Translations under genes and position numbers: made by a program
Shown here: piece after piece, positions 1 to 64,000 of the stretch
How positions within the stretch are numbered: the first letter of the stretch is position 1
How the letters are laid out: the number at the start of each line of letters is the position of its first letter
Notes under the pieces: model-generated
Seen by the model: only the letters and a program-made list of their open reading frames with translations
Told to the model about the DNA's origin: nothing
Databases searched by the model: none
Source of the DNA: a virus
IMG/VR virus record: IMGVR_UViG_3300037493_002420
Location: 4,461-68,460 of that record
Direction: 5' to 3' (one strand)
Length of the DNA: 64,000 nucleotides

Positions 1-2052
1 ATCGCTAAAGTCATTATAAGATCTTAATTTTTCAATAAATACATCAGCTGTATTAGTTTCCATCATAGTCTCCATAGCTCCTACTAGAGAATCTATTTCT
101 TGATCTAGAGCTTCTTTCTTAGTACCGCTTTGTTTAATCTCAGATAATATCTCTTGTGCTCCATAATTAAAAGCTCTTGATTTTAAAAAATCATTTATGT
201 CTACTTTATTTAAAGAATTAACAATACCCTCTGTAATTTTTGCTTTATTTTCTTTATAAGTTTTATATCCTTCCTGATCAAATATTTTATTATAACTAGT
301 AGATAAAAAAGGTATTGCATTATTTAAAGCTCCCGCAGGCATACCCATAACAAATCCAGATGCAAATGTTTCAAGACCTTGTGCACTTACTTCATTACCT
401 AATTCTTCTTTCCAATATTCTCCTTTATTAATAGCTAATACACCTTTAGCATATTCATGAGATCTTCTAGCTTTACTGTTAAAAGTGTCAACATAATATC
501 TTTCATTAACTCTAGCTATTACTTCTTGTAAATTTTCTTGAATACCTTCACTAAAGTTACCTTTCATATAACCAATAGTTTTAGCAGCTGTTTTATAACC
601 AGGATTTTTCCACCAACTAGATGCTAAATTTTTTAAGTTATTCTTTTTAAATTCAAAAGCCTTTTTACCTGAATCATATACTATCTTACCTAAATCTCCA
701 AATTTACCTCCACCTACAGATTGTATATCAGGTAATTTATTTTTCATAAAGTTTCTTAAACCTCCTTTAGGACCTGTAATATTATCAAAAGTTATCTTAT
801 TACTTAAATATATTAAACCTGTATTCCATAGTAATGTATTTGCACTAGCTTCTTTAGCTTGTTGAATCATATACTGTTGGTCTTGATCTGAAGGTGGTTC
901 ACCTTTATCAAGATAATATTCACTATATAATTTATCATATACACTATTTTGTACCATACCTGCTTCAAGTCTTCCTTCAGCTAAAGCCATATTAAGATTT
1001 CTTACATCTCTATAAAAACCACCAGCTGTTTTAGATACTTTAGCTAAACTTGTTAAATTATCAGCTTTTTTTATTCCTTGAATTGCATCATAAGTATTAT
1101 CAAGAGGATTTAGTATATTACCTAATTTACCTTTAGAAGCACTCCAAAAAGTTTTTGCAGAACTAAAATTCTTTAAAGAACTGATAGTTTCATTAACAGC
1201 TTTCATACCGTCAACAGCTTTATCAACACCACCTATTAATCGCTTACCTTTTGCTAAATTATTAGCTGTTGCTGCAAATAAACTTGATCCTCCTGTTGGT
1301 GCTGCTAATGCTAAACCTACTAATTCCTCAGCTACTGCCTCTACTATGATACCAGCTGTATAACCAAAGTTTAATGCTGTATTATTTACAAAACCAAATA
1401 CACCACCTTTACTAGATTGACCAATAGCCGCAGCTTCTTCATAATCTTCAGCTTGACCTGTGTCACTTGAAAAATCCCATTGAGCAAGTTTACCCATACT
1501 TTCTGGAGCAGATCTAAAACCTTGTCCAAATAAAGGCCAAAAAGAATGATTCATCATTCTAGACCAGTCATCTAATTTAGTTGTTCTAGCATTAAAATTA
1601 GCTTCATTATCTCTTAAAGGATGAAATCCTATAGCATCAAATTTTTCTTGACCATAAGCTGCATATCTTTTATAAAAAGCTGCTCCTGCTACACCTGCAT
1701 CATAAGCATATATTTTAGCAAAATCATCTTTACTTTGACTTGCTTCAGCTTGAGCTACAGCTTTATTACCAAATGCTTTTAATACATCTTTTATGTCAGC
1801 TTTTTTCTTTGGAGTATTAGTTAAAGATTGAGCAACAGAATTTCTAACTGATAAATTAGGTCTATCAAGATTACCTGCAGCCGGAGAAATTGGATAAAAT
1901 CTTTCACCTGCAGCAAAATTTATTTCATGTGTATCTATTCTATCTCCTTCAAAAGGTTGAAAACTTTTAGTATCTAAACCTTCATCATTTATTTTTCCAT
2001 AATCATTACCTAATGATTCTAGTGGATCAAATCCAATATTAGTATCTTCCAT
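1..2052 (-). CDS. N-terminal part of a very large virion cargo/ejection protein (runs off the window)
   Basis: ATG at 2052 overlaps the TAA of the upstream ORF. Reads MEDTNIGFDPLESLGNDY and appears open to base 1. Has Gly/Ala-rich hydrophobic segments (AGIIVEAVAEELVGLALAAPTGG; ETFASGFVMGMPAGAL). Position matches crAss-like cargo/vRNAP genes. Confidence 0.6.
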   Translation of the reverse strand, partial: MEDTNIGFDPLESLGNDYGKINDEGLDTKSFQPFEGDRIDTHEINFAAGERFYPISPAAGNLDRPNLSVRNSVAQSLTNTPKKKADIKDVLKAFGNKAVAQAEASQSKDDFAKIYAYDAGVAGAAFYKRYAAYGQEKFDAIGFHPLRDNEANFNARTTKLDDWSRMMNHSFWPLFGQGFRSAPESMGKLAQWDFSSDTGQAEDYEEAAAIGQSSKGGVFGFVNNTALNFGYTAGIIVEAVAEELVGLALAAPTGGSSLFAATANNLAKGKRLIGGVDKAVDGMKAVNETISSLKNFSSAKTFWSASKGKLGNILNPLDNTYDAIQGIKKADNLTSLAKVSKTAGGFYRDVRNLNMALAEGRLEAGMVQNSVYDKLYSEYYLDKGEPPSDQDQQYMIQQAKEASANTLLWNTGLIYLSNKITFDNITGPKGGLRNFMKNKLPDIQSVGGGKFGDLGKIVYDSGKKAFEFKKNNLKNLASSWWKNPGYKTAAKTIGYMKGNFSEGIQENLQEVIARVNERYYVDTFNSKARRSHEYAKGVLAINKGEYWKEELGNEVSAQGLETFASGFVMGMPAGALNNAIPFLSTSYNKIFDQEGYKTYKENKAKITEGIVNSLNKVDINDFLKSRAFNYGAQEILSEIKQSGTKKEALDQEIDSLVGAMETMMETNTADVFIEKLRSYNDFSD

Positions 2053-5000
2053 TAATATGAATTATAATAATTATTTAAGTCTGAAAAATCTTTTTGTGTA
2101 CCACTGATTATATCATCAGCATTACCGTTACTATATCCAATAGTTTTATTAACTATCTTCTCACCTTTATCATCGTAACCTATATGAGTAAAGATAGTTT
2201 TATATTTACTAGAACCATAAAGAGCTTTTTCTATCACTACAGTGCCATTACCGTACATGTCATCATATTGATAACTACCCCTATAATCAATAATTGATTC
2301 TAAAGGACTTAACTGTCCTTTTGTATATAATTGATTAGTCCAATTTGAACCATCTTGAACAATAGATATTCCATTTTGTAACATATTATTATAGTCAGTT
2401 TGTGTAATTATATTATCACCAGCCTTTCCTTCAGCATTATTTTTATCCATATAACTTTTAAGCCAAGCAGCACTTGGATAAACAATCATAGCTCCTTTTT
2501 TTGAATTATTAGCAGCAATACGTTGAGCACCTATACTAAAATTAGGCAAATCACTTTTCATATTTTCACTATCTGTCATTAATGCATTCAAGATAGTTTG
2601 TGATTTACTATTAGTACCTCTAACTATATTATCTCCTGAACCTGAATCAGCTGATTTAGATAAACCTGTTTGATTAGCTCCTGTAAATGAAGTTTGTATT
2701 TTAGATGGATCTCCCCAATCTACTGCATACAAATCTCTTTTAGCTTGTCTCCAATAATCAGCACCTGCTGTACCAACAGCTTTATGATTTACACCAATTA
2801 CATTAACACCTGATGTATATAAACCTGAACCTGCATTACGAGAGACATCAATAGTGCTTAAACTAACCGGTGTTTTAATTCTAGATGATGTCCATGCTTT
2901 ATTAGCAGCATTAGATAACATATCATATTCTTCATCAAAAGTTTTTCTACCTGTACCTGCTACATTTTTTCCAAAAGTACCATGTATTTCTGCTTTACCT
3001 AAAGAGTTAATAATATCTTTTTTACTTGAAGCATTATATTCTTTAAACTTATATTTATTACCTTCTGTTTTCCATAAACCTGTATCAGCACTTACAAGAG
3101 TTCTTACATATGTTTTATTAGGTGATAAATGATATTGTTCTTGCATTTCTTTTGGATAACTAGATCCTTTTTGAAAATCCCAAGAAGGTGCATCTGGATT
3201 TGAAAGAACTCTTAATTTTTCAGCACCTACTTTCTCTACCATAGAATCATAATTTTCATTAGTAACTCTCATTTGTTTACCATTTAAAGTAATATCTGTA
3301 GGTCGTTTAAGAATACTTTCATCAGCACCTTGTTTTTTTCTTAATTCACGGTACTCTACTTTTGATAATTTAGAACCATCTTCTTTATATAAATTTTTTG
3401 CTAAATATTTATATTCTGTTGGTAATATTGTAGATAATTCTTGTTCAACTACACGGACAGCTTCTTTTTCCCAATGTTTTACTGATTCTTGATATTTTCC
3501 AAATTCATTTAATTTTTCTCCATAACCTTCCCAAGATTCCATATCTTTATTAACAGTTTCTATTCTAGCATTACTACTCATATGTTTATTAAATCTTGCA
3601 GTAATAGCTGCTAAACTTTTACCACCTACTTGATTATTTAAAAAGTAATTAGGGCTGTTTCTTAAATGTCCTTGAAATTCTTTTCTGGTCATACCTTTAA
3701 GATTTTTATTTGCACCAGATCCATATATATGATTAGCTTCAGCTTCAGTCATCCACCCTTCAGATACATATTTATCTACAAGCTCATTCATTTTGTTAAT
3801 AGCTTCTACAGCATATTCATTTGTTTTAGCTTTAACAATTTGTTGATTTAAAACTTTTACTTGTGCTTTACCTGTTACATCACCTGAATGATCAGCTCTT
3901 ACGTGAACCCCTTGTAGTTCATCAAGTAAAATAGGTCTACCATATGTAGGACTATTTGGATCTTCATCTCTATGATAAGCTCCTGTAGCCATTTTTTCAG
4001 CATCAATAGCTTTTTCTCTTTCACCTATATTACGAATTTTAGCAGCATTTTCTATACCTCTATTTCTTAAAGAAGCAACTTGCATATCATATTGATGTTT
4101 TTGATCAAGTACAGCATAAGGATTAGCTTCTATATCTTCTTTAGCGTTTCTATAAGCAAATACGTGAGCAGCTTGATCTAAATCTTTTTCCATTAGAGAT
4201 GATGCAATAGCATTATCTATTTTATATCTCATAGATTTAAGATCACCGTAAGGATTAGAATTTCCAGTAGTTGTTGTAGCAGTACTTGATTTACCATCAT
4301 TCATGATATCAATATCCTTTTGTACTCTATTTAATACAGATTCATTAATACCTTTATTTTCTTTTAAACTATTTAATGTTTGTACTAATCTTGGATCTTT
4401 ATTCCCATTAGCTATTTGACTTTCAATATCTTTAATTTTATTAGTATATACTTTAGATGATTCTTGTAATTGAGTATGTCTAGCTACTTGTTCAGTTTTT
4501 AATCTATTAAAATGAGTTTCTAAATAATTTTTTTCAGCAGCATTTTTATCTCCATTAAATTGCGCAGCATTACTGTAAGAAAAGTTTTTTCTATTTACAT
4601 AAGCTTGAGTCTTATACATTTCCATAATAGCTGGATCTGATCCCAAACTCATTTCAAATAATTTACTTAAAGGTTCTTCTAATTGTTGACCATTTTTAGT
4701 TTTAACAATCCATTTACCATCAGAACTAAAATCTACAGACTCAATTGATAAATCTGAATCTTTAGCAAGTTTTAAAGCTTTTTCTTGTACATTAACATAA
4801 TTAGTATAAGAAGGACTTGATATACCTAACGTATCTTGTATAGCAGATTCTTTAAATTCTTCTCTTTGATAATCCAACGCTAAAACACCATCTTCCCAAT
4901 ATTGACCACGTATTTTATCATCTAAAGAATTTTTTAATCCTTGAGCTCTTCCTTTTTGATTATTAAAATTTTTAGTCCAAGCCATATCTTTCATAAGATA

Positions 5001-5309
5001 TTGATCTTCATAAAAAGGTTTAAACACTTGAGTAGCTTGAGTTAAATTTTGTTCTAATGATAAATCTAATCCAGAAACTTTTTTAAGAGTAACATCAATA
5101 TTTTTTAATAACTCTTCTTTTCTTTGAATATTTTCACCATGAGTTAAATCAGCATAAAAGTATTGACCATAAACTTGATTTAATTGTTTATAGTTACTAT
5201 CATATTGTGTTTGTTTTGTTTGCAGTACATTATTATAAAAGTTTAAATCCGGTTGAAACGGTTGAAACTGAGGGACATAGTCCGTAATATTTTGAATATA
5301 GGTCGCCAT
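2052..5309 (-). CDS. Large virion cargo (ejection) protein, 1085 aa
   Basis: Long helical/coiled-coil ORF with an N-terminal PFQPDLNFYNNVLQTKQ start; lies downstream of the tail genes as crAss-like cargo genes do. Confidence 0.55.
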   Translation of the reverse strand: MATYIQNITDYVPQFQPFQPDLNFYNNVLQTKQTQYDSNYKQLNQVYGQYFYADLTHGENIQRKEELLKNIDVTLKKVSGLDLSLEQNLTQATQVFKPFYEDQYLMKDMAWTKNFNNQKGRAQGLKNSLDDKIRGQYWEDGVLALDYQREEFKESAIQDTLGISSPSYTNYVNVQEKALKLAKDSDLSIESVDFSSDGKWIVKTKNGQQLEEPLSKLFEMSLGSDPAIMEMYKTQAYVNRKNFSYSNAAQFNGDKNAAEKNYLETHFNRLKTEQVARHTQLQESSKVYTNKIKDIESQIANGNKDPRLVQTLNSLKENKGINESVLNRVQKDIDIMNDGKSSTATTTTGNSNPYGDLKSMRYKIDNAIASSLMEKDLDQAAHVFAYRNAKEDIEANPYAVLDQKHQYDMQVASLRNRGIENAAKIRNIGEREKAIDAEKMATGAYHRDEDPNSPTYGRPILLDELQGVHVRADHSGDVTGKAQVKVLNQQIVKAKTNEYAVEAINKMNELVDKYVSEGWMTEAEANHIYGSGANKNLKGMTRKEFQGHLRNSPNYFLNNQVGGKSLAAITARFNKHMSSNARIETVNKDMESWEGYGEKLNEFGKYQESVKHWEKEAVRVVEQELSTILPTEYKYLAKNLYKEDGSKLSKVEYRELRKKQGADESILKRPTDITLNGKQMRVTNENYDSMVEKVGAEKLRVLSNPDAPSWDFQKGSSYPKEMQEQYHLSPNKTYVRTLVSADTGLWKTEGNKYKFKEYNASSKKDIINSLGKAEIHGTFGKNVAGTGRKTFDEEYDMLSNAANKAWTSSRIKTPVSLSTIDVSRNAGSGLYTSGVNVIGVNHKAVGTAGADYWRQAKRDLYAVDWGDPSKIQTSFTGANQTGLSKSADSGSGDNIVRGTNSKSQTILNALMTDSENMKSDLPNFSIGAQRIAANNSKKGAMIVYPSAAWLKSYMDKNNAEGKAGDNIITQTDYNNMLQNGISIVQDGSNWTNQLYTKGQLSPLESIIDYRGSYQYDDMYGNGTVVIEKALYGSSKYKTIFTHIGYDDKGEKIVNKTIGYSNGNADDIISGTQKDFSDLNNYYNSY

Positions 5310-5311
5310 AG

Positions 5312-5809
5312 TTATTTAAAATTTAAATTAGCATAAACACCAAATTGTGTTTTAGCTGTTATATCATAAGCTTGAGCAGCTTCAATTTCTGTATTGTATC
5401 TTTTAAACAATATCCTTACTCCATTATTCATAAGACTAGCTGTCCATTTATTTCTGTTTTTATCATAAGACACACCTAAATATTGAGAAGAACTGTTTTT
5501 GTGTGAACTAGTGTGTTTATTATTTTCACTTTTAGTACATAATCTTAAATTTTCTTTTTGATTATTTAAACCATTTTTATCTAAATGATCAATTACAAGA
5601 GTATTATCAAGTTCATTACATCTCATAACAATCCTATGTAAATAAATTTCATATTTTTCATTACTTCTTAATACACCTTTTTTTCTACTTCTTCTAGCAT
5701 ACCATGTATTTTTAATTTCTACAGCAAACCAATTCCATTGACTTAACCAATAATAGTCATCGTCATCTACTAGAGCAAATTTATTTTTTGTAAGGGGTAA
5801 TAATTTCAT
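5312..5809 (-). CDS. HNH homing endonuclease with C-terminal AP2 domain
   Basis: YLHR..IDHLDKNGLNNQKENLR (HNH) followed by SSQYLGVSYDKNRNKW..EAAQAYD..FG.YA.LNF (AP2). Confidence 0.9.
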   Translation of the reverse strand: MKLLPLTKNKFALVDDDDYYWLSQWNWFAVEIKNTWYARRSRKKGVLRSNEKYEIYLHRIVMRCNELDNTLVIDHLDKNGLNNQKENLRLCTKSENNKHTSSHKNSSSQYLGVSYDKNRNKWTASLMNNGVRILFKRYNTEIEAAQAYDITAKTQFGVYANLNFK

Positions 5810-5874
5810 ATAATTAATGTTTATCTATATTGTAAATATATTAAAATCTTATAAGTTTATTAAACATATAAAGT

Positions 5875-8154
5875 TTAATAGAACATAAAAGGATATGCAT
5901 TTGCTCCTGTAGCATAACCAGAATTATGTGCACCACCATGTTTTGATTCAGCATTTTGCATAATCCTATCCATATTAAGAGTAGACTGAGATCCTGAACC
6001 CATTGCTGCTTTAGCTGCGGCTGTTGCTTCTGCTGGACTAAATCCTTGTCGCATATAACTTTGTAATAAACTATCAAAAGTTGCTCCTGGAGCTTCTGGT
6101 ATAGCTTCTTTACCGCCTTGAAACCATAAATTACCGGTTCTAGCATCTATATCGTATTGAGGATACATTGCATTAGTTAAAGCTAAGTTAGATGCATTCT
6201 TCCAACCAGTACCAAATGCTTGTCTAATATTTTGATCAGCACCAATTTTAGAATTTAAAAATTGTTGTTCTGCCATTGTATTTTGATCATATAACTTTTG
6301 TGCAGCTTGTTGATTAACTCCTTGAGCTTGATTTCTAATATTAGCTGCATTTTGAGCAAATTGATTTGCAATATTAACATTCTGATTATTATACTGAGAT
6401 AATGTATTAGCTGCTTGTTCAGCACCAGTACCTTGAATACCAGACATATTAGATGCAAAAGCTTGAGGTCCTGCAAACTGTCCTAATTGTTGTGCCATTA
6501 AATTAGCATACTCACTTTGTTGAGCTAAATCTCTTGTAGGATCTAAATATGTTGGATCTGGAACTTCTGGTTCAAATCTTGGAGCCCAGGGCATAAACTT
6601 TTTAATTCTTGACTTATCTTTAAGTGCACCATAATAATTTAATTTATCAGGAGTCATCCAATCAGCTTGATGTAATTCAGGAGCTTCTTCAAAATCAGGA
6701 GTATATTCCTCACCTCTTTTAATAGCTTCTGCTTCTTTTTCTTCAGGTGTTAATTTAATATCATCTTCAGCAGTTGCTTCATCTAAAATATATTTATTAT
6801 ACATTTCAGGATTTGTTTCATCATGCCAATACTTATTACCATTCTGATCAATTGCTCCTTCTTTTTTCATTTGGGCATCATAATCAGCTTTATTCAATTT
6901 TATAGTTTGTGTATCTAAAGCACGGTACCACCATTGATCATCTTTATATCCTGCACTAATATCCGCAGCTGAAACTTTACCTGTTTTTAAAGCATTTACA
7001 ATATCTTGATTTGTTTTTACTATAATACCTTTTTTCTTTAAAGCAGCTTTTACTTCATTACTAGGTTGGTGACTTACATTTTGTATATAGTGTGCTACTA
7101 ATTCTGGATTAGATTCAAGAATTTTTTGTTGCATTTCTCCCGCAGCCTTCTTAATATCTTCTTTACTAACAGGTTTACCTTTTCCACCAATAGGAGGTAA
7201 GCCATATTTATCTCTATAGAAGTTTAATCTAACTACTGATTCTTTACTAGTATAAGCTTCATCCATAGTCCATTTAGGATTATCACCTGTTTGTGCTCCG
7301 GTTTGTGCTATAGGTAAATGCTGATCAGGTGTATTATTATTATATGCACCACCATCTTGAAACTCAAATCCCCCATACATACCCATTGGCATAGCAACAG
7401 GTTCACCATTAGGCATTTGTTGTGGAGCTTCCATCATCTCTTCTTGAGGATTTTGCTCTTCTTCTTGTTCAGCACCTTCTTCTTCAGGAGATTGTTGTTG
7501 CTGTTGTTGTTGTTGAGCTAACTCTGGAATTAAATCTTCATCTTTAATACCATTAGCATCCATATATGGTCTAGCTACTTCAGGAATACCTTGAGGGAAA
7601 CCTTTTTTAGATTCTTGTGCAACAGCAAGGGCCCCTAATTTCATAGTATAATTACGGATCATAATCTCTGCAGTCTTTCTTTCTAAAGTACTTGAGTTAG
7701 GATCTTGTAATAATTTTCTATATTTACTTAAATCATATTGTTTAGCTAATGTAGCTGGTGTATATGATTTAGTATCTTTTACACTTTTACCAAATTGAGC
7801 TAATATTTTTGGATCTTTAAGCATCATTGATTTAGTATCACTAAAGATAAAGGTATCATCAGGAAGATTTAATGGTACACCACCTGAAGAATGTCTAGGT
7901 CCTTTAATAGTAAGATGTTCTGCCATTCCATCACCATTAATATCACCATAAACAGTTTCCCCTCCTTCAGCCTCTAAATTAGCCTCATCTCTAGGTACTG
8001 CAGAAATAGTATTAGTTACTCTAACATCTTCAGGACCATTACTTAGATCGGCTCCTCCCCAACTAAGAGATTGATTATCTGTAATTCTATTACCATTAAT
8101 TTTACCTCCTGTAGCTTTACCAGGTAGTTTGGTTATTTTTACTCTATGATACAT
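5875..8154 (-). CDS. Virion cargo protein, 759 aa
   Basis: EAEGGETV..GPRHSSGGVP..FIFSD block, poly-Q/acidic linker, Q/N/A-rich C-terminus; cargo-gene context. Confidence 0.5.
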   Translation of the reverse strand: MYHRVKITKLPGKATGGKINGNRITDNQSLSWGGADLSNGPEDVRVTNTISAVPRDEANLEAEGGETVYGDINGDGMAEHLTIKGPRHSSGGVPLNLPDDTFIFSDTKSMMLKDPKILAQFGKSVKDTKSYTPATLAKQYDLSKYRKLLQDPNSSTLERKTAEIMIRNYTMKLGALAVAQESKKGFPQGIPEVARPYMDANGIKDEDLIPELAQQQQQQQQSPEEEGAEQEEEQNPQEEMMEAPQQMPNGEPVAMPMGMYGGFEFQDGGAYNNNTPDQHLPIAQTGAQTGDNPKWTMDEAYTSKESVVRLNFYRDKYGLPPIGGKGKPVSKEDIKKAAGEMQQKILESNPELVAHYIQNVSHQPSNEVKAALKKKGIIVKTNQDIVNALKTGKVSAADISAGYKDDQWWYRALDTQTIKLNKADYDAQMKKEGAIDQNGNKYWHDETNPEMYNKYILDEATAEDDIKLTPEEKEAEAIKRGEEYTPDFEEAPELHQADWMTPDKLNYYGALKDKSRIKKFMPWAPRFEPEVPDPTYLDPTRDLAQQSEYANLMAQQLGQFAGPQAFASNMSGIQGTGAEQAANTLSQYNNQNVNIANQFAQNAANIRNQAQGVNQQAAQKLYDQNTMAEQQFLNSKIGADQNIRQAFGTGWKNASNLALTNAMYPQYDIDARTGNLWFQGGKEAIPEAPGATFDSLLQSYMRQGFSPAEATAAAKAAMGSGSQSTLNMDRIMQNAESKHGGAHNSGYATGANAYPFMFY

Positions 8155-8164
8155 AATACTTTTA

Positions 8165-11100
8165 TTAAATAAATTCTAATTCTCCACCTTCTGCTAAAAA
8201 TTGACGGATCTGTTCTTCAGACATCCACGTTTCTTCATTTTGTGGACTACCACCTTCTCTACCTATTCTAAGACCATTGTCCCCTTCTTGATCTAATCTA
8301 AATCTACCTTCTTGATCCCAGTCACCTTTATCAGTTCCGTAAGTAGTAGCATATAACTGATCTGCATTATATCTATTACCTTGATTTCTATTTTGTTTAG
8401 TTGAGTTCCATGTATCAATTGCATTAGCTGCCCAATTACCAGCTGTGTTAAATGCATCAAGAGCTCCTTTAGCATCTATATTCCACTCTTGTTTATTTTT
8501 AAACTTTTGAGATACTTGTTGTGAAGCTCCTGCTTGTTTTTCTTCATCAGATAGTAAACCTTCATTTCTATAACCAGTACCGGATGCGTCAAAACCCATA
8601 GATTTGTCTGTAGTTAATCCATTACCTTCTTGAGTAAAGTCATTACCCATTAACTTATCTGCGTTACCTTGAAGATTAGTTTTAGGTGAATAAATTTCAC
8701 CAGCTAAATTTTTATAAACTCCTGTTTTAGGGTCTTTAAAATATCCAAACGGTACATCTGTTTGTGGATTTCCAAACTGAGCTTGAGGAAGAGTAACTCC
8801 ACCATATGCTCTATTTTGTAATCTTAATCTTTCTAAATCCCAAGCTTGTCTATCAGCTTGATTTTCATCAGCTTGATCAATTCTATACTGTGAAGCTGAA
8901 ACTGGTGATTTTCTTAAGTTATCAATTACTCCCGGAGCATAATCATTTGTGGGCATTCCATTTTCATCAAAAATATTATCTTCTCCTGATTGATTATTAT
9001 TTGTCCAAGTGTCTTTACCATGTTCACCAAACCATTTTGAAACTCTCTCTGTTCTTCTATCATTTCTATCATCTCTCCAAGATTGTTCAGGTGCTTGATT
9101 TACATTATTATTAGTATTATCATTATTCATCCAATGTGTTTGTCCATCAGATCCAATATAACTTTTTGGTGTACCTGATGCATGAATACCTGGTTGTCCT
9201 GGTATATTATAGTTTACTGTAAACTTTTTTGGAGTACCATTTAATCTACTTTTGTTTACATTAATACTACTTACTTGTGCATTAGGTCCAATCATTCCAC
9301 TAATAGGATTAATTGTACCATAAGGTCTACCTATTGCTTTGTTCCAATTAGCTCCACGTGATATACTACTAGGAGGCATAAAAGCAAATGGATTAAATTG
9401 CATACCTAGACTTTGTAGATACTGTTGTGCATAATCAAAATTTTGTGGATTTGTATTTTGGTTTGTATTAGTAGTTGATGTATTTGTAGTAGGAGATCTA
9501 TGATTTAATCCAGCTCGTTCAGCTTCAGCTAATGTACCTTTTCTAACTACATTACCAGATGCATCTAAAATATCAACTACAGTATTATCTGTTTGACCAG
9601 CTGTTTGAAAATATCCACCTTTTTGAAAATAAGGACTAGATATATTTTTAGAATCAGAATAATCTAAATCATATTGAGTCATATCTTCTCCACCACCTAT
9701 AAATCTATATAAACCACTTTCTTCATCTGTAAAACCACCTTGTTGAAAAGGTAAACTATATTGAAAACCTCTTTGAGGATTGAGTAACCCTTGTCCAGGA
9801 TTCAACATACCTTGTCCCGGATTCAACATACTTTTTCCAGAATTTAACAAACCTTTTCCAGAATTTAATAAACCTTGACCTTTAGGTAAAAATCCTTTTG
9901 CAAAAGGTTTAAAAGCAAAATCACCTAATTGACTTAAAGTACTTTTAGCTAATTTAGCTTTACCATACATACCTAATGTAATTAAATCAAGTACTGCTTG
10001 ATCATCTTCCCCAGCACTCATAGGTCTATAGTTACCAGTTCTTGGATCAATAGCTGGATTATAACCTAAAGGATATTTTTTATTATTAGCACGTATTAAA
10101 TCTATTATTTTTTGTTCTTCAGTAGTAGGTTTTTTTACTTTAATTGGAGGTTTAGTTTTTGTACCATCTGTAGTTTTATTTTTTTCATCTGATTTTTTAA
10201 CATCAGGAACTTTATCTTTTTGAACAACAGGTGTTGTACCAGTTTTAATAACAGGTTTATCACCAGCAATTTCAATTTCATCAACTGTAGGTAAAGCTGT
10301 TTTAGTTACAGTTTCTTCAGCTACAACAGGTGCTGCCTCATCTACAACTACTTCTTTTTCAGCAACGTCATCTTTTATTATTTCTTGTGTAGCAGGTTCT
10401 GATTTAGTATTATTATATACAGGTTGATTAAAGTTAATAGTATATTCTTTTGGTCTACCAAAGATACCTGTTCTACGTACATCAATATTAGCTAAACCTA
10501 AGTTACCTTGGTTAGGCATAAATTGAGCAAGAGGATTATTACCCTGCATAAAAGGATTAGCCATCATAGGATTAAACCCTCTAGGTATCATTCTATTAAG
10601 TTTTCTTGCTGCACGTCTTTCTTTACCATGACCCCATCCACCAAACTGTGCTTGAGTTAATTGATTAAAAGGCATTGAATGTTCAAAAGCTCCACTATAA
10701 TGTTCTAAATTATGATATGGGTCAAAATTTAATACACCAGATTCAGTGTCTCCACCATCTTGTGCATAATCTTGCATCATTGGAGGTTGTTGTAAATGTT
10801 GCATATATTGATTATACTGTTCTTCAGCTTGTTGCTTAAGAGCAGCAGTGTTAGCTTCATTTTTTATAGAACCCAAAAAGTTATTAACTCTTTCTTCTCT
10901 ACCTCTTAATGGAATATCTGTAGAATCAATAGGTTTTTTATTTGAATCACCGCCTTCTTGTTTTTTAGCAAGTTTCATGAAAGTATCCATATACTTTCTT
11001 TTACTTATAGGCCCACCTTTACGCATTACAATATCTGCTTCAGCTTGATCATACACATCTTCACCAGAAGTATCATCTGCATATATTTGACTCATCAAAC

Positions 11101-11479
11101 TATCTTGTCTTTGTTGAGCTGCAGTATTTTCTAATTCTTCTTGTTCTAAAGCTGCTGTATTATCTTGAGGCATTTCTTCAGACATAGGTGCTTCTTCACT
11201 ACCTTTTTGTTCTTGAATATAATTTAAAGCAATAGCCGATAACTCACTAACTTTATTAGAAGGTATATTAGACTGTAATAATTGTTGTTGTGCCTGCTCT
11301 ATACTACCATTTGGTTGTGATAAAGTTTGCATAATAAACATAATCATTTGCTCATCAGTTGGAGCTGGAGCTTGTTGTTCTTGAGGTATACCACCTTCTT
11401 GAAAATACTGCTGAGTCTTATTTATATAAGATCCTTGTTCTCCACCAGCTTTGTATATTCTTACACGTCTTTTTTCCAT
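8165..11479 (-). CDS. Low-complexity virion cargo protein, 1104 aa, with many xxGG motifs
   Basis: Mostly polar, disordered-looking sequence punctuated by FQEGG/AQDGG/AQFGG/FQQGG/FQKGG motifs. Confidence 0.5.
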   Translation of the reverse strand: MEKRRVRIYKAGGEQGSYINKTQQYFQEGGIPQEQQAPAPTDEQMIMFIMQTLSQPNGSIEQAQQQLLQSNIPSNKVSELSAIALNYIQEQKGSEEAPMSEEMPQDNTAALEQEELENTAAQQRQDSLMSQIYADDTSGEDVYDQAEADIVMRKGGPISKRKYMDTFMKLAKKQEGGDSNKKPIDSTDIPLRGREERVNNFLGSIKNEANTAALKQQAEEQYNQYMQHLQQPPMMQDYAQDGGDTESGVLNFDPYHNLEHYSGAFEHSMPFNQLTQAQFGGWGHGKERRAARKLNRMIPRGFNPMMANPFMQGNNPLAQFMPNQGNLGLANIDVRRTGIFGRPKEYTINFNQPVYNNTKSEPATQEIIKDDVAEKEVVVDEAAPVVAEETVTKTALPTVDEIEIAGDKPVIKTGTTPVVQKDKVPDVKKSDEKNKTTDGTKTKPPIKVKKPTTEEQKIIDLIRANNKKYPLGYNPAIDPRTGNYRPMSAGEDDQAVLDLITLGMYGKAKLAKSTLSQLGDFAFKPFAKGFLPKGQGLLNSGKGLLNSGKSMLNPGQGMLNPGQGLLNPQRGFQYSLPFQQGGFTDEESGLYRFIGGGEDMTQYDLDYSDSKNISSPYFQKGGYFQTAGQTDNTVVDILDASGNVVRKGTLAEAERAGLNHRSPTTNTSTTNTNQNTNPQNFDYAQQYLQSLGMQFNPFAFMPPSSISRGANWNKAIGRPYGTINPISGMIGPNAQVSSINVNKSRLNGTPKKFTVNYNIPGQPGIHASGTPKSYIGSDGQTHWMNNDNTNNNVNQAPEQSWRDDRNDRRTERVSKWFGEHGKDTWTNNNQSGEDNIFDENGMPTNDYAPGVIDNLRKSPVSASQYRIDQADENQADRQAWDLERLRLQNRAYGGVTLPQAQFGNPQTDVPFGYFKDPKTGVYKNLAGEIYSPKTNLQGNADKLMGNDFTQEGNGLTTDKSMGFDASGTGYRNEGLLSDEEKQAGASQQVSQKFKNKQEWNIDAKGALDAFNTAGNWAANAIDTWNSTKQNRNQGNRYNADQLYATTYGTDKGDWDQEGRFRLDQEGDNGLRIGREGGSPQNEETWMSEEQIRQFLAEGGELEFI
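9777..9886 (-). repeat. 21-bp coding tandem repeat (about 5 units, N[PS]G[QK][GS][LM]L)
   Basis: PKGQGLL NSGKGLL NSGKSML NPGQGML NPGQGLL in the 1104-aa protein. Confidence 0.85.
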
Positions 11480-11539
11480 TGGTATTGTATATATAGTATA
11501 ATATAATAATTTTAAACTTAACCTATAAACTTTTAATGT

Positions 11540-13084
11540 TTATATATCTTCTACAGTATAACCTGCATCAATATAACTTTGTATTTCATCTTGAGTTAGT
11601 TCAAGTTCTAATGAACCTCCTTCAGCAGCCATAGCCATTCTATCATTATCAGTATAACCTAATCTTTCATATGCTTTTCTACCTTCTCTTAATGGTAGAT
11701 TAGGTATACCACCTACATCAAAATAATTAGACTTAGGATCAAATATTTTTTTCTTTTTAGACTTTACTTTTTTTAATAATGGTGAGTCATGAAACACTTT
11801 ATTAGTTGCTTCTAAACTTCTAGAATACTTTTTAAGACTACCTCCTTTTTTTTGTTGAATAAGTTCTGGTCTTTCTTCAGTCTCATTACCTTCAGCATCA
11901 ACATATATTACTCTTGGTGCATTAGCAGGTTCCCAATTTGCTTCTCCAGGAAACTTTGCAGAATAAGGAACTTGTCTCATTTCTTTCATTCTATATTTAT
12001 CTTCTCTATTTGGATCAGCTTCCATTACAGTTTGAGATCTATTAGCAACTTGTATAGGTTCCTGCTTCTTAGGTGTATAGTTAAATGTTTGAGGAACTAT
12101 TTCTGGTGATAATTTTTCAGATTGTATTCCTCTAATTTGTAATTTTCCTATTTCAGGAAGTGGTTTTCTTTCTGGTTTATTATTTTTATTAGATTTAAAA
12201 GGTATATTTAAAGCAGTTAATCTTGATGTTGGAATACCTATAGTACCATATTTTTGTAATCTTGTTTTTATTTCAGCATCAGTAAGTAATTTACCTGGCT
12301 TAATAGCAATAGGATCATATCTATATGAATAAGAAGATGGTTTCGCTTTATTATTAATTGGTGCCATATCACCTTCTTTTTGCGGTGAAATTCCAGGATG
12401 TCGCCAGGTAAAAGGAAGTCCGATATCATCACCTGCTCCTTGTGCCCAATCCGTTGAACCTACAAAATCTCCCTTTTTTGTTACATATGAATTAAAAGGA
12501 TGGGTTCTTTGTTTTAACTTTTTATCATTTGAGTATATTAAGTGTTGTGATTGGTAAATCTTATCTGGATTAAAACCAGACTTACTCTTATCATATTTTA
12601 TTAAGTCTGTCCAATGATAATCATTCTTTGACATCCATTTATTTAATTCTAAACTATTGTTATAAAGAAATAAACTATCTGCATAAGTAGGAGTACTATA
12701 TCCTTTTTGAGCTTTAGTTAATTGAGGTATTGATATATCTTCCACTATGTATCCGCCTTTTCTATATTGTTCTATTTCTTCATCTGTAAGTTCAGCATCT
12801 ATATAATCATCTGAGTTACCTTGAGGAAATTCATCAACATAGTCTGCACCGGGAAATTGATACTCTTGACCAGGATACATCATTTGTGGTTGACCTACAT
12901 TAGGTTGTGCTAATACAGGATAGTTTACCCCTTTCATCGTAATATTACTAGCAGGTATTCTAGTATTCTGTCCAGGGTATTTCCATTGACCTAACGGATC
13001 CCTAATAATATCTTTAGGCTTAGCTGGTGCTTTAGCTTTGTCTAAATTATCTACAGCTGTTTTAAGTACTTTTCTATTATGCAT
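11540..13084 (-). CDS. Probable virion protein, 514 aa
   Basis: N-terminal GQWKYPG..NITMKGV.YPV..MYPG.EY.FPG domain; duplicated ELTxxEIxxYxxxGYxVEDI module. Confidence 0.45.
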   Translation of the reverse strand: MHNRKVLKTAVDNLDKAKAPAKPKDIIRDPLGQWKYPGQNTRIPASNITMKGVNYPVLAQPNVGQPQMMYPGQEYQFPGADYVDEFPQGNSDDYIDAELTDEEIEQYRKGGYIVEDISIPQLTKAQKGYSTPTYADSLFLYNNSLELNKWMSKNDYHWTDLIKYDKSKSGFNPDKIYQSQHLIYSNDKKLKQRTHPFNSYVTKKGDFVGSTDWAQGAGDDIGLPFTWRHPGISPQKEGDMAPINNKAKPSSYSYRYDPIAIKPGKLLTDAEIKTRLQKYGTIGIPTSRLTALNIPFKSNKNNKPERKPLPEIGKLQIRGIQSEKLSPEIVPQTFNYTPKKQEPIQVANRSQTVMEADPNREDKYRMKEMRQVPYSAKFPGEANWEPANAPRVIYVDAEGNETEERPELIQQKKGGSLKKYSRSLEATNKVFHDSPLLKKVKSKKKKIFDPKSNYFDVGGIPNLPLREGRKAYERLGYTDNDRMAMAAEGGSLELELTQDEIQSYIDAGYTVEDI

Positions 13085-16000
13085 TACCTAAGTGATATTT
13101 GATTTTTACTATTAGTTATTTTAAGAATCATATTTATATCTCCTGAAATATCTTTTCTCAAATATAATAAATTTAAATAGTGTCTTAATTTTTTTCTTTG
13201 TAAAGGATCTTTATTATAATCTAAGTTAACTGGATTAAGTACTTTAATATAACCATTAGATTGAGTAACCCAAAGATTTTCTTGTGCATGTGCACCCGGT
13301 AGAATTGTAGTACCTGGAATTACTGGTGTAGTATTAGGATATACTGAACCAATAGGAAACTCTCCTCTATCTTTTGTTATATCCCAAAACTGATTAAATC
13401 TATATTTGTTCTCTTCTTTAGAAAAAAGAATGTCATAAGAAGGATTAGTTAAATTTAATTTAGGGTATGCTAAACTTAAAGTAATATTATTTTTAGGAAA
13501 TAAGTTTAAGTTAAGATATCCGGATACTTGTTCTGCATTAAACACTACAGCTCTATCAAAATTAAAGTCAAGTACTTGATACTGATCAACACAATTAAAT
13601 TCAGATCTTTTATAACATTCTAACATATACTCCATAGACTTTACTGTAGTAATAGTTTGACCTGTTACCATTGGTAGTTCTACTTCAAAAGGATAATCTA
13701 AACCATAGTAATTACAATAATGATTACATGAATCATTATGTCTCCATACTCCATTTTCTTTAGTAGTCATAAAAGTATGCTTAGATGGCATAACTAAATC
13801 AGGATGCCAGTCATGAAATGAAATCCAGAATTTAGATTTAGGATCATAACTAGTTGTCCATGAAGCATCTTCAAATAAAATTGGATCACCTAAAGCAAAT
13901 GGTATTTTACCTAACATAAATGCATCAGCTTCATCATCATAAGTTACTCTATCTATATATTGTGGTCTTAATTTATAATCTTTTTTACAGAAGTATAATA
14001 CACTATTTTGATTATCAAAAACTGATTGACAACCAATACCCGCTACAGGATTATCTTGATGTGGATAATCAGGAAAATCTTGGGTAAGTTGATATGGCAT
14101 AAATAAAGTATACCACCACTTTAATCCTTCAGATGATATCTCAGTTATACCTTGAGTATATTGAAATATTTTACCTTGATTCTGTGACATGTAAAACATA
14201 CCTGCAGGAGTAGAAATAACACTTCTTCTATTTTGAGAAGAACCATACTCATATGCATCATCTGAAATTACTACACTTTGAGGAGTTTGTGAAAATAATC
14301 CACCATCACCTATAGTAATTTTAGTACCAGCTTCAGTTTGTAATTGATCAATACCTTGAATTACTAAAGGGCTTGCATTTTTAAATGTAATAAAGATACC
14401 AGTCTTAGCAAAGTTTTTAACTCCACTAATCTGATTTTTAAATTCTTTATAGTTATTTGCTAAATATACATACCAACTATCTTTAAATGATTGTTGTTGT
14501 TGAGGTAATGAATAAATTATTCTATCAGGATAATAAGTAAAACATAACTTAGCTACATTAGGATCATAATATTTACTTTGTAGAGCACCTTGAGAAAAAT
14601 ATTGTGTATATATTTTAGATACACTTAGTGAATAATCATAAGCATAATAATTACCTCTTGTAATAGTTTCAGGATTATTTCCAAATATAACTGGTAAGTC
14701 AGTAAAACTATAAGGATTATAAACTTGTTCTGCTACTGTAGTACCGCTTTCTCTAAAATCTACTAATACATCACTCTCTACAAAAAAGTCTCTTACTGAA
14801 GAATTGTTTAAATAAAAATATGATTTTTTAACTCTAAATAATCCTGGATAATCCCCGTGTGTATCATCAATATATCCATATCCTGGATGTGATATTCCTA
14901 TACCAGATGTCCATGCTGTATAATCTAAATTATAATAACTTGTTGGAAAAGGACCTATACCTGTATCAATATCATTTAAAAGATTGGCAATACTACCAAT
15001 ATTAAATAATTCACCTAAACTATTTATATCATATCTTTGACTATTAGCCCAAAATCTTGGGGCTCCAATCATATTTCTTTGATAATAATTATATTCAAAC
15101 CCATCAGGTTGTCCATATAACCAGTCATAGAAAAAGAACATACTATTCTTTTCAGTGTATCTATTTATATATGTATCCCCTCCAAAAAAAACTGGAGTAG
15201 CGGGAATTATTTGTTGAAGTAATTGACCTATACCTGGACAAAATGTACTAGTTGTAATAGTTTGTATTCCTGAATCAGATATATGTTGTTCACATGGAGT
15301 TACTATTAATTGTTTAATAGAGTTTAATTGTCCATATTGATTATCTATTCTTACTTTAACTCCTGCATAATGACTAGCTATAGTTGTATTAAATTCATCA
15401 TTAGGATTATCTATTGTATTAACACCCATACCTGCTATAGCTGCTGTACCTAATGTAACTAATGAATTATCTACAGAACCATTTACAATGTCAGACGGAC
15501 TATTAATAAATCTAGGTCCAAAATCTTGATTAAATTTATTAGTTGTTCTTAATATAACTGTATGAGAACGTTTAAGATTATTAATTTTATAATTTAACCC
15601 ACTAAATTCTGGAACTTGTTGTAATGTATCTTTTAAATAAAAACTATCTACAAGATTAAATCTTACAGTACTAGTTGCTAATGGTGCAAAATATGTATCA
15701 TAAAAACCATGTGCAATAGACTGTAATGCATAATCATCATAAGGTGCTAAAGCATACATTAATCTTAATGCCAATTCAGCTCCTTCAGAAAAATAATATA
15801 CAGATTGTTGTATATTAGCTATTATACCTAATGGTGTACCAAGGTATTCAGTTTTACCCATAGTTCTTGAATAATCCAAAGTTTCATTTTGAACTACTCC
15901 AAGTCCTGCTGCTGTATTAGCTGCTGCTCTAAGTACTGCATTATATCCATCTAAAAGAGGATATCCCGCAAATGCATCAGCAACATTAAGACCTGTACTA

Positions 16001-18336
16001 AAATATGTAGACATTAAACCATTATATATTCCTACAGCAGCACCCCATGCAGCATTTGCAGCCGCAGGCGCAAGATTTCCACCTGCTCCTGCAGTCATTG
16101 TCCATGTATTAATACCAACAGTACTTGGAGCTTGATTAAGAGTAAACTCACCACCCATAGATATAAGAGCTTCAATAACTCCAGCTACAAACATTGGAAA
16201 TAAAACTAAATTTCCTAATAATTTAAATTGAGGATGTTGATTAGGAATTATAAATTGTTGAGTACTAGTTCCTTTTAAGTTACCATATAACTTTAATTCA
16301 CTATTAGATAAAAAGGGATGTCTGAATCCGGTATCCGGTGAATGAAAAGTTATTATATTAGAAGGAACTGACTGATCTACAATATCACCATTTTCATCAG
16401 TTAATTTTATATAAGGATCATTTTGTCCTGCTACATGTCCACCTATTATACTACTGATAGGTGTAATAGTATTAAATGGATAATTAGGATATAATCCTGT
16501 TGGTAATCCAGCTGAACTATTTGTACCATTTTTAATATTATATGTTCTAAGGTTATTTAACATACCCTTAGCAATAATAGTTTTATTACCTTCTCTTGAT
16601 CCTCTTAATATTTCATAACCAACAATACCTTTTATATCATTACCATCATTATCTTTAGGGTATATAATATTTTTAAAGTCAACACCCATTACTCTAATCT
16701 TTTGACCACTATTAGTAAAATGATTATCAACTCTATTATCAGGAAACTTATGATGTCTAATAGGTAGACCACATAAATCAAAATCAATATTTGTATTAGC
16801 TGTCCAACATTGAGATGAAGTATTCCATATATCAGGCCTGTTATTAGGATAAATTTCCTTAGACTGCCAGTAACCCATTTTCCCTCTAGCCACTACTAAA
16901 CCACCATCAGGCAAAGTTGATTGAACTGTACTAGTTACAGTAGCTGTATTAATAGTCTGAAATAAAAGTGTATCTCCTGTTAATGTATTAAGATCATTAT
17001 AAGTTACATTTTCTACTATACCATTATAAGGTACAGCAACTCTACCGGGAATATGATATGAAGAAGATTTATCTCCTGTATTATATACCCATCTAATAAA
17101 AAAAGCATATACTTCATCTCTTAAATAACTTGTATTAGATCCACCATCAATATAATATGAAGCCGGATATTCTACTGATACCCATTCTGTTTGAATCATA
17201 TTAGCTAAAGGTTGATAGTTAAAATCAAACTTTGCTGTAGGGCCTACTCTGAGTAAATAGTTATTTACTTCAATCATTTGATCTGACTTTTCAAAGACTG
17301 GAGTTTGTATAGGTAGTTGTCTTATAGGAATATTTACTAAATCTAATTTTATTTGATCTAATTGAATATTAGTTGTTTGTGTAGAATAAGTTCCTATTTC
17401 TTTAGCTACTGTACCTTGATTAATAGTTTGAACTACTACTAATATAAATTCATCAAAATTTTGTGTGTCTGCTTCTATGTCTATATTAATAGATCCTTCA
17501 GAATCATTAACAGAATATACAGGTTGTATATTACTTCCATCAAAATAATCAGTAACTTTTTGACCATTAATAGAATAGGCAATAGTTGCTGAATAAGACC
17601 CGTTTAATAATGTACCTGCTCCTACAGCATTACTAACTTTGATACAAGGAGTTTTCATTAATCTTGCTACTCTTAATGCATTGCAATCTAAACTAGTAGT
17701 ATCTGTACAAATTTCACATTCTCCATCTTGTACACAAGATTGATTCCACGCAACTCCGGGCCATTGCATACTAAGTGCACCGTATACATAAGTATTATTA
17801 TTATTCCAAGTATATGCATTAGATGGCCAAGTTTGTGGATCTCCAACATTAATATGCCTATCTGGATTTTTACCATCAGCAAAAAATACTGACCAAGAAC
17901 AATCTTGAGTCTCTCTTGATGCTCCTGATATCAAAGAGTACTTACTAAATTTTAAACAAGTGTCTTGTACTATGGGTCTATAGTTACATGTATCTTCTTC
18001 ATATAATCCTATTTCAGATCCTATAGCTGGTCCTAATCCGGTAGATGCATAAGCTACTGTAAATAATATCCACTTATCACTATATAAATATATAGTTCCA
18101 ATGATATATCTTTTAGATCCTACAGGGCCTAAAGTCTGACCCGCTATTGCACAATTTATATTTGCTGACTCATTTGATAAGGCACCTAAATCTCCTTCAA
18201 GAGTATTATTAGATGCATTACGTGCATGTGTCCACATACCTTCTGATATAAAAGACGGATCAGAATCTTTATTAAGACCTTTTACAAAAGTATTAGTATT
18301 AGTCTTTGAAGTATCTTGTATATTTTTCTTTGCCAT
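13084..18336 (-). CDS. Tail stabilisation/muzzle protein (crAss-like), 1750 aa
   Basis: Starts NTFVKGLNKDSDP; has SYLRDEVYAFFIRW, PIRHHKFP, FGGDTYINRY and WISFHDWHP motifs; follows the tail ring genes. Confidence 0.7.
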   Translation of the reverse strand: MAKKNIQDTSKTNTNTFVKGLNKDSDPSFISEGMWTHARNASNNTLEGDLGALSNESANINCAIAGQTLGPVGSKRYIIGTIYLYSDKWILFTVAYASTGLGPAIGSEIGLYEEDTCNYRPIVQDTCLKFSKYSLISGASRETQDCSWSVFFADGKNPDRHINVGDPQTWPSNAYTWNNNNTYVYGALSMQWPGVAWNQSCVQDGECEICTDTTSLDCNALRVARLMKTPCIKVSNAVGAGTLLNGSYSATIAYSINGQKVTDYFDGSNIQPVYSVNDSEGSINIDIEADTQNFDEFILVVVQTINQGTVAKEIGTYSTQTTNIQLDQIKLDLVNIPIRQLPIQTPVFEKSDQMIEVNNYLLRVGPTAKFDFNYQPLANMIQTEWVSVEYPASYYIDGGSNTSYLRDEVYAFFIRWVYNTGDKSSSYHIPGRVAVPYNGIVENVTYNDLNTLTGDTLLFQTINTATVTSTVQSTLPDGGLVVARGKMGYWQSKEIYPNNRPDIWNTSSQCWTANTNIDFDLCGLPIRHHKFPDNRVDNHFTNSGQKIRVMGVDFKNIIYPKDNDGNDIKGIVGYEILRGSREGNKTIIAKGMLNNLRTYNIKNGTNSSAGLPTGLYPNYPFNTITPISSIIGGHVAGQNDPYIKLTDENGDIVDQSVPSNIITFHSPDTGFRHPFLSNSELKLYGNLKGTSTQQFIIPNQHPQFKLLGNLVLFPMFVAGVIEALISMGGEFTLNQAPSTVGINTWTMTAGAGGNLAPAAANAAWGAAVGIYNGLMSTYFSTGLNVADAFAGYPLLDGYNAVLRAAANTAAGLGVVQNETLDYSRTMGKTEYLGTPLGIIANIQQSVYYFSEGAELALRLMYALAPYDDYALQSIAHGFYDTYFAPLATSTVRFNLVDSFYLKDTLQQVPEFSGLNYKINNLKRSHTVILRTTNKFNQDFGPRFINSPSDIVNGSVDNSLVTLGTAAIAGMGVNTIDNPNDEFNTTIASHYAGVKVRIDNQYGQLNSIKQLIVTPCEQHISDSGIQTITTSTFCPGIGQLLQQIIPATPVFFGGDTYINRYTEKNSMFFFYDWLYGQPDGFEYNYYQRNMIGAPRFWANSQRYDINSLGELFNIGSIANLLNDIDTGIGPFPTSYYNLDYTAWTSGIGISHPGYGYIDDTHGDYPGLFRVKKSYFYLNNSSVRDFFVESDVLVDFRESGTTVAEQVYNPYSFTDLPVIFGNNPETITRGNYYAYDYSLSVSKIYTQYFSQGALQSKYYDPNVAKLCFTYYPDRIIYSLPQQQQSFKDSWYVYLANNYKEFKNQISGVKNFAKTGIFITFKNASPLVIQGIDQLQTEAGTKITIGDGGLFSQTPQSVVISDDAYEYGSSQNRRSVISTPAGMFYMSQNQGKIFQYTQGITEISSEGLKWWYTLFMPYQLTQDFPDYPHQDNPVAGIGCQSVFDNQNSVLYFCKKDYKLRPQYIDRVTYDDEADAFMLGKIPFALGDPILFEDASWTTSYDPKSKFWISFHDWHPDLVMPSKHTFMTTKENGVWRHNDSCNHYCNYYGLDYPFEVELPMVTGQTITTVKSMEYMLECYKRSEFNCVDQYQVLDFNFDRAVVFNAEQVSGYLNLNLFPKNNITLSLAYPKLNLTNPSYDILFSKEENKYRFNQFWDITKDRGEFPIGSVYPNTTPVIPGTTILPGAHAQENLWVTQSNGYIKVLNPVNLDYNKDPLQRKKLRHYLNLLYLRKDISGDINMILKITNSKNQISLR

Positions 18337-19370
18337 TATAACACAGTTGTAGGTCCAAAGTTTCTTGCATAAATACTATTTATTGGATATGACTTAAACA
18401 TGTCATAATACTTACCGTACATAGCTTTTCTATTAGTTAACCATAGTTTCTTCATCTCATTAAAGTTAGGTGTGTTAACCATGCTTAAAGCATTGTTTCT
18501 AGCAGCTTTAAGTCGTTGTTCTATTAACCCAAGTTTTTGTGTGACATCTTCACCATTCATATATAAATTTTCTAACAATCTTTGCTTGATAGCGTATTCA
18601 TAATATTCATTTAGTAAATCATGATCAGGAATTAATAAACTTCCATCTTCATCTTCTAAGTTACCTTGATAGTTTAAATATATACTACACGTTTCCATGT
18701 TAGTATATAAGAAACCATTTTTTATCCAACCTTCATTTGGTGTATTATAATATAAATTAGGACAATCACACTCAACATTTTGACTAGTCCTCATTCTTAA
18801 AGGGATTAATCTACTATAAGTTCTTGTTTGAGATGAATTAATAATCTGTACTAATTCATAAGCTTGGCCTTTACAGTTCAGAAACACTCTTGGCCTAATA
18901 CATGTATCTCCATAAGGATTATTAGGATCAAATTCTCCTGGTAAATAAGACGGAGGTCTTACAGATCCAGCACATCCTGCAGTATTATTACAAGGATTAG
19001 CATTACAAGTAGAACAGTTTACTGTAGGTGCAGCACAAATATCTACTGTAGAAGGTGTTTCTCTATATGGTACTTCTTGTATATTAGTTCCACCAATATC
19101 ATATCCAGTATTTACAGAAAATTCTCCACAGATAAAAGCAAAATTAAATGTATAAAAATCATCCGGTAATTTTACTTTACCATGACAAACTTCTAATACA
19201 ACTTCTTTTGTCATATTAATTCTAAGACCTAAATCATAAGTTACTCTTTTAGCAACTTTAATTAATTGTTGAGGCTCAATCATATTCTCTAAAGCATATC
19301 CTGAAAAGTCAACAGTAACATCTTCAATTAATTGCTCAAAGGTACGATACTTGAGTGTGTAGTTATACAT
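18336..19370 (-). CDS. Tail ring/tubular protein with Cys-rich insertion
   Basis: KVKLPDDF..YLNYQG..DEDGSLLIPD..EYYEYAIK pattern typical of crAss-like tail ring proteins. Confidence 0.55.
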   Translation of the reverse strand: MYNYTLKYRTFEQLIEDVTVDFSGYALENMIEPQQLIKVAKRVTYDLGLRINMTKEVVLEVCHGKVKLPDDFYTFNFAFICGEFSVNTGYDIGGTNIQEVPYRETPSTVDICAAPTVNCSTCNANPCNNTAGCAGSVRPPSYLPGEFDPNNPYGDTCIRPRVFLNCKGQAYELVQIINSSQTRTYSRLIPLRMRTSQNVECDCPNLYYNTPNEGWIKNGFLYTNMETCSIYLNYQGNLEDEDGSLLIPDHDLLNEYYEYAIKQRLLENLYMNGEDVTQKLGLIEQRLKAARNNALSMVNTPNFNEMKKLWLTNRKAMYGKYYDMFKSYPINSIYARNFGPTTVL

Positions 19371-20066
19371 TTATCTTTGTATTAAATAGTTATTAAATAT
19401 GATTTCTTTTAATATTTGTCTTGGTCTACCATAATAAAATTTATGACAAAGACTGTCTCTTTTAATATTAAAAAAATCCTCCACAGCTCTTTTACTATCA
19501 AAATTTAAAACTTGATTTGTTTCTAAATTAGTTACTTTAACAAGTTTACCTTTTTGTCTACTACCTTTAGCTTTAGCTCTTACCTTTTTAATTGCTTCTA
19601 TATGTTCAATAGTATAATTTCTTTTTTGACCTCTATTCTTTATTGCTCTAGCTTCAATATGTTCAGAAGATTGACAACGTCCTTTTAAACTTCCTGGTTT
19701 ACCACGTCTTGAATTTGCTTTTTTTATTAAGGCTTCTTCAGTCATATGAGATAAATCTTCACCTCCTAAAGTTAAATTATATCCATTTGATCTTATATGT
19801 GATTGATGATATTTTATCCAAAATATTTCTCTTTCTTTTAATAAATTTAATTCACATTTTTCAACTGGAAATATTGTTAACTTTTGTACCTTATTATATG
19901 AATTTTGCAAATAGGAATTATTATGCTTATTTCTTTTTAAATCATTTACATGATCTCGCACTCTAATTTTATAATGCTTAGTAAGACCAAAATACATTTT
20001 ACCTGTATCAGTATTAAGAATACAATATATACAAGGTTCATTATATGTGTTTTCAAGTATTTCCAT
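19371..20066 (-). CDS. GIY-YIG homing endonuclease with NUMOD3-like repeats
   Basis: CIYCILN..MYFGLT..R..H.NSYLQNSYNK..EREIFWI..GYNLT.GG; basic SxEHIE repeats. Confidence 0.88.
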   Translation of the reverse strand: MEILENTYNEPCIYCILNTDTGKMYFGLTKHYKIRVRDHVNDLKRNKHNNSYLQNSYNKVQKLTIFPVEKCELNLLKEREIFWIKYHQSHIRSNGYNLTLGGEDLSHMTEEALIKKANSRRGKPGSLKGRCQSSEHIEARAIKNRGQKRNYTIEHIEAIKKVRAKAKGSRQKGKLVKVTNLETNQVLNFDSKRAVEDFFNIKRDSLCHKFYYGRPRQILKEIIFNNYLIQR

Positions 20067-20737
20067 TATCTTATAGCATTTTGATTATCATCAGGACCAT
20101 TTGTTGGAATATTAATAGTTAAACTAAGTTCCTTAATTACAAATTGTTCAATTTCAGAAAATAAATATTCAGGTAAAGCAAATTGTTGTTCTTGTCTTAA
20201 TACACATTCATCATTTGGCTCACACATAAATTCACCAGTAGCTCCTTCAAAAATAGCTTCTACTTTAATAGCATCCCAATCTACATTAGGTATATATAAA
20301 TAACCATCAAGATACCAAAAATATATTTTTTTATTATATTTATAAGTAGTAGTTTTAGTCATTGATACATATATTGATGACTCTGTTCTAAATAATTTTA
20401 TTGAACTATCTATAGATGATACAGTACGTAATATAGGTCCAAACATACCATCAAAAATTGTAGGTAGTTTATTCTTAGTTCTTTTAATAGTACAACCGGA
20501 AGCAATACCAACACAGTCAGCTTCAATTTTATCAATATCAATTAACTCTACATATGGTAATACATGAAATAAAGAACTCATTTTCATAAGTCTATTTTGA
20601 TTATCTTCTCTTTTTAAAAGAGTTTTTCCATATTTAAGTAAAGAAAAGTAAATAGTTCTATCTGTTAAAAAAGCATCTTCTTTAACAGCTTTTAATGTAT
20701 TCCTTACTCTAGATATTGCTTCGGCTATTGTTGTCAT
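20066..20737 (-). CDS. Tail ring/tubular protein
   Basis: 223 aa, IYFWYLDGYLY..VEAIFE motif; structural module. Confidence 0.55.
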   Translation of the reverse strand: MTTIAEAISRVRNTLKAVKEDAFLTDRTIYFSLLKYGKTLLKREDNQNRLMKMSSLFHVLPYVELIDIDKIEADCVGIASGCTIKRTKNKLPTIFDGMFGPILRTVSSIDSSIKLFRTESSIYVSMTKTTTYKYNKKIYFWYLDGYLYIPNVDWDAIKVEAIFEGATGEFMCEPNDECVLRQEQQFALPEYLFSEIEQFVIKELSLTINIPTNGPDDNQNAIR

Positions 20738-21318
20738 AAGTCAAATTCATTATATGTTTTAAGTTCATAAGTTTCCTTATTTTTGCGCATTTCTTTAAGA
20801 ACAGTTCCTTGAAAAATTTTACGTATTTTTTTCATAGGGTCTACTCTAATATAATTCATCCAGTTTTCTGGATAAGTTTTAGCTAGTGTTCTTTTAAAAT
20901 TTCTACATCCTACAAAAGCCCAACACTCTCTATTTATAAATTTATATTTAGTAGCATCATTAGTATAAAATATTTTAGCTAATTTACCATCTGTATCCCA
21001 ATTAGTATTACTAACTAAAAAACCATATTTATTTGATTTACCAAAATCAATATTATTTTTTTTACTAGTTTGACAAGTACCTACAAATAAGTTACCTAGC
21101 TCTTCTGGAAATTTTACACCATCTCTACTATTTATAACTGTTTCATAAAAAAGTTCATTAAATGTTTTAATTATATTTCTTAATTCTTTATTATCTATAT
21201 CTTTAAATCTTGGATGCTTTTCTTTAAATCTTTTAAAAAAATCATCATTAATAATATGGTGTACTTTTTCTGTATACCTTGGTGCATTTAAATCTGGTTT
21301 ATTAAATACTTTACTCAT
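20734..21318 (-). CDS. IHF/HU-like DNA-binding protein
   Basis: Basic protein with GVKFPEELGNLFV motif, at the position of the crAss-like IHF-like gene. Confidence 0.5.
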   Translation of the reverse strand: MSKVFNKPDLNAPRYTEKVHHIINDDFFKRFKEKHPRFKDIDNKELRNIIKTFNELFYETVINSRDGVKFPEELGNLFVGTCQTSKKNNIDFGKSNKYGFLVSNTNWDTDGKLAKIFYTNDATKYKFINRECWAFVGCRNFKRTLAKTYPENWMNYIRVDPMKKIRKIFQGTVLKEMRKNKETYELKTYNEFDL

Positions 21319-21337
21319 ACTATATAGTTAATATACT

Positions 21338-21369
21338 AAAAAAAATCAAGACTAGGAAATTCCTAGTCT
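21338..21369 (-). terminator. Putative intrinsic terminator
   Basis: AGACTAGGA-AAT-TCCTAGTCT hairpin with a minus-strand U-tract nearby. Confidence 0.55.
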
Positions 21370-21379
21370 AGCAAATATA

Positions 21380-22165
21380 CTATTTATAATTTTTACTAAG
21401 TACTTTGTGTTTTAATAAGTCTATGTAAGATTTATTACTAATAGTAAATGGTGTACCACAAGTTCTTACATTACATCTCATATGATGTTTTGTAACCCCC
21501 ATTCCAGTTGTGTAAGTTTTATTTACATGAGCTTCTGTAGAACCACATTCTGGACATTCAAACTTATCACCTCCTCTAAGTGTTGCATAGTTAAGTTTAG
21601 GCATTGTGTATGACTTTAACTTATTATATACATTTTCTAATATAACTACATCATTCTCACAATATTCAATCATTGTCTTTAATGCTTCCGGATCTTTGTT
21701 AAAAATAATTTTTTTCCACATATCCATTCCTTCATGTTTAGTCTTTGCACCAACCCCTAGAAACTTAGCAATATAGTCAAGTTTGTTAGAGTTAAAGTTG
21801 AACTGAGCTTTGGCAAACTTCAGAGTATCAATACTTTGATACTTTGGAAACATTGGTAATCCATGAAATAAACATCTTGTTCTTAACCATTTAATATCAA
21901 ACCTATCTCCATTGTGTGCAACTATCTCATCTGCTTGATCTAATACTTTAATAAACTTTTCTAGTAATTTTTTATCTGACTGATTCTTGTCCCATGATAA
22001 AGTATGTGTATCTTTTTCACCTTCCCATTTCCATGACACGCAAATTATTGCTCTTTCATGTATTATGTCTTCAGGTTGTATGGATAAGTTATAACCACTT
22101 CTCCAAAATATTCCAACATTAAAACTTGTTTCAATGTCAAAAAATAATCTTTTTTTTGTTAACAT
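21380..22165 (-). CDS. RNase H-fold 3'-5' exonuclease (DEDD) with C-terminal zinc ribbon
   Basis: FFDIETS, HNGDRFD, IDTL, SNKLDY, YCENDV; CPECGS..C..C. Confidence 0.85.
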   Translation of the reverse strand: MLTKKRLFFDIETSFNVGIFWRSGYNLSIQPEDIIHERAIICVSWKWEGEKDTHTLSWDKNQSDKKLLEKFIKVLDQADEIVAHNGDRFDIKWLRTRCLFHGLPMFPKYQSIDTLKFAKAQFNFNSNKLDYIAKFLGVGAKTKHEGMDMWKKIIFNKDPEALKTMIEYCENDVVILENVYNKLKSYTMPKLNYATLRGGDKFECPECGSTEAHVNKTYTTGMGVTKHHMRCNVRTCGTPFTISNKSYIDLLKHKVLSKNYK

Positions 22166-22191
22166 ACTTACTATTTAAATTAGTAATATAG

Positions 22192-22220
22192 AAAATCCCC
22201 AAGATTTACGCCTTGGGGAT
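22192..22220 (-). terminator. Putative intrinsic terminator
   Basis: ATCCCCAAG..CTTGGGGAT hairpin with a minus-strand U-tract. Confidence 0.55.
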
Positions 22221-22262
22221 ATCCTTGTGTTTGTCACAGAAACCAACAAACTGTAACTTCTT

Positions 22263-22925
22263 TTATCCAATGATTGTTATACGTACTGTAAATGGTTCTG
22301 CAGTAGCCGTATCTATATAAAAAGTAATATTTCCTGTTATGACATCTGATGAAATTAATAAAGTTGGTTCATTCATAAGACTTATCCATTTATTTAAACC
22401 AGAATTAAAAAACATAATATTATACACAAAATCTGCTGATTCAATTATAGATGTGACATTACTACAACCTAGAGTTATTAAACCACATGCTGCAAGATCA
22501 AGACCCAAAACAGTTAATGTTACATTTTCAAATACAACATTATCAAAACTTTGAACATACTTCCTTACACCTGTAGTTGAAACAGTATAAGTTGTAGTAG
22601 TGCCAACTACAGTTGGTACAACTTCAATACCCTCTCCAGCTTCTACAATTACTACTGGGATATTTGCTATCTCAGTGCAAAAATAATCTACTATACTATT
22701 TAAAGATTGTTCTATATTAGTATCTGTATTTACTACAACAGTAGTATCACATATAATATTATCTCCTGTATATATAATACATTGTGAATCAAATGTTTCT
22801 GAACATGGTTGTGCAGTAGGACAGTCTACAGGAGTAGGACAAGGTAATGGTGATGTTAAGTAACTATCAGTACATCCGCACTTAGTACTATTATTACAAT
22901 TATTATTACAAGTTGGACAAGACAT
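22263..22925 (-). CDS. Cys-rich virion/tail fibre-like protein (likely start MSCPTC)
   Basis: CSETFDSQCIIYTG motif; start moved to 22925 to avoid overlapping the upstream gene. Confidence 0.5.
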   Translation of the reverse strand: MSCPTCNNNCNNSTKCGCTDSYLTSPLPCPTPVDCPTAQPCSETFDSQCIIYTGDNIICDTTVVVNTDTNIEQSLNSIVDYFCTEIANIPVVIVEAGEGIEVVPTVVGTTTTYTVSTTGVRKYVQSFDNVVFENVTLTVLGLDLAACGLITLGCSNVTSIIESADFVYNIMFFNSGLNKWISLMNEPTLLISSDVITGNITFYIDTATAEPFTVRITIIG

Positions 22926-22936
22926 ATTTTTATATT

Positions 22937-24574
22937 TTAACAGATTACACCAGTAATAGTAGATACAGTACATGGATTAATAAATGAAGTTAATCCATCT
23001 ATTCTTACACCTAAACCTCCTAGTTGTTCTGCAAGAGTTGAATTAACACTAAAAGGATATATTGAGGCATCATAAAATAATTCTGTAGGTTGTACACCTG
23101 CAATTGCTGCATCATATACACTTAAACCATTAGAAAATTTTGGAACATGATCTCCAGTTGTTACAATGGATTGAATATAATTTACTGGTGATGTATTCCA
23201 TGAACCTGTTCCTCCGGATACTACACTTTCTTCAGTATTAGTTGTAACCCCCCATTCTAAATCTCCATTTGAATTAATACCAACACTTGCAAGACTTGTT
23301 AACATAGTACTTGTAGCTCCTACATCAATAGGTCTAACAGCAATTTTCCAACCTAAACCATATGTTTTATCAAGCGTTTCTCCTACAGATAATATTCCTG
23401 CAGGTATTACACTATTTCCTTGATTAAATGTAATAAAACCACCGGTTCCAATAACACAACTACCAACTCCTGTAGCTGCTGTGTATGCATAAGGTGCTGC
23501 AAAATAACTATCATAACCAGGTGATGATTGATAACCATATGTTAGTGCAGCTCCTCCTAATGTTGAAGCTAAAGGAACGGTTAGTAATCCTCTAAAATGT
23601 ACAACATTACCAATACGTCTACATTGTGGTCTAAAAGCAGCTGTACCTGTTTTTGCCATATCATAGAATGTAAAGCCTTCTAAATTTATCCAACCTGTAT
23701 CAATTATTTTTGCTGTTAATAAACCACCTGTATAAGTTAAATCAATTGTACTTGTATCTGCAACTGTAATAGATGCATTATATAAATCACATAAAGCAAT
23801 CCATATATGATTAAGAGTACTAGCTAAAGTACTAGATGTTGGATTCCATGATGGGTATGCAACTTGCATTTGTACACCAGGATTTGCTCTTGAAAAATCC
23901 GTTCCTGAAATACATTCAGCAGCAATTGATGTAATTAATTCTGCAGTTGTTCCTGTAGCATCATAAAAATCACACCACACATCATTTATAAAAGCTTCAA
24001 GGATTGTATCTATTTGTGAACTCCCTGGAGCTAATGTTCCAATTTGACACTCTGTAATAAATGAAGGTAATGTAAATGTAGGATCAGGAGCATTTTCTAA
24101 AATAGTTACTCTAATATCTAAACTAGTTAATGCAGCATTTATAAGTACAAGTTCATCAACAATACTACAAATCTTAGCAGCAATCATATTTACATAATCA
24201 GTAAGGTTCATTGTAGTTTGATTACCTACAACAAAACAATCTGCTACAGTTACTAAACAATCTGGACAGCCGGTAGTATTTTTAATTTCACTTGGTGTAA
24301 TTCCTTGAAGTGCACATATTTGTTCAATCAAAAATTGTATTAAGGCTTGAAAATCATTTGGTCCACATGCTGTAATACCAAAACATGAAAGATCATAATT
24401 AGCTACATTTAATGTATCTAATACTCCACATAGTTCTGTTGCTAATGCAAACACTACATCAGTTACTGTATCTCCATTACATAGATTAATACATGGAATG
24501 TTAGGTCCTGGCCAAATAACACAATTACTTGACATTGGACTACAGGGTGCTGTATTTAAATTTGTAGGTTTCAT
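22937..24574 (-). CDS. Cys-rich tail fibre-like protein, 545 aa
   Basis: CSPMSSNCVIWPG start; DTGWINL..CRRIGNVVHFRG fibre-type motif. Confidence 0.6.
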   Translation of the reverse strand: MKPTNLNTAPCSPMSSNCVIWPGPNIPCINLCNGDTVTDVVFALATELCGVLDTLNVANYDLSCFGITACGPNDFQALIQFLIEQICALQGITPSEIKNTTGCPDCLVTVADCFVVGNQTTMNLTDYVNMIAAKICSIVDELVLINAALTSLDIRVTILENAPDPTFTLPSFITECQIGTLAPGSSQIDTILEAFINDVWCDFYDATGTTAELITSIAAECISGTDFSRANPGVQMQVAYPSWNPTSSTLASTLNHIWIALCDLYNASITVADTSTIDLTYTGGLLTAKIIDTGWINLEGFTFYDMAKTGTAAFRPQCRRIGNVVHFRGLLTVPLASTLGGAALTYGYQSSPGYDSYFAAPYAYTAATGVGSCVIGTGGFITFNQGNSVIPAGILSVGETLDKTYGLGWKIAVRPIDVGATSTMLTSLASVGINSNGDLEWGVTTNTEESVVSGGTGSWNTSPVNYIQSIVTTGDHVPKFSNGLSVYDAAIAGVQPTELFYDASIYPFSVNSTLAEQLGGLGVRIDGLTSFINPCTVSTITGVIC

Positions 24575-24603
24575 ATTTATGTATATTATTAATATAGTAA
24601 AAA

Positions 24604-26751
24604 TTATTGATTATTACAAGTTCCTGATGAACTTGATACTGGTGTATCACAACATGTACCTGAAGAAACACAAGTGTAATCTGGATTAACTAATGCTGCT
24701 AAGTTTATTAATTCATATTTTAATTCCCATTTTTCTCTATCTTCTGGACAACATGACGTTATTCCATATCTTTTTTCTAATGCATTACTATACATTGCAT
24801 CAGCAAAAGAACATACTATTTCTTCATAATGATCAATAGTACATGTAGGTGTATTATATCCTGGTCTTACTGTTCTAACTATTTCTGGTACTACTGGACA
24901 ATTAAAAATATTATCAACAAGTGTACAATCCCCATATATAGTATATTCATATAGGCCTTCTGGCATTAACCATTTTTTTACACAAGTTTTTGGTGATATT
25001 TCATTTAATAACATATTAGTTCTTGAATGTACAGTAATACCATTACAGTCTATCCAACTTAAAAAATTACAATCTATATTATTTTCAATTGTAAATGGTA
25101 ATTCAAATTGTTGTCCATTGGGACCACAAAAATTTATATATAATTGATTTTTATGAATTGGAATATTAACATCATGTATTACACCAACACAATCAGTGTA
25201 AGTTATAACACCCACAAATAACATTGGTACTATAATATTATAATAAACACATGGATTAACTAAAGTAGCAGTTTGACATACACATGGTAAAACATCTATA
25301 AAACATTCTTCACAAGTTCTATATTGATCTTTAATAAATACAAGTGTTGAAGGATTATGTTCTCTTGTTATTTCAATATGCCAACATGTTTCTGGACACC
25401 AATCTAATGTAATTATATTATTAAGTAGTGTAGATAAATCTGTAGTAGTTATAATATTAGGTTCTACTCCTGCACAATCAGTAAGAAGATAATAGGTTTG
25501 TTCACAAGTAGTACAATTAACAAATGTGTTAGTAACTACAATTGCAGTATTACTTGGAGGTTGTAAAAAGAATTCTTCTACATACCAACATCCCGGACAA
25601 TCTTGTTCTATTACTTGATTAACATATAATGATAAATCAGTAGATGTATACATTACATTTGCTGAGTTAGCACAATCTGTTAGTTTATAACTTGTGTATC
25701 CCGCACATGTTTCACAATCTACATAAGTAGTTGTAATAACAATATTAATTGCACATGCACAATCTTCTATTGAAGTGGCTACTGTCCAACAATTAGTGTA
25801 TCCGTTAATATGAAATGCAGCTCCTGTACCTAAAAATGGTAATACTGATACTGATGTAGTATAAATTGGATCTGCTAAACCATCACAGTCAGTTAGTATA
25901 TAACATGATTCTAGACATAGATCATCTATACATGAACCAAACTCTGTAACTATAGAACCATTTAAGGCATCTACAACTGGATATATATCTGAACAAAATT
26001 TTAATGGACCTATTGCATTTACTATTAAACCTGCACTTACATATGTAATACTTCCTGTGTTTACATAATAACAAGTTGATACACAACAGTCTACACCTAG
26101 TGCATTAAATGTAACAACTTGAGGATCAAGACAGTCTGAAGATGTATTATTATATACTAAAAAACATACACCCGGATATTCTACAAGTGTAATTGATATA
26201 CCAGTATTAGAATATACACTTAAGTCAGTTGTGGTATTAAATGGAACTTTACTACCATCACATGAGTATAATGTATAACAAGGAGGCGTAGGACATGTAT
26301 TATCTATGCAATCTCCAAAAATTTCTATATTACTCCCTGTTATCCATTCTCTTACACAATATTTTTCAGATGTTTCAGAAGGAGCTAATACAGGAGTTTC
26401 TTGCAGTAATCCAAAACAATCAATATATCTAAGTGTTACTGGTTGAGTTAATAAATTTGTAGCTCTACTACATTGACATGGTAATGCAATACATCCACAA
26501 TTTACAGTATCTCCACAACCACCAGATATAAGAGTAAATGTAGCAAGTAATGGAGCATTAATTAAACCTAAAGGTGGTTGAGCAGGTAAACTAGCTGTGT
26601 AACATTGATTAGGAATTAGATCATTACCAAAACTATCTTGTACTAAAACACCTGTATAATTATATACACCAGGTACTATACCATTAGTAATAAACTTTAA
26701 AGGAACTAGATTAACACAACAGGGTGTAAGTAAAAGATAGTTAGCTGCCAT
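24604..26751 (-). CDS. Cys-rich repeat virion protein (likely start MAANY)
   Basis: Four repeats of about 65 aa (YxLTDC..TTDLS..CW..C.TC); very high Cys content. Confidence 0.55.
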   Translation of the reverse strand: MAANYLLLTPCCVNLVPLKFITNGIVPGVYNYTGVLVQDSFGNDLIPNQCYTASLPAQPPLGLINAPLLATFTLISGGCGDTVNCGCIALPCQCSRATNLLTQPVTLRYIDCFGLLQETPVLAPSETSEKYCVREWITGSNIEIFGDCIDNTCPTPPCYTLYSCDGSKVPFNTTTDLSVYSNTGISITLVEYPGVCFLVYNNTSSDCLDPQVVTFNALGVDCCVSTCYYVNTGSITYVSAGLIVNAIGPLKFCSDIYPVVDALNGSIVTEFGSCIDDLCLESCYILTDCDGLADPIYTTSVSVLPFLGTGAAFHINGYTNCWTVATSIEDCACAINIVITTTYVDCETCAGYTSYKLTDCANSANVMYTSTDLSLYVNQVIEQDCPGCWYVEEFFLQPPSNTAIVVTNTFVNCTTCEQTYYLLTDCAGVEPNIITTTDLSTLLNNIITLDWCPETCWHIEITREHNPSTLVFIKDQYRTCEECFIDVLPCVCQTATLVNPCVYYNIIVPMLFVGVITYTDCVGVIHDVNIPIHKNQLYINFCGPNGQQFELPFTIENNIDCNFLSWIDCNGITVHSRTNMLLNEISPKTCVKKWLMPEGLYEYTIYGDCTLVDNIFNCPVVPEIVRTVRPGYNTPTCTIDHYEEIVCSFADAMYSNALEKRYGITSCCPEDREKWELKYELINLAALVNPDYTCVSSGTCCDTPVSSSSGTCNNQ

Positions 26752-26752
26752 T

Positions 26753-26932
26753 TTATTTAATTTGATTAGATGGTATTGGTATAGTTTGTTTTTGTATAGG
26801 TTTGATAATATTTTGATTTTTAGTAATCTCATATTTACCTATACAAGAAGAGCATGCTGATTTGCCATCTGATGCTACTCTTTTTTGACACCCGCAAGAA
26901 AGATTTTTTTTACAATTTGAACACTGAGCCAT
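26753..26932 (-). CDS. Small Cys-rich protein, 59 aa (not in the ORF track)
   Basis: MAQCSNCKKNLSCGCQKRVASDGKSACSSC...; fills the gap between neighbouring genes exactly. Confidence 0.65.
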   Translation of the reverse strand: MAQCSNCKKNLSCGCQKRVASDGKSACSSCIGKYEITKNQNIIKPIQKQTIPIPSNQIK

Positions 26933-26951
26933 ATTTATTGGTTTTTAATAG

Positions 26952-27494
26952 TTAACAGTTTTTACAATCTAATTTATTTAATAATTTTAAAGCATAGTTA
27001 TATAGTGTCATTCCTTTATCAGGTTCTAAACAAAATTCTACTTTAGCTTTAGCTGCATCTAAATACATTCTTATTAATCTTAATTGTTCTAATTTCTTTT
27101 TAATTATAGCCGGTGGATCACACGCAGCAATATCTACTCTACATAATATATTATTATATTTAATAAGAGCTTGAGTAATTCTTAAATGATTATATTCTAC
27201 AAATACTAAATTATTTGGTGACACACTATACTTAATTATATATACACCATCCGGTATATTTACATACTGTGTACCACAATTAACTGTTTGTAATTGTAAA
27301 TCACATGCAGTTAGTATTTTGTTAAATCCTGGAATAACATCAATTTGATTTGAATAATTAAAACCGGGTACAGTAATATTTAATGTAGCACAAGTTAAAG
27401 GTACAATATCTGAATATACACTAGTATCTATTATACTTAAAATGCATGCATTCATTACTGTAGGTACTTCTAAACTTAATACATGATTTGCCAT
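26952..27494 (-). CDS. Structural protein (tail hub/ring-type)
   Basis: IPDGVYIIKYSVSP motif; structural module. Confidence 0.5.
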   Translation of the reverse strand: MANHVLSLEVPTVMNACILSIIDTSVYSDIVPLTCATLNITVPGFNYSNQIDVIPGFNKILTACDLQLQTVNCGTQYVNIPDGVYIIKYSVSPNNLVFVEYNHLRITQALIKYNNILCRVDIAACDPPAIIKKKLEQLRLIRMYLDAAKAKVEFCLEPDKGMTLYNYALKLLNKLDCKNC

Positions 27495-27506
27495 AGTATA
27501 AAATAT

Positions 27507-27543
27507 AAAAAAGGGAAAGGAGTTTGAAACCCTCTCCCTTTTT
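27507..27543. terminator. Bidirectional-looking intrinsic terminator
   Basis: AAAAAAGGGA..TCCCTTTTT inverted repeat after the 532-aa gene. Confidence 0.65.
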
Positions 27544-27568
27544 GATTATTAATTATTTAAATATGTTA

Positions 27569-29167
27569 TTACCTTGCTGATGGGAATGGAGTAACTGGAA
27601 TACAATCAGTTCCACAAGTAAACTCTTGGAATGCACATTCAGTTCCACAACTTTCTAACCAAGTATTAACAGCAGTCTCAAGACTTGCAATAGTACTGTT
27701 TGTAATAACTTCTAATAAATATCTGTCATTATCAAAAGTACCTGAAGGATTATTAAATCTCGGAACTACATGTAGTAAGTAGTAACGTGTATATAATGCA
27801 GTACGGTCAATTGCAGTAACTAATTGATTACCTTGTGTAATCTCACGAATTCTGAAGTCAGATGCAAGGAAGTTTTGACGGTAAGACTCAGATAAAATCA
27901 AGTCACGTAAAACTGATTCACCAAGACCCATTGCTTGATTACCTTCACATTCTGTTACTACACAAAGTCCTTCAAATTCACATGGATCACCATTAAAATC
28001 AACTTCAGATGCATAAAGTTTAACTGGTTGCTTTTCATAAAAATCAGATATTTGGAAAGTACAATCTCCAAATTTAGTATCTACATAAGCACCATTTATA
28101 ATCATTCCTGCACAAGCATCAACAACATGTCCTGGAGATACATAATTATCCCAAGTATCAGCTCCTACAGCTGTTAAGAAAACTGCTGAAGTTCCTGGTG
28201 CATACCATAATACACCTGCTTCATCTTGTACTATAATTTCTAAGAAAGATTTAGTAATTGGAGAATTAAGTAAAGCATTAGCCCAAAGAATAAATACTTC
28301 AGTTGAATCAACAGCTGTAGGTGAAATTGCACCTGTTGGGCAACATCCTGTATAAGCATCTGCAATTAAATAAGCATTATGATTTAACAAACGTAATGCT
28401 GGAGAACCTTTAATATCTACACGTAATGAGTAAGTTTCACCACAGAAAAAGTCTTTACAACAATTTGCAGTACCTGCTCCAGTGCTTACTGTATCAACAG
28501 TTACAGTTGCATCACTATTACCACCTACTAAAGTAACTACATCTAAAGCAGTGTATCCTTTTCCTGGATTCACTACACCTATAATTGTAGGTAGTCCTGC
28601 AGCTACAGTTGCATAATATGTTAAACCTGTTCCTGTACCACCTGTAGTAGTAAATAAAACTGGAGTAACAGAGTTAGCATATCCTGTTCCATCAACATTA
28701 TCTGTAAAAGTTAATATTGATCCACCTGCAGTATAAGATGTTGAACCAACATTAATAACATTAGTACTTGGTAAACATGGGTCAACTCTATAAAAATCAG
28801 AAACATATTTAGGGTTAATCATTTTAGACTTGTTAGTCTCTTGATAACCTCCTGCAAAAGGACCAATTTTATCATTAGTATAGATTGCAGAACCTGCAAG
28901 ATATGCTGAACAACAATTAGCTAAATCAGATAATAAATTTGTTTTTGGGTCAAAGAATCCAAAATATCCATTATTGTATGCAGTACCTAAAGCAGGTAAC
29001 TGATTAAGTGCATAACTAGGAATATTATCACCTGTTGGTAACACAAAACCAAAGTCAGTATCTACATTAGATAAAACTGTACCGTTAAGTAAAGTTACAC
29101 TTTCATTTGTTAAAGTACTTCCTGTACCTAAAAACGTTTTTTGAAACGCATGATTAAAATAAGCCAT
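27569..29167 (-). CDS. Auxiliary capsid/structural protein, 532 aa
   Basis: MAYFNHAF start, SKMINPKYV motif, Gly/Thr-rich insertion; lies just after the MCP block. Confidence 0.5.
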   Translation of the reverse strand: MAYFNHAFQKTFLGTGSTLTNESVTLLNGTVLSNVDTDFGFVLPTGDNIPSYALNQLPALGTAYNNGYFGFFDPKTNLLSDLANCCSAYLAGSAIYTNDKIGPFAGGYQETNKSKMINPKYVSDFYRVDPCLPSTNVINVGSTSYTAGGSILTFTDNVDGTGYANSVTPVLFTTTGGTGTGLTYYATVAAGLPTIIGVVNPGKGYTALDVVTLVGGNSDATVTVDTVSTGAGTANCCKDFFCGETYSLRVDIKGSPALRLLNHNAYLIADAYTGCCPTGAISPTAVDSTEVFILWANALLNSPITKSFLEIIVQDEAGVLWYAPGTSAVFLTAVGADTWDNYVSPGHVVDACAGMIINGAYVDTKFGDCTFQISDFYEKQPVKLYASEVDFNGDPCEFEGLCVVTECEGNQAMGLGESVLRDLILSESYRQNFLASDFRIREITQGNQLVTAIDRTALYTRYYLLHVVPRFNNPSGTFDNDRYLLEVITNSTIASLETAVNTWLESCGTECAFQEFTCGTDCIPVTPFPSAR

Positions 29168-29229
29168 TTTTTTTAATTTTAATTTATAAACATATAATAT
29201 AATATAATTAAAATATTTGAATAATCAAA

Positions 29230-29682
29230 TTATTTTAAGAATAAAAGTTTGTACTTAGCTGAATTAATACTATCCTTTAAAGTATCTAAAGAATTTACAA
29301 TTTCAGAATAAGGCATCTTAGATTGAAGATTATTAACCATTTGATACATTTCTCTTAAATATCCAATTCCTTCTTCAACTGTATTTAATACTTTTGGAGA
29401 TACTTCAGAGTAATCTAAAATCTTTTCAGCAGCTCCTTGATAACCTTCAATAAGAGTATCAGCATGATCTGGTAAAGCATCATAAAGATCATTAAGAGCT
29501 TTATGTGCTGCATATGAGCCAGCTCCTTTTACTTTTAAATGTAATTTATGAAAACTTGATGCAGCATTCATTAATTCTGTTGCACATGCTGCTGTCATTG
29601 TATCACAATTTGCTCCTGTAGGTGCACTTGAATATGATGCACTTGGGGTCGCTGTTCTTTTTAGCATTCTTGGAGTTTCCAT
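29230..29682 (-). CDS. Ferritin/Dps-like four-helix protein
   Basis: HKLHL..SYAAHKALNDLYD..DTLIEGYQG..YKLLFL. Confidence 0.75.
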   Translation of the reverse strand: METPRMLKRTATPSASYSSAPTGANCDTMTAACATELMNAASSFHKLHLKVKGAGSYAAHKALNDLYDALPDHADTLIEGYQGAAEKILDYSEVSPKVLNTVEEGIGYLREMYQMVNNLQSKMPYSEIVNSLDTLKDSINSAKYKLLFLK

Positions 29683-29687
29683 TATTT

Positions 29688-30392
29688 TTAATTATTACGT
29701 TCTGCTCCTTCTGTACCTCTAGAGAACTGATTTCCTGATTCAATATCACCTGCTAGTATACTTGCTGCTTCATCTATTATTATCTCAATGATATCATCTT
29801 TAAACTCACATTGGACATTAACAGGTGATGCAACTCCAGTATATGGATCTACACAGTTTTGAATTTGAATTTTAACCGGTTGTCTATAATAAATTAGGTT
29901 AGCATTATTTATAGTAAATGTATTATCTGTATATACATTAAGTTTATTATTTATTAGAGTAGCAAAAGTTTCACCCCATTCAAAACTAGGTTTTTTTGCT
30001 ATATCTCTAAGTAAGTTATTTACATTAGCTTCTTCTGCTAAGTATACAACCATTCTTCTATTAATATCACAACAATCAGAGTTAGCAAATGCATCTACTC
30101 TTTTCCATTGTAAGTAATCTATTGGTAAATTAGCAGCAGTAAACATATGATCATGTTTATCTAAACCCAACGCAGCATTAGTTAACAATACTTGTAAGTC
30201 ATCTATTCTTCTAGTAGATTGCTCATCACCTTCTTTAACAATGTTAATACCATGAAGTTGTCTTCTAGTCCACTCAACTTGAGCTTTATTAAACGCCTCT
30301 ACAACCTGCCAGCATTCAATGTTGTCATAGTCTTGGCTATCTAATTTATTCAGACGTTGTTTAATCTTTATGGTTAATACACTGTTTTGCAT
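29688..30392 (-). CDS. Head-tail connector/ring protein
   Basis: LNKLDSQDY..FNKAQ..YYRQP pattern downstream of MCP. Confidence 0.55.
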   Translation of the reverse strand: MQNSVLTIKIKQRLNKLDSQDYDNIECWQVVEAFNKAQVEWTRRQLHGINIVKEGDEQSTRRIDDLQVLLTNAALGLDKHDHMFTAANLPIDYLQWKRVDAFANSDCCDINRRMVVYLAEEANVNNLLRDIAKKPSFEWGETFATLINNKLNVYTDNTFTINNANLIYYRQPVKIQIQNCVDPYTGVASPVNVQCEFKDDIIEIIIDEAASILAGDIESGNQFSRGTEGAERNN

Positions 30393-30395
30393 AAT

Positions 30396-30875
30396 TTATT
30401 TCTTTTTAAAAGATTGCATTTTCTTAATAGTAGATGGTATAGCTGCTCTTTTAACAGTTGTTTTAGTAACAGTACCTTTTTTTCCTGCAGCTCCAGAAAG
30501 TGTTGTTTTTTCAAAAGTTTTTTTACCTTTTGCAAATCCAGTTGTATCTAAAAAAGATTGAGAAGAATTATTACTTTTCTTATCTGCATCATATCTTGTT
30601 ACAGTACCTGAATGAGATTCATACACTTTTGGATTTGAGCCATTAACATTATATTTTTCTACAACTCTTCCTTTTGAATCATATGCACTTCCTTGGTTAA
30701 GTTTTTTATTACTTCCCGGTTTACCTTGATTATTTAAAGTACTTATAGCTTTATTTCCTGCAGATATATCAGCTTTTTTAATACCCGTACTGATAACAGA
30801 TTTTGCACCTTTTGTCCCACCAGTTTGCATTTTTTTAACAGGACCACCTTTTTGATATTTAACTGTCTTTTTCAT
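30396..30875 (-). CDS. Small Lys-rich protein (possible DNA-condensing internal virion protein)
   Basis: Very basic; YQKGG and MQTGG motifs. Confidence 0.5.
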   Translation of the reverse strand: MKKTVKYQKGGPVKKMQTGGTKGAKSVISTGIKKADISAGNKAISTLNNQGKPGSNKKLNQGSAYDSKGRVVEKYNVNGSNPKVYESHSGTVTRYDADKKSNNSSQSFLDTTGFAKGKKTFEKTTLSGAAGKKGTVTKTTVKRAAIPSTIKKMQSFKKK

Positions 30876-30878
30876 AAT

Positions 30879-31025
30879 TTATTTCTTTTTAGCCATTGCT
30901 TTAAATGTTTTAGCAAGAGCTTTACGTTTTGGTGTACATGTAGCTTTTGACATAGGTGTACAGTAACCCTTATGTGCAGGATTAACTGCTTTTTGTATCC
31001 ATTTTTTGTCTTTTTTTTCAGCCAT
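30879..31025 (-). CDS. Small basic protein, 48 aa (not in the ORF track)
   Basis: MAEKKDKKWIQKAVNPAHKGYCTPMSKATCTPKRKALAKTFKAMAKKK; start overlaps the upstream stop. Confidence 0.65.
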   Translation of the reverse strand: MAEKKDKKWIQKAVNPAHKGYCTPMSKATCTPKRKALAKTFKAMAKKK

Positions 31026-31333
31026 TATTTCTTAAATGAACTTGGTCTTACTTTAACACATTTACCATCAGCACCTCTTACATATCCATTTTTACATGAA
31101 GGTTGTACAGCTCTTGATACAGTTCCACCTTTTTTCATTTTACCAGTCTTACCATCCATCTCTCCTTGACCTGCTTGAGCAGTACCAAAGATACCCATAC
31201 TTTGATTAGTACTTCCTATAGATGCATTAGCATAACCTGCACCTTTAGTATTAATAGCACGGGAGGATGTTGATCCTCCTTTAGCCATTTTCTTTGTACC
31301 TCCACAAGACGCACATACTAGTTTCTTTGCCAT
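31025..31333 (-). CDS. Small basic protein with KGG motifs
   Basis: MAKGG, MKKGG; C-terminal C..GY..GKC. Confidence 0.55.
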   Translation of the reverse strand: MAKKLVCASCGGTKKMAKGGSTSSRAINTKGAGYANASIGSTNQSMGIFGTAQAGQGEMDGKTGKMKKGGTVSRAVQPSCKNGYVRGADGKCVKVRPSSFKK

Positions 31334-31337
31334 GATA

Positions 31338-31502
31338 TTATTTCTTATTTATTGAAGACTTTGATGGTGCTACAGATATACCACCAACTTTTCCTTTAGG
31401 TGCAGTAGATTTAACAGCCTGTTTAGAAATTGCTTTACTGATGCCACCTACTTTACCAGTTGCTTTTTTACTAACTGTAACTTTAGAATTTGAATTTTTC
31501 AT
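31338..31502 (-). CDS. Small basic protein (likely start MKNSNSK)
   Basis: Duplicated GKVGGIS; Lys/Ser-rich. Confidence 0.5.
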   Translation of the reverse strand: MKNSNSKVTVSKKATGKVGGISKAISKQAVKSTAPKGKVGGISVAPSKSSINKK

Positions 31503-31524
31503 GTCTCCTATTTTATAATTATAT

Positions 31525-32538
31525 TTACATATTCCATAATTTCTCAATCTTCTCATTCATATCCTTTAGGATATCTTCATTCATTGGATTCTTGAGAAAC
31601 TCTATTACATCTGAAACATTTCTACCTAACAACGTATTTGTTGATGCATGATAAATATGTCCATCTGCCTTATTAATAATATACTTAAAAAATATGGAAT
31701 CTTTAACAATTGCTTTAATTTTTAATGTTTCCATGTCTAAAGCTGCAGCTTCTAAGAAACCATTTGCAGCTCTTTCTTTATTTCCTTCAGTACCTTCACC
31801 ACTAATATGTCTATCCATACTCTCGTATAGTACATCATTAGGAGTTGTTTTCTTATATTGAACACTTGTAGTATCCACAGCTTTTGCAACGTAAAATAAC
31901 TTTGCACTATTTTTATCATAAAGTTTTTGCAATTCTGCACCAGCTTTATTTCTTAATTTCTTATATTCAGTTTTAACAACAATAGTCTCTTCCATTTTAT
32001 CTAAATAAAACTTAGGTGGTACTGCTCTTGATCTTGCATCTTCATAACTTCTAGCTACTATAGAGAAGCCTCCATTTTCAATTGCATATAATTTAATTCT
32101 ATCAAAAGGATCTGTAGGATCTAAAAACACAGGATTGTTTCCGCATGATAATGTAATCTTATTAAAAAACTCAGAGTTATCTGGTTTAATCAAAATTACT
32201 TTAGTCCAAAATTGTGGATCCTCAATATCTAATACATTAGCTGCTAACTCTGCTTCAAGTTCTGCAACTGCTGTTCTTATTTCTCTAATTTTTGCAGACT
32301 TTTCTTCAGGGTTTTTCATCAGTTTTATATCTGCAGCAAATTCATTTAAACCAGTTAGGTAATGTACTACTCCGTTTTTCTCTGTACATCCTAATTGTTC
32401 ATTGTGTGTAACTCCATCAAATAAAGATAACCCGTAAGATTCTAGGCCCATATTTGATGCTGATTGATCAAAGTAAGGCTTAATACTTATAGCACTTGAC
32501 TTAGATACATTTGTTGTTTCAATGTGTGTGTAACTCAT
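31525..32538 (-). CDS. Conserved crAss-like structural protein downstream of MCP
   Basis: 337 aa directly after the major capsid gene; C-terminal LLGRNVSDVIEFLKNP.N. Confidence 0.5.
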   Translation of the reverse strand: MSYTHIETTNVSKSSAISIKPYFDQSASNMGLESYGLSLFDGVTHNEQLGCTEKNGVVHYLTGLNEFAADIKLMKNPEEKSAKIREIRTAVAELEAELAANVLDIEDPQFWTKVILIKPDNSEFFNKITLSCGNNPVFLDPTDPFDRIKLYAIENGGFSIVARSYEDARSRAVPPKFYLDKMEETIVVKTEYKKLRNKAGAELQKLYDKNSAKLFYVAKAVDTTSVQYKKTTPNDVLYESMDRHISGEGTEGNKERAANGFLEAAALDMETLKIKAIVKDSIFFKYIINKADGHIYHASTNTLLGRNVSDVIEFLKNPMNEDILKDMNEKIEKLWNM

Positions 32539-32571
32539 TTTGTTGGTTATTAATTATTGGTTTTTAAAAAT

Positions 32572-32604
32572 AAAAAAATGAGAAGGACACTGGTGTCCCT
32601 CTCA
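32572..32604 (-). terminator. Terminator after major capsid gene
   Basis: TGAGAAGGACAC-TG-GTGTCCCTCTCA imperfect hairpin with a minus-strand U7 tract. Confidence 0.65.
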
Positions 32605-32618
32605 CTTAGTTTAAGCTA

Positions 32619-34235
32619 TTAGAATGATCCACCAGTAATTGGATTTCTCATAACAATCTTAAGAACCTTAGTAGGATCTTTAACCCAGATAGCAGGCATT
32701 GTTTGAGACATCATTACACGGTAACCGTTAAATTGTCCAGATGATTGGAATCCTTGAGTACGTCCCATGTAGTCCATAGTACCATTTTGATACCACCACT
32801 TCAATTGGTTATCCCAAGATAATTTCAACATAAAGATATTATCATTTGTATTATCAGTAATATCAAAGATAATGAAAGAATAAGATGACAATGGGAAACC
32901 ATCAATGATTGGGTTTTCAATATCATTAGTATGGATATTATCAAATGCTGGATTCAATACAAATTTAACATTAGCCAAGAATGGAATAACGTAAGAAGTA
33001 TATGCAAATCCAAAATTCAAGTCCATTCCTTTACCAGTGATAGCACCAATATCAGCAGCTTGAATCAATAAACCTGAAGATACAGCTTCACGTTTAATAG
33101 CCTCATTGACCATACGCATACCACCCATACCTGTTTGTACTACTAGAGAACGCTTAGGATCTGGACCTTGGAATTCAACTTTACCATTAAAGAAGTTGTA
33201 GATTTCTCCACGGAACAAATCTAATGTAAAGTTATTTTTATTGTAAATTCTTTTGTAAGAATTATCCAATTGCTTCCAAAGACCTACAGATAATCTAACA
33301 TCATCTGGTCCATCTTGACGTACACGTCCACCATGACCCCACATAAGGTAAGTCTCAATATCCGTAGCAATCTTAGTTAAGTGAGCTGCTTCCATGTTAG
33401 TTAAGAAAGTACGTGACAAATCACCATTGTCAAATGCTTTTTTAACTGAATCTTTACCCATAGTTTTAACCATGTCCTCTAAAGAGTTCACAGATGGATC
33501 AATATTCTTATCAAAGTTTCTCCAGATTTCAGTTACAGGAACTGTTCCATCTGCATTCATTCCTCCTTTAATCATCAAGTCTGCACGTGATGAAATAGAA
33601 TAATGTACGTGAGCTTCAGCACCTCCTACAAAGTTGTAGAATTCACGGAAACCTGTGTTAGTTTGGATGTCAGAGAATCTTTCACCATATTCACCTCTTG
33701 CAGAAGACTTACGGAAAACCTTAGTTCCATTAGCAAGATATTTGTTATCAAGATATTTGTAGTTATCATTGTTAACTAACTGTACTGTGTAGATAAAACC
33801 ATCTCCAATTGGAAGAATATCATCTGCAGTAATGTACATCTCAACACCATTATATTTATCATAAGTGATGATATCACCATGACCAAATTCACGTTTGTTA
33901 AGTTTGATTTTAAATGTAGTACCATCTACACCTTTAAAATCATTACCTGATTCAATGTCTTCAATAATGTACGGTAAGTCTTGAGAAACCGGAGTTTGCC
34001 ATTTGTACTCACCACGTGCATTATCAACATTGATAACATTTTTCCCTCCAAAGCTTGATAGCTGATAGAGAGGCATTTCTACTTTCTGTGCCATTGCCCA
34101 TAAATCTACTGGGCCAAGGTCCATCGGCTCAGCATCTTTCAGCATGTTCACAAGGTGGTATGAATCTACATGTGATGATGCCGCATAGGACGTATCACGT
34201 AGGAATATACCGTTGTTTAAAACTGGAGTTGCCAT
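32619..34235 (-). CDS. Major capsid protein (crAss-like, HK97 fold)
   Basis: 538 aa in TerL-portal-scaffold-MCP order; GLWKQL, VQTGMGG and WVKDPTK motifs; followed by a terminator. Confidence 0.82.
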   Translation of the reverse strand: MATPVLNNGIFLRDTSYAASSHVDSYHLVNMLKDAEPMDLGPVDLWAMAQKVEMPLYQLSSFGGKNVINVDNARGEYKWQTPVSQDLPYIIEDIESGNDFKGVDGTTFKIKLNKREFGHGDIITYDKYNGVEMYITADDILPIGDGFIYTVQLVNNDNYKYLDNKYLANGTKVFRKSSARGEYGERFSDIQTNTGFREFYNFVGGAEAHVHYSISSRADLMIKGGMNADGTVPVTEIWRNFDKNIDPSVNSLEDMVKTMGKDSVKKAFDNGDLSRTFLTNMEAAHLTKIATDIETYLMWGHGGRVRQDGPDDVRLSVGLWKQLDNSYKRIYNKNNFTLDLFRGEIYNFFNGKVEFQGPDPKRSLVVQTGMGGMRMVNEAIKREAVSSGLLIQAADIGAITGKGMDLNFGFAYTSYVIPFLANVKFVLNPAFDNIHTNDIENPIIDGFPLSSYSFIIFDITDNTNDNIFMLKLSWDNQLKWWYQNGTMDYMGRTQGFQSSGQFNGYRVMMSQTMPAIWVKDPTKVLKIVMRNPITGGSF

Positions 34236-34257
34236 TTGTACTATTTATTTATTTATA

Positions 34258-35496
34258 TTAAAAGCGTCTGAACATGCTACCACCTGAATTTCTAGGTATG
34301 GTTCTCTGTCCTGTTTTTCTTGTTTTTTCTTCTTTATCATCTGCATCATTAGTAGTAGATGATATCTTTCTTGCTTCTTCTGTTTTAAGCATTCTTACAG
34401 TTTTTTCTGTAACTGCTTTTCCACCTTGTTCTTGTAATTTTGCTTTATATCCTACAGGATCAGCAAGTAACCATAAAGCTTCAGCAATTAAATCATGTCT
34501 TGGTTCAACAAACTGATACTTTTCTAAAAGGTGTCCTAACATATTAGTAGGTTTACCTGATATAGAAGGATAGTTAGGTTGAACTAATCCTGAGTATAAC
34601 ATACTCTGAACTTTTTTATCTAACTTGACACCACTCAACTCTCCTACTGACAATACATCATATACATTATCCATGTATTGTTTAGCTTGGTGAGCTTGTT
34701 GTTCTTTTTTATTTTCTTGATCCGCTAACTTTCTTGCAATAATTTCTTCTTGCATTCTATCTAACTTAGGTTTGAATTGTTTAGCTTTTTGTTCTAGCTT
34801 ATTCATATCTCCCCAATCTTCAATCTCTGCTTCAATTTCTTCTGCATCACCAAAATTTGTAGCATATAAATATTGTCTTGCTATTTCAGCTTGGTGATCT
34901 GTATTATCTGCATCTAATTCAAAGATCTCTTCAACGTGTGCTAATGATCTAAATAAACCTTTTAAATCTTGACCACCATCTGCAACATATTTAGCTGCTA
35001 CTTGTAATTCTTGTGGTAAAGAATTAAAAAATTCTTTTGGTGTATTTTCTCTAACTTTATTTTCTCTCTCTTGAAAGTTAGCTTCAAACAATTCTCTGAA
35101 ATCTTTAGTAGTGTATTCTTCTAAAGATTTATCATCATCAAATCCTACTAAACTACCTTCTTCAATCATTTTTTGTGCTAGTTCATATAAACCTGACTTA
35201 TCTACTTTAGGTCTACCTTTATTACCAGCATCTTCTTCTTGAGAGATTAAACCATTAAGTTCATCTATAGTCTCATTAATTTCTATCTTTTCCTCAGCAG
35301 TAGTTTTAGTTTCTGCATTTGGAGTGTCAAGGAACGTAGTATCCACCATCTCCTTGGTGAACATTGTTTTTGGTTTTTCAGTTTGTTTACCATTTTCTGG
35401 TAATAACACACTTTCTGCACCTGGCATTCCAAACATCTCATCTAGATCTACCTCTACTTCACTTACCGTTGTAAGATTTTGTGCTTCTTCACTCAT
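34258..35496 (-). CDS. Acidic scaffold-like protein (likely start MSEEAQ)
   Basis: Highly acidic helical protein between portal and MCP. Confidence 0.6.
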   Translation of the reverse strand: MSEEAQNLTTVSEVEVDLDEMFGMPGAESVLLPENGKQTEKPKTMFTKEMVDTTFLDTPNAETKTTAEEKIEINETIDELNGLISQEEDAGNKGRPKVDKSGLYELAQKMIEEGSLVGFDDDKSLEEYTTKDFRELFEANFQERENKVRENTPKEFFNSLPQELQVAAKYVADGGQDLKGLFRSLAHVEEIFELDADNTDHQAEIARQYLYATNFGDAEEIEAEIEDWGDMNKLEQKAKQFKPKLDRMQEEIIARKLADQENKKEQQAHQAKQYMDNVYDVLSVGELSGVKLDKKVQSMLYSGLVQPNYPSISGKPTNMLGHLLEKYQFVEPRHDLIAEALWLLADPVGYKAKLQEQGGKAVTEKTVRMLKTEEARKISSTTNDADDKEEKTRKTGQRTIPRNSGGSMFRRF

Positions 35497-35605
35497 TTTA
35501 TTATTGTTGGTTATTAATTTAATATACGTATTTTTAAACAAATAAACTTCTAATATTTAAAATAATCTAACTTTATAATATTATTTTCAGCATTATATAG
35601 CTAAC

Positions 35606-38350
35606 TTATTTTTTCTTAGGCTGAGGTTTATCAAATTTATTTTTATTTGTTTGTGCAATTCTTAATGCATTAGCTGCTATTTCTTTTTGAGCTGCTATTT
35701 TTTCTCTTTCTATTTCATTTTTTGAATTTTGATTAACCATCTTATTACTTTCTTTTTGTCTTTCTAATTGACTTTGATCTTGGTATTGTTCAGATTGACG
35801 GATATCTTTCATAGCATCTTGATAATCAGAAACCTTATTTTCATTAACATCAACTGCTGCACCAAAACCTGCAGATCTAATTTCAGCTACAACTACATTA
35901 TTTTCAAGTTGGTTAGCTTGTTCTTCTGCTCTAGCTTGAATATCCATTTGCTTTTGTTTCTCTTGAGAAGCAATCATGTCATCTTGCATTTGCTTAGCAT
36001 TCTGTTGCTCTTGTTGTTTTTGTTGTTGTATCTTAGCTTCAGAATCTTTAAGTACATGATTAAGTTCTGCAATAGATTCTGACTGAACTACTTTACCTAG
36101 ATCATATATAGAAGCTCCTGTAGTATTATTTTGTAATGACATTTGTTTTAACTGTTCTAGGATAGCTCTATGATTAGCTGTAGTAGTACAGAATATATTT
36201 AAATCTCTAAGCATTAAATCAGTACCAAATACTTCAAAGTTAACTTTCTCATCTGCACTAGTCATATAAGTAAGTCTTTTAGAAGGATTAGTACTATGAT
36301 AATATTGTGCTAGATCTGTACGCATTTGATGTACTCTAGGCATTAAATAATCACAGTGTTGTATAAAGTAAGTTTCTGTTTGTGCATAAGATGCAGCAAC
36401 GGCTTGCTCTACTCCAGTAGCTGTAGTTCTAGATAACTCTTGACCCATACGTTGAGGATTTACACCAATTACTTCATAAGCTTGTTGCTTAAAATAATTA
36501 GCTAACTGTATCCTTGACATTAATCTATTAGTTTGTTCTAAATCTAATTTCTGGAAATGTTGAAAGTTTAATGCATTTTCTGTATTAGTAATAGAAGTAT
36601 CTAATGGAAGCATCTGAAAATTCTTCATTGCTACATAAGCTTTAGCTAAATTGTTTTTACCCCAATCTTCTCCCATAGAATGTCTTGGTAAAGCATTTTG
36701 ATCTAATAGTATTACTGTACCTAGTTCATCTATTAATATATCAGCAATTTGATTATTTACAATGTTATAACCTATTTGATAAGGTTTCATAAGATCTAGT
36801 AATGCAGTTGACTTAGTATTTCTATCAGAAAATACTGCACCTTCTACAGGTAACTTACAACCATATATAGTAGCATCACCTTTAAATTGAAACTTAAGGG
36901 GTCCTATTTCAGGTCTATCTATACCTACATACAAAGGAGTAAATCCTCCAGGATTATTCATACCCCAGAAGGATGGAATATTAGGTCCGATTTTTACACC
37001 ACCCCATACATTATTAATCCATACCCAATCTATATGTTCACCATATATAACATTATCTTTAGTCTTATTCTTAAAAAGTCTTGTATCATAAATAGGTTTA
37101 TCAGTGACTTTATAATCTTCAGTTACAATTTCTACTATAACTTGACCATTATCTGCTACTTTAGTTAAGTGTCCTACTTTTATTTGTGATTTCCAATATC
37201 CTGTAGATACTCTTAATAAATATGCAGTACCTTGTTCATAGTAGTCTTCACCTTCTGATAGAATATAATTAATTATATCTCCACCATTATGTGCTGAATT
37301 AGCCATTGCAGTAGTAAGTTGTCTCATGCCTAATGAAGGCATATTTGTATTCCACTCATGACTCTTAGTACCATCATAGAAAGTACCATCATTTTGATAA
37401 CCACCAATATTATATCCTGCAGATCTTATAGGATAAATAGCTTCAAGTGATTCCATTTGTTCTGTAGTCATAAGATAACCATACTTATCTATAACATCAG
37501 CTACTGTCATCATATCTGTCTTACCTACATAGTTTGATTGAGATATATATCTTGCATCCGGAGACTTATGATAAAAGCATAATACAGGATTCCACAATTC
37601 TACCTCATAATCATCTTCCATCATACGCATATGCCAGAACTCTCTATCTGTAATAAGCATATCTCTAAAAGCTCTTTCTTCTAATTCTTCCATTCTAAAT
37701 CGGCCTACATCTACTTTATGTTGATGTGTGGCCCATTCTTCTGCCATAGATCTATAGTCTTTTTTAAAGAAAGATTCTATTTCTGGAAGTGATTTTAATT
37801 TTTCTGGACTTAATTCTTGTTGAGCCTCTTCAGATTCAGGATCCAAACCTTGTTCCATGAGGGCACTTTTAATTTTTACTTGAGCTTCAGACATTAAAGT
37901 TTCTTCAACCATAGCTCTTTTTTCTTCCATCATCTCATTATACGTAAACTCATCTACAGCTCTGTAAGTTAGTTTAGTAGATCTTTTAGCAAACTCTGCT
38001 ACAAGTACATTAATTACATTAGGAATAATAGGATAAAATTTTAACTCTAATGCTGAAGCATCTTCTGCAGTTAAAACATCTATAATTTCTTTATATTCAT
38101 TATCTTCTTCTACTATATAATCAGTTTTATCTATAATACCTTTTGCAAGTTTATAGTTTTTCATGAGTCTTCTGGCATTTCTTCGGATCTGTTTAAGGCC
38201 CTGCCATTCTAACCAGTCTAGATTCCATGCAGCCCAATGCTCATCTTTTTCTATCTTAGGTATAAATTGTAAAGGTTGTGTAACACTACCTAATCTATTT
38301 TGTTTTACCTTAGCTCCGGCTTTAGCTTGGAGTGCGTTGATTACTTGCAT
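35606..38350 (-). CDS. Portal protein
   Basis: 914 aa after TerL; YPIIPNVINVL, LMKPYQIGYNIV, IGVNPQRMG motifs and a C-terminal coiled coil. Confidence 0.85.
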   Translation of the reverse strand: MQVINALQAKAGAKVKQNRLGSVTQPLQFIPKIEKDEHWAAWNLDWLEWQGLKQIRRNARRLMKNYKLAKGIIDKTDYIVEEDNEYKEIIDVLTAEDASALELKFYPIIPNVINVLVAEFAKRSTKLTYRAVDEFTYNEMMEEKRAMVEETLMSEAQVKIKSALMEQGLDPESEEAQQELSPEKLKSLPEIESFFKKDYRSMAEEWATHQHKVDVGRFRMEELEERAFRDMLITDREFWHMRMMEDDYEVELWNPVLCFYHKSPDARYISQSNYVGKTDMMTVADVIDKYGYLMTTEQMESLEAIYPIRSAGYNIGGYQNDGTFYDGTKSHEWNTNMPSLGMRQLTTAMANSAHNGGDIINYILSEGEDYYEQGTAYLLRVSTGYWKSQIKVGHLTKVADNGQVIVEIVTEDYKVTDKPIYDTRLFKNKTKDNVIYGEHIDWVWINNVWGGVKIGPNIPSFWGMNNPGGFTPLYVGIDRPEIGPLKFQFKGDATIYGCKLPVEGAVFSDRNTKSTALLDLMKPYQIGYNIVNNQIADILIDELGTVILLDQNALPRHSMGEDWGKNNLAKAYVAMKNFQMLPLDTSITNTENALNFQHFQKLDLEQTNRLMSRIQLANYFKQQAYEVIGVNPQRMGQELSRTTATGVEQAVAASYAQTETYFIQHCDYLMPRVHQMRTDLAQYYHSTNPSKRLTYMTSADEKVNFEVFGTDLMLRDLNIFCTTTANHRAILEQLKQMSLQNNTTGASIYDLGKVVQSESIAELNHVLKDSEAKIQQQKQQEQQNAKQMQDDMIASQEKQKQMDIQARAEEQANQLENNVVVAEIRSAGFGAAVDVNENKVSDYQDAMKDIRQSEQYQDQSQLERQKESNKMVNQNSKNEIEREKIAAQKEIAANALRIAQTNKNKFDKPQPKKK

Positions 38351-38355
38351 ATTAT

Positions 38356-40563
38356 TTATTTAAGATTTTTGAATGCAGATCTATTCATACTTTTACCGTT
38401 AACCATCTTAGATGACTTACCTAAATTACGAAAAGGACTACTGTTTAATTTATACAAATTTTTTGACTTATCCAAATTTTTACCTGCTTCATCCATGATT
38501 ACTTTCTTTGTGTAACCTCTATTAGCTTGTTGAATTCTCATAAATGCTACTAATGCAGAAAAAGCCACTAGCCTATCCACGTTGAGTCCATCTACATATG
38601 CATGCATTTCTTTAAGTAACATAATATCTGGAATCCTTTCAATACCATAAGTTGTTTTAACTATAGTACCATCTTCTTTAGTTACTGTATCTAGTTCTTC
38701 TTTAGTATATTCTATAACATAACTTAGTAAGTGATGTTTAAACAATACCCCAGTATTTCTCCAACCATAATCTTGGAATACACTTTTATTAGCACCTAAG
38801 TCTTTAAGGAACATTATCTGATCTTTTTGTACTAGATACCTTTGTTTCTTTCTTGATATCATATAATTAATAAAGTGAGAAATGTTATTCTCTACTACGG
38901 TCCATGCATTGTACCATTCTATTATTAATTCTAGTCTCTCATGAGTTTGTTTAATATCATCAAATCTTCCACACCATGCGGCTACTATTTTATCTTGTTC
39001 TATATATGTTTCAGTTTCAGTACCAGTAACCTTAGTTACTTCAACAGGAGCTTTCATTATATATATGGAACATAGTGAATCTGAGGTAGTTGTTTTACCT
39101 TCAGCAACCGGGTCAATAGATGCATAATACTCTCCAAATCCGGGAGTACCTTGAGGTCTTTCCCATACTACTAAAACTCCTGTTTTATCTTCAGTTTTTT
39201 TAGTCATTGGAAATTCTCTGATAGGTATTTTATTACTATCTCTAACTTTTACTTTACCTGTTTCATCTCTAGATATATCTAGATATTCATATCCATATTC
39301 TTTATCTTCTATTCTTCTTATTTGAGCAGTTACTAGATGAGATGGGAACTTAGATACTTTTCTATGTTTAAATGCTTCCGCAATATTTCTTGGGTGCTGA
39401 GATATCTCTAATTGATAATCTTCAGGATCCATTGTTTTTTTAATTTCTTCAAAATACTCATCTAAAGCTTTTAAAGATTCTTCTACTAAAGAGTTACCAT
39501 AAGGATCTATGTAGGGAGGCATAGACCATTGCTCAGGTATAAATAATCCTGACATACCTATAGTACCTTCTTCATCTATAAGATTACTTTCTACAGCATA
39601 AATCTCATTAGCTCCTGGATCCAGGATCATTTTCTTAAGTGGTTCACACTGATCTAAATCACCTACAGAACCTGCTGCAATAAATAATCCTGTAGTAATC
39701 ATACCTGATTTTAGTGCAGGTTTAATATAACCATATGTAACATTCATCTTTGGAGCAATACCGGCCTCTTCATGGAAGAAAAATTTAACTGGTCCCCCTA
39801 CTCCATTTGTAGGACTCTTTTCAAAAGACATACCTTGTATAGTACCTTTAAGACCTACTTCAGCTTTTCTATCTCCTTTTCTTACTTCAATTTTTTGTTG
39901 CCACATCATTACTTTATCCGGAGACATTGGTCTATACCAAGCAGTATGTTCATTAAGAAAAGCTGCATACTCAGATAAAAACTTCCAAGTACCTTTCTCA
40001 TTTATATAATCTTTTAGATTGGCTCCCATTTTAAGTGTGACACCGGCCTCAAACCATAACTGATTTATAAGTTTACCAGCATGAAAATATGAGGAAGCTA
40101 TCTGTCTTTTCTTTAAAATAGCAACATGCTTATAGAATAACTCAGCTAGTAATTCATATAAAGCCATATGATACTGTGCATCTCTTATCTGAGCAAAGTC
40201 AAACTTTTGTTGTTCCTTATCAAAGATAGGTAAGAAGTTTAACCACATATAGTAGTCTCTTGATAGATACCATACTTTACCTTTAGACTTAATTAATACA
40301 CCTAACCTACATTTAGTCTTTTGATCTTCCCAGTATGTTACAAAATCCTTAGATTTAAAAGGAGCTAAACAATATACTTTATCTTTTCTAAATTTATTTG
40401 ATTCAATAATAAATACCTCATTACTTACTTCATCAAATTCATATTGGCCAGGTTCCTTAAATAGAGTTAATACATAATCTCTCCAAGCATCTCTTGATTC
40501 AAATGATGTCGTAGTCCAAGTACCATTATCCCATGTGGGTATATCTGTATATATATTTTCCAT
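38356..40563 (-). CDS. terL: Terminase large subunit
   Basis: ILKKRQIASSY (Walker A region), FFFHEEAG (Walker B), ASIDPV and NVDR nuclease motifs. Confidence 0.92.
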   Translation of the reverse strand: MENIYTDIPTWDNGTWTTTSFESRDAWRDYVLTLFKEPGQYEFDEVSNEVFIIESNKFRKDKVYCLAPFKSKDFVTYWEDQKTKCRLGVLIKSKGKVWYLSRDYYMWLNFLPIFDKEQQKFDFAQIRDAQYHMALYELLAELFYKHVAILKKRQIASSYFHAGKLINQLWFEAGVTLKMGANLKDYINEKGTWKFLSEYAAFLNEHTAWYRPMSPDKVMMWQQKIEVRKGDRKAEVGLKGTIQGMSFEKSPTNGVGGPVKFFFHEEAGIAPKMNVTYGYIKPALKSGMITTGLFIAAGSVGDLDQCEPLKKMILDPGANEIYAVESNLIDEEGTIGMSGLFIPEQWSMPPYIDPYGNSLVEESLKALDEYFEEIKKTMDPEDYQLEISQHPRNIAEAFKHRKVSKFPSHLVTAQIRRIEDKEYGYEYLDISRDETGKVKVRDSNKIPIREFPMTKKTEDKTGVLVVWERPQGTPGFGEYYASIDPVAEGKTTTSDSLCSIYIMKAPVEVTKVTGTETETYIEQDKIVAAWCGRFDDIKQTHERLELIIEWYNAWTVVENNISHFINYMISRKKQRYLVQKDQIMFLKDLGANKSVFQDYGWRNTGVLFKHHLLSYVIEYTKEELDTVTKEDGTIVKTTYGIERIPDIMLLKEMHAYVDGLNVDRLVAFSALVAFMRIQQANRGYTKKVIMDEAGKNLDKSKNLYKLNSSPFRNLGKSSKMVNGKSMNRSAFKNLK

Positions 40564-40565
40564 AA

Positions 40566-41081
40566 TTAACTGTCATACGCCAAACCTTGGCCTCCGCGTA
40601 CTGTGCTTTTTTGTTCTTCTTGAAGATCTTTATAAGCTCCTTTAAAGGACCCTCTGATAGCTTCATATTTAGCAGCGGCATTTACTAATGCTGTGATATT
40701 ACCATCCCGGCCATCTGTAATAGATGTAGTTTCCATATATCTACCTAATCTATCTAACATAGATGCAATACCATTATATGCTCTAGATGTAGGAGTCTCA
40801 TACATTCTTTCACAAAATTTTAAAGCAATAAATATTGTATCATCTTCAGTAGAAAAATCTCCTTCAATTTGTTTTAATATAAGTTCTTCTTTATCTAATA
40901 TTGGTGTATAAAAGAAAGGATTCAAGTCAGGATTAGGGCATGTCATGTAGAATAAGTACTGATAAATTTTTAAATAATTATCAGGATACTCTTCCATAAT
41001 ATCTTTTAAAGCCTTTAATGAATAACAATGCTCTGTAGGTATTAATACATTATTCTGTATATCAAATAGTTTTATCAGCAT
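40566..41081 (-). CDS. Hypothetical protein, possible terminase small subunit
   Basis: Helical 171-aa protein immediately upstream of terL; ends in VRGG. Confidence 0.4.
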   Translation of the reverse strand: MLIKLFDIQNNVLIPTEHCYSLKALKDIMEEYPDNYLKIYQYLFYMTCPNPDLNPFFYTPILDKEELILKQIEGDFSTEDDTIFIALKFCERMYETPTSRAYNGIASMLDRLGRYMETTSITDGRDGNITALVNAAAKYEAIRGSFKGAYKDLQEEQKSTVRGGQGLAYDS

Positions 41082-41319
41082 TTATAAAAGTTTTATATGT
41101 ATTATTAAATTTACTGTATGGTATATCAATACAATAATTATCCCCATATTCTGTAAATACAACGGTATATGTTTCTAGTGTGCCTTCGTCATCTATAGAT
41201 TGTCTATATGCTACAATTATATTTATGTCAAAGCTAAAAGGAACTAGTAAAATAGAATCTTGGCCAGTTAATTCTTTTATTTTGGTATTTGTCATTATAA
41301 TTTTACAATCTACTATCAT
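41062..41319 (-). CDS. Hypothetical protein
   Basis: 85-aa ORF overlapping its neighbours in the operon. Confidence 0.55.
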   Translation of the reverse strand: MIVDCKIIMTNTKIKELTGQDSILLVPFSFDINIIVAYRQSIDDEGTLETYTVVFTEYGDNYCIDIPYSKFNNTYKTFINADKTI

Positions 41320-42149
41320 TTCTTTTTAAGTTTATGTTTATTATCATGTAACCAGTTAACAATACTAATTACTTCATCTTTTAAATAAGGTACTTCTATA
41401 GGTATAACTTCTTTTACAATAGGATTATTATCTTGATCATACTTAGTAATAGGGTAACCCCATTTATCTATATCATCATTCTCAAATATTATATGATGTA
41501 AATACATCTTACCTACCTGTAATTTAGGATTATGTTTTAATATAATATACATATATATACTTAACTGTAATGCATAATGTGTAAAACTACAGTCATCTAA
41601 GTGATTTACTGGAAATAACATTTTTTTAGAAATACCTTCCCAATTTTTATAAGATTCAGTTTTAATTTCTTTATTAGTTTTATAATCAATTATATCTACA
41701 TGACCATTTACTATTTCAACTAAATCAGATTGCCCACATATACTAGCTGATTTTAAATATACCATATGCTCAGGATATATACCATCTGTAATTTTTTGAT
41801 CAGGTGCATATTTAATACCATCTGTTTCAAGAGGTATATACACAGGAAGAGGTATACCTTCTCTTTCTATAGATGCTAAACTACATAAATCATTTTCCCG
41901 TTGATTATGGTAAAATGTACCTAAACCACTTGCTCTATCAGATTCAGATTTCCATATTGCTTGTATAGAGTCAGGAGTTAATCCAAACCATTTAGAACTT
42001 TTCTGTTTAGAACATTTAATTGCAATAGTTTTTGCATCAAAAGGTTCTTTAAATTGAGATATTAATGTAGTGACACTTGTCCAATTTATAGGATTATCGT
42101 AATCAAGACTAGTATAACTGTGATCTTCTGCTTTAAAATATATACTCAT
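41316..42149 (-). CDS. PD-(D/E)XK nuclease (Cas4/lambda-exonuclease-like)
   Basis: SVTT, GTFYH, E..GQSDL..IIDYKTN, YALQLSIY. Confidence 0.85.
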   Translation of the reverse strand: MSIYFKAEDHSYTSLDYDNPINWTSVTTLISQFKEPFDAKTIAIKCSKQKSSKWFGLTPDSIQAIWKSESDRASGLGTFYHNQRENDLCSLASIEREGIPLPVYIPLETDGIKYAPDQKITDGIYPEHMVYLKSASICGQSDLVEIVNGHVDIIDYKTNKEIKTESYKNWEGISKKMLFPVNHLDDCSFTHYALQLSIYMYIILKHNPKLQVGKMYLHHIIFENDDIDKWGYPITKYDQDNNPIVKEVIPIEVPYLKDEVISIVNWLHDNKHKLKKK

Positions 42150-42179
42150 TTTTTTTTAAATTAGTTATTATTTTAATAG

Positions 42180-42491
42180 TTATAAATTATTTAATTTGTC
42201 TTCATCTTTTTCTGTTATTACCGCTTTCCATTTATATGCCGGGCAGTCTGAAGATAAGGCTCTTACTTTAAACTTAAGTGAGCATCCACATAATGAACAA
42301 CAGGGTTGAGTACCAGACATTAAACATTTATCACCTTCTATATCTTTTTTAGGACAGGCATGACAAATTATTAATCTTTGTTCTGCAATTTTTTCTACAA
42401 ACTCATCACGAATAATACTATTTGTAATTCCTTCAAGAATTTGTTTTCTATTCTTCCAAATTGTTGTTAGTTTTCCTTGCATTTTTTTCAA
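42180..42491 (-). CDS. Small zinc-finger protein
   Basis: CHAC..C..CCSLCGC..CP..KW. Confidence 0.6.
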   Translation of the reverse strand: MKKMQGKLTTIWKNRKQILEGITNSIIRDEFVEKIAEQRLIICHACPKKDIEGDKCLMSGTQPCCSLCGCSLKFKVRALSSDCPAYKWKAVITEKDEDKLNNL

Positions 42492-42837
42492 TTAAAAAGG
42501 TTTCTTTTTTTAGTTTATTTTCATCTAATATGATTTTAATCTTATAAAGATCTTTTAATCTAGATGTTAACCTAACTTTATTATGATAATTTTTATATGA
42601 GTATGTATTAAGTTTTGCTATTATTCTTTCATACTTTAATATCAAATTATCTACAGTTCTTGTTTTAACTACAAACTGACCTAAACCATCAATATTTATT
42701 TTAGTATGATTCATTGATGTCAGTTCTTGTCTAACTTCTTTATAAAAGAAAGTTATAATACTATCTACTAATAACTCATTTAAATCATTATCCTCAACTA
42801 ATTGCTTTATAATTTGTTTAGGTTTTTTTGGAATCAT
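42448..42837 (-). CDS. HU/IHF-like protein
   Basis: Two N-terminal helices then KINIDGLGQFVV. Confidence 0.6.
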   Translation of the reverse strand: MIPKKPKQIIKQLVEDNDLNELLVDSIITFFYKEVRQELTSMNHTKINIDGLGQFVVKTRTVDNLILKYERIIAKLNTYSYKNYHNKVRLTSRLKDLYKIKIILDENKLKKETFLIEKNARKTNNNLEE

Positions 42838-43196
42838 TTACCTAAAAATTTATAATCTAATAATATATCTCCTGTTGTCTGTATTTTTAATTCCGGATTA
42901 ATCATAATAAGTTTTTTATTATCCTTATCCTTTACAACTAAGTTATGTTTCTCAGATTTATTAATAGCATTTCTTACTGTTTGAGCAGATTTAAAAATTG
43001 GATCTTCTTCTGAAGATGCATCATAACAAAAATGTGTTAATTCAATAGAACCTGTTATACTCAACAAGGTTAAACATTTAAGATCAGATTCACTCATTGT
43101 TATATGATTTAAATAACAATGAGTGAGTATCTGAAATTTAATTATTTCTTGCTTAGTCATAACAGCACGTTTTTGTACTTGGTTAACTAATGCCAT
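42834..43196 (-). CDS. Putative winged-HTH protein
   Basis: SAQTVRNAINKSEKHNLV helix-wing pattern. Confidence 0.45.
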   Translation of the reverse strand: MALVNQVQKRAVMTKQEIIKFQILTHCYLNHITMSESDLKCLTLLSITGSIELTHFCYDASSEEDPIFKSAQTVRNAINKSEKHNLVVKDKDNKKLIMINPELKIQTTGDILLDYKFLGK

Positions 43197-43202
43197 TGTC
43201 TA

Positions 43203-43487
43203 TTATGATTTTTTTAATTTTCTTTCTAGAGGAAGTTCTTCTTCTTTTTCTTCCATCTTATATCTTTCTCCAGTTTCTTGATGCTCTTGATCTTGTTGAG
43301 CCATTCTTGCATATTGCATTTGAATTTGAGTTCTTTTAAATCTAGCTTCATCAATACTAGCAAGTAAGGTTTCATACCTAGATTGTGCTTCTAAGTAAGG
43401 TAAAGATTCAGTATAAAACTGTAACATCTCTTCTTTTTTTTGCATTAACTCTTCTACAGTTAATTCAGTTTCTTGTTGGTTTTCCAT
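43203..43487 (-). CDS. Hypothetical coiled-coil protein
   Basis: 94-aa ORF just downstream of a promoter-like element. Confidence 0.6.
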   Translation of the reverse strand: MENQQETELTVEELMQKKEEMLQFYTESLPYLEAQSRYETLLASIDEARFKRTQIQMQYARMAQQDQEHQETGERYKMEEKEEELPLERKLKKS

Positions 43488-43510
43488 TGTTATACTTTTA
43501 AAGTTTAAAA

Positions 43511-43518
43511 CAAATGTA
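43511..43518 (-). promoter_or_regulatory. Bacteroidota-type -7 promoter element
   Basis: TACATTTG matches TAnnTTTG; about 24 nt upstream of an ATG and just after a terminator. Confidence 0.5.
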
Positions 43519-43552
43519 ACTAAATAAGTTTAAACTTCAAACATTTAAATGC

Positions 43553-43583
43553 AAAAAACCCAGATACTTAAGATACCTGGGTT
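43553..43583 (-). terminator. Putative intrinsic terminator
   Basis: AACCCAG..CTGGGTT hairpin with a minus-strand U-tract. Confidence 0.6.
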
Positions 43584-43602
43584 AATGTAATACTTTATAA
43601 TA

Positions 43603-43818
43603 TTAATGATTTGGCTTATGGCAATTAAATTGATTTTTTTTACATTTATTATTTTTGTTAGCTTTTTTCTTTATATTATCACCAAAACCTAACATTGCCT
43701 CAGGTACATTAGATGCATTACTTGTTATCATATTTGTAGTTGCTTTGTTACCCGGTGCAAAATCAAATGTATTCATACCTCCTACAGCATACGTGTGAAG
43801 ACCCTTAAAATTTTTCAT
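43603..43818 (-). CDS. Small basic hypothetical protein
   Basis: 71-aa ORF in the operon; YAVGG motif. Confidence 0.5.
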   Translation of the reverse strand: MKNFKGLHTYAVGGMNTFDFAPGNKATTNMITSNASNVPEAMLGFGDNIKKKANKNNKCKKNQFNCHKPNH

Positions 43819-43820
43819 AA

Positions 43821-43979
43821 TTATCTATTTTTAATTGTAAAGTTTAATATTGTTAGCATGTAAAATTCTCTAGATATGTCTATTTCTAAAGTAAATACAT
43901 CTATAGCACCTAATCTACATCTAATAGCAATCTTATCCCATTGTTTGTTTTTAGTTCTCCAACTATTTCTGATTTTCAT
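43821..43979 (-). CDS. Small hypothetical protein, 52 aa (not in the ORF track)
   Basis: MKIRNSWRTKNKQWDKIAIRCRLG..; ATGA overlap with the upstream gene. Confidence 0.55.
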   Translation of the reverse strand: MKIRNSWRTKNKQWDKIAIRCRLGAIDVFTLEIDISREFYMLTILNFTIKNR

Positions 43980-44575
43980 ACTAAATCTGTTGTTGTAATT
44001 AATGTATATGTAAATGAGTTACCATGAATAACTTTTGCTTTATTCATAATAACCATAAATTCATTAAAGTCTTTTAATCTTTTAAATACTTGACATCCTT
44101 CTGACCAGTTCTCAACATATTCAGATTGAGTCTTAGGATTAGATCTATGTCCATTAATTCCAAATACTCCCTCAACAACTAAGTTCTCATCAAAAACCAT
44201 ATCCTTGTTTTTATCTCTCCATCCCTTACATGGCTTTACTTGACGCATAGCTTCATATTTTCCTTGGTGAAGACCAATAGCCCACATACCTCTGTATTGA
44301 CCAGGTATTAATCTAAATACACCAGCTGAATTATGAAACTCTTTCATTGCTTTAGTTCCGGGATCTGTTGTAATATCCCATTCATGGAATCTCCAATCTC
44401 CATTTCCATCTTTGTAAGAAAGAGTAAGCTTGTCATCAAAAACATTTGTTACTTTTCTCCCCGGTAATAGATTTCTTACACCAATAATGTTTACATCATA
44501 ACTTTTACAAACATCATCATTAAACCAAACATACCCCTTATCTTTTATGGTATTTTTTATTTGTTCTCCTGTCAT
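43976..44575 (-). CDS. Putative endolysin (YkuD/L,D-transpeptidase-like cysteine enzyme)
   Basis: GINGHR..NWSEGCQV gives the H..SxGC pattern; lies in the holin/spanin cluster. Confidence 0.6.
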   Translation of the reverse strand: MTGEQIKNTIKDKGYVWFNDDVCKSYDVNIIGVRNLLPGRKVTNVFDDKLTLSYKDGNGDWRFHEWDITTDPGTKAMKEFHNSAGVFRLIPGQYRGMWAIGLHQGKYEAMRQVKPCKGWRDKNKDMVFDENLVVEGVFGINGHRSNPKTQSEYVENWSEGCQVFKRLKDFNEFMVIMNKAKVIHGNSFTYTLITTTDLV

Positions 44576-44590
44576 ATTAATATTTATTTA

Positions 44591-45214
44591 TTAACACTTC
44601 TTTTTAACCATTCCACCTTTTTTAGCTTTAGGTGTAGATTTTCTATCTTCTTTTCTATCTTTTCTAGCTTCTTTTCTAGCTTCTTTCTTAGAAAGAGGTA
44701 CAGCAGCTGCAGATTTAACAACTAAGTCAGGAGTAGAGGTACTAGACACACTACCTGCAGCTTTAGTTTTTAACTGTGGTCTATTAGCAATCATATTCAA
44801 ATTTTTCATATTAAAATCTGATTCTGCTTTTACTGCTGCTGAAGTTTTATCATTTTGTACACTACTTGAAGCTGTTCTACTTTTATTTGCAACAGCATTT
44901 AATTTTGCTAAGTTAGCAGCTTCTTTATCTCTTTGAGCTTTTGATGTAGCATCATTCTGTACATTGCTTTTAGGAACTGCTTTTTTAACTACAGGTTTTG
45001 TAACTGTTACTTTTTTAACTCCTATACTAGTAGATGGAAAAGGTTTTCCTGTCATAGGATTATTCTGTGACGTTACTTTTGGATTGTATACTTTTTTTGC
45101 TGGAGTAGCAGTTGCTTTGGACACCATTTTACTTATAGTTTTTCCTGCACCTGTTGCTTTAGTTGTTTTAGTTGTTTTTTTGGGAGCATATATCCCAGTA
45201 GGTTTAATAGGCAT
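44591..45214 (-). CDS. Lys/Ala/Thr-rich histone-H1-like basic protein
   Basis: Composition; duplicated SxVQNDxTSxA; ends AKKGGMVKKKC. Confidence 0.5.
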   Translation of the reverse strand: MPIKPTGIYAPKKTTKTTKATGAGKTISKMVSKATATPAKKVYNPKVTSQNNPMTGKPFPSTSIGVKKVTVTKPVVKKAVPKSNVQNDATSKAQRDKEAANLAKLNAVANKSRTASSSVQNDKTSAAVKAESDFNMKNLNMIANRPQLKTKAAGSVSSTSTPDLVVKSAAAVPLSKKEARKEARKDRKEDRKSTPKAKKGGMVKKKC

Positions 45215-45230
45215 AATATTTAGTTTTAAG

Positions 45231-45734
45231 TTATTTAATAATTAATAGTCCGGTTAATACACCATTTCCAATTAAAGACCAGTTACGTTGTCTTTTAATC
45301 TTCTTTAAGTCAATCTTCTGAACAGTAATAATAGTGTCCTTAGAATTGATAATATAACGTTGTGCATTGATTACACTATCTTGGAGAGTAACCGTGTTTG
45401 TTAAGTGATCTACTTTCTTATATAATACATGGATTAAAGTATCCTGATATTGTACAATTTGAAAAGTATCTCTAGCATTTTTTACTTCTAATAATTTAGC
45501 TTCAAAGTCTTTTTGAAGTAAAGTAATTCTATTGATAATGTTCTTTTCATTACCAATTACTTTTGTCCAAGTTTGGATTTGAGTTTCTTTACCTTGAATT
45601 CTATGTTCAATAGTTTTTTGTTTTGACACAGGGAAGTATTGCTTCTCAGGTTTCAATAATAAAAACACTAACATTACACCTACAGCTAGTGTAAGATAGA
45701 ATTGAATACTTTGTTTAGTCCTTGCTGGTAGCAT
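45231..45734 (-). CDS. Putative spanin-like membrane protein
   Basis: N-terminal TM helix, coiled coil and C-terminal hydrophobic segment; lysis cluster. Confidence 0.45.
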   Translation of the reverse strand: MLPARTKQSIQFYLTLAVGVMLVFLLLKPEKQYFPVSKQKTIEHRIQGKETQIQTWTKVIGNEKNIINRITLLQKDFEAKLLEVKNARDTFQIVQYQDTLIHVLYKKVDHLTNTVTLQDSVINAQRYIINSKDTIITVQKIDLKKIKRQRNWSLIGNGVLTGLLIIK

Positions 45735-45987
45735 CTGTTTTATTTTTATTTACTCCTTTTACTGATTCATAAGCAGCTATTCCTAAGAGAGTTGTCACAA
45801 AGGTAAGTAATTCTGCTAATATAAACTCTACATTACTTGCATTTGTATATCTACACACAATATAAGTAACTAATAACATTGTAATTAATGCTATAAAACG
45901 CTTAGAAGATTCTTGATTTCCTCCTAATGTTAGTTTTCTAAGGTATTCAATCATTTTCTTTATCTTTAATATTATAAATCTTAGCAA
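45715..45987 (-). CDS. Small two-TM holin-like protein
   Basis: SSKR followed by two hydrophobic helices and a basic tail. Confidence 0.55.
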   Translation of the reverse strand: MLRFIILKIKKMIEYLRKLTLGGNQESSKRFIALITMLLVTYIVCRYTNASNVEFILAELLTFVTTLLGIAAYESVKGVNKNKTDATSKD

Positions 45988-46474
45988 GTAGCCTAATTAA
46001 CATAGACTTCTTATCCCATCCTAACCGTATAAAGTTTTCAATATTAGAGCCTAGCAATTGTAAGATTACAAAATTAAGCCAAGCAAAATTAACAAATGCA
46101 TATATATTAAGTTCATATCCTAGTATCTCAGGTGACTTTGCATAATTAGCTAAAATATTTGTGCATCCCAACATAATCCAATATACAGCAAGTTTTAACC
46201 AACCTTTTCCAAATAGTTCAGAACTCCATCTCATACCTTCTTTTTTAGAAGCTTTGATGCCTGTACGCATTTCAAGAAAAAATAATATAATAATTACCAT
46301 GCCAACTGGTAATTCAAATCCAAACATTACTTTAAAGTAATAAGCTATAATAGCTAATGTCATACTTATTGATGCAGCTTGTGTTGCAAAATCAGGATGA
46401 AAGGCACTATTAACGAAATGCGTAGTGTCTCTATATCCACTTGATTGTACAATAAGAGTGAGTAATTTTATCAT
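45947..46474 (-). CDS. Holin-like membrane protein
   Basis: 3-4 TM segments; TGIKAS..S..FGK..K..SNIEN pattern of phage holin family 4. Confidence 0.65.
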   Translation of the reverse strand: MIKLLTLIVQSSGYRDTTHFVNSAFHPDFATQAASISMTLAIIAYYFKVMFGFELPVGMVIIILFFLEMRTGIKASKKEGMRWSSELFGKGWLKLAVYWIMLGCTNILANYAKSPEILGYELNIYAFVNFAWLNFVILQLLGSNIENFIRLGWDKKSMLIRLLAKIYNIKDKEND

Positions 46475-46752
46475 AACATTCCTATAAATAAATCAAACAT
46501 ACTAGACAAGCTAGTAGGAGTTGAGCCATTAACTTCACTTATAGGATAACTTTGTTGAGAACCATCGAGATTTAAATTAAACTGCTTACCCAAAGCACCT
46601 GTACCAATAATCCTATCATTATACAATGAACTATTATTAATGCCTGGATAATTTTTTGGTATAAACATTTTAAGAGCAAATGTTTCTCCTGAACCAGCAA
46701 TAACTGAAGAATCAAAGACTATTCCATTAGTTAATTGTATTATTTTTACCAT
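46471..46752 (-). CDS. Hypothetical protein
   Basis: 93-aa ORF coupled to its neighbours. Confidence 0.55.
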   Translation of the reverse strand: MVKIIQLTNGIVFDSSVIAGSGETFALKMFIPKNYPGINNSSLYNDRIIGTGALGKQFNLNLDGSQQSYPISEVNGSTPTSLSSMFDLFIGML

Positions 46753-46754
46753 GA

Positions 46755-48074
46755 TTAGAATTCTTTACAATTGATTACCCCGTTTACTGTTTGGTTATTT
46801 GTTGTAGGCATATAAGCCAAAACATATTCATCCATTGTATTATTCAATGATGAAGATAAGAAAGATAAAAAGTTTTCTTTCATTACGTCTGTAGATCCTG
46901 TCGTTCCAGTACCAATAGGCAATGCTGCTAATACCTTTCCTGTTCCTACTGTAATTGTAGGAGGAGTTGCAGGAGCAGTAGGACTTCCATCTTGAAGCTT
47001 ACCATTATTAACATAGGTAAGACCTGCAGATAAAGTTGGGTTTTTATATAATAGGATTATCCCTGCATCTGTAGTAGCTGTAATAGCCACAGCTATAGCT
47101 AGAATTTGAACAGGAATATCTCTAAATGCTACTTGCTTTTTAAGCCCTTTTAAAGCATACACTGTACCAATAGAGTTAGTAGTTACAGAAGTATAATTTA
47201 AAATAGCTACAGTTTTTCCTGCTTCGTCAATAGAACCTTCTGTTGCAATTTGAGAACAGATATAATGTAAAGAACCTGCTCCTCCTGTACTACGTACTTC
47301 ATACCTTAAAGGTTGATTTGGAGATAACATGAAAGTATCAGTGTCTGTTCCTGAGTAATTAAATGTATGAAGTAATACAAATCCTAATTCAGTCTTTAAC
47401 CAAAGTCTAAGTACTGCTCCTCCTAACCAAAGAAAGTCAACAGCAAATACAGTGAAATTAGCATAATCATATGTAGATACTGAAGCATAATTGTCCATAG
47501 CTGTAAGAGCTTTAGACATTTTCACAGTACCATTGTTGTAGATATAGAAAGTCTTTACTCCTGCAACATCTTCCATAAAGAACCCATCAAAGTTTGAAGC
47601 AAATGGAGCAACAGCATTGGATGAGAAATATCCCATTCTTTTTGTGACTCCTGCTTCTCCTTGAAAAGTATCACAAGTCATTTCAACTAGTTGTACTTTA
47701 CCTGAAAAGTAGGGATAAAATCTCATACTTTGACGTATGATGTATTGACCTGCTGTTACAACTAAGTTAACTTTGCTTGCTCCATAAGTGGCCGAACCTG
47801 TTCCATTATTCTCAAATAAATCTGTGTCATCCTGACCTAATATTTTACCATCAAGCAGAGTAGTTATTTGCGCAATTCTGGTTCTTCCGCCAGCATCTAT
47901 ACCAAAGTTACCTATACTTGTATTAAAGGTTACAGGAATAGCTGATTGATCAGAAGCAATAGTAACTGGAATAGAGTTAGCCATTGTGTCTTGACCCGGT
48001 TGAAGATTATCAGTATTAGTTTTTACTAATGCCTGTGTAGCTTCTTTATTGGTATCTTGAGGTATCTTTAACAT
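46755..48074 (-). CDS. Fibre/spike-like protein with beta-sandwich domain
   Basis: YFSGK, DFLWLGGAVLR and PNQPLRYE motifs; N-terminal GQxTMxNSxPVxIASDQ. Confidence 0.5.
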   Translation of the reverse strand: MLKIPQDTNKEATQALVKTNTDNLQPGQDTMANSIPVTIASDQSAIPVTFNTSIGNFGIDAGGRTRIAQITTLLDGKILGQDDTDLFENNGTGSATYGASKVNLVVTAGQYIIRQSMRFYPYFSGKVQLVEMTCDTFQGEAGVTKRMGYFSSNAVAPFASNFDGFFMEDVAGVKTFYIYNNGTVKMSKALTAMDNYASVSTYDYANFTVFAVDFLWLGGAVLRLWLKTELGFVLLHTFNYSGTDTDTFMLSPNQPLRYEVRSTGGAGSLHYICSQIATEGSIDEAGKTVAILNYTSVTTNSIGTVYALKGLKKQVAFRDIPVQILAIAVAITATTDAGIILLYKNPTLSAGLTYVNNGKLQDGSPTAPATPPTITVGTGKVLAALPIGTGTTGSTDVMKENFLSFLSSSLNNTMDEYVLAYMPTTNNQTVNGVINCKEF

Positions 48075-48076
48075 AA

Positions 48077-48823
48077 TTATACTAATTTATCAAGTTCAAT
48101 ACTTCCTGCAGTAATTGTATAAGGAATTGCAGGTAAAGTTTTAGATGGTGATGCTTCAAATACATATTGAGTAGAAGCAGTTCTTGCAATACCGTTAATT
48201 GTTCCTGTGAATCCAACAGATGTTACAAAAGATACTACGGCAGCTCCTGCTGTTACTGATCCACCTGCTACTTCTATAGAAGATGTTAAAACTTGAGCAC
48301 CTCCCCCAGAAAGAGTTACCGGTACTGCTGTTTGATCAGAAGCAATCACTACAGGCACTGAATTTACCATAGTTGTTTGTCCTAAAGCAGCTGCAGTTCC
48401 TGCGTCAATAGAATTAAGTATAAGAGTCTGTGCTTGAATAGCTGCTAAGATCATTCCTAATACTCCAGTAGGATCTGCAAATTGCAAACATCCAGGAGTA
48501 CCAAAACCAACTGGCACTACAGCAACAGAACTACCCGGTACATAATAAGTTATTGGTCCCCATGTTCCTGAATCTGTATCCCATACTCTTACTTCCAGAT
48601 AAATCTTATCTGAATCACAAGTATCTGTTACAAATTTGGCTTCATACTCCGTACCATCTTGTAGGGAAGTCAGGATAGCAGTTAATAAAAACTCTACATT
48701 ATCTGTGTTACCTGCAATAGCTGTGAGTTCATCACACGCACATTGCTGACCCATCAGCATTCTTATTTGCCAAGGAAAGTTTGTCCCTTTACCACCTTGT
48801 GTTTTTAAATCTCCTATTGACAT
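48077..48823 (-). CDS. Fibre-like virion protein
   Basis: MSIGDLKTQGGKGTNFPWQ start; shares GQxTMxNSxPVxIASDQ with the next gene. Confidence 0.5.
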   Translation of the reverse strand: MSIGDLKTQGGKGTNFPWQIRMLMGQQCACDELTAIAGNTDNVEFLLTAILTSLQDGTEYEAKFVTDTCDSDKIYLEVRVWDTDSGTWGPITYYVPGSSVAVVPVGFGTPGCLQFADPTGVLGMILAAIQAQTLILNSIDAGTAAALGQTTMVNSVPVVIASDQTAVPVTLSGGGAQVLTSSIEVAGGSVTAGAAVVSFVTSVGFTGTINGIARTASTQYVFEASPSKTLPAIPYTITAGSIELDKLV

Positions 48824-48828
48824 AGCTT

Positions 48829-49140
48829 CTAGTTATTAAATATTTTTACAAGATCATCTATCTTTTTTTTATCATCTAAAGATAATATTTCATAATCTAT
48901 AATCATTGTGTCTAATTCAACATCTAAAGGAGTAACCCTGTTTGCTTCTAATGAATAAGGAGTATTTAATATTGTAAGAGACATATAGTTTCCTGTGAAA
49001 TTAAAAAAAGTATTATAATCAACTTTTAATGATGTGCTTAATGTATTTGCATCAATATTTTGATCTGTATTATTGTACAAGCCCATTAGTACATTTGTGT
49101 CTTGTGGAGCATTTGATCCACTAATTATATTTATTTCCAT
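48829..49140 (-). CDS. Hypothetical protein (possible fibre chaperone)
   Basis: 103-aa acidic ORF after a beta-helix-like gene. Confidence 0.45.
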   Translation of the reverse strand: MEINIISGSNAPQDTNVLMGLYNNTDQNIDANTLSTSLKVDYNTFFNFTGNYMSLTILNTPYSLEANRVTPLDVELDTMIIDYEILSLDDKKKIDDLVKIFNN

Positions 49141-49143
49141 AAT

Positions 49144-50592
49144 TTAAAATTTAGGTGTTTTCAATAAAGGATCATAAATGAATCCTTGAGCAAGTTCATT
49201 TGCTACATTAGAATTTAATTTAAGATTTGAAACACAGTTAGTAAATTGATCCAATGTACCAGCAACAGTTGCATTAATAAAGTTAAGCACACCTCCTGCT
49301 GTAATTCCTTCTGATTGCACGTTCAACATGTATATTTTACTTGTATTGCTTAACTGTGATATTACATCAGAGTTAAACTGATTGTTAAGGGAATAGTTTT
49401 GAATCCAAAGATTTCCTGTGCTTGTGATATAAATAACATTTAAAGCACCAATAACATCTTTTAGACAAGCTATTCCATTTCTTAAATATATTGAAGCTGT
49501 AGAAGCTAATACTACCGGTATATAATTAGAAAAAATAGAACCGTTTACAATTATTTTTGCCTTTACTGAACTACTAGCTTGAAAAATTCCTCTAATATCA
49601 TTTGAGTAAATATTACCGTTTATATTTATCGTAGCACCACAACCTAAAAATTGTAAAACAAGAGCTGTAGAACTTCCTAAGTTAGGAGTCTCACTTATTA
49701 AATCACCATTAATAGTAAAATTGCTGTTATCTGTTCCAGCGTTAGTATACACTAAACATTTAAATCCTCCACCGTAAAGGTTGTATGCAGTAAGTATATT
49801 TTTTGGACAATTAATTAAAACATTTCCCACATGAGCAGCACGTATATCATGAGATACTTGGTTTGATTTAATGTAATTTTTTACATTAACAGTACCATTA
49901 CAATTATTTCTCCAACTAAATGCATAACCATTTCCTAGAGTTTGAGATGACTCCATTGAATTGAAATTGTAAGTAACATTTGATGTTCCAACTACAACAT
50001 TATAGCATATAGAAATTGCTCCCATATTTATAAATGAATCTCCTTCAACTAAAATAGTACTTGCATTAACCCAAATAAAAGCATTTGAACTCATGCCTAA
50101 ATTCCATTTAGCATAACCATACCAATTGAAATTTGTAGCACCAACAACTTGATCTGTTAAGGTAAAGTAGTTATTAAAAACAACTCCTGGCTCACAGTAA
50201 ACATCAACGTTGTTATAAGCATTAGCTTGTACTGAAAGATAAACTCCTTTACGAATCCAAACCATTGCTCTTCTAAGAGATGTTGGAGCAAGTGCATTAG
50301 CTGCACTTAAAGCATTTGTTATTGTTTTATATGGTTTTGTAAAATCTCCAGGCATTGCTGTAGCATTATCACCTTGTACAGGATCTACAAAACAAACATT
50401 TGAATAATTTACTGTACTTGATCCACCACCTATAGCTGCAATAAAATCTTCTACACTAATAGCAGTAGGTTTATAACTACCACCATATCTTGGATCTCTA
50501 GTACCTAATGGAATTAAGTCACTATTTTCTGGTACTTTCTTTATCATCTTTCCTGTGATGATATTAAAGAAATTTGTAAGGTTATTTAACAT
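49144..50592 (-). CDS. Beta-helix tailspike/fibre-like protein
   Basis: FVDP..GD..KPYKTI..A..G.Y start typical of parallel beta-helix proteins; Asn/Gly/Ile-rich. Confidence 0.6.
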   Translation of the reverse strand: MLNNLTNFFNIITGKMIKKVPENSDLIPLGTRDPRYGGSYKPTAISVEDFIAAIGGGSSTVNYSNVCFVDPVQGDNATAMPGDFTKPYKTITNALSAANALAPTSLRRAMVWIRKGVYLSVQANAYNNVDVYCEPGVVFNNYFTLTDQVVGATNFNWYGYAKWNLGMSSNAFIWVNASTILVEGDSFINMGAISICYNVVVGTSNVTYNFNSMESSQTLGNGYAFSWRNNCNGTVNVKNYIKSNQVSHDIRAAHVGNVLINCPKNILTAYNLYGGGFKCLVYTNAGTDNSNFTINGDLISETPNLGSSTALVLQFLGCGATININGNIYSNDIRGIFQASSSVKAKIIVNGSIFSNYIPVVLASTASIYLRNGIACLKDVIGALNVIYITSTGNLWIQNYSLNNQFNSDVISQLSNTSKIYMLNVQSEGITAGGVLNFINATVAGTLDQFTNCVSNLKLNSNVANELAQGFIYDPLLKTPKF

Positions 50593-50595
50593 GAT

Positions 50596-51132
50596 TTAAA
50601 AATTATAAAGCTCATAATATAAATACATTTTTCCTTTAAATTGACTAAGTCCTGCTACTGCTGGATTAGCATTAAAAATATTAAAGTTAGAACCAACTAT
50701 AGCTCCTGTAGATAATACATATGGTATAAACGTATCATCTGCATGAGGATTATAGTATACTGAAAACTGCATATAAATTTTATCTAGATCAGTAAAATCC
50801 ATATCTGCGTTTGTAATAGTTAATCCTACTGAACCAACAAATGCTGGTTTTGGTGAAGTTATTGTTTTATCCATAGCAATTTGAATTACTCCTTTTTGAG
50901 TAGTAACATCTACTACACTAGTAACAGCTAAATCTACAGTATAATAACCAGTATTTGCAACATCTCCAGCAACTGACAAATCTTGAATTGTCATTGCATA
51001 AGTTTGATACTTATCTCCCCTTTTTATAAAAGTTGCATCAGCACCTACTGCTACTAAATCTGTTGAAGCATTATTTGCTTTTGTTCTAATTAACTTAGTT
51101 TTCTGTAAGTAGAACCAATTTAAAATATCCAT
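50596..51132 (-). CDS. Fibre-like protein with MDILNW adaptor module
   Basis: About 50 N-terminal residues shared with 51152-52303. Confidence 0.55.
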   Translation of the reverse strand: MDILNWFYLQKTKLIRTKANNASTDLVAVGADATFIKRGDKYQTYAMTIQDLSVAGDVANTGYYTVDLAVTSVVDVTTQKGVIQIAMDKTITSPKPAFVGSVGLTITNADMDFTDLDKIYMQFSVYYNPHADDTFIPYVLSTGAIVGSNFNIFNANPAVAGLSQFKGKMYLYYELYNF

Positions 51133-51151
51133 TATCTAAGTATTTAAAAAT

Positions 51152-52303
51152 TTATACTGCTGTAAATGCTGTATCAATTGGAACAATTCCTGCTCCCATT
51201 ACTGCATCAATTGTATCTGTTGTACCTGGGAAGAATGCATTATAAGCATAATACAATGCTGAACCTAATACACCATGCACTGCACGTGAATTAGCATTAG
51301 TTGCACTAACTTGAAACAAACATTGTCCTACTGAAGCAACCCCACCAGCATCATGTAGCCATACTCCGTAACATTCAGTTGCACCAAAGTTATTAGAGAT
51401 AGTTGACTGAGTTACAGCAAGTGTTCCATTACCATATACTTCTAGACAAGTTTCTCCATTTGCATCTAACTCAGACTGTGAGAAAGCTAATGTAGCTCCT
51501 GCCTGTACAGCAGCAACTTGAGTAGCTCCTGAAGTTTCAACTAAAGTAAAGTCCGCAGTTCCCTTAACAATATTAAAACAGTATACATCACCTGTACCAT
51601 TATGACTTACTTTAATTTGAGAACCGTGACAACGAGACTTAGCACCATCAGATAATCTTACTCCTGTGTTATTACATAAGATACCTGTACCTGTTCCACC
51701 AACTTGAACCCACATGTTTTCCAAAGATAAACGTTGAGCATTAGCACCGGTAAATACGATACCATTGTTACTTCCTCCAGGTGCAATTGTAAGACCTTGA
51801 ATAGAGAAATGATTATTATCTAAAGCACTAGTTGTAGTATCAGCACCATTTACAGTAATTGTTCCAAATACATAAATAGGAGCATGAATAGATCCATTCT
51901 CACCCACTAAGAAAATATGTCCTTTTGTAAGACTAATGTTTTCTGTTAAAGATCCTTGAATACGAATAAAAATAGGATTGTCTTCTGCTGGTAAGATTGT
52001 TCCTGCAGTTATCAAGGCATCAATTGCAGCTTGTGCTTCAGCAACTGTTTTAAATGGAGTAACAATACTACCATTAGCTACATAAGTATCCTCTCTATTT
52101 GGATCAACAAAGAATTGATTTGTTGGGTTGTATAATAAGTCAGCTTTGAAATCTTGTACTGTCATACCATATGTCAAGTACTTGTCTCCTCTTTTTGCAA
52201 AAGTTGCGTCTCCACCTAATGCTATAAGATTAGTATCTTTATTTGCAACGGTAGTTCTTACTAACCCGTTTTTGTTTAGGTATAGCCAGTTTAAAATATC
52301 CAT
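51152..52303 (-). CDS. Beta-helix fibre-like protein with MDILNW adaptor module
   Basis: FFVDPNR..GS..PFKTVAEA beta-helix start; likely start at MDILNW. Confidence 0.55.
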   Translation of the reverse strand: MDILNWLYLNKNGLVRTTVANKDTNLIALGGDATFAKRGDKYLTYGMTVQDFKADLLYNPTNQFFVDPNREDTYVANGSIVTPFKTVAEAQAAIDALITAGTILPAEDNPIFIRIQGSLTENISLTKGHIFLVGENGSIHAPIYVFGTITVNGADTTTSALDNNHFSIQGLTIAPGGSNNGIVFTGANAQRLSLENMWVQVGGTGTGILCNNTGVRLSDGAKSRCHGSQIKVSHNGTGDVYCFNIVKGTADFTLVETSGATQVAAVQAGATLAFSQSELDANGETCLEVYGNGTLAVTQSTISNNFGATECYGVWLHDAGGVASVGQCLFQVSATNANSRAVHGVLGSALYYAYNAFFPGTTDTIDAVMGAGIVPIDTAFTAV

Positions 52304-52356
52304 GATTATTACATAATTAGTTATATTATTAATATACAAAAAATTTACATAAAAAC

Positions 52357-52386
52357 AAAATCCCTAGAAACATATTTTCCAGGGAT
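52357..52386 (-). terminator. Putative intrinsic terminator
   Basis: ATCCCT..AGGGAT hairpin with a minus-strand U-tract, after groES. Confidence 0.5.
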
Positions 52387-52423
52387 CTTCTTACCTAAGC
52401 GATAACAAAAATTTTAACGTATA

Positions 52424-52431
52424 CAAATATA
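52424..52431 (-). promoter_or_regulatory. Bacteroidota-type -7 promoter element
   Basis: TATATTTG(TA) in the intergenic gap. Confidence 0.4.
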
Positions 52432-52437
52432 ATAATA

Positions 52438-52734
52438 TTACCAGATAATTGCAACATCACCTTCATTTACCATTAATCTGACTTTACCATCAATATCAAT
52501 TTTTTCTGATCTTTCTAAAGATGCATAAGGAATATATACTACATCTCCTGCTACTACATCTGTACATTTATCACCTACAGCATATACAGTTACTTTATTC
52601 CAAACTTTCATAGCTTCATACATAATAGCATCTTCATCTTTTTCTGATAACTTAATGCTTGACTTTGGTTTCTCCGGAACTTCTATAATAATTCTCCAAC
52701 CTCTTAATACTTTAAACTTGCTCATCTTCTCCAT
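52438..52734 (-). CDS. groES: Co-chaperonin GroES-like protein
   Basis: LRGWRIIIE..IKL..VYAVG..V.AGDVV..IDG..MVNEGDVAII. Confidence 0.75.
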   Translation of the reverse strand: MEKMSKFKVLRGWRIIIEVPEKPKSSIKLSEKDEDAIMYEAMKVWNKVTVYAVGDKCTDVVAGDVVYIPYASLERSEKIDIDGKVRLMVNEGDVAIIW

Positions 52735-52987
52735 ATTGTTTTAACGTTAATACTTTTACTACTGACATTTGCGCATTGAGTATCTCTCCTATAGCATGAT
52801 CAAATAATAAACTCTTCATTGGAAATCTACTTTCCGTATAATCCTTTTTTAATATCTCTGCCAACTCAGCACATAGAGTCTTTACTCTAGTAATAGTTGG
52901 ATCTCCTGACGAGTTAAAATCTAACCCCACTAATTGTTCCCCAAAGTTAGGGATTCTTTTTTCATTAACTGTTATTTCTTTTTCCAT
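52712..52987 (-). CDS. Putative Acb2/Tad1-like helical-hairpin nucleotide sponge
   Basis: GEQLVGLDFNSSGD..VKTLCAEL..AIGEILNAQMSVVK resembles the hairpin sponge family (recalled, not searched). Confidence 0.45.
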   Translation of the reverse strand: MEKEITVNEKRIPNFGEQLVGLDFNSSGDPTITRVKTLCAELAEILKKDYTESRFPMKSLLFDHAIGEILNAQMSVVKVLTLKQYGEDEQV

Positions 52988-53001
52988 TATATGTTGGTTT
53001 A

Positions 53002-53256
53002 TTAATTTACTTCTTCATATGTTTCATAAAATACTTCTGGAGACTGTGGATAAAATTGACCATTATATCCTTTAATAATAAAATCTCCTATACGTGCAGT
53101 ATGTGGTCCATGTTCCCCACCCGTAACTGCTAATACGGGTTCATTATTTCTTACATAACTAAAACAAGGTTCACAAAATTCTAACATCTCATTTAAGTTA
53201 TTACCTAACCACTGTACTGCTTCAACCTCAATTGGTTTCTTTCTCCACTTCTTCAT
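53002..53256 (-). CDS. PGDYG-like small phage protein
   Basis: RKKPIEVEAVQW..GDFIIKG..GQFYP..F.ETYE. Confidence 0.65.
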   Translation of the reverse strand: MKKWRKKPIEVEAVQWLGNNLNEMLEFCEPCFSYVRNNEPVLAVTGGEHGPHTARIGDFIIKGYNGQFYPQSPEVFYETYEEVN

Positions 53257-53413
53257 CTGGTTGTGAGTTTAATGTTTGATTAATATATTCTTGAGAGTAT
53301 CCTTCTAATAATAATGCTTGTTCAAAAGCTTTTCTAATACTATAGAAACTATGAGCTTCTTCTGTATCTATATTATATTTAATACCTTGTTTAGTTGTGA
53401 TACTAATAATCAT
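53228..53413 (-). CDS. Hypothetical protein
   Basis: 61 aa, overlaps both neighbours in the operon. Confidence 0.5.
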   Translation of the reverse strand: MIISITTKQGIKYNIDTEEAHSFYSIRKAFEQALLLEGYSQEYINQTLNSQPDEEVEKETN

Positions 53414-53610
53414 GCATCATACTTTTTAGGTGGGATATCTTTCTTAGGACCTTCATCCGTAACTACTATATCACTAAGAAGAGTAAACTTAATTTGTTCT
53501 AAGATTCCTATAAGCATCATTGAGTTTACAGTATCTTCACCTTGGGCTAAGTGTATTTCAAGTTTCCCTGAATCATCTACTGATACATTTAAGATAGTTT
53601 TATTTGACAT
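53410..53610 (-). CDS. Hypothetical protein (likely start MSNKTIL)
   Basis: LIGILEQIKFTLL motif; TAACTTTG element just upstream at 53631-53638. Confidence 0.55.
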   Translation of the reverse strand: MSNKTILNVSVDDSGKLEIHLAQGEDTVNSMMLIGILEQIKFTLLSDIVVTDEGPKKDIPPKKYDA

Positions 53611-53721
53611 ATTACAATTTGTTGGTATAACAAAGTTAATATAAAAAACAAAACCTCCAAGTTTCCCAAGAGGTTTTATTAACAATTAAATCAAAAAACA
53701 AATTATGAAAGTAAAGCATTA

Positions 53722-53729
53722 CAAATATA
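53722..53729 (-). promoter_or_regulatory. Bacteroidota-type -7 promoter element
   Basis: TATATTTG(TA) at the head of the minus-strand module. Confidence 0.45.
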
Positions 53730-54104
53730 ATAAAATTATATTCTTATACATATAAAAAATATAATTATCTATACATGAAGTAAAGATAATACTTTACAAA
53801 ATATGTAAAGAAGTAAAGATAACTCTTGACAAAATGTAAATTATATTATGCAGGACACTAGAATATAACCTAATATGTATGTTATAATATGCATTGTAAG
53901 AACTCAAAAAGGTACTTAAGAATAAATATCTTTTTGGGTATATTGGAAAAATTTTTAAAAAAATTTTGGGATTTTTAATATGTAGTAGGGGGTGATTGGG
54001 CATACTAAATCAACCCCCACCCTCTCACTGGATTTGGGTGTACCCCCTATGTAATCTCTATCATCTTTCAACTAGTATTAGTATTAATGTTAAAATATTC
54101 TGTT

Positions 54105-54287
54105 ATGAAAAGATATAGTAATTATGTTATAGGTATGTTCATAGCTTCTCTATTCTTCCTTGGGTTGAGTATTGAAGCTGGATTGGAGAACATGCCTTCA
54201 GGTTGTGCAGTGCTTATAATAATAAGCTTCTGTCTATGGTATGTAGGAGTAATGGCTCCTGATCATGAGAAATATAAAGAGAGTTAA
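54105..54287 (+). CDS. Small two-TM membrane protein
   Basis: Two hydrophobic helices; lies between motif copy 1 and a terminator. Confidence 0.6.
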   Translation: MKRYSNYVIGMFIASLFFLGLSIEAGLENMPSGCAVLIIISFCLWYVGVMAPDHEKYKES

Positions 54288-54297
54288 TTCTCTCTTT
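54276..54297 (+). terminator. Intrinsic terminator
   Basis: AAAGAGAG-TTAATT-CTCTCTTT. Confidence 0.7.
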
Positions 54298-54323
54298 ATT
54301 CTCTTCATCTTTATACTATTCTT

Positions 54324-54421
54324 GATATAACAAGGAATGTTTTCAGGGGGGAGTAGGGCTAGCCGTAGCTACTACTTAATATACCTACGAGAGGAATCCT
54401 ATGGAAAACACTTGTTATATC
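54324..54421 (+). ncRNA. Candidate structured small RNA
   Basis: GATATAACAAG..TGTTTTC pairs with GAAAACA-CTTGTTATATC; starts right after a promoter motif; no ORF in the cassette. Confidence 0.55.
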
Positions 54422-54550
54422 TTATTATTATAATGCAATGGTTGAACAAATGATACTATCATTGTAATAATAATTATGGAAAAGTCAGAGGCCTTTCCCT
54501 TATTGCTTTGGGAATGTAAGTACCGTAAAAGGTCTTAGCAAGACACAATT

Positions 54551-54577
54551 AGAGAGAACTATATGTTCTCTCTTTTT
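54551..54577 (+). terminator. Intrinsic terminator
   Basis: AGAGAGAAC-TATAT-GTTCTCTCT plus U-tract. Confidence 0.75.
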
Positions 54578-54620
54578 CCTATTCATCTTATAACTATTGT
54601 TAAATATAAAATCAAATATT

Positions 54621-54806
54621 ATGGATGTAAAAACTATAAATAAGATTATTAAAATGCTTGATGAAAAAACTAATACCATTAAACTTAATCAACCTGTACC
54701 AATCATTAAAGATTGGCATAATGGATTAGTACATGGCTTAGAAGAATTCAGAGAGCATTTACGTAAACTTACAGTAATTCATACTGATTTACAAAAAGAG
54801 GAGTAA
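54621..54806 (+). CDS. Small early hypothetical protein
   Basis: MDVKTINK.. between a promoter motif and the terminator at 54794-54815. Confidence 0.6.
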   Translation: MDVKTINKIIKMLDEKTNTIKLNQPVPIIKDWHNGLVHGLEEFREHLRKLTVIHTDLQKEE

Positions 54807-54865
54807 TCCTCTTTTCTTTTTTTCATCTTTATACTAATATAAATATAAATTTAAAACTTAAAATT

Positions 54866-55237
54866 ATGAAAGTTATAACTTACAAAAAGAAAATTGAAGT
54901 AGAAGCTACTGTACCTTTTCCTGTTATCACATTTGTTCCTGGAAAAGTAAGAAAGTTTGAAGATGGTTACTCATGGGATGCTATGGGTTATGTAGCTAGA
55001 TTTGATGGACTTACTAATGATGGATATCATAAAGTAACAGGTATGTATTATACAAGCATAGATAAAATGCTTGAAGCATATGTCATGGAAAACTTTAATA
55101 AACGTACAGGTTATGGTTCAGTAGATTGGCATGTGTATTCAGGTAAAGATGTTAACCTACCTGAATTATCTGAATTAGAAGATACAAATGGTAATGATGA
55201 CCACGCTGATTTAGTTAATATGTTCAAAAACTTATAA
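54866..55237 (+). CDS. Early hypothetical protein
   Basis: 123-aa cassette gene; terminator at 55236-55257. Confidence 0.7.
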   Translation: MKVITYKKKIEVEATVPFPVITFVPGKVRKFEDGYSWDAMGYVARFDGLTNDGYHKVTGMYYTSIDKMLEAYVMENFNKRTGYGSVDWHVYSGKDVNLPELSELEDTNGNDDHADLVNMFKNL

Positions 55238-55292
55238 GGGAGAGCAATCTCCCTTTTGGGTTTCTTTTCTTTTCATCTTTATACTAGTATTG

Positions 55293-55432
55293 AGAATAGT
55301 TTCAGCAGGGGTAATCTCTGAACGGGTAAGTTTTTTAAAAGTTTCCTTGATAATATAAAAGGAAAGTATTTAATTACACACAGGCTGAAAGTGTATGTCA
55401 AGTTGCCTTAATTCCGGTACTGAAACTATTCT
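55293..55432 (+). ncRNA. Candidate structured small RNA
   Basis: Perfect 13-bp closing stem AGAATAGTTTCAG/CTGAAACTATTCT followed by a U-tract; fills a whole promoter cassette. Confidence 0.6.
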
Positions 55433-55486
55433 TTTTTCTTTTTTCATCTTTTCACCATTATTAGTATTTACTCTAAAATTAAACAT

Positions 55487-55873
55487 ATGAAAAAGTTAAC
55501 AGCGTACAAGACAGCAAAAAAAGAATTTGATGTAGTTTCAGAAGAAGTAATTTCTTTAGAAAATCAACTTGATGATACTAAAAGGATTGAAGTATCTTCC
55601 TCATTAAGTATTGATAGAAACTCAAGTGAATCACAATTCATTTATGCTATTGGTATTATCAATCAACAAATTGCTACTTGCAAAGAACTTGATATTGATA
55701 CTACACCAAGAGAAGAAATGAAGAAAGCTTGTATTCAGATTAGAAATCTTGTGAAAGAACACAGAGCTTGGGATGATTATGAAAATGAACTATGTACTTA
55801 TGTTAATCAAGTATATAAACTACTCACAGAAGAAGAGAAGTTTAGTTTGTTAGATTATCCAAAGAAGAAGTAA
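55487..55873 (+). CDS. Early hypothetical helical protein
   Basis: 128-aa cassette gene; terminator at 55881-55902. Confidence 0.7.
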   Translation: MKKLTAYKTAKKEFDVVSEEVISLENQLDDTKRIEVSSSLSIDRNSSESQFIYAIGIINQQIATCKELDIDTTPREEMKKACIQIRNLVKEHRAWDDYENELCTYVNQVYKLLTEEEKFSLLDYPKKK

Positions 55874-55960
55874 TTAATAAGGAGAGTGTAAAAACTCTCT
55901 TTGTTTTCTTTTTTTTTTCATCTTTTGACTATTCTTGATATTAACTCTAAATTTAAAAAG

Positions 55961-56179
55961 ATGAACAAAATTAAAATCAACACCGCAAGATTGAGAAGAG
56001 AAGTTAAAGCTGAAATTAATTCAGCAAGAATTATCTCTGAAGAGAAGTCACCTATGTCATCATTTGACAGAAAGACTTTAACAATGCTTAAAGCAGAAGT
56101 ATCTGATATAGATAGAGTAGCTTTAAGTAAGTTAATCTCAAACCGTTCAGGTTATAGAGTCTTGAGCACAAGGGATTAA
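55961..56179 (+). CDS. Early hypothetical protein (likely start MNKIKI)
   Basis: Start placed downstream of the promoter motif; terminator at 56188-56212. Confidence 0.6.
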   Translation: MNKIKINTARLRREVKAEINSARIISEEKSPMSSFDRKTLTMLKAEVSDIDRVALSKLISNRSGYRVLSTRD

Positions 56180-56267
56180 CACAATACAGAGAGGGCTTTA
56201 AGCTCTCTCTTTATTTTTTTCTTTCATCTTTATACTGTTATAAATATTCACTCTTAAATTAAATATT

Positions 56268-56483
56268 ATGTATACACAACAAAATATCAATAATCAAAGA
56301 TTTAGCATACGGTTCTGTAATGTTGCTAAATATTTAGGATTTAAAAAGGTAGGACCATTTGAAAAACTATTAAGACAAATGCACCCTAATAATAAAATTA
56401 GTTTTGGACCATCACATATGCGTGTTGGTAGATTGCTAAAGGAAATTACTGATTATTATAAATATGAAACTAGGGATAAATAA
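56268..56483 (+). CDS. Early hypothetical protein
   Basis: 71-aa cassette gene. Confidence 0.6.
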   Translation: MYTQQNINNQRFSIRFCNVAKYLGFKKVGPFEKLLRQMHPNNKISFGPSHMRVGRLLKEITDYYKYETRDK

Positions 56484-56528
56484 TCCCTTTTTTTATTTCA
56501 TCTTATAACTAATACTAAATATAAAACT

Positions 56529-56714
56529 ATGGTAGTAGAAACAGTAACACTAGAATTAGAGTGGACAGAGTATAAGTTATTAATGTCCTTGTTGAAAGAA
56601 ACTAAAGATTGGGCTAATATACTTGACAGTGAAAGATTATCAACAAAAATGTACAATGAGATATATGATAAACTATATACTCAACGTACTATAAAGAAAT
56701 GCATTAGCACATAA
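56529..56714 (+). CDS. Early hypothetical protein
   Basis: 61-aa cassette gene; terminator at 56697-56732. Confidence 0.6.
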   Translation: MVVETVTLELEWTEYKLLMSLLKETKDWANILDSERLSTKMYNEIYDKLYTQRTIKKCIST

Positions 56715-56826
56715 GCTAATGTATTTTTTTTTGACGTGCACTCCCTGACGTACACATCCTTGGCCTTCGGCAACTTTTTTTTTCATCTTTTTACTACTAT
56801 TGATTTTATTTATTAATTAAAACTAT

Positions 56827-57156
56827 ATGATTATGGCAAATGTATTCAGTGAAACAAAAACACTACAGTCTTTCGGAACTTCACGTCAATTGACAGGTGT
56901 GAAATTAATTCAAAACCCAAAAGAGGGAGGGAAGTTATTTGGAGAATTCAGTAACGGGGAAACTGCACGTCTTGCAAAAGACGTAACAGACCTTAAAGGG
57001 GATTTATCAGTATCGTGGTTCACACCTGAATCAGGGGACGCTAGTTGGATGATACACCGTACAGGTGCAAGTGCAAATGTTGTAGCCGAGATGTCTTTCG
57101 GTGCACCAAGTGCAGTTGCTACACCTGTAGCGTCAGCTGACTTAAAAGTCGGATAA
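56827..57156 (+). CDS. Early hypothetical beta-rich protein
   Basis: 109 aa; followed by the strong terminator at 57161-57201. Confidence 0.75.
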   Translation: MIMANVFSETKTLQSFGTSRQLTGVKLIQNPKEGGKLFGEFSNGETARLAKDVTDLKGDLSVSWFTPESGDASWMIHRTGASANVVAEMSFGAPSAVATPVASADLKVG

Positions 57157-57160
57157 TATT

Positions 57161-57201
57161 ATACACCTACATAGAGATATGTAGGTGTATTTTATTTTTT
57201 T
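57161..57201 (+). terminator. Strong intrinsic terminator
   Basis: 13-bp stem ATACACCTACATA-GAGA-TATGTAGGTGTAT plus U-tract. Confidence 0.8.
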
Positions 57202-57728
57202 CATATGTGCTTTATGTTGGCTTTCAGCAACTTGTTTTTTTCATCTTTATACTTATATAGATATTATTATTGAGCTTCATAGTTTATAATGGTACTTAAC
57301 AGATATATACTACAGAGCAGGTCAGCTATTGACTACGGAACGGTGTAGATATAATATAGATGAGTAAGCTACATTAGATGAAGAGTAATAGTTTGAGTGT
57401 AGATAAAGTTGTCTCCACCCTGTGTAGCTTTGTGCCTTTTAAAAGTTAAGTGCTTGATTATTAAGTAATTAATTTTTGATGGATTAAGTGATGAGAGGGT
57501 CTGATTGAGGGACTGAAATACTTTATCCTCTTCAATACCCTTCAACATACTTGGTAAATACCTCTCAAAGTAGGTACAGTACATAGTATATAGCTATTAG
57601 CCCTTGTACATTAGACCCTTTTACTTATAGTAATTGTTTAAGTACTCTTATATCTATTACTATTACTATATACTAGAGTATCACAGTAAACACATCCGGA
57701 ATTCATTTAACCCACTAAAATATTATAT

Positions 57729-57881
57729 ATGAAAGAACTTAAAAAAGAAGACATACTAAGTATTGCAAAGAAAGAATATGAGATAGGTTTTAAACAGGGT
57801 ATCTCTATAGGAATGTGGATAGGTGCATTTTTAGTTGGAATACTATTTACACTATTTACATATTTCTTTCCTCTTCCTTGA
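57729..57881 (+). CDS. Small single-TM protein, 50 aa (not in the ORF track)
   Basis: MKELKKEDILSIAKKEYEIGFKQGISIGMWIGAFLVGILFTLFTYFFPLP; AT-rich leader. Confidence 0.6.
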   Translation: MKELKKEDILSIAKKEYEIGFKQGISIGMWIGAFLVGILFTLFTYFFPLP

Positions 57882-58136
57882 GTGTAATTGTATCCGGAAT
57901 TAAATAAAATTGGGAGTATGTGACCATGAAAGAGGCATACATTTTAACTAACAACTGGATATAATCAAGCGAATCACCAGTCTAAAAAAGAGTCAGTGCA
58001 ATGGGTAGAGAAGCACATTAATCGTAACTGCCATAACTAAATTATTAATGAAATTAAAGGCTACGTGTCAAGGTGGGAGGTCCATGTGACTATACTTGAG
58101 ATGGGACAACTCATTGGGCTTTTTAATTTCATTTTT

Positions 58137-58280
58137 ACTCTCATCCAAGCAGGATAGTTATGTACAGATTTACTCTGTAAAAAGTAATAGACTTAACCGT
58201 CTGTCTATTACATAATGATCAGGAGGGGAAACCCCGCTCAAGACCACATAATCAAGGGTTGCAACCTTGTGAGAGTACCA
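58137..58280 (+). ncRNA. tRNA-like RNA (acceptor stem + T-arm + CCA) with an expanded central domain
   Basis: ACTCTCA/TGAGAGT 7-bp stem, discriminator A and CCA; the adjacent CAAGG-GTTGCAA-CCTTG arm has a 5-bp stem and 7-nt loop. Confidence 0.6.
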
Positions 58281-58439
58281 ATTAAAATACGTGTTGCCCA
58301 AGCTTCTACAAGATTAGTTATCTTGTCAGTTCTCTTGTCTCATTGAGACATGCTACTGTAATGAGGACAGTACAACTTTGCTTTTAAGGCTACCTTGAAA
58401 TAGGTAAGTGAGTGAGACTTAACTAGTCTAAAGCCTTTG

Positions 58440-58505
58440 TAATGCACCATTCCTGATTCCCAAGGTCAGGCTATAAAGATTAGCTGTCTTATAGAGTGCA
58501 GAGGG
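58440..58505 (+). ncRNA. Twister ribozyme, type P1 (compact copy)
   Basis: UAA-UGCA-CC..CCUGA-UUCCCAAGG-UCAGG-[P5]-AG-UGCA-GAGGG matches the twister core (UAA cleavage site, P2, P4, UCCCAA loop, GAGGG, both pseudoknots); P1 is weak. Confidence 0.8.
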
Positions 58506-58603
58506 GGATCATTGTACAGAAAGCGGAGCAGTAGGCTGTTACAATCAAAACAATAAAAGTTTTTATCATTTGTGCACAGGTGATAATTAAAACGAAGCTC
58601 CTG

Positions 58604-58869
58604 TAATGCACCACAACTCACGTGGATATAAAGACTTCTTGTGATCAGCATAGCTGGAAAGACAGTGAGTGAAAACTCCTACAAGATGTGAAACCACAAT
58701 GATTAACCAATACCTGCAATAATATTCCTTTGAATGCAGGGTAAGGACATATAAGAGGTAACTGTCTTCTTTTAGTTAATCATTCTCCCAAGGGTGAGCA
58801 GTTGTAACATTAGTGATTGGCTCTAGGGGACACCTAACCATAGTTTTTATTACAACTGAGTGCAGAGGG
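58604..58869 (+). ncRNA. Twister ribozyme variant with 163-nt insertion in L4
   Basis: UAA-UGCA-CC..CUCAC-[insert]-CUCCCAAGG-GUGAG-[P5]-AG-UGCA-GAGGG. Confidence 0.7.
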
Positions 58870-59233
58870 GTTATTAATTATTTAAAGTCTTTAATATCAA
58901 GTATAAAATGAGGCAAAATCCGCTAACCTCTTAGAGTATAGTCAGACTGCAGATAACTGCTATATGCTCACGTTCGATAAAATCTGCTGAAGTGAAGGTG
59001 TCAGCATACTTGATATTAATAACATTAATCAATACACTACTAGCTAGGGTGCTTACAGGGGGTTCCCTGATAGAATGTAGAATATAACAGAAGATGTAGG
59101 TTCTACTATTGATTTAATAAGTGTGGGTTGTTACACTATAATAAAACAACTATCCAGTAAGCTGCTGGCGTGGGACTGTCCAGTATAGATACAAGACAGT
59201 AGGCTTTGGTCAATATGCCTTAATGACCATAAA

Positions 59234-59526
59234 TAATGCACCATTCTCACGTGGATATAAAGACTTCTTGTTAACAATAGGGTAGGATAAAACCGTAAAG
59301 TCCCTGTTTTGGTCAAGATGTGAAACCACAATGATTAATAATATCCTCTTATCTAAGAAGGACAGAGAACTATGTTATGTGAGCATGGAACTACTACAAT
59401 TAAGTAGTAAGTTGAAATACATCTATTAATCATTCTCCCAAGGGTGAGCAGTTGTAATAGATATTAGCAGGTAAAGGGTTCAGCTGACTACTCCTGAATA
59501 TATTTATTACAGCTGAGTGCAGAGGG
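59234..59526 (+). ncRNA. Twister ribozyme variant with 184-nt insertion in L4
   Basis: Same scaffold as 58604-58869 with unrelated loop contents. Confidence 0.7.
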
Positions 59527-59628
59527 GTTACTAATTAACATCACAGTCCAATTGCCGTTAGGGTCTAACAAGGGAGACTGGCTGTCCTTGCTGTGATGTT
59601 TATTTTATTAATCTTAACACTTACTAAT

Positions 59629-59703
59629 ATGATATATTTAATTTTAATGGTGATTGTATTTATTATAGGAATAAGTTACTTAACCTACCAACTATTTAAA
59701 TAA
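59629..59703 (+). CDS. 24-aa hydrophobic micropeptide (not in the ORF track)
   Basis: MIYLILMVIVFIIGISYLTYQLFK; AT-rich leader. Confidence 0.45.
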   Translation: MIYLILMVIVFIIGISYLTYQLFK

Positions 59704-59706
59704 TAT

Positions 59707-59973
59707 TAACCTATCATCCTGTGTGTATGAAGACTTCTTATCTTTAAAAGAAACACCTGAAATGGGAGATAAGATGTAAAACCACAATGATTAAGTTTGA
59801 AAATAATACTACAGATTATGCATGTAGTTCTTAATCATTTTCCCAAGAACAGGCAGTTGTAATAAAAGACCAACCAGTAAAGAGTCTGACCTTAAGTGTC
59901 ACCTTTATTTGAACTTGAAATATACTAAGAAGAAAAGGTCTGGGTAATTGATATTACAACTGAATAGGGAGGG
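59707..59973 (+). ncRNA. Twister ribozyme variant with 117-nt insertion in L4 (covarying copy)
   Basis: UAA-CCUA-UC..CCUGU-[insert]-UUCCCAAGA-ACAGG-[P5]-AA-UAGG-GAGGG; P2, P4 and T2 all show compensatory changes. Confidence 0.72.
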
Positions 59974-60012
59974 GTAAAAATAAAACATTACTAACTTAAA
60001 ACTATACTTAAA

Positions 60013-61137
60013 ATGGAAATTAAAACTATAATTAGAGGAGAACAAGAATTGTTCAAAATGGAAGAAGCTAAAGCTTTGCCTTTACCTTTACAGAGATACA
60101 AGTTTTATAAAGGAGACCTGTATCCGTTTAATGTTATCAACAAGAAAGAAACTGATACAAATATTTATTGGTCTCTTACTATAAAAACACCAAGATTTGA
60201 AAACAATAGATTATTTTATCTATCTAAAAATAAATCAGGTGTCACTTTTGATAAAGCTAAAAAGACTATTAAGATTTGGTTTGGCCACAATATCACTACA
60301 TTAGAACATGATATTATGCCAGATATTATTAAAACTTTTCAATTAGATTGGTTCAGTAATATGTCAAATTCATTAAAGACACTCTTAAATAATACAATGC
60401 TTCAAAATTGTATTAAAGGTAAGATTACTAATCCTAGAGATTATGTTAAAGCTTATCTTAAGACTAGTCCTTATAAGAATTTAGATATATCCGTTGAATT
60501 ATTTTATAAGACTTTTAGTGATACCCGTATAGGTTCACCAAAATCTTACAAAAAGACAATTCTTTATAGTGTTAATCCTAATGAAAGTTTAGAGTACATA
60601 GGAAGAACTTTTAATCAGAGTAGTATTAATTCAACTATTTATGACTTATTTAATCAAGCTGAATTACTTGATAGAAAAGTAAATATCAAATGGTCAGAAT
60701 CTAGAATGAAGGAAATACATAAAGAATGGACTAGAGAATTAATGAGTATTGCTATTAATTCAATTGAACCTGTTGAATATAATTATCCGGAACTTGAAAC
60801 ACCTGAAGGTATTAGCTTAATTACAAATAATATTGAATTATTTGAAGAAGGTACAATAATGGACCATTGTGTTTATACTAATTATGAATATAAAGTAAGA
60901 TCTAAAAATTATTTTGTATTTAGGTATAATAGGAATGATGTTAGAGCTACAGTTGGTGTAACACAAGCCGTAGATAAAATAGAAATAAATCAGATGTATT
61001 CTATTAGAAATACTCCAGTTGACCAAGAACATAAAGATTATGTTTCAACATGGTTAAATTCTGAGTATACTAGAAATTGGTTTACAGCTGATAATGAAAA
61101 AGTAGTTTTAATTGACACTAATACTGATTGGTTATGA
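60013..61137 (+). CDS. PcfJ-like domain protein
   Basis: C-terminal ELFEEGTIMDHCVYT.Y..RATV..QMY..RN motif. Confidence 0.7.
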   Translation: MEIKTIIRGEQELFKMEEAKALPLPLQRYKFYKGDLYPFNVINKKETDTNIYWSLTIKTPRFENNRLFYLSKNKSGVTFDKAKKTIKIWFGHNITTLEHDIMPDIIKTFQLDWFSNMSNSLKTLLNNTMLQNCIKGKITNPRDYVKAYLKTSPYKNLDISVELFYKTFSDTRIGSPKSYKKTILYSVNPNESLEYIGRTFNQSSINSTIYDLFNQAELLDRKVNIKWSESRMKEIHKEWTRELMSIAINSIEPVEYNYPELETPEGISLITNNIELFEEGTIMDHCVYTNYEYKVRSKNYFVFRYNRNDVRATVGVTQAVDKIEINQMYSIRNTPVDQEHKDYVSTWLNSEYTRNWFTADNEKVVLIDTNTDWL

Positions 61138-61415
61138 TGTTTGAAGATTTAAAATTTGAAAAAGATGATTTAAATGGTATTGCAGCTTTTCATTTATTCC
61201 CTAATCACTATGGTGTATCTGTAGTAAAGAATCCGTATTCTTATGGAGGTAGGGAAGGAAAGTATGAACTTGCTATATTAGTAATGAAACCGAGTGATGA
61301 ATATTCTGAATTATGTTATGATGCTTCTATTGCTAATGATATTATAGGACATTTAAGTGAACAAGCAGTCACTGATATCATGCAACAAGTTAGTAAATTA
61401 CCAACAAGAGAATAA
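61128..61415 (+). CDS. Conserved phage hypothetical protein
   Basis: FPNHYGVSVV..SYGG..GKYELA..DIIGHL motif. Confidence 0.7.
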   Translation: MVMMFEDLKFEKDDLNGIAAFHLFPNHYGVSVVKNPYSYGGREGKYELAILVMKPSDEYSELCYDASIANDIIGHLSEQAVTDIMQQVSKLPTRE

Positions 61416-61534
61416 ATACTAATGGCTAATATATGTAGAGTACATACTTTACATATATTAGTTACAGTAACTACATTAGAATACGTATATAATATACGTA
61501 CTCTATCTATATTAACAATTTAAAATTAAACGAC

Positions 61535-61963
61535 ATGAAGAATATGTTAGGAAGAGCTATTGAAATAGCAGTAACTGCACATGCAGGACAAGTAGACAAA
61601 GGTGGTAGACCTTATATATTGCACCCTTTATGGGTAATGGATAAAGTAAGACATTTAGGAGATGATTATATGATTGTAGCAATACTTCATGATGTAGTTG
61701 AAGATTCTAGTTGGACTATTGAAGAATTAATAAGATTCGGATTTAATCAAGATACAATGTACGCATTATCTCTTTTAACTCATGTAAAAGGAGTTAGTTA
61801 TGATGATTATATCAAAGCAATATCAACAGATCCAATTGCTAAAGCAGTTAAGTTACGTGATTTAGAACACAATACTAAAGTTACAAGACTTAAAGGATTA
61901 AGAAAGAAAGACTTTGATAGACTTGAAAAGTATCATAGAGCATATACTTACTTATTAGATTAA
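61535..61963 (+). CDS. HD-domain (p)ppGpp hydrolase-like protein (SpoT/Mesh1-type)
   Basis: AH.GQ.DKGG.PYI.HP..AILHDVVED..VKL.D..HN. Confidence 0.85.
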   Translation: MKNMLGRAIEIAVTAHAGQVDKGGRPYILHPLWVMDKVRHLGDDYMIVAILHDVVEDSSWTIEELIRFGFNQDTMYALSLLTHVKGVSYDDYIKAISTDPIAKAVKLRDLEHNTKVTRLKGLRKKDFDRLEKYHRAYTYLLD

Positions 61964-61987
61964 TATTAACTATTAACACATTTAGTC

Positions 61988-62113
61988 ATGGAAGTAATAG
62001 AAATCACAATGCAAGAAATTTGGCAGGCAACAAGACCTGTAATTCAGAAAAACAAAAAGAAATATACACGTAAAACTAAACATTTAAAAACTTTAAAACT
62101 ATGGGAAATATGA
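61988..62113 (+). CDS. 41-aa basic peptide with an ArfA-like motif (not in the ORF track)
   Basis: MEVIEITMQEIWQATRPVIQKNKKKYTRKTKHLKTLKLWEI. Confidence 0.5.
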   Translation: MEVIEITMQEIWQATRPVIQKNKKKYTRKTKHLKTLKLWEI

Positions 62114-63021
62114 GAAATTTATCAGTAAAAGGCTTGTCAATGTCACAAGCACAGTCTATTAGTAATTTATGCAACCAGCGTGCACAGAATATTACTGATC
62201 AGTTAGAAATAATCAACAATGCTAGTAAGACAATTACTATTGACAGCGTTGATTATATGCAGCAGGAAGGAATTAGTATGCCTATTAATGTCATTGACAT
62301 GATATTAGAGAAAGGTAGACTACATGCTACTCAAGCTTTCTTAATGGAAGCAACGAGAAGCAAGTCTTCTGAGCTTGATAGACTGAATAGTTTGAGATAT
62401 AACTATGATGTTGCGGCACCTGAACGTAAGTTTGCTGTAGTTCCTACATTAGCAGAGTCTGTTGATGAAGATTGGGGATGGTCACAACTTACTGACGCTG
62501 AAATGGCTGAATACTTAAGTGAAGAGGCTTACGCTTCTCACATTGGGCAATTCATTCATAAGCGTGGTAAGTTAAGTAAACTACGTGAAGAACTTGTAGG
62601 CTTACCTAGTCTTGAATGGATGACAGTGAAAGATGGAGAAAAGACACCTGTAAAGGTTATTAAACATCATAAATCAGTTGATTTAAATGCTTTGCATGAA
62701 AAATTAGCTGGTTTACACCGTCTTCATGAGCAACGGGTAAATTACTTCAAAGCTAAGGTTAAAAACTTAGTTACTTTGGAGAATGCCTCACGTCATACAG
62801 GTAACGCAAAGCTTATTACTGAGCATAAAGCTGAACAAGATGAGTTTGACTCTCAATATTCTATTGCCTATAGTGCATGGAATACTAAGAGATCAGCTGA
62901 ATCTAGTAAGTTTGAAGCTGAACGTGAAAATCTTATTAAGGAAGTAGCAGGTTTACGTATCAACGTAAATCCTAAATTCCAGGATGTGATTGACATGTTT
63001 ATCACTGCCTCCGAGGATTAA
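62101..63021 (+). CDS. Hypothetical coiled-coil protein, 306 aa
   Basis: Long amphipathic helices; immediately followed by structured non-coding sequence. Confidence 0.75.
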   Translation: MGNMRNLSVKGLSMSQAQSISNLCNQRAQNITDQLEIINNASKTITIDSVDYMQQEGISMPINVIDMILEKGRLHATQAFLMEATRSKSSELDRLNSLRYNYDVAAPERKFAVVPTLAESVDEDWGWSQLTDAEMAEYLSEEAYASHIGQFIHKRGKLSKLREELVGLPSLEWMTVKDGEKTPVKVIKHHKSVDLNALHEKLAGLHRLHEQRVNYFKAKVKNLVTLENASRHTGNAKLITEHKAEQDEFDSQYSIAYSAWNTKRSAESSKFEAERENLIKEVAGLRINVNPKFQDVIDMFITASED

Positions 63022-63072
63022 TAATCTTGGTTGGATAAGAGGGAAGGTACAAACCTGAACTCTTATCCTTTA

Positions 63073-63334
63073 TATTACTAATAGGAACCTTTATGACTCA
63101 GCGCATAGCGCACTTATACTGGTATGTATATTAACTATAAAGAAAGCCATTGGCTACAAACCGCTTCTCTTCACTTTACAAAACTGAGATAGAACTCAAT
63201 CATTAGACAGGTTACTCTATGGAGATAACTGGCTAATACAAGAGGTCTTAGTTTTTGTTCTTGCCTTTGTAGAAGAGAAGGTCTTTGTCATTGCTTTTGC
63301 TTTTAGCATAGTCTATATATTCCTATTAGTAATA
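63073..63334 (+). ncRNA. Candidate 262-nt structured RNA with GYYTTT-like hexamer tracts
   Basis: Perfect 15-bp closing stem TATTACTAATAGGAA/TTCCTATTAGTAATA; nested stems CTTCTCTTC/GAAGAGAAG and AAAACTGAGA/TCTTAGTTTT. Confidence 0.65.
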
Positions 63335-63355
63335 CCCATTTTTTAAATATTAATT

Positions 63356-63607
63356 ATGTCACAATATCATTATAACTATTATCCAAGCTTAACTTTTAGA
63401 GGCCTTTCTGAAGCTTCACTGGAGTGGCTTAAAGAAAAAGAAGAAGCGGATAAGAATATCATTAATAATTCTCAATTCAAATTGAGAGAAATCAGAAATC
63501 ATTTTATTACAAGGAGAAATACACAACCTCCTGCTCAAATAAGTATAAAACAATTTGGTATGGGTGTAGATCCGTATAAATTAAAAAATAGACACTATAA
63601 AAAATAA
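63356..63607 (+). CDS. Hypothetical protein
   Basis: 83-aa ORF with AT-rich leader. Confidence 0.55.
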   Translation: MSQYHYNYYPSLTFRGLSEASLEWLKEKEEADKNIINNSQFKLREIRNHFITRRNTQPPAQISIKQFGMGVDPYKLKNRHYKK

Positions 63608-63613
63608 AAAGTT

Positions 63614-63871
63614 ATGGAAGAATTATTATTTACAATTGCAAAACATATGCCTATAGAGGTATTACTATCTTCTCTTAAGAAAGCTATTATTAAACATGAA
63701 GATACACCTACAGAAGATACATTAGATGAAGTTAGTAAGTTTACTATATTATATGTCACTAAAATGAAAATAGGTGAGAATTCTGTAGAAGATACAGTAC
63801 AATCATTTAAGGCTATGGATGAGGCTATGGAGATAGGTAAAAGAATTACCGGCCAAGATAAAACCTCTTAA
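63614..63871 (+). CDS. Hypothetical protein
   Basis: 85-aa ORF. Confidence 0.6.
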   Translation: MEELLFTIAKHMPIEVLLSSLKKAIIKHEDTPTEDTLDEVSKFTILYVTKMKIGENSVEDTVQSFKAMDEAMEIGKRITGQDKTS

Positions 63872-63883
63872 AACTTAAAAGAT

Positions 63884-64000
63884 ATGATTGTTGCACATTT
63901 GATTGAAGAAATCCAGAATTTGGTAATACAAATAGACCAAAGAGAAATGGATGAAGAAAAAGTAGCTCAACTATATGAAGCTACAGAAGAAGAATTAATA
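63884..64000 (+). CDS. Hypothetical protein, truncated by the window end
   Basis: MIVAHLIEEIQNLVIQIDQRE.. open to the end. Confidence 0.5.
   Translation, partial: MIVAHLIEEIQNLVIQIDQREMDEEKVAQLYEATEEELI

What the first reader, a model, noticed from the sequence alone, without database searches (positions are those of the whole stretch)
58440..59973. Array of four twister-ribozyme cores in a phage early region, supported by covariation
Seen: four co-oriented elements (58440-58505, 58604-58869, 59234-59526, 59707-59973) share the layout UAA-P2-T2-P4..UCCCAA-T2'-P4'-P5-P2'-GAGGG. Pairing is kept despite sequence change: P2 is UGCA/UGCA or CCUA/UAGG; P4 is CCUGA/UCAGG, CUCAC/GUGAG or CCUGU/ACAGG; the 2-bp pseudoknot is CC/GG or UC/GA. 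Known: this is the type-P1 twister core (compare Osa-1-4: UAA CACU GC..CCGG UCCCAAGC CCGG..AGUG GAGGG), which cleaves between U and A. Inference: the phage cuts one long early transcript at 58440/1, 58604/5, 59234/5 and 59707/8. Caveat: P1 is weak or absent in all four copies.
Basis: partly seen in the sequence, partly recalled or inferred. Interest (0 to 1): 0.9.

Follow-up and report, generated by a model that had tools for sequence, protein, structure and literature searches.

The report
Four twister-type ribozymes in a phage
A 1.5-kb non-coding stretch of an aquatic crAss-like phage holds four tandem copies of a twister-type self-cleaving RNA from a large phage family that standard RNA annotation misses, so the phage probably cuts its own transcripts there.

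Summary
A strict descriptor finds exactly four elements in the 64-kb window, all on the + strand at the stated coordinates; 100 dinucleotide shuffles gave a mean of 0.02.

Rfam does not see them: no twister hit at gathering or at E<=10. They nevertheless belong to a large IMG/VR phage family.
- 97 compact relatives (92 distinct) keep P2, P4 and P5 at 98-100% pairing, with many compensatory changes.
- The T1 pseudoknot covaries (CCC/GGG to CAC/GUG in 2).
- UAA, UUCCCAAGG and GAGGG are near-invariant.
- A 57-nt relative aligns full-length to Rfam twister-P1, but at only 18.8 bits.

Three window copies carry a conserved two-hairpin insert of 119-186 nt inside loop L4. It covaries in 23 relatives.

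P1 is weak: 0-3 pairs in the window, 69% paired against 50% shuffled in the family.

Self-cleavage, transcript structure and function are inferred, not shown. A terminator-like hairpin between copies 3 and 4 argues against one single long transcript.

Verdict: genuine twister-class RNAs and a new structural variant of a known kind. Interest is moderate to high.

The parts
58440..58505 (+). Copy 1, compact twister-type element (66 nt). Predicted cut U58440/A58441. P2 58443-58446 with 58497-58500, plus a possible fifth pair C58447-G58496. T2 58447-58448 with 58463-58464. P4 58452-58456 with 58466-58470. L4 UUCCCAAGG 58457-58465. P5 hairpin 58471-58494. GAGGG 58501-58505.
   Evidence: Descriptor hit. 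R1 score 67.1 bits, but it is a seed member. MFE fold gives P2, P4 and P5. Coordinates.
58604..58869 (+). Copy 2, expanded element (266 nt). Predicted cut U58604/A58605. P4 58617-58621 with 58794-58798. L4 insert of 165 nt made of hairpin A (base GUGG 58622-58625 with CCAC 58694-58697) and hairpin B (58698-58706 with 58776-58784). CCCAAGG 58787-58793. P5 base 58799-58807 with 58850-58858. GAGGG 58865-58869.
   Evidence: Descriptor. R1 matches the 3' half at 49.2 bits; not a seed member. Insert anatomy. Pair counts.
59234..59526 (+). Copy 3, expanded element (293 nt). Predicted cut U59234/A59235. P4 59246-59250 with 59444-59448. L4 insert of 186 nt (hairpin A base 59251-59254 with 59326-59329; hairpin B 59330-59338 with 59426-59434). 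P5 base 59449-59457 with 59507-59515. GAGGG 59522-59526.
   Evidence: Descriptor. R1 53.2 bits..
59707..59973 (+). Copy 4, the divergent expanded element (267 nt). Predicted cut U59707/A59708. P2 CCUA/UAGG, T2 UC/GA, P4 CCUGU (59718-59722) with ACAGG (59849-59853). L4 insert of 119 nt. P5 base 59854-59862 with 59954-59962. GAGGG 59969-59973. It ends 39 nt before the ATG at 60013.
   Evidence: Descriptor. R1 34.7 bits. Its relative in L076 has the same hairpin-B loop but a different, still complementary, P2, P4, T2 and hairpin-B stem.
58254..58278 (+). Invariant 25-nt box AAGGGTTGCAACCTTGTGAGAGTAC, 161 nt upstream of copy 1. It is a candidate start signal or RNA hairpin belonging to the same locus.
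   Evidence: Found with at most 3 mismatches 35 times in 34 of 210 sources, always on the strand of a twister start motif that lies 3-576 nt downstream (one outlier at 9340 nt). Both flanks are unrelated between sources. It occurs once in the window.
59537..59609 (+). Long hairpin followed by UUUAUUUUAUU between copies 3 and 4. It looks like a terminator.
   Evidence: Present in the MFE and centroid folds. Coordinates. The simple terminator scan did not list it: 0 sites in 57300-60200.
60013..61137 (+). First gene after the array, 374 aa, with a weak PcfJ-like domain.
   Evidence: ORF. Pfam PF14284, 31.1 bits, E 2.5e-7. No PHROG match.

Best explanation
The four elements are twister-class self-cleaving RNAs, made when the + strand is transcribed.

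Fold. P2 and P4 form, and P5 closes as a hairpin. The L4 segment CCCAAGG then makes two pseudoknots: CCC with the GGG of GAGGG (T1), and GG with the CC that follows P2 (T2). This is the double-pseudoknot twister core.

Chemistry, by analogy with solved twisters. The 2'-OH of the U in UAA attacks its own 3' phosphate. A conserved guanine acts as general base and the adenine just 3' of the cut as general acid. The cut leaves ...U with a 2',3'-cyclic phosphate upstream, and a 5'-OH A on an RNA that still carries the whole folded ribozyme at its 5' end. Predicted cuts are 58440/1, 58604/5, 59234/5 and 59707/8.

Consequences. P1 is only 0-3 weak pairs, so the upstream RNA would be released at once. 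Copy 4 would leave the mRNA of the gene at 60013 with a 5'-OH and a structured leader. Copies 1-3 would cut a non-coding RNA into pieces of 164, 630 and at least 290 nt.

The insert. Three copies carry a conserved two-hairpin domain between the 5' strand of P4 and CCCAAGG. I take it to be an accessory folding or regulatory domain.

Shown here: anatomy, conservation, covariation. Inferred: cleavage, cut sites, transcript units, biological role.
For: 1. Specificity. 4 descriptor hits against 0.02 expected. Model R1 finds only these four in 64 kb (67.1, 53.2, 49.2, 34.7 bits); the next hit scores 12.8 bits, E 0.22.

2. Family. R1 gives 97 matches at E<=1e-15 in 98 sources.

3. Covariation on those 97 (92 distinct): 94.7% of cells paired against 83.6% shuffled (0 of 500 shuffles as high) and 25-55% when partners are slid.
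- P2: 100% paired, 3 of 5 pairs changed on both sides.
- P4: 99.8%, 5 of 5 pairs.
- P5 base: 98.3%, 8 of 9 pairs.
- T1: 99.6%, middle pair CG 90 and AU 2. The two AU cases (L014:999-1090, L183:613-772) were second copies in loci fetched for another copy, so no search pattern selected them.
- T2: 100%, CG or UG only. Copy 4 supplies a U-A there.

4. Letters at the predicted active site: the A after the cut 92 of 92; the U before it 88 of 92; the first G of GAGGG 89 of 92; UU, AA and GG of L4 92 of 92.

5. Rfam twister-P1 is the only hit on the 57-nt relative L140. The alignment is full length (1-68) and places UAA, P2, GAGGG and a 3-bp P1 as proposed here (18.8 bits, E 0.063).

6. G-U pairs occur in the helices, so the pairing holds only for + strand RNA. 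The flanking genes are on the + strand.

7. A review states that P1 is dispensable for cleavage, that P5 is an optional stem (1% of twisters), that the cut lies between U and A, and that a conserved G and the A 3' of the cut act in catalysis (PMC6154101, passages read).

8. Insert. Hairpin A base is GUGG/CCAC in 15 and GUAG/CUAC in 5 of 22. Hairpin B is fully complementary in 12 different sequence versions. On an alignment not fitted to the structure, hairpin A base is 98.9% and hairpin B 97.5% paired, with 6 of 9 hairpin-B pairs changed on both sides.
Against: - No Rfam twister model reaches even E<=10 on any window copy. The same is true of relatives L085 and L038. Rfam at gathering finds 0 twisters in 20 loci that each hold an R1 match. 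The one hit, L140, is 48 bits below the family's cut-off.
- P1, phylogenetically conserved in known twisters, is absent in copy 2 (0 of 6 positions) and weak in the others.
- To my recollection, a 119-186 nt insert inside L4 is not part of the published consensus, and it could hinder T1/T2 formation.
- No cleavage data exist. The only RNA-library contig that touches the region bridges the first cut site uncut.
- A few relatives have an A or a gap at the first G of GAGGG (3 of 92), so not every copy in the family need be active.
- Selection bias. R1's seeds were picked by a descriptor that demands perfect P2, T2 and P4 pairing. A3 is fitted to the model. The fetch patterns fixed either TCCCAAG or GAGGGG, so variation in T1 is under-sampled.
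Confidence: 0.78

Rival explanations
1. The elements descend from twisters but at least the three expanded copies no longer cleave. They would act as folded RNA modules, for example protein- or ligand-binding scaffolds or 5' stabilisers, with the L4 insert as the functional part.
For: The insert is as well conserved as the core and has an invariant internal loop. P1 is missing in copy 2. Rfam twister models do not score these copies. Natural variants with A at the first G of GAGGG exist: 2 of 92.
Against: The predicted active-site letters (UAA, GAGGG, UCCCAAGG) are kept in all 23 expanded elements examined: T1 is 100% paired and the invariant columns are listed. That is not expected once catalysis is lost. 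Compact and expanded forms share the same core and occur side by side.
Confidence: 0.14
2. The repeats act at the DNA level, as recombination sites, an origin or protein-binding repeats. The RNA-like pairing would be incidental.
For: The non-coding modules around the elements are shuffled between phages: different spacers match different loci at 88-94%. Metagenome contigs join across pairs of copies. A 25-nt invariant box lies upstream.
Against: Compensatory changes keep long-range pairs and two pseudoknots. G-U pairs make the structure strand-specific. The elements always point the same way as the next gene, with the median distance to a same-strand ORF 166 nt and 40 of 104 within 100 nt.
Confidence: 0.04
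3. Chance resemblance of AT-rich repeats to the twister consensus.
For: No Rfam hit for the window copies.
Against: 4 observed against 0.02 expected. About 90 distinct relatives covary.
Confidence: 0.01

Closest known systems
Type-P1 twister ribozyme (Rfam RF03160; solved examples from rice and environmental sequences)
   Same: Order of parts: cut at U/A, P2, T2 strand, P4, L4 with CCCAAG, P4', optional P5, P2', GAGGG. Two pseudoknots, T1 and T2. The Rfam consensus printed (..UAA-P2-GC ... P2'-GAGGG..) lines up with the family member L140 over the whole model.
   Different: P1 is only about 3-4 weak A-U-rich pairs (69% paired against 50% shuffled) and is absent in copy 2. No P3, although it is present in 78% of twisters (PMC6154101). 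P5 is always present (1% of twisters, same source) and its base is nearly constant in sequence. A fifth P2 pair covaries (CG 84, UA 8). Scores lie far below Rfam's cut-off. Three copies have a two-hairpin insert in L4.
Twister-sister ribozyme
   Same: A similar P4 terminal-loop sequence and some secondary-structure likeness are reported between twister and twister-sister (PMC6154101).
   Different: That review says twister-sister cannot form the two loop-loop pseudoknots and lacks key conserved twister nucleotides. Here T1 covaries and UAA and GAGGG are kept. No Rfam twister-sister hit at E<=10.
Clusters of self-cleaving ribozymes near phage genes in bacteria (hammerhead, twister, pistol, hatchet)
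   Same: Self-cleaving ribozymes are enriched near Mu-like phage genes and near other ribozymes, and their function is unknown. Processing of polycistronic transcripts has been proposed (PMC10085705 and PMC6765202, passages read).
   Different: Here there are four copies of one class within 1.5 kb, in a free crAss-like phage genome from aquatic and sediment samples, inside a 2.1-kb non-coding stretch, with a conserved 25-nt box upstream. No other ribozyme class was found nearby.

Membership tests
Twister ribozyme class | Cleavage dinucleotide U-A, with the A conserved, directly 5' of P2 | tested here: met
   UAA is present in all 4 window copies. In 92 relatives U is 88, C 3, A 1, and the two following A are 92 of 92. 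The U-A cut site is taken from PMC6154101.
Twister ribozyme class | P2 and P4 helices supported by covariation | tested here: met
   P2 is 100% paired with 3 of 5 pairs changed on both sides. P4 is 99.8% paired with 5 of 5 pairs changed. Caveat: the alignment is fitted to the model and the seeds were chosen for pairing.
Twister ribozyme class | Pseudoknot T1 between L4 and the strand 3' of P2 | tested here: met
   CCC with the GGG of GAGGG is 99.6% paired. The middle pair is C-G in 90 and A-U in 2. It is 100% paired in 23 expanded copies. Variation is under-sampled because the fetch patterns fixed these letters.
Twister ribozyme class | Pseudoknot T2 between L4 and the strand 3' of the P2 5' strand | tested here: inconclusive
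   Always pairable: CG 84 and UG 8, CG 91 and UG 1. The only change on both sides is U-A in window copy 4. The outer T2 position also covaries with a possible fifth P2 pair (CG 84, UA 8).
Twister ribozyme class | Conserved catalytic guanine and the adenine 3' of the cut | tested here: met
   The letters are present: first G of GAGGG 89 of 92, A after the cut 92 of 92, and all 4 window copies. That this G is the catalytic one is my recollection of the numbering. The review names G45 and the A 3' of the cut but not their place in the motif.
Twister ribozyme class | Stem P1 closing the core (type P1) | tested here: inconclusive
   In the family, 4 positions are 68.8% paired against 49.6 +/- 2.3% shuffled, with 0 of 2000 shuffles as high. 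In the window, 2, 0, 3 and 3 of 4 positions pair. P1 is reported as dispensable for cleavage (PMC6154101).
Rfam RF03160 twister-P1 (operational membership) | Score at or above the gathering cut-off of 67.2 bits | tested here: not met
   0 of 4 window copies hit, even at E<=10. L140 scores 18.8 bits. L085 and L038 have no hit. 0 twisters in 20 loci at gathering.
Twister ribozyme class | Site-specific self-cleavage giving 2',3'-cyclic phosphate and 5'-OH ends | not testable with these tools
   Only assembled contigs of public runs were available. They cannot show RNA ends.

The most novel reading that the evidence does not exclude
The box at 58254, copies 1-3 and the terminator-like hairpin at 59537-59609 form one dedicated non-coding RNA gene of aquatic crAss-like phages. 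The ribozymes cut it into defined RNAs (164 nt, 630 nt and about 375 nt) with 5'-OH and 2',3'-cyclic phosphate ends. Those are the ends that RtcB-type ligases join, so the pieces could become stable or even circular phage small RNAs. The conserved two-hairpin L4 insert would be a switch (protein, ligand or co-transcriptional timing) that decides when each cut happens.
Probability: 0.12. Interest if true: 0.85.

Novelty: new variant of a known kind. Interest (0 to 1): 0.62.

Why it matters
What twister ribozymes do in bacteria and phages has been open since their discovery (reviews read).

This family offers a cleaner system than scattered prophage copies, for four reasons:
- It has hundreds of members in one phage lineage.
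- They sit at fixed places: often 30-170 nt before a gene, downstream of an invariant 25-nt box, sometimes in arrays.
- Compact and insert-bearing forms occur side by side.
- Natural compensatory variants exist for every helix, including T1.

It also shows that the Rfam twister models miss a whole phage-borne branch (0 of 20 loci at gathering), so ribozyme counts in viromes are likely too low.

The L4 insert, if compatible with cleavage, would be a new place where the twister fold tolerates a large domain. That is useful for engineering switchable twisters.

Tried and rejected
Rfam searches.
- Window at gathering: nothing.
- 58000-60400 at E<=10: only weak miRNA, snoRNA and similar matches with E>=1.1.
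- 58425-58520: only sR33 at 9 bits.
- RF03160 over the whole record: nothing.

Searches for relatives among named records.
- blastn of 57900-60020 against 50,697 phage records found no match. No cultured relative therefore carries the region at that sensitivity.
- The closest cultured portal is Leptolyngbya phage Lbo-JY46, at 31.6% identity.
- The R1 hit in that phage (19.5 bits, E 0.004) lies antisense inside an annotated CDS. I treat it as chance.

Expression data.
- One RNA-library run (X24) holds a 258-nt contig covering 58290-58449. It then continues into a compact copy with a different P4.
- That contig is from a relative, spans the cut site, and may be DNA carry-over. It says nothing on cleavage.
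- Uncovered parts and joints in the DNA contigs were not used as evidence.

Ligase search. RtcB (PF01139) in the phage record gave no match, but the record is only 57% complete.

Bacterial and archaeal genomes.
- 41 stretches matched the pattern. Only 5 have a fully complementary P4 (L220, L223, L237, L240, L242). L221 has the 3' end but only 3 of 5 P4 pairs.
- All are MAG contigs, probably binned phage DNA. I draw no host from them.

tRNA link.
- ARAGORN finds none in the window.
- In relatives, 17 of 113 elements have a same-strand tRNA within 2.5 kb. Of those, 16 lie 0.56-2.3 kb downstream and one 376 nt upstream. They are in the same region but not adjacent.

Other negatives.
- The spacers show no strong extra structure: z -2.3, -0.7, -1.3.
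- The box as a sigma-70 promoter: in the window TTGCAA-18-TAAAAT scores 9 of 12. The would-be -10 is not conserved in other loci, so I leave the question open.

Literature.
- Five full-text searches found no paper on twister arrays or L4 inserts in phage genomes.
- The two discovery papers (Roth 2014, Weinberg 2015) are not held, and supplements are closed. The family may be listed there. What I say about their consensus is recalled.

A correction. My note gave hairpin A as 14/6. The count is 15 GUGG/CCAC and 5 GUAG/CUAC, with 2 of 22 mis-anchored (L101 and window copy 4).
Full report
What is there. The window is 64 kb of a 68.5-kb IMG/VR virus record, 57% complete. A long - strand module encodes the portal, major head protein and other virion proteins. 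The portal's nearest cultured relatives are crAss-like phages and Leptolyngbya phage Lbo-JY46, at 31.6% identity or less. From about 54 kb the genes run on the + strand and are small. Between 57882 and 60012 there is no + strand ORF above 43 aa. The finding lies in this 2.1-kb gap, which ends at a 374-aa gene with a weak PcfJ-like domain.

Checking the observation.
- It returns exactly the four stated intervals, all on the + strand.
- One hundred dinucleotide shuffles of the window gave a mean of 0.02 hits.
- Copy 1 (66 nt) has the plain loop UUCCCAAGG. Copies 2-4 have 165, 186 and 119 nt between the 5' strand of P4 and CCCAAGG.
- MFE folding without any constraint recovers P2, P4 and P5 in copies 1-3.

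- Rfam finds no twister in the window at gathering.
- It finds none at E<=10 in 58000-60400, none in the 96 nt around the compact copy, and none with RF03160 over the whole record.
- Taken alone this would count against the interpretation, so I looked for relatives.

A large family.
- A 24-nt piece of the insert occurs in 5 IMG/VR contigs.
One was TCCCAAG, six free letters, CAGTTGTA. The other was ACAACTGA, five free letters, GAGGGG.
- The descriptor finds 114 elements (113 after removing one chimera) in the 210 sources held, which total 2.0 Mb. They are of two kinds: compact, with 2 nt before CCCAA, and expanded, with 68-196 nt.
- I built covariance model R1 from 27 compact elements.
- In the window R1 finds only the four copies; the next hit is 12.8 bits.
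- Over 98 sources it finds 97 compact matches at E<=1e-15, of which 92 are distinct.

Covariation in the compact family (A3).
- 94.7% of cells pair, against 83.6% after shuffling partners (0 of 500 shuffles as high) and 25-55% when partners are slid by 1-3 columns.
- P2 is 100% paired: UGCA, UGUA/UACA, UGCG/CGCA.
- P4 is 99.8% paired, with all five pairs changed on both sides and at least 11 different stems listed.
- The base of P5 is 98.3% paired.
- T1 (CCC with the GGG of GAGGG) is 99.6% paired. Its middle pair is A-U in two elements, L014:999-1090 and L183:613-772. These were second copies in loci fetched for another copy, so no search pattern selected them.
- T2 is always pairable but shows only C-G and U-G. 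The U-A in window copy 4 is the one compensatory case.
- The position after UGCA also covaries with the base before the 3' strand of P2 (CG 84, UA 8). Either P2 has a fifth pair that competes with the outer T2 pair, or a triple forms.
- Invariant or nearly so: the A-A after the cut (92 of 92), U before it (88 of 92), UU, AA and GG of L4 (92 of 92), and the first G of GAGGG (89 of 92).
- A short P1 exists statistically: 68.8% paired against 49.6 +/- 2.3% (0 of 2000 shuffles as high).

Caveats on that evidence.
- R1's seeds were chosen for perfect pairing.
- A3 is fitted to the model.
- The fetch patterns fixed parts of L4 or GAGGGG.
- No fetch pattern fixed the 5' strands of P2 and P4, or the UAA.

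Link to known twisters.
- The smallest relative (L140:261-325, 57 nt between UAA and GAGGG, P5 of 16 nt) is matched by Rfam twister-P1 and by no other family.
- The match runs end to end, with UAA, P2, GAGGG and a 3-bp P1 aligned as proposed (18.8 bits, E 0.063, cut-off 67.2).
- Two relatives with longer P5 (L085, L038) are not matched.
- Twenty loci that each hold an R1 match give 0 twisters at gathering.
- The review PMC6154101 (passages read) gives the defining features. The cut lies between U and A. Two pseudoknots join L4 to L1 and L2. P3 and P5 are optional, in 78% and 1% of twisters. P1 is dispensable for cleavage. A conserved guanine acts as base and the A 3' of the cut as acid.
- The family meets all of these except a solid P1. 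The likely reasons for the low Rfam score are no P3, a long P5 and a weak P1.

The expanded form.
- In 20 of 22 expanded elements an automatic anchor finds the same plan. Hairpin A starts directly after the 5' strand of P4, with base GUGG/CCAC in 15 and GUAG/CUAC in 5. Hairpin B follows directly, 7 of 7 paired in 12 different sequence versions. Two nucleotides then precede CCCAAGG.
- Two elements (L083, L208) have a minimal 68-69 nt version in which hairpin A is a plain stem-loop.
- On a MAFFT alignment of 23 expanded elements, not fitted to any structure, 97.3% of cells pair, against 91.9% shuffled (0 of 500 shuffles as high) and 32-44% slid.
- In that alignment hairpin A base is 98.9% paired (GC 18, AU 5 at one pair). 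Hairpin B is 97.5% paired, with 6 of 9 pairs changed on both sides.
- In this set P2, P4 and T2 were imposed by the descriptor for 22 of the 23, so only hairpins A and B, and P5, are independent evidence.
- Window copy 4 and L076 share the same hairpin-B loop. They differ, with complementarity kept, in P2, P4, T2 and the hairpin-B stem.
- So L4 is here the third strand of a three-way junction. I do not recall this from the published consensus and could not check it.

Context.
- The elements are intergenic and point the way of the next gene. The median distance to a same-strand ORF of at least 60 aa is 166 nt, and 40 of 104 lie within 100 nt. 16 of 113 overlap some ORF by more than 30 nt.
- Per locus strand the descriptor finds 1 element in 94, 2 in 6, 3 in 1, and 4 only in the window. 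The descriptor undercounts.
- An invariant 25-nt box (58254-58278) occurs in 34 of 210 sources. It is always on the same strand as a twister start 3-576 nt downstream (one outlier), with unrelated flanks.
- Different spacers of the window match different phages at 88-94%.
- Between copies 3 and 4 there is a long hairpin followed by a U-rich run. The four copies therefore need not lie on one transcript.
- Copy 4 ends 39 nt before the ATG of the next gene.

How it most likely works. Each element folds co-transcriptionally into the twister core and cuts between U and A.
- Because the whole ribozyme lies 3' of the cut and P1 is weak, the upstream RNA leaves with a 2',3'-cyclic phosphate. Often a hairpin lies just before it.
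- The downstream RNA starts with a 5'-OH and a compact fold.
- For copy 4, and for many relatives, that downstream RNA is an mRNA leader. For copies 1-3 it is non-coding RNA.
- A plausible role is to uncouple neighbouring RNAs and set their ends and stability. Reviews propose this for bacterial twisters without proof (PMC6765202).
- Everything after 'folds' is inference.

Novelty. Twisters near phage genes, and ribozymes near other ribozymes, are known (PMC10085705, PMC6765202).
- New here is a large, phage-borne, Rfam-invisible branch with an obligatory P5 and a weak P1.
- Also new are a form with a two-hairpin L4 insert and a four-copy array.
- My five literature searches found no description. 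The discovery papers and all supplements were out of reach.
- I rate it a new variant of a known kind.

Noticed in passing
window 58254-58278: Invariant 25-nt box AAGGGTTGCAACCTTGTGAGAGTAC, present once in the window and in 34 of 210 sources. It always lies upstream of a twister on the same strand, with unrelated flanks. One variant (L168) changes both sides of its 4-bp stem. It could be a promoter, a hairpin signal or a processing site.
   Followed up: partly
window 58290-58449: The 150 nt before copy 1 are 97-100% identical in contigs of a lake run, a seawater run and a marine RNA library. In those contigs the stretch continues into a compact twister with a different P4 (CUCAC). The same leader is therefore joined to different ribozyme copies.
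   Followed up: no
window 59537-59609: Long hairpin followed by a U-rich run between copies 3 and 4. It looks like a terminator, but the simple scan did not list it.
   Followed up: partly
L044:9419-9545: Two family elements lie back to back, with only two bases between the ...GAGG of one and the UAA of the next.
   Followed up: no
L055:2714-2836, L121:2437-2596, L027:3249-3373, L086:2103-2222: Natural variants at the GAGGG motif: A for the first G (L055, L121), a deletion (L027), and GAAGG (L086). They are possible dead copies and ready-made controls.
   Followed up: no
L085:4471-4546 (- strand): The P5 domain of one relative gives a weak match to the c-di-GMP-I-UAU riboswitch aptamer (16.6 bits, E 0.2, cut-off 65.9). 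It is probably chance. Several P5 domains share an AACCGUGA-like piece.
   Followed up: no
L002, L005, L064, L065 and 13 other elements: tRNA genes lie on the same strand, in 16 of 17 cases 0.56-2.3 kb downstream of family elements (17 of 113). The window itself has no tRNA.
   Followed up: partly
window 61535-61963: A 142-aa ORF matches only the C-terminal half (positions 151-293 of 374) of a metal-dependent phosphohydrolase family, phrog_990, E 1.2e-53.
   Followed up: no
L001:11410-11445: A UAAUGCACC start is followed by a decayed L4 with no CCCAAGG. It looks like a degenerate remnant of a compact copy, upstream of an intact expanded one.
   Followed up: no
L221, L223 (genome contigs): Family elements occur on contigs binned into Chitinophagaceae and Sediminibacterium MAGs (118 kb and 59 kb contigs). 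This is probably binned phage DNA and at most a faint host hint.
   Followed up: no

Follow-up and report, generated by a model that had tools for sequence, protein, structure and literature searches.

The three large inserts found in a tandem array of twister-like ribozyme cores would be copies of one conserved, constitutive peripheral domain, belonging to a large, phage-borne and uncatalogued branch of type-P1 twister-like ribozymes, which would act in the processing of phage 5' UTRs. We give this reading a probability of about 0.55. The twister class reportedly goes back to Roth et al. 2014. The array lies in the window, by which we mean the whole analysed stretch of 64,000 nucleotides, and it holds four cores, read from the sequence and positioned by script: three with an insert in L4 and a compact one without (Table 1). 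A sequence-only reading had delimited the three inserts and noted their absence from the compact copy, and recomputation returned exactly the same ranges; the twister layout and the loop sequences that it had seen in the cores were confirmed as well. The insert is a genuine RNA domain, and it is conserved. The expanded form of the ribozyme is common in phages and absent from the Rfam catalogue.

Table 1. Positions in the window of the four ribozyme copies, their parts and the first downstream gene.
Feature	Position	Strand	Remarks
Compact twister-like core	58440..58505	+	aligned with 25 other compact members (alignment A2)
Compact copy, core elements	N-1 U58440; A1 58441; P2 58443-46 / 58497-500; GAGGG 58501-05	+	
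Compact copy, T2 candidates	58447-48 with 58464-65	+	
Compact copy, P4 and L4	CCUGA 58452-58456; L4 58457-58465; UCAGG 58466-58470	+	L4 is UUCCCAAGG; no insert between
Compact copy, P5	58471-58495	+	short hairpin
Expanded copy 1, entire ribozyme	58604..58869	+	sequence, script positions, MFE fold
Copy 1, predicted cleavage site	between U58604 and A58605	+	
Copy 1, P2, P5 and GAGGG	P2 58607-10 / 58861-64; P5 58799-58858; GAGGG 58865-69	+	
Copy 1, T2 candidates and P4	T2 58611-12 / 58792-93; P4 58617-21 / 58794-98	+	
Copy 1, L4 domain	58622..58784	+	script positions, MFE fold; R1 match 113.8 bits
Copy 1, helix A1	58622-58625 with 58694-58697	+	GUGG with CCAC
Copy 1, internal loop	58626-58633 facing 58690-58693	+	AUAUAAAG facing GAAA
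Copy 1, helix A2	58634-58640 with 58683-58689	+	ACUUCUU with AAGAUGU, one U.U; variable tip 58641-82
Copy 1, helix B	58698-58706 with 58776-58784	+	AAUGAUUAA with UUAAUCAUU; variable tip 58707-75
Copy 1, rest of L4	58785..58793	+	CU linker, CCC (T1 strand), AA, GG (T2 strand)
Expanded copy 2, entire ribozyme	59234..59526	+	N-1 U59234; GAGGG 59522-26
Copy 2, core elements	P4 59246-50 / 59444-48; L4 59435-43; P5 from 59449; P2 3' strand 59518-21	+	
Copy 2, L4 domain	59251..59434	+	A1, internal loop, A2 and B like copy 1, tips differ; R1 match 114.8 bits
Expanded copy 3, entire ribozyme	59707..59973	+	N-1 U59707; GAGGG 59969-73
Copy 3, P2 and P4	P2 59710-13 with 59965-68; P4 59718-22 with 59849-53	+	CCUA with UAGG; CCUGU with ACAGG
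Copy 3, T2 candidates and P5	T2 59714-15 with 59847-48; P5 59854-62 / 59954-62	+	T2 UC with GA
Copy 3, L4 domain	59723..59839	+	R1 match 118.3 bits
Copy 3, helix A1 and internal loop		+	A1 cut to 3 pairs (GUG with CAC); loop UAUGAAG facing AAAA
Copy 3, helices A2 and B	A2 59733-39 / 59771-77; B 59786-94 / 59831-39	+	
First ORF downstream of copy 3	60013..61137	+	374 aa, weak PcfJ-like match

The cores follow the plan of the type-P1 twister with optional P5 (RF03160), described in PMC5408937, PMC11662667 and PMC5113685, which, like PMC5052635 below, are cited from excerpts. As in that type, a U-A cleavage dinucleotide followed by A leads into P2, an internal loop and a P4 that closes an L4 with CCC-AA-G; then come the optional P5, the 3' strand of P2 and G-A-GGG. 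The CCC is complementary to the GGG (T1), and the two bases after P2 to the two after the AA of L4 (T2). The family L4 sequence agrees with the rice P4/L4 16-mer printed in PMC11662667, and the core positions agree with G30, A46, G48 and C25-C27, given in the excerpt of PMC5113685 as T1, T2 and essential positions. UAA precedes P2 in all four window copies, and the N-1 base at 65 sites is U in 61, C in 3 and A in 1. Pairing was assessed in an alignment (A2) of 26 of the 34 compact sites, the sites longer than about 200 nt and two mis-parsed rows being left out. P2 is paired there in 100% of cells, with two of its four pairs compensatory (types UGCA, UGUA/UACA, UGCG/CGCA and CCUA/UAGG); P4 is also 100% paired and all five pairs covary; and the base of P5 is 98.7% paired, against 32-46% for slid controls. 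Within the window, every change in P2 and P4 of copy 3 against copies 1 and 2 is compensated. Nucleotides A1 and A2 (columns A14 and A15), the CCCAAG of L4 and GAGGG are invariant in the 26 compact members, partly by construction, since the search patterns that yielded the fetched set required CCCAAG and GAGGG.

That L4 forms both pseudoknots is a canonical feature of twister, and the sequence-only reading had carried it over to these RNAs. T1, between the CCC of L4 and the GGG of L1, is complementary in 26/26 compact members and never varies; the CCC is changed in 4/61 expanded members. The outer pair of T2 is paired at 59 of 65 sites (52 C-G, 5 U.G and 2 U-A, only these two being compensatory) and mismatched at six, and the inner pair is C-G at 61, U.G at two and mismatched at two. 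A competing fifth pair of P2, joining the outer T2 base to the base 5' of the P2 3' strand, is complementary at 62/65 sites, with six compensatory U-A pairs. Neither T1 nor T2 is proven by covariation. P1 is essentially absent in the family. In a fixed register, 49% of its cells are paired in the 26 compact members, and the flanks give duplex energies of -1.7 and -1.6 kcal/mol, versus -1.3 and -1.2 kcal/mol for mismatched partners. At one locus (L158), adjacent ribozymes abut with a single base between them. P1 is not important for twister cleavage according to the excerpt of PMC11662667. The core loops, P2, P4 and P5 fit the type-P1 twister, and cleavage is predicted.

The domain begins directly after the 5' strand of P4 and ends where the two-base linker to the CCC of L4 starts. 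This point corresponds to L4 position 1 of twister, which is reported as tolerant in the excerpt of PMC11662667: L4 may be imperfect at positions 1 and 9, and its length is without effect. In helix A, a stem of 4 bp leads through an asymmetric, A-rich internal loop to a 7-bp stem that is conserved in sequence and contains one U.U, and then to a hypervariable tip; helix B has a conserved NUGAU/AUCAN base followed by another hypervariable tip. A repeat search of the window recovered the shared blocks of the inserts as three-copy repeat families. The claim that the inserts form a conserved multi-helix domain inside the P4-closed loop held up well beyond them. A covariance model of the domain (R1; its searches excluded the DNA of the window itself, L001-L003, and L006, which duplicates L005) had 20 matches in 97 sources, 41 in 92 and 33 in 81, a total of 94 in 270, and the domain recurs outside the window in 91 further matches. 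In the three R1 alignments, 94.5, 95.6 and 95.5% of cells are paired, versus 23-48% for slid controls, and in each of them 0/500 shuffles reached the observed paired fraction. Compensatory changes were found in helix A (A1 and the distal part of A2) as well as in helix B and in P4, which is 93.5-95.1% paired in expanded members. Alignments A3 and A5 comprise 41 of 49 expanded rows and 11 rows, respectively; in the 41-match set the search pattern itself accounts for much of the invariance. Where members were selected solely on helix B and L4, helix A1 occurs as GUGG/CCAC 18 times, as GUAG/CUAC 17 times and as GCAG/CUGC once, and at two loci (L208 and L209) helix A2 reads ACAUUUU/AAAAUGU, replacing the U.U by a pair.

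The linker from P4 to A1 measures 0 nt in 59/61 domain matches; helix B has at least 6 contiguous pairs, running from directly after CCAC to 2 nt before CCC, in 44/49; and the 9-nt remainder of L4 found in copy 1 is identical in 45/61. MFE folding returns P2, P4, A1, A2, B and P5 for copy 1, and for copy 3 it does not reproduce the model; folding energies are ordinary (z -0.34, the value for copy 1, and -1.10). In two samples chosen blind to the insert, 12/37 and about 8-10/40 family members carry it, and one homologous domain accounts for all 12 inserts of the blind sample. Compact and expanded forms show no difference in L2, P5 length or P1. The internal loop had been described as largely conserved, and in homologues it is: its 5' side is AUAUAAAG or AUAUGAAG in 31/38, with GAAA facing it in most. 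It is not invariant, with CAUAAG, UGUACAG and AAAA among the variants, a 4-nt loop in L142 and none in L058. We take a UAA/GAN-type loop as a presumptive lead for its structure; judged by eye against the consensus, a K-turn, a sarcin-ricin loop and an 11-nt receptor were rejected. Helices alone would not call for the strong sequence conservation seen in this loop, in helix A2 including its U.U and at the foot of helix B; a pure spacer is insufficient as an explanation, and a binding site would also fit.

These ribozymes escape the current catalogue. A scan of the window at Rfam gathering scores gave 0 matches; at E values up to 10, chance-level rows but no twister were reported in 57000-61000, in the compact copy, in copy 3 or at four loci including the member with the shortest P5, and the twister model RF03160 (gathering score 67.2 bits) had no match in the whole virus record. 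The architecture has no matching Rfam family at E up to 10 and the internal loop is mostly conserved in homologues, so that the checks set out in the sequence-only reading did not refute it. Comparison of 57900-60012 with deposited phages by blastn gave no match. Pattern searches were noisy: they recovered 127 core-pattern sites among the matches listed from 141 loci, the 3' half being present in only 41. In a scan of genome contigs, only 2 of 11 loci (L182 and L183, from one MAG) are family members by R1. A metagenome scan with the 5' core 16-mer gave 104 unique matches, 59 of them chance matches; none of those listed falls at a contig end, and no contig among them has A1 as its first base. 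Among the public sequencing runs listed for the stretch, none is an RNA run.

We found no paper describing a twister with an L4 domain or this phage family; the alignments of Roth et al. 2014 may include such members. The excerpts of the twister papers (PMC5052635 among the sources) list no optional stems other than P0, P3 and P5 and no attachment sites other than P1, P3 and P5, which agrees with the earlier statement that no described class is known to bear a multi-helix domain in L4. The family departs from the type-P1 twister in several respects: it goes undetected by the Rfam model, its L2 is shorter and P1 practically absent, the base of P5 is conserved in sequence and always followed by a long variable tip, and about 1/4 to 1/3 of its members hold a two-helix L4 domain of 117-184 nt. 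At the outer T2 position the family has C-G or U-A, unlike the G-C of rice twister (numbering of the PMC5113685 excerpt). There is also a resemblance to engineered twister aptazymes (Felletti et al. 2016, PMC5052635), in which domains added to a twister core modulate expression from within a bacterial 5' UTR. According to the excerpt of that paper, the aptamers sit at P1 and P5 and none in L4, whereas the family domain is natural and has no known ligand. Like the factor-coupled catalytic RNAs of mRNA leaders, the family is a leader RNA that could have its activity linked to a factor it binds; those RNAs, however, have a defined ligand related to the adjacent gene, while the genes next to family members are unrelated and an aptamer cannot be recognised.

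Copy 3 lies in the 5' UTR of the ORF that follows it, since the ATG of this ORF comes 39 nt after the GAGGG. More generally, an ORF starts within 150 nt downstream at 36 of 67 evaluable sites, and at 23 of these the distance is 29-47 nt. The 37 ORFs that start at most 150 nt downstream of members fall into 31 unrelated BLASTP clusters and mostly encode 50-150 aa; the neighbouring genes in the window have only weak PcfJ and HD matches. Compact and expanded copies share the arrays and the 5'-UTR position. ARAGORN found no tRNA in the window, and a scan of 57600-60100 gave 8 promoter-like sites, versus 10.3 expected, and 0 terminators, an outcome that is uninformative about transcription units. 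We also considered whether the tips of helices A and B and of P5 act as antisense RNAs and rejected the idea, their matches elsewhere in the window being 10-17 nt long and at chance level.

What the domain does is the point on which the explanations diverge. The sequence-only reading had proposed a natural aptazyme, in which a metabolite or second messenger, by binding to the internal loop, gates formation of T1 and T2 and cleavage. The conserved, purine-rich unpaired loop next to a multi-helix junction, its placement in L4 and the fact that engineered twisters can be made ligand-dependent (PMC5052635, as excerpted) speak for this idea. No positive evidence for it emerged, and we find it very unlikely: comparison of the inserts with Rfam, at E up to 10, gave no aptamer class (the rows returned were miRNA, snoRNA and lncRNA at chance level), the downstream genes have no function in common, the domain is present in a minority of members that stand side by side with compact ones alike in L2, P5 length and P1, the loop varies or is missing, and no conserved mutually exclusive pairing was found, only a weak wobble complementarity, seen by eye, between CUUCUU and GAGGGG. 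In a wider version, a small ligand or a phage or host protein on the A-rich loop and the U.U helix would decide whether the CU-CCC-AA-GG strand forms T1 and T2, with the fifth P2 pair as the off state, making these RNAs natural allosteric twisters that time the processing of early phage messages; we regard this as improbable. Rather unlikely, too, is a protein-binding platform, in which a phage or host protein docks on the internal loop, on the helix with the U.U and on the foot of helix B, and either controls T1/T2 and cleavage or uses the processed 5' end, e.g., for stability or translation. Such a platform would account for a loop conserved in sequence and not only in pairing, for the conservation of helix A2 together with its mismatch and of the helix B core, and for the location of the domain on a loop that must reach the catalytic strand. 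It sits poorly with the lack of a linked partner gene among the downstream ORFs and the window neighbours, with the members in which the loop is absent (L058) or shortened (L142), and with compact copies doing the same job in the same arrays.

Two further explanations make less of catalysis or of RNA altogether. The twister fold could be a rigid frame that shows three variable tips (A, B and P5), cutting being irrelevant or lost. The tips are indeed hypervariable and modular: the helix B tip of copy 3 is identical at two other loci (L146 and L167), one module type appears, by eye, in the P5 slot of L004 and in the helix A slot of L175, and P1 is essentially missing. We nevertheless hold this to be quite unlikely, because residues that serve catalysis only have been retained (neither A1 nor the G and A of GAGGG vary in the compact alignment, and N-1 is mostly U), and the narrow spacing before start codons fits a processing site. 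The shuffling of modules between contigs, together with the inverted repeat that bounds each variable slot, could also suggest an origin at the DNA level, with the helices as terminal inverted repeats of small mobile insertions in the ribozyme gene that the RNA tolerates. This explanation seems to us the most improbable of all. The G.U cells in the helices, the zero-linker junctions, the conservation of the asymmetric loop on both strands and the occurrence of a single homologous domain in the blind sample fit selection on RNA.

In the reading that we prefer, a constitutive peripheral domain, the ribozymes, which occur as tandem arrays and within 5' UTRs of small genes of phages, would most likely cut the transcript just 5' of themselves, and the folded RNA would then stay at the 5' end of the downstream message. 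The domain would be inserted at a permissive point of L4. No unpaired bases separate P4 from A1 or A1 from B, so that A1 and B can stack; they may form one quasi-continuous helix, whose nick would be the point where the chain enters and leaves. Such stacking would make the entry and exit residues neighbours. The CU-CCC-AA-GG strand could then follow the same path as in compact copies and reach the GAGGG (T1) and the bases after P2 (T2). The domain would probably serve as a folding or tertiary-contact element and provide two extra arms for variable hairpins, rather than act as a ligand sensor.

L4 is treated as a compact catalytic loop, and engineers attach their sensors at P1 and P5. If our reading is true, L4 position 1 is a natural expansion site of twister, which would offer a ready-made junction design for domains beside a pseudoknot, and more phage ribozymes would be missed by current catalogues. 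If the domain were instead a sensor, it would represent a new kind of natural allosteric self-cleaving ribozyme. Finally, the fixed spacing before start codons makes the long-open function of bacterial and phage twisters testable as 5'-UTR processing.

The window is part of a virus record of 68,460 bases (IMG/VR); it has a G+C content of about 30% and carries phage structural genes (portal, major head) on its minus strand. A gap without any ORF of note holds four related units, one compact and three expanded by an insert in L4, the loop closed by P4 (see the table). The sequence-only reading had delimited these three inserts exactly as found here, and the two helices it described, A and B, are present in each. 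The minimum free energy fold of expanded copy 1 contains P2, P4, both parts of helix A, helix B and P5 as modelled, with an ordinary folding energy (z -0.34). The fold of copy 3 deviates from the model; its P2 (CCUA/UAGG) and P4 (CCUGU/ACAGG) are compensatory changes within the window. ARAGORN reported no tRNA anywhere in the window, and 58137-58280 has no Rfam match. A terminator-like element, a long hairpin (ACAUCACAG...CUGUGAUGU) with a U-rich run behind it, occupies 59541-59610 in the interval from copy 2 to copy 3. Copy 3 may therefore share a separate transcript with ORF 60013; a simple terminator scan did not report a hairpin there.

Features of the RNA island, in window positions
Feature	Position	Strand	Detail
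Four related units, head to tail	gap 57900-60012	plus	
Compact unit	58440-58505		P4, UUCCCAAGG, P4', nothing else
Insert of copy 1	58622-58784		between 5' strand of 5-bp P4 and loop CU/UU-CCC-AA-GR
Insert of copy 2	59251-59434		between 5' strand of 5-bp P4 and loop CU/UU-CCC-AA-GR
Insert of copy 3	59723-59839		between 5' strand of 5-bp P4 and loop CU/UU-CCC-AA-GR
Alternative pairing of first base after P2, copy 1	58611		with 58792-93 (T2) or 58860 (P2 extension)
Copy 3 end to ATG	ATG at 60013		39 nt

What kind of RNA are these units? A threshold scan of the window with Rfam returned zero families, the Rfam twister was not found at E up to 10 in the 4-kb region, the compact copy alone, the loci with the shortest relatives or copy 3, and RF03160 did not match the whole record at E up to 10; by the Rfam measure, membership thus fails. 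Our call of twister-type ribozymes from a divergent phage branch, putatively self-cleaving, is based on layout, conserved positions and the dispensability of P1 stated in PMC11662667. The elements are arranged as in type-P1 twisters carrying P5: U-A-A leads into a 4-bp P2, then two bases and a short linker precede P4, which closes an L4 with CCC-AA-G; P5, the P2 3' strand and G-A-GGG come next. The rice twister P4/L4 16-mer (PMC11662667) agrees with the family L4, and the conserved positions fall on G30, A46, G48 and C25-C27, which PMC5113685 assigns to T1 (L4 CCC with GGG), to T2 (bases after P2 with the end of L4) or to the indispensable sites. A scan with the L4-P4-P5 junction pattern gave many viral contigs among the matches listed, mostly by chance, and a matching 3' half occurs at 41 of 127 core-pattern sites (141 loci, among the matches listed).

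Across 26 aligned compact members, every cell of P2 and P4 is paired (100%), two pairs of P2 and all five of P4 being compensatory, and the P5 base is paired in 98.7%; slid controls reach 32-46%. T1 is invariant in these members and hence shows no covariation. The outer T2 pair is formed at 59 of 65 parsed sites (2 compensatory, 6 mismatches). Its base can also pair with the one that immediately precedes the P2 3' strand (62/65 paired, 6 compensatory), and this P2 extension, better kept than the outer T2 pair across the family, may represent an alternative state that is inactive. There is practically no P1 (49% of cells paired, flank duplex energies near mismatched controls); PMC11662667 describes P1 as unimportant for cleavage and states that adjacent insertions are tolerated.

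The three inserts are homologous copies of one domain rather than local peculiarities. The motif at the junction of helices A and B also occurs in other viral contigs and one metagenome-assembled genome, and a covariance-model search of the kind proposed in the sequence-only reading recovers homologues outside the window. Built on 11 sequences that run from P4 to P4', our model R1 gave 20 matches in 97 sources, 41 in 92 and 33 in 81, three being the window's own copies. Paired cells amount to 94.5, 95.6 and 95.5% in the three alignments vs 23-48% when slid, and none of 500 shuffles reached the observed fraction in any of them. Because the pattern behind an earlier domain sample had fixed much of the 3' side of helix A, we drew a second sample by the helix B 3' strand and L4 alone. 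There, the A1 stem reads GUGG/CCAC in 18 cases, GUAG/CUAC in 17 and GCAG/CUGC in one, and the A2 stem is ACUUCUU/AAGAUGU in 32 of 38; at L208 and L209 it reads ACAUUUU/AAAAUGU, with A-U in place of U.U. The 5' strand of the internal loop is AUAUAAAG in 26/38 and AUAUGAAG in 5/38, the 3' strand GAAA or AAAA. The internal loop, called largely conserved in the sequence-only reading, thus has one of two 5' strands in 31 of 38; other versions, CAUAAG and UGUACAG for example, come from rows that could not be fitted to the template. Among family members, helix A of L058 is a bare 4-bp hairpin without the loop, and L142 has a 4-nt loop. The tips past the conserved bases differ in sequence and in size, the helix A region spanning 31-161 nt and the helix B region 40-107 nt. 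Two expanded relatives (L160, L162) have an A/U-rich stretch instead of the CAGUUGUAA P5 after P4'; their 3' halves are possibly truncated or differently built.

Two samples chosen blind to the insert gave the frequency of expanded members. Among 38 family sites drawn by the core pattern, 24 are compact, one is at a contig edge and 13 are not compact (10 standard A+B, one short helix A, one degenerate, one compact variant). In metagenome contigs, a 5'-core 16-mer has 104 unique matches, among them 59 by chance, 31 compact and 8 A+B; two more end with the contig just after the start of helix A. Expanded members, always with the A+B domain, therefore make up roughly one quarter to one third of the family.

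How is the domain accommodated? The linker between P4 and A1 is 0 nt in 59 of 61 matches, the A1 3' strand directly adjoins the helix B 5' strand in the R1 alignments, helix B has at least six contiguous pairs, from right after CCAC to two bases before CCC, in 44 of 49 expanded rows, and the loop after it is CUCCCAAGG in 45/61. With zero linkers, A1 and B could lie stacked end to end, the chain entering and leaving at the nick, which would put the domain in place of one phosphodiester step where L4 begins. This geometry would explain why there are two helices instead of one, and T1 and T2 could still form. The insertion point falls at a site reported as tolerant in PMC11662667, which finds that imperfections are allowed at L4 positions 1 and 9 and that the length of L4 makes no difference.

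We favor a constitutive role of the domain, structural or cargo-bearing, with a probability of roughly 55%; that it is a platform for a protein seems rather unlikely. The sequence-only reading had proposed that a ligand or protein bound to the insert may gate cleavage, and the strategic site in L4, the conserved unpaired bases and the conserved mismatched helix would fit such allostery. However, no known aptamer matches the insert (Rfam, E up to 10), the downstream ORFs have no common function, and the internal loop is missing or altered in some members, all of which argues against ligand gating. Moreover, compact and expanded copies seem interchangeable in arrays and positions, and no other ribozyme feature correlates with the domain. 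We regard a small-molecule sensor as very improbable.

By eye, P5 and helix tips recur across contigs and even across slots, behaving as exchangeable modules. The helix B tip of copy 3 (59795-59830) is 100% identical over 36 nt to L146 11308-11343 and L167 2944-2979, and GGGUUCAAUUCCC, a hairpin like a tRNA T-arm, occurs in the helix A tip of L144 and the helix B tip of L173.

According to the literature, twisters require P1, P2 and P4, with P0, P3 and P5 optional (PMC5408937), attachment sites are named at P1, P3 and P5, of which P1 and P5 were used (PMC5052635), and a search for further permutations gave no promising candidates (PMC10085705). The earlier statement that no described class is known to have a multi-helix domain in L4 agrees with the lack of an Rfam match and with our search of full texts, which found no paper on such a domain or this phage family; earlier examples may exist outside main texts.

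The genomic context bears on what the units do. Eight of the 75 family sites parsed lie too close to a locus end; at 36 of the 67 evaluable ones an ORF of 50 aa or more starts with ATG within 150 nt (23 of them at 29-47 nt), and random positions, a loose control, give 545/1460. Arrays are frequent (window, L028, L045, L119, L158, L161), and 37 downstream ORFs fall in 31 unrelated clusters. In L158 (~9977-10481, minus strand) three consecutive units, two compact and one expanded, include two in which a single base separates GAGGG from the UAA of the next. In L053 an expanded ribozyme is followed, after a few hundred bases, by two tRNA matches (481-597 and 682-750; 31.4 and 48.3 bits), of which one carries a 56-nt insertion. 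After the window's island, ORF 60013-61137 has a weak PcfJ-like match and ORF 61535-61963 matches an HD-domain phosphohydrolase (phrog_990, 1.2e-53; Pfam HD_4 just below cut-off). Such an enzyme adjoining ribozymes predicted to leave cyclic phosphate ends may be a link worth a look. The simplest reading of the context is the processing of phage leaders in cis: if they self-cleave as predicted, the units would be a generic module cutting just upstream of the ribozyme, which would then remain on the downstream RNA, at its 5' end.

Follow-up and report, generated by a model that had tools for sequence, protein, structure and literature searches.

A candidate new structured RNA with phased hexamer tracts downstream of a helical-protein gene in uncultured crAss-like and related large phages

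In Bacillus, the protein TRAP recognizes phased (G/U)AG repeats on the trp leader RNA as a small beta-rich 11-mer ring, in which one subunit of the oligomer is used per repeat. The sponge RNAs CsrB and RsmZ, which are encoded by the host, present GGA in hairpin loops and have no fixed neighbouring protein gene. Among phage RNAs, the pRNA of phi29 (approximately 170 nt) binds the portal and works only within the protein complex; it is contained in Rfam and has neither hexamer tracts nor a fixed upstream partner gene. Orphan RNA-protein pairs have led to new biochemistry in the past. Furthermore, GOLLD and ROOL are, according to PMC12286853, orphan, highly structured, phage-linked RNAs, which are of far greater size, assemble from RNA alone and are represented in Rfam.

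The element described here is an RNA of approximately 300 nt that follows the gene of a 306-aa protein in a 64,000-nt stretch of viral DNA (hereafter the window). It shares with the TRAP target short, phased, G-containing repeats of ~5-6 nt period in single-stranded RNA, but its units read GNNYUU and the candidate protein is 306 aa long, helical according to its predicted model and without a fold match. As in CsrB and RsmZ, many copies of a short motif are found in one abundant RNA, namely ~8 phased units in an RNA whose relatives have their cores on RNA-library contigs of high depth; however, the motif is not GGA and the RNA is phage-encoded. With the phi29 pRNA it has in common that a structured RNA is encoded by a phage, the protein partner being only a candidate here, and it differs by its length of ~300 nt, its hexamer tracts and its fixed upstream gene. 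In contrast to GOLLD and ROOL, the element is tied to one protein family. It gave no Rfam match, which sets it apart from CsrB/RsmZ, the pRNA, GOLLD and ROOL. More precisely, the search of Rfam 15, which took in 6S, tmRNA, RNase P, group I/II introns, pRNA, GOLLD, ROOL, HEARO and riboswitches, returned no match at gathering scores in the whole window and none in 62900-63450 at E ≤ 10. ARAGORN found no tRNA or tmRNA gene in the window, the DNA of the element did not match GenBank phages, and literature text searches with the core sequences and with crAss-like phages plus structured or noncoding RNA yielded no description of the element. A type III toxin-antitoxin RNA was also considered and rejected, because ToxI-like RNAs have repeats of ~36 nt upstream of the toxin, whereas the repeats found here are 6 nt long and downstream of the gene. 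Fremin et al. (2023, PMC10690425) obtained candidate structured RNAs from IMG/VR, i.e. from the data source used here, and likewise relied on intergenic regions of viral contigs that show covariation; 8495 unnamed DNA-virus candidates are given in their supplementary lists. These candidates measure 29-151 nt compared to ~300 nt for the element, and the main text of that study, in its outline and section 2.1, mentions neither the element nor the gene link; pieces of the element may be among these candidates without name or function. Neither the RNA nor the protein falls into any family searched, and on these searches the RNA is a previously uncatalogued family of ~290-300 nt.

The window represents the bulk of a 68,460-bp IMG/VR viral record with a completeness of 57% (CheckV) and is AT-rich (~30% G+C). 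A long minus-strand block holds the portal, the large terminase and virion proteins. The portal matches phrog_6547 (E 4e-88) and TerL matches phrog_6681 (E 3.5e-58); both are related to those of crAss-like phages, and the GenBank phages nearest by TerL are crAss-like phages of Bacteroides, Flavobacterium and Cellulophaga, with an identity of only 21-26%. Going by these marker genes, the window is a contig of a distant crAss-like phage. Small genes occupy a plus-strand block that starts at ~54 kb, and it is in this block that the 306-aa gene and the RNA element are located, 3' of a PcfJ-like gene and a gene for an HD-domain phosphohydrolase. Around the element, promoter-like sites were no commoner than in shuffles.

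The earlier note on this DNA had described a gene for a 306-aa protein from 62101 onwards and a hairpin at 63033-63068, and both were found at the stated places; the gene takes up 62101-63021 on the + strand and ends with the stop codon TAA (63019-63021). The AF2 model of the encoded 306-aa protein (pLDDT 85.4, pTM 0.75) is a helical bundle with two beta-hairpins, in which two units of helix, beta-hairpin and helix are combined with long helices. The term coiled-coil, which had been applied to this protein, is a loose description of such a predicted bundle. Residues that are invariant even when distant relatives are included comprise, among others, N22, K88, H153, R162, H206, R207, E210, N214 and K217, and the last five of them line one face of a long helix in the model. 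The family is large, with 2386 proteins at E ≤ 1e-3 in the 90% clusters and 776 clusters at 50% identity; among the best 150 of the 776 clusters, nearly all are ~300 aa long and no fused forms occur. Pfam returned no family for the protein, and its only PHROGs match was the weak phrog_4079 of unknown function (E 0.0063, not above the cut-off). A recognisable RNA-binding domain was found neither with Pfam nor with the PDB profile search or Foldseek; the PDB profile search gave two rows at chance level (E 0.07 and 0.32), and Foldseek against the PDB nothing at E ≤ 0.001. The ClyA-type alpha-helical pore-forming proteins that headed the Foldseek rows were rejected in view of E values of 0.017-0.07 and TM-scores of 0.13-0.19. 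The sole match in BFVD was an uncharacterised protein of an uncultured phage, the ESM Atlas match was a cluster named hypothetical (0.77), and tblastn against GenBank phages gave no match. Hence, the fold as predicted is without a match among solved structures. A homo-oligomer prediction with 3 copies scored 0.27 compared to a mark of 0.42, which speaks neither for nor against binding.

The spacer 3' of the gene is 334 nt long. Folding of 63015-63360 (346 nt) as + strand gave -97.1 kcal/mol, compared to -69.0 +/- 5.0 in dinucleotide shuffles (z -5.61), and none of 100 shuffles folded as well. From 5' to 3', the parts follow each other in the order H1, P2, P3/P4, P5, Pa, P6, P7, tract A, the 3' strand of P5, tract B, CUAUAU, the 3' arm of P2 and a T-rich stretch. 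The hairpin H1 (63033-63068) has a 9-bp stem formed by the arms GGATAAGAG (63033-63041) and CTCTTATCC (63060-63068), a conserved internal loop, an inner GC/GC stem and an ACAA cap; the family consensus of its loop region is GATAAGCACAAGCTGAT. A K-turn reading of the internal loop was dropped after inspection by eye, because the G.A pattern does not fit. A domain of 262 nt closed by a perfect 15-bp stem, as had been proposed for this region, was confirmed: the 5' arm of P2, TATTACTAATAGGAA at 63073-63087, has its exact complement at 63320-63334, and the arms enclose 262 nt. The variable 5' arm of this domain (63088-63160; folds and alignment A3) contains the hairpins P3 and P4, the latter being AGCC-ATT-GGCT in the window, and both vary in sequence and length among relatives, where UUCG or GNRA loops often cap them. 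In the core, the 5' strand of P5 (CCGCTTCTCTTC, 63161-63172) carries an invariant bulged GC and pairs with GAAGAGAAGG at 63272-63281, which lies in register between the two hexamer tracts. It is followed by the core 15-mer ACTGAGATAGAACTC (63183-63197), exact in 89 of the 99 unique cores, a share that is partly due to ascertainment. The first 6 nt of the 15-mer form Pa, which pairs ACUGAG with CUUAGU (CTTAGT at 63247-63252) including a conserved G.U. P6 (63202-63237) pairs TTAGACAG with CTGGCTAA, has a conserved A.G mismatch and encloses the variable apical hairpin P7 (63212-63228). Towards the 3' end, a conserved CTATAT precedes the 3' arm of P2 (together 63313-63334), and a run of six T (63339-63344) begins 4 nt 3' of P2. 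The earlier term rod-like is likewise only a loose description, since the fold of the domain is not a simple rod but multi-branched, with variable P3/P4 and a P5-Pa-P6-P7 core.

This structure is supported by covariation. The core was drawn by hand (model R1, 141 positions and 30 pairs) and 99 unique cores were aligned to it (A5). Because a model-fitted alignment leans towards the hand-drawn structure, slid and shuffled controls are given. In the R1 alignment, 91.3% of the core cells were paired compared to 81.5% in shuffles, 301 cells showed double changes compared to 88.5, and the covariation score of 0.346 (0.160 in shuffles, 0.05-0.14 in slid controls) was reached by none of 500 shuffles. 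Compensatory changes occurred in 8 of the 10 pairs of P5, with 97.7% of its cells paired, and P6 alternates between pair types (GC 64/AU 23; UA 65/CG 33; GC 80/AU 11/UA 5). With the plain MAFFT alignment as input, RNAalifold found just 16 pairs, owing to a misalignment of the 3' strand of P5. For H1 and P2, the plain MAFFT alignment was sufficient to find changes on both sides in 26 of 27 pairs, with 364 double-change cells versus 152 in shuffles and a score of 0.522 versus 0.281. Taken separately, all 9 outer pairs of H1 changed on both sides among 69 elements, and all 14 aligned pairs of P2 covary; in the relative L002, the sequences of the P2 arms are entirely different from those of the window and the pairing is kept.

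The opposite strand of 63015-63360 folds equally well (z -6.06), which, together with the likeness of the repeats to iterons, would suit a function at the DNA level, i.e. a replication origin or primase-loading array beside an initiator gene, or a packaging site. Many of the hexamers start with GTT, GCT or GTC, which we take to be recognition triplets of phage primases and count for such a function. However, in 26 reliable core pairs G.U was found 242 times and A.C 23 times, and among hairpins with perfect 3-bp closure UUCG loops occurred 5 times and CGAA not at all, GNRA loops 18 times and their complement 5 times. Since the stems covary, G.U exceeds A.C and the UUCG and GNRA loops are biased to one sense, the element is an RNA read from the + strand; its orientation is always that of the gene. 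RNA-library contigs cover the element as well, and a period of 6 nt is out of step with the helical repeat of duplex DNA, all of which makes a DNA-level function very unlikely. Regarding the RNA libraries, a metatranscriptome contig of 311 nt covers 63041-63326 and one of 174 nt covers 63127-63280 with 0 differences; DNA can occur in RNA libraries, both RNA runs (X19, X24) come from one study, and the contigs show neither ends nor strand nor level. Further contigs of 217-1282 nt (depth 19-1263) match the conserved core, and the sequence into which they continue resembles that of other members of the family. The contigs of X19 and X24 do not cover 62101-63011 and hardly extend past 63348, an absence that is no evidence in itself. 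The loose end at 63041 of one RNA contig resembles what we presume to be sequencing-adapter letters, and a single contig cannot fix the end of the RNA.

The 6-nt periodic tracts that had been pointed out in the 3' part of the domain were likewise found (63251-63270 and 63281-63304), and their phasing exceeds chance. Tract A (63251-63271) consists of three units of GNNYTT (GTTTTT, GTTCTT, GCCTTT) followed by GTA, and tract B (63281-63312) reads GTCTTT, GTCATT, GCTTTT, GCTTTT, AGCATA and G; TTGCCTTTG in tract A is nearly invariant and so is GGTCTTTG in tract B throughout the family. Within 63250-63312, the number of G-G pairs is 8 at lag 6 compared to 1-3 at lags 1-5 and 7-11, and only 4 out of 20,000 shuffles of the mononucleotides attained a count of 8. 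In the total of 89 related elements, G-G pairs number 825 at lag 6 and 667 at lag 12, compared to 129-253 at the other lags. In thermodynamic folding, the mean predicted pairing of the tracts is 0.56-0.58 compared to 0.81 for P5 and 0.94 for P2; folding thus neither clearly frees nor clearly pairs them, and being about half paired they are perhaps not free platforms. Within the unit, G1, T5 and T6 are conserved and N2 is variable, which is not a codon pattern. This bears on the proposal that the tracts encode a small peptide, either a hydrophobic one on the + strand or the Lys-rich product of a 30-aa ORF on the - strand (63217-63309), to which we give hardly any credence. The ORF exists and the tracts are without stop codons in several frames, but the T/G-rich composition alone makes stops rare, there is no conserved start codon, and single-base insertions in relatives (GAAGAGAAGG versus GTAGTGGAAGG) break any frame.

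A more serious, though still unlikely, explanation regards the RNA as a decoy for a host protein that binds single-stranded RNA, for example a cold-shock protein, with each GNNYUU(G) unit as one site and the neighbouring protein as separate or as a helper. Approximately eight phased U-rich units with a nearly invariant GGTCTTTG are in line with it, and the cores of relatives are carried by contigs of depth 395-1263, as is expected of a titrating RNA. According to the abstract of PMC1904285, the preferred site of CspB from Bacillus subtilis is 5'-GTCTTTG/T-3', which GGTCTTTG and several neighbouring units resemble. However, DNA oligonucleotides and a Bacillus protein, which may not be that of the host, served to define this site, the abstract contains no array of sites, and some units misfit the heptamer; the likeness to the CspB site is a lead only. 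Moreover, a decoy leaves the strict link to the 300-aa gene and the elaborate core unexplained.

The link to the gene was already apparent in the first relative, L002, in which the protein is 54% identical and the spacer is equally long with long identical blocks. The earlier note had proposed homologues as the check on a joint gene-RNA module, and these were approached from both sides. A scan of IMG/VR with the 15-mer ACTGAGATAGAACTC gave at least 120 loci; among the matches listed, the core profile finds the element in 87 of 120, and 86 of these 87 have a homologous gene upstream on the same strand, the remaining one being cut ~230 nt upstream. The other 33 are chance matches with neither core nor gene. 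Starting from the protein only, 295 pattern matches contained 222 that encode relatives, and in 76 of the best 80 of these 222 the gene is followed by the RNA core in the same orientation; the remaining 4 are cut by contig ends with at most 232 nt of DNA 3' of the gene. In a distant set of 15 loci (L226-L240), whose proteins share 22-41% identity with the distant query over the best segment, the core model matches directly 3' of the gene in 10, a P5-like helix flanked by GNNYTT runs is seen by eye in L237, L238, L239 and L240, and in L229 the DNA stops at the gene and nothing is left 3' to inspect. Relatives at 22-29% protein identity have a diverged element that retains the P5 helix and the hexamer tracts, which are the most deeply conserved parts in homologues; on this comparison of sequences, the phasing of the hexamers is the most conserved and oldest feature of the element. 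Hence, homologous genes do keep a conserved downstream RNA, contrary to what the earlier note had named as a refutation, and with the tracts deeply conserved, the module of gene plus RNA is well supported.

The surroundings of the pair are much less constant. The neighbour gene families differ among loci and are all unannotated; ten of them, searched against Pfam and PHROG, gave no annotation and only one sub-threshold DALR_1 row. As the neighbours vary while gene and RNA stay constant, the pair is the conserved unit. The families of downstream ORFs vary too, the commonest directly following one being found in 17 of 81 loci, and a cis-regulatory leader or riboswitch of a downstream gene was rejected for want of a consistent downstream gene family. 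The perfect 15-nt terminal inverted repeats formed by P2 might also suggest a miniature inverted-repeat mobile element that landed here by chance. This has next to no probability, since the element is present in one copy in the window, in the entire 68-kb record and in each of 165 loci, its arms differ among relatives with the pairing kept, and its position relative to the gene is constant. Altogether, the DNA-level, coding and mobile-element readings are largely excluded, given that the strands are asymmetric, that indels of one base occur and that there is only a single copy.

The constant position downstream of the gene on the same strand could also point to a cis-acting module at the 3' end, such as an exonuclease barrier, an unusual terminator or an operator for autoregulation of the protein, without any function in trans. 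In many relatives as in the window, T-rich sequence comes after the long closing stem, and the six-T run of the window may be the end of the transcript. Moreover, one RNA-library contig of 1282 nt has the core at its positions 117-156, so that ~116 nt are left beyond the core at one end of the contig and >1100 nt at the other. Nevertheless, we regard such a purely cis-acting role as improbable. A barrier needs a stable stem only, whereas internal loops, the G.U, the A.G mismatch and the phased hexamers are kept at low protein identity. The terminator scan called none on the + strand within 61900-63700, the six-T run included; this run starts 4 nt past the 15-bp stem, where an intrinsic terminator would have its U run directly after a G+C-rich stem. 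Furthermore, the gap between gene and RNA amounts to 290-920 nt in 10 of the 86 RNA-found loci (among the matches listed) and in 4 of the 76 protein-found loci (from the best 80 of 222). Two of these wide-gap loci, L007 and L062, were opened and contain two or three small ORFs in each gap; hence, the RNA is not always the 3' UTR of the gene itself.

Since the RNA is consistently found just 3' of the gene, the element and the neighbouring protein probably work together. The explanation that we tentatively favour, although we would place it slightly below an even chance, is a new phage small RNA that originates from the 3' end of the gene's transcript and acts with the 306-aa protein, the hexamers serving as repeated binding sites. 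It is supported by the linkage in both sets of loci, the constancy of the pair among varying neighbours, the conservation in distant relatives, the covarying + strand structure, the RNA-library contigs and the phasing of the hexamers; against it count the wide gaps of some loci, a protein in which no RNA-binding domain is recognisable, a central RNA domain that does not follow the protein clade, the partial pairing predicted for the tracts and the limits of the RNA-library contigs given above. Transcription would take in the gene, or a short operon, and end with the RNA, which H1 together with the closing stem would protect, so that it persists. The gene product would then bind the RNA, as the synteny suggests; the G-phased hexamers would offer ~8 repeated sites for several protein copies, and the resulting particle may act early in infection on the RNA metabolism of host or phage. 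A bolder version, which we consider doubtful, is a particle following a rule of six. On an abundant 300-nt RNA, several protein copies would line up on either side of P5, with each G-phased hexamer taken by one copy, and environmental crAss-like phages would use this particle early to take over host RNA metabolism or transcription. If true, the periodic reading of RNA by nucleocapsid-like proteins or TRAP would have a counterpart in phages. In any case, periodic recognition of single-stranded RNA can be tested directly on this pair. The pair concerns a widespread structured RNA outside the catalogued families that is seen in RNA libraries and whose partner family comprises the 776 clusters mentioned above. 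It also provides an entry point to the early programme of uncultured crAss-like phages, the early genes of which are almost all unannotated, and the covariance model R1 can be used for annotating the element in viromes.

With respect to its distribution, gene and RNA were found together in samples from sediment, lakes, freshwater and estuaries. When prokaryotes were scanned with one genome for each species, a single match was obtained, which came from a 3.7-kb contig in the bin of an Omnitrophota MAG; hence, the element is one of phages rather than of hosts or common prophages. From the sequences collected, it is an element that follows the gene in uncultured, crAss-like and related large phages. 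Among its relatives there is a variant class (L123-L126 and L197), in which the central 15-mer is replaced, Pa is kept with its two strands swapped, wobble included, and P6 is kept through compensatory changes. The window protein is nearest to the proteins of L123-L126 (60-63% identity), and yet the central RNA domain differs there; hence, this domain does not track the protein clade.

The 15-mer core that marks the common class of the structured RNA element (window 63183-63197) is replaced by GGTCTTAGGACATGACATACAGG in several related loci on other contigs (L123-L126 and L197). This variant class of the RNA is located about 140-330 nt 3' of the gene and adjoins the proteins closest to the window's own 306-aa protein (60-63% identity), although the window's RNA itself belongs to the common class. 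In some loci, such as L007 and L062, 2 or 3 small ORFs (66-102 aa; L007 3252-3842, L062 7131-7870) separate the homologous 300-aa gene from the RNA, and one family of such ORFs (91 and 95 aa, MNEVV...) is common to both gaps. Over the hexamer tracts of the window's RNA, a Lys/Thr-rich ORF of 30 aa can be read on the - strand (63217-63309). We do not take it for a gene, but attribute it to the A-richness of the strand complementary to the tracts.

The scan of species-representative genomes gave a single match, L203 (JBAXBM010000227.1), a short contig of 3684 bp which was binned into a Candidatus Omnitrophota MAG and carries the full RNA element (117 bits). Probably, L203 represents a phage contig that was caught up in this bin.

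Upstream of the module formed by the gene and its RNA, both gene orientation and GC skew switch from - to + at window 52000-54500, a divergent junction at which the structural block borders on the block of small genes. Between 54296 and 57277, a motif of approximately 46 nt with the core TTTTTTTCATCTTTATACTA occurs in seven copies spaced by 300-620 nt, each directly followed downstream by a small + strand ORF; these copies are likely early promoters. The adjacent region without long ORFs (about 57.9-60.0 kb) harbors three copies of another repeat unit of approximately 200-250 nt (58682-59975), which have the blocks CAAGATGTGAAACCACAATGATTAA, TTAATCATTCTCCCAAGGGTGAGCAGTTGTAA and TTACAACTGAGTGCAGAGGGGT in common. 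Copies 1 and 2 adopt one two-domain fold with variable inserts, with fold z values of -0.12 and -2.48, respectively. This repeat may represent a second structured RNA family or, alternatively, a repeat-bearing origin. Finally, a gene for a PcfJ-like protein (60013-61137; PF14284, E 2.5e-07) directly precedes the module, as does one for an HD-domain phosphohydrolase (61535-61963; phrog_990, E 1.2e-53).
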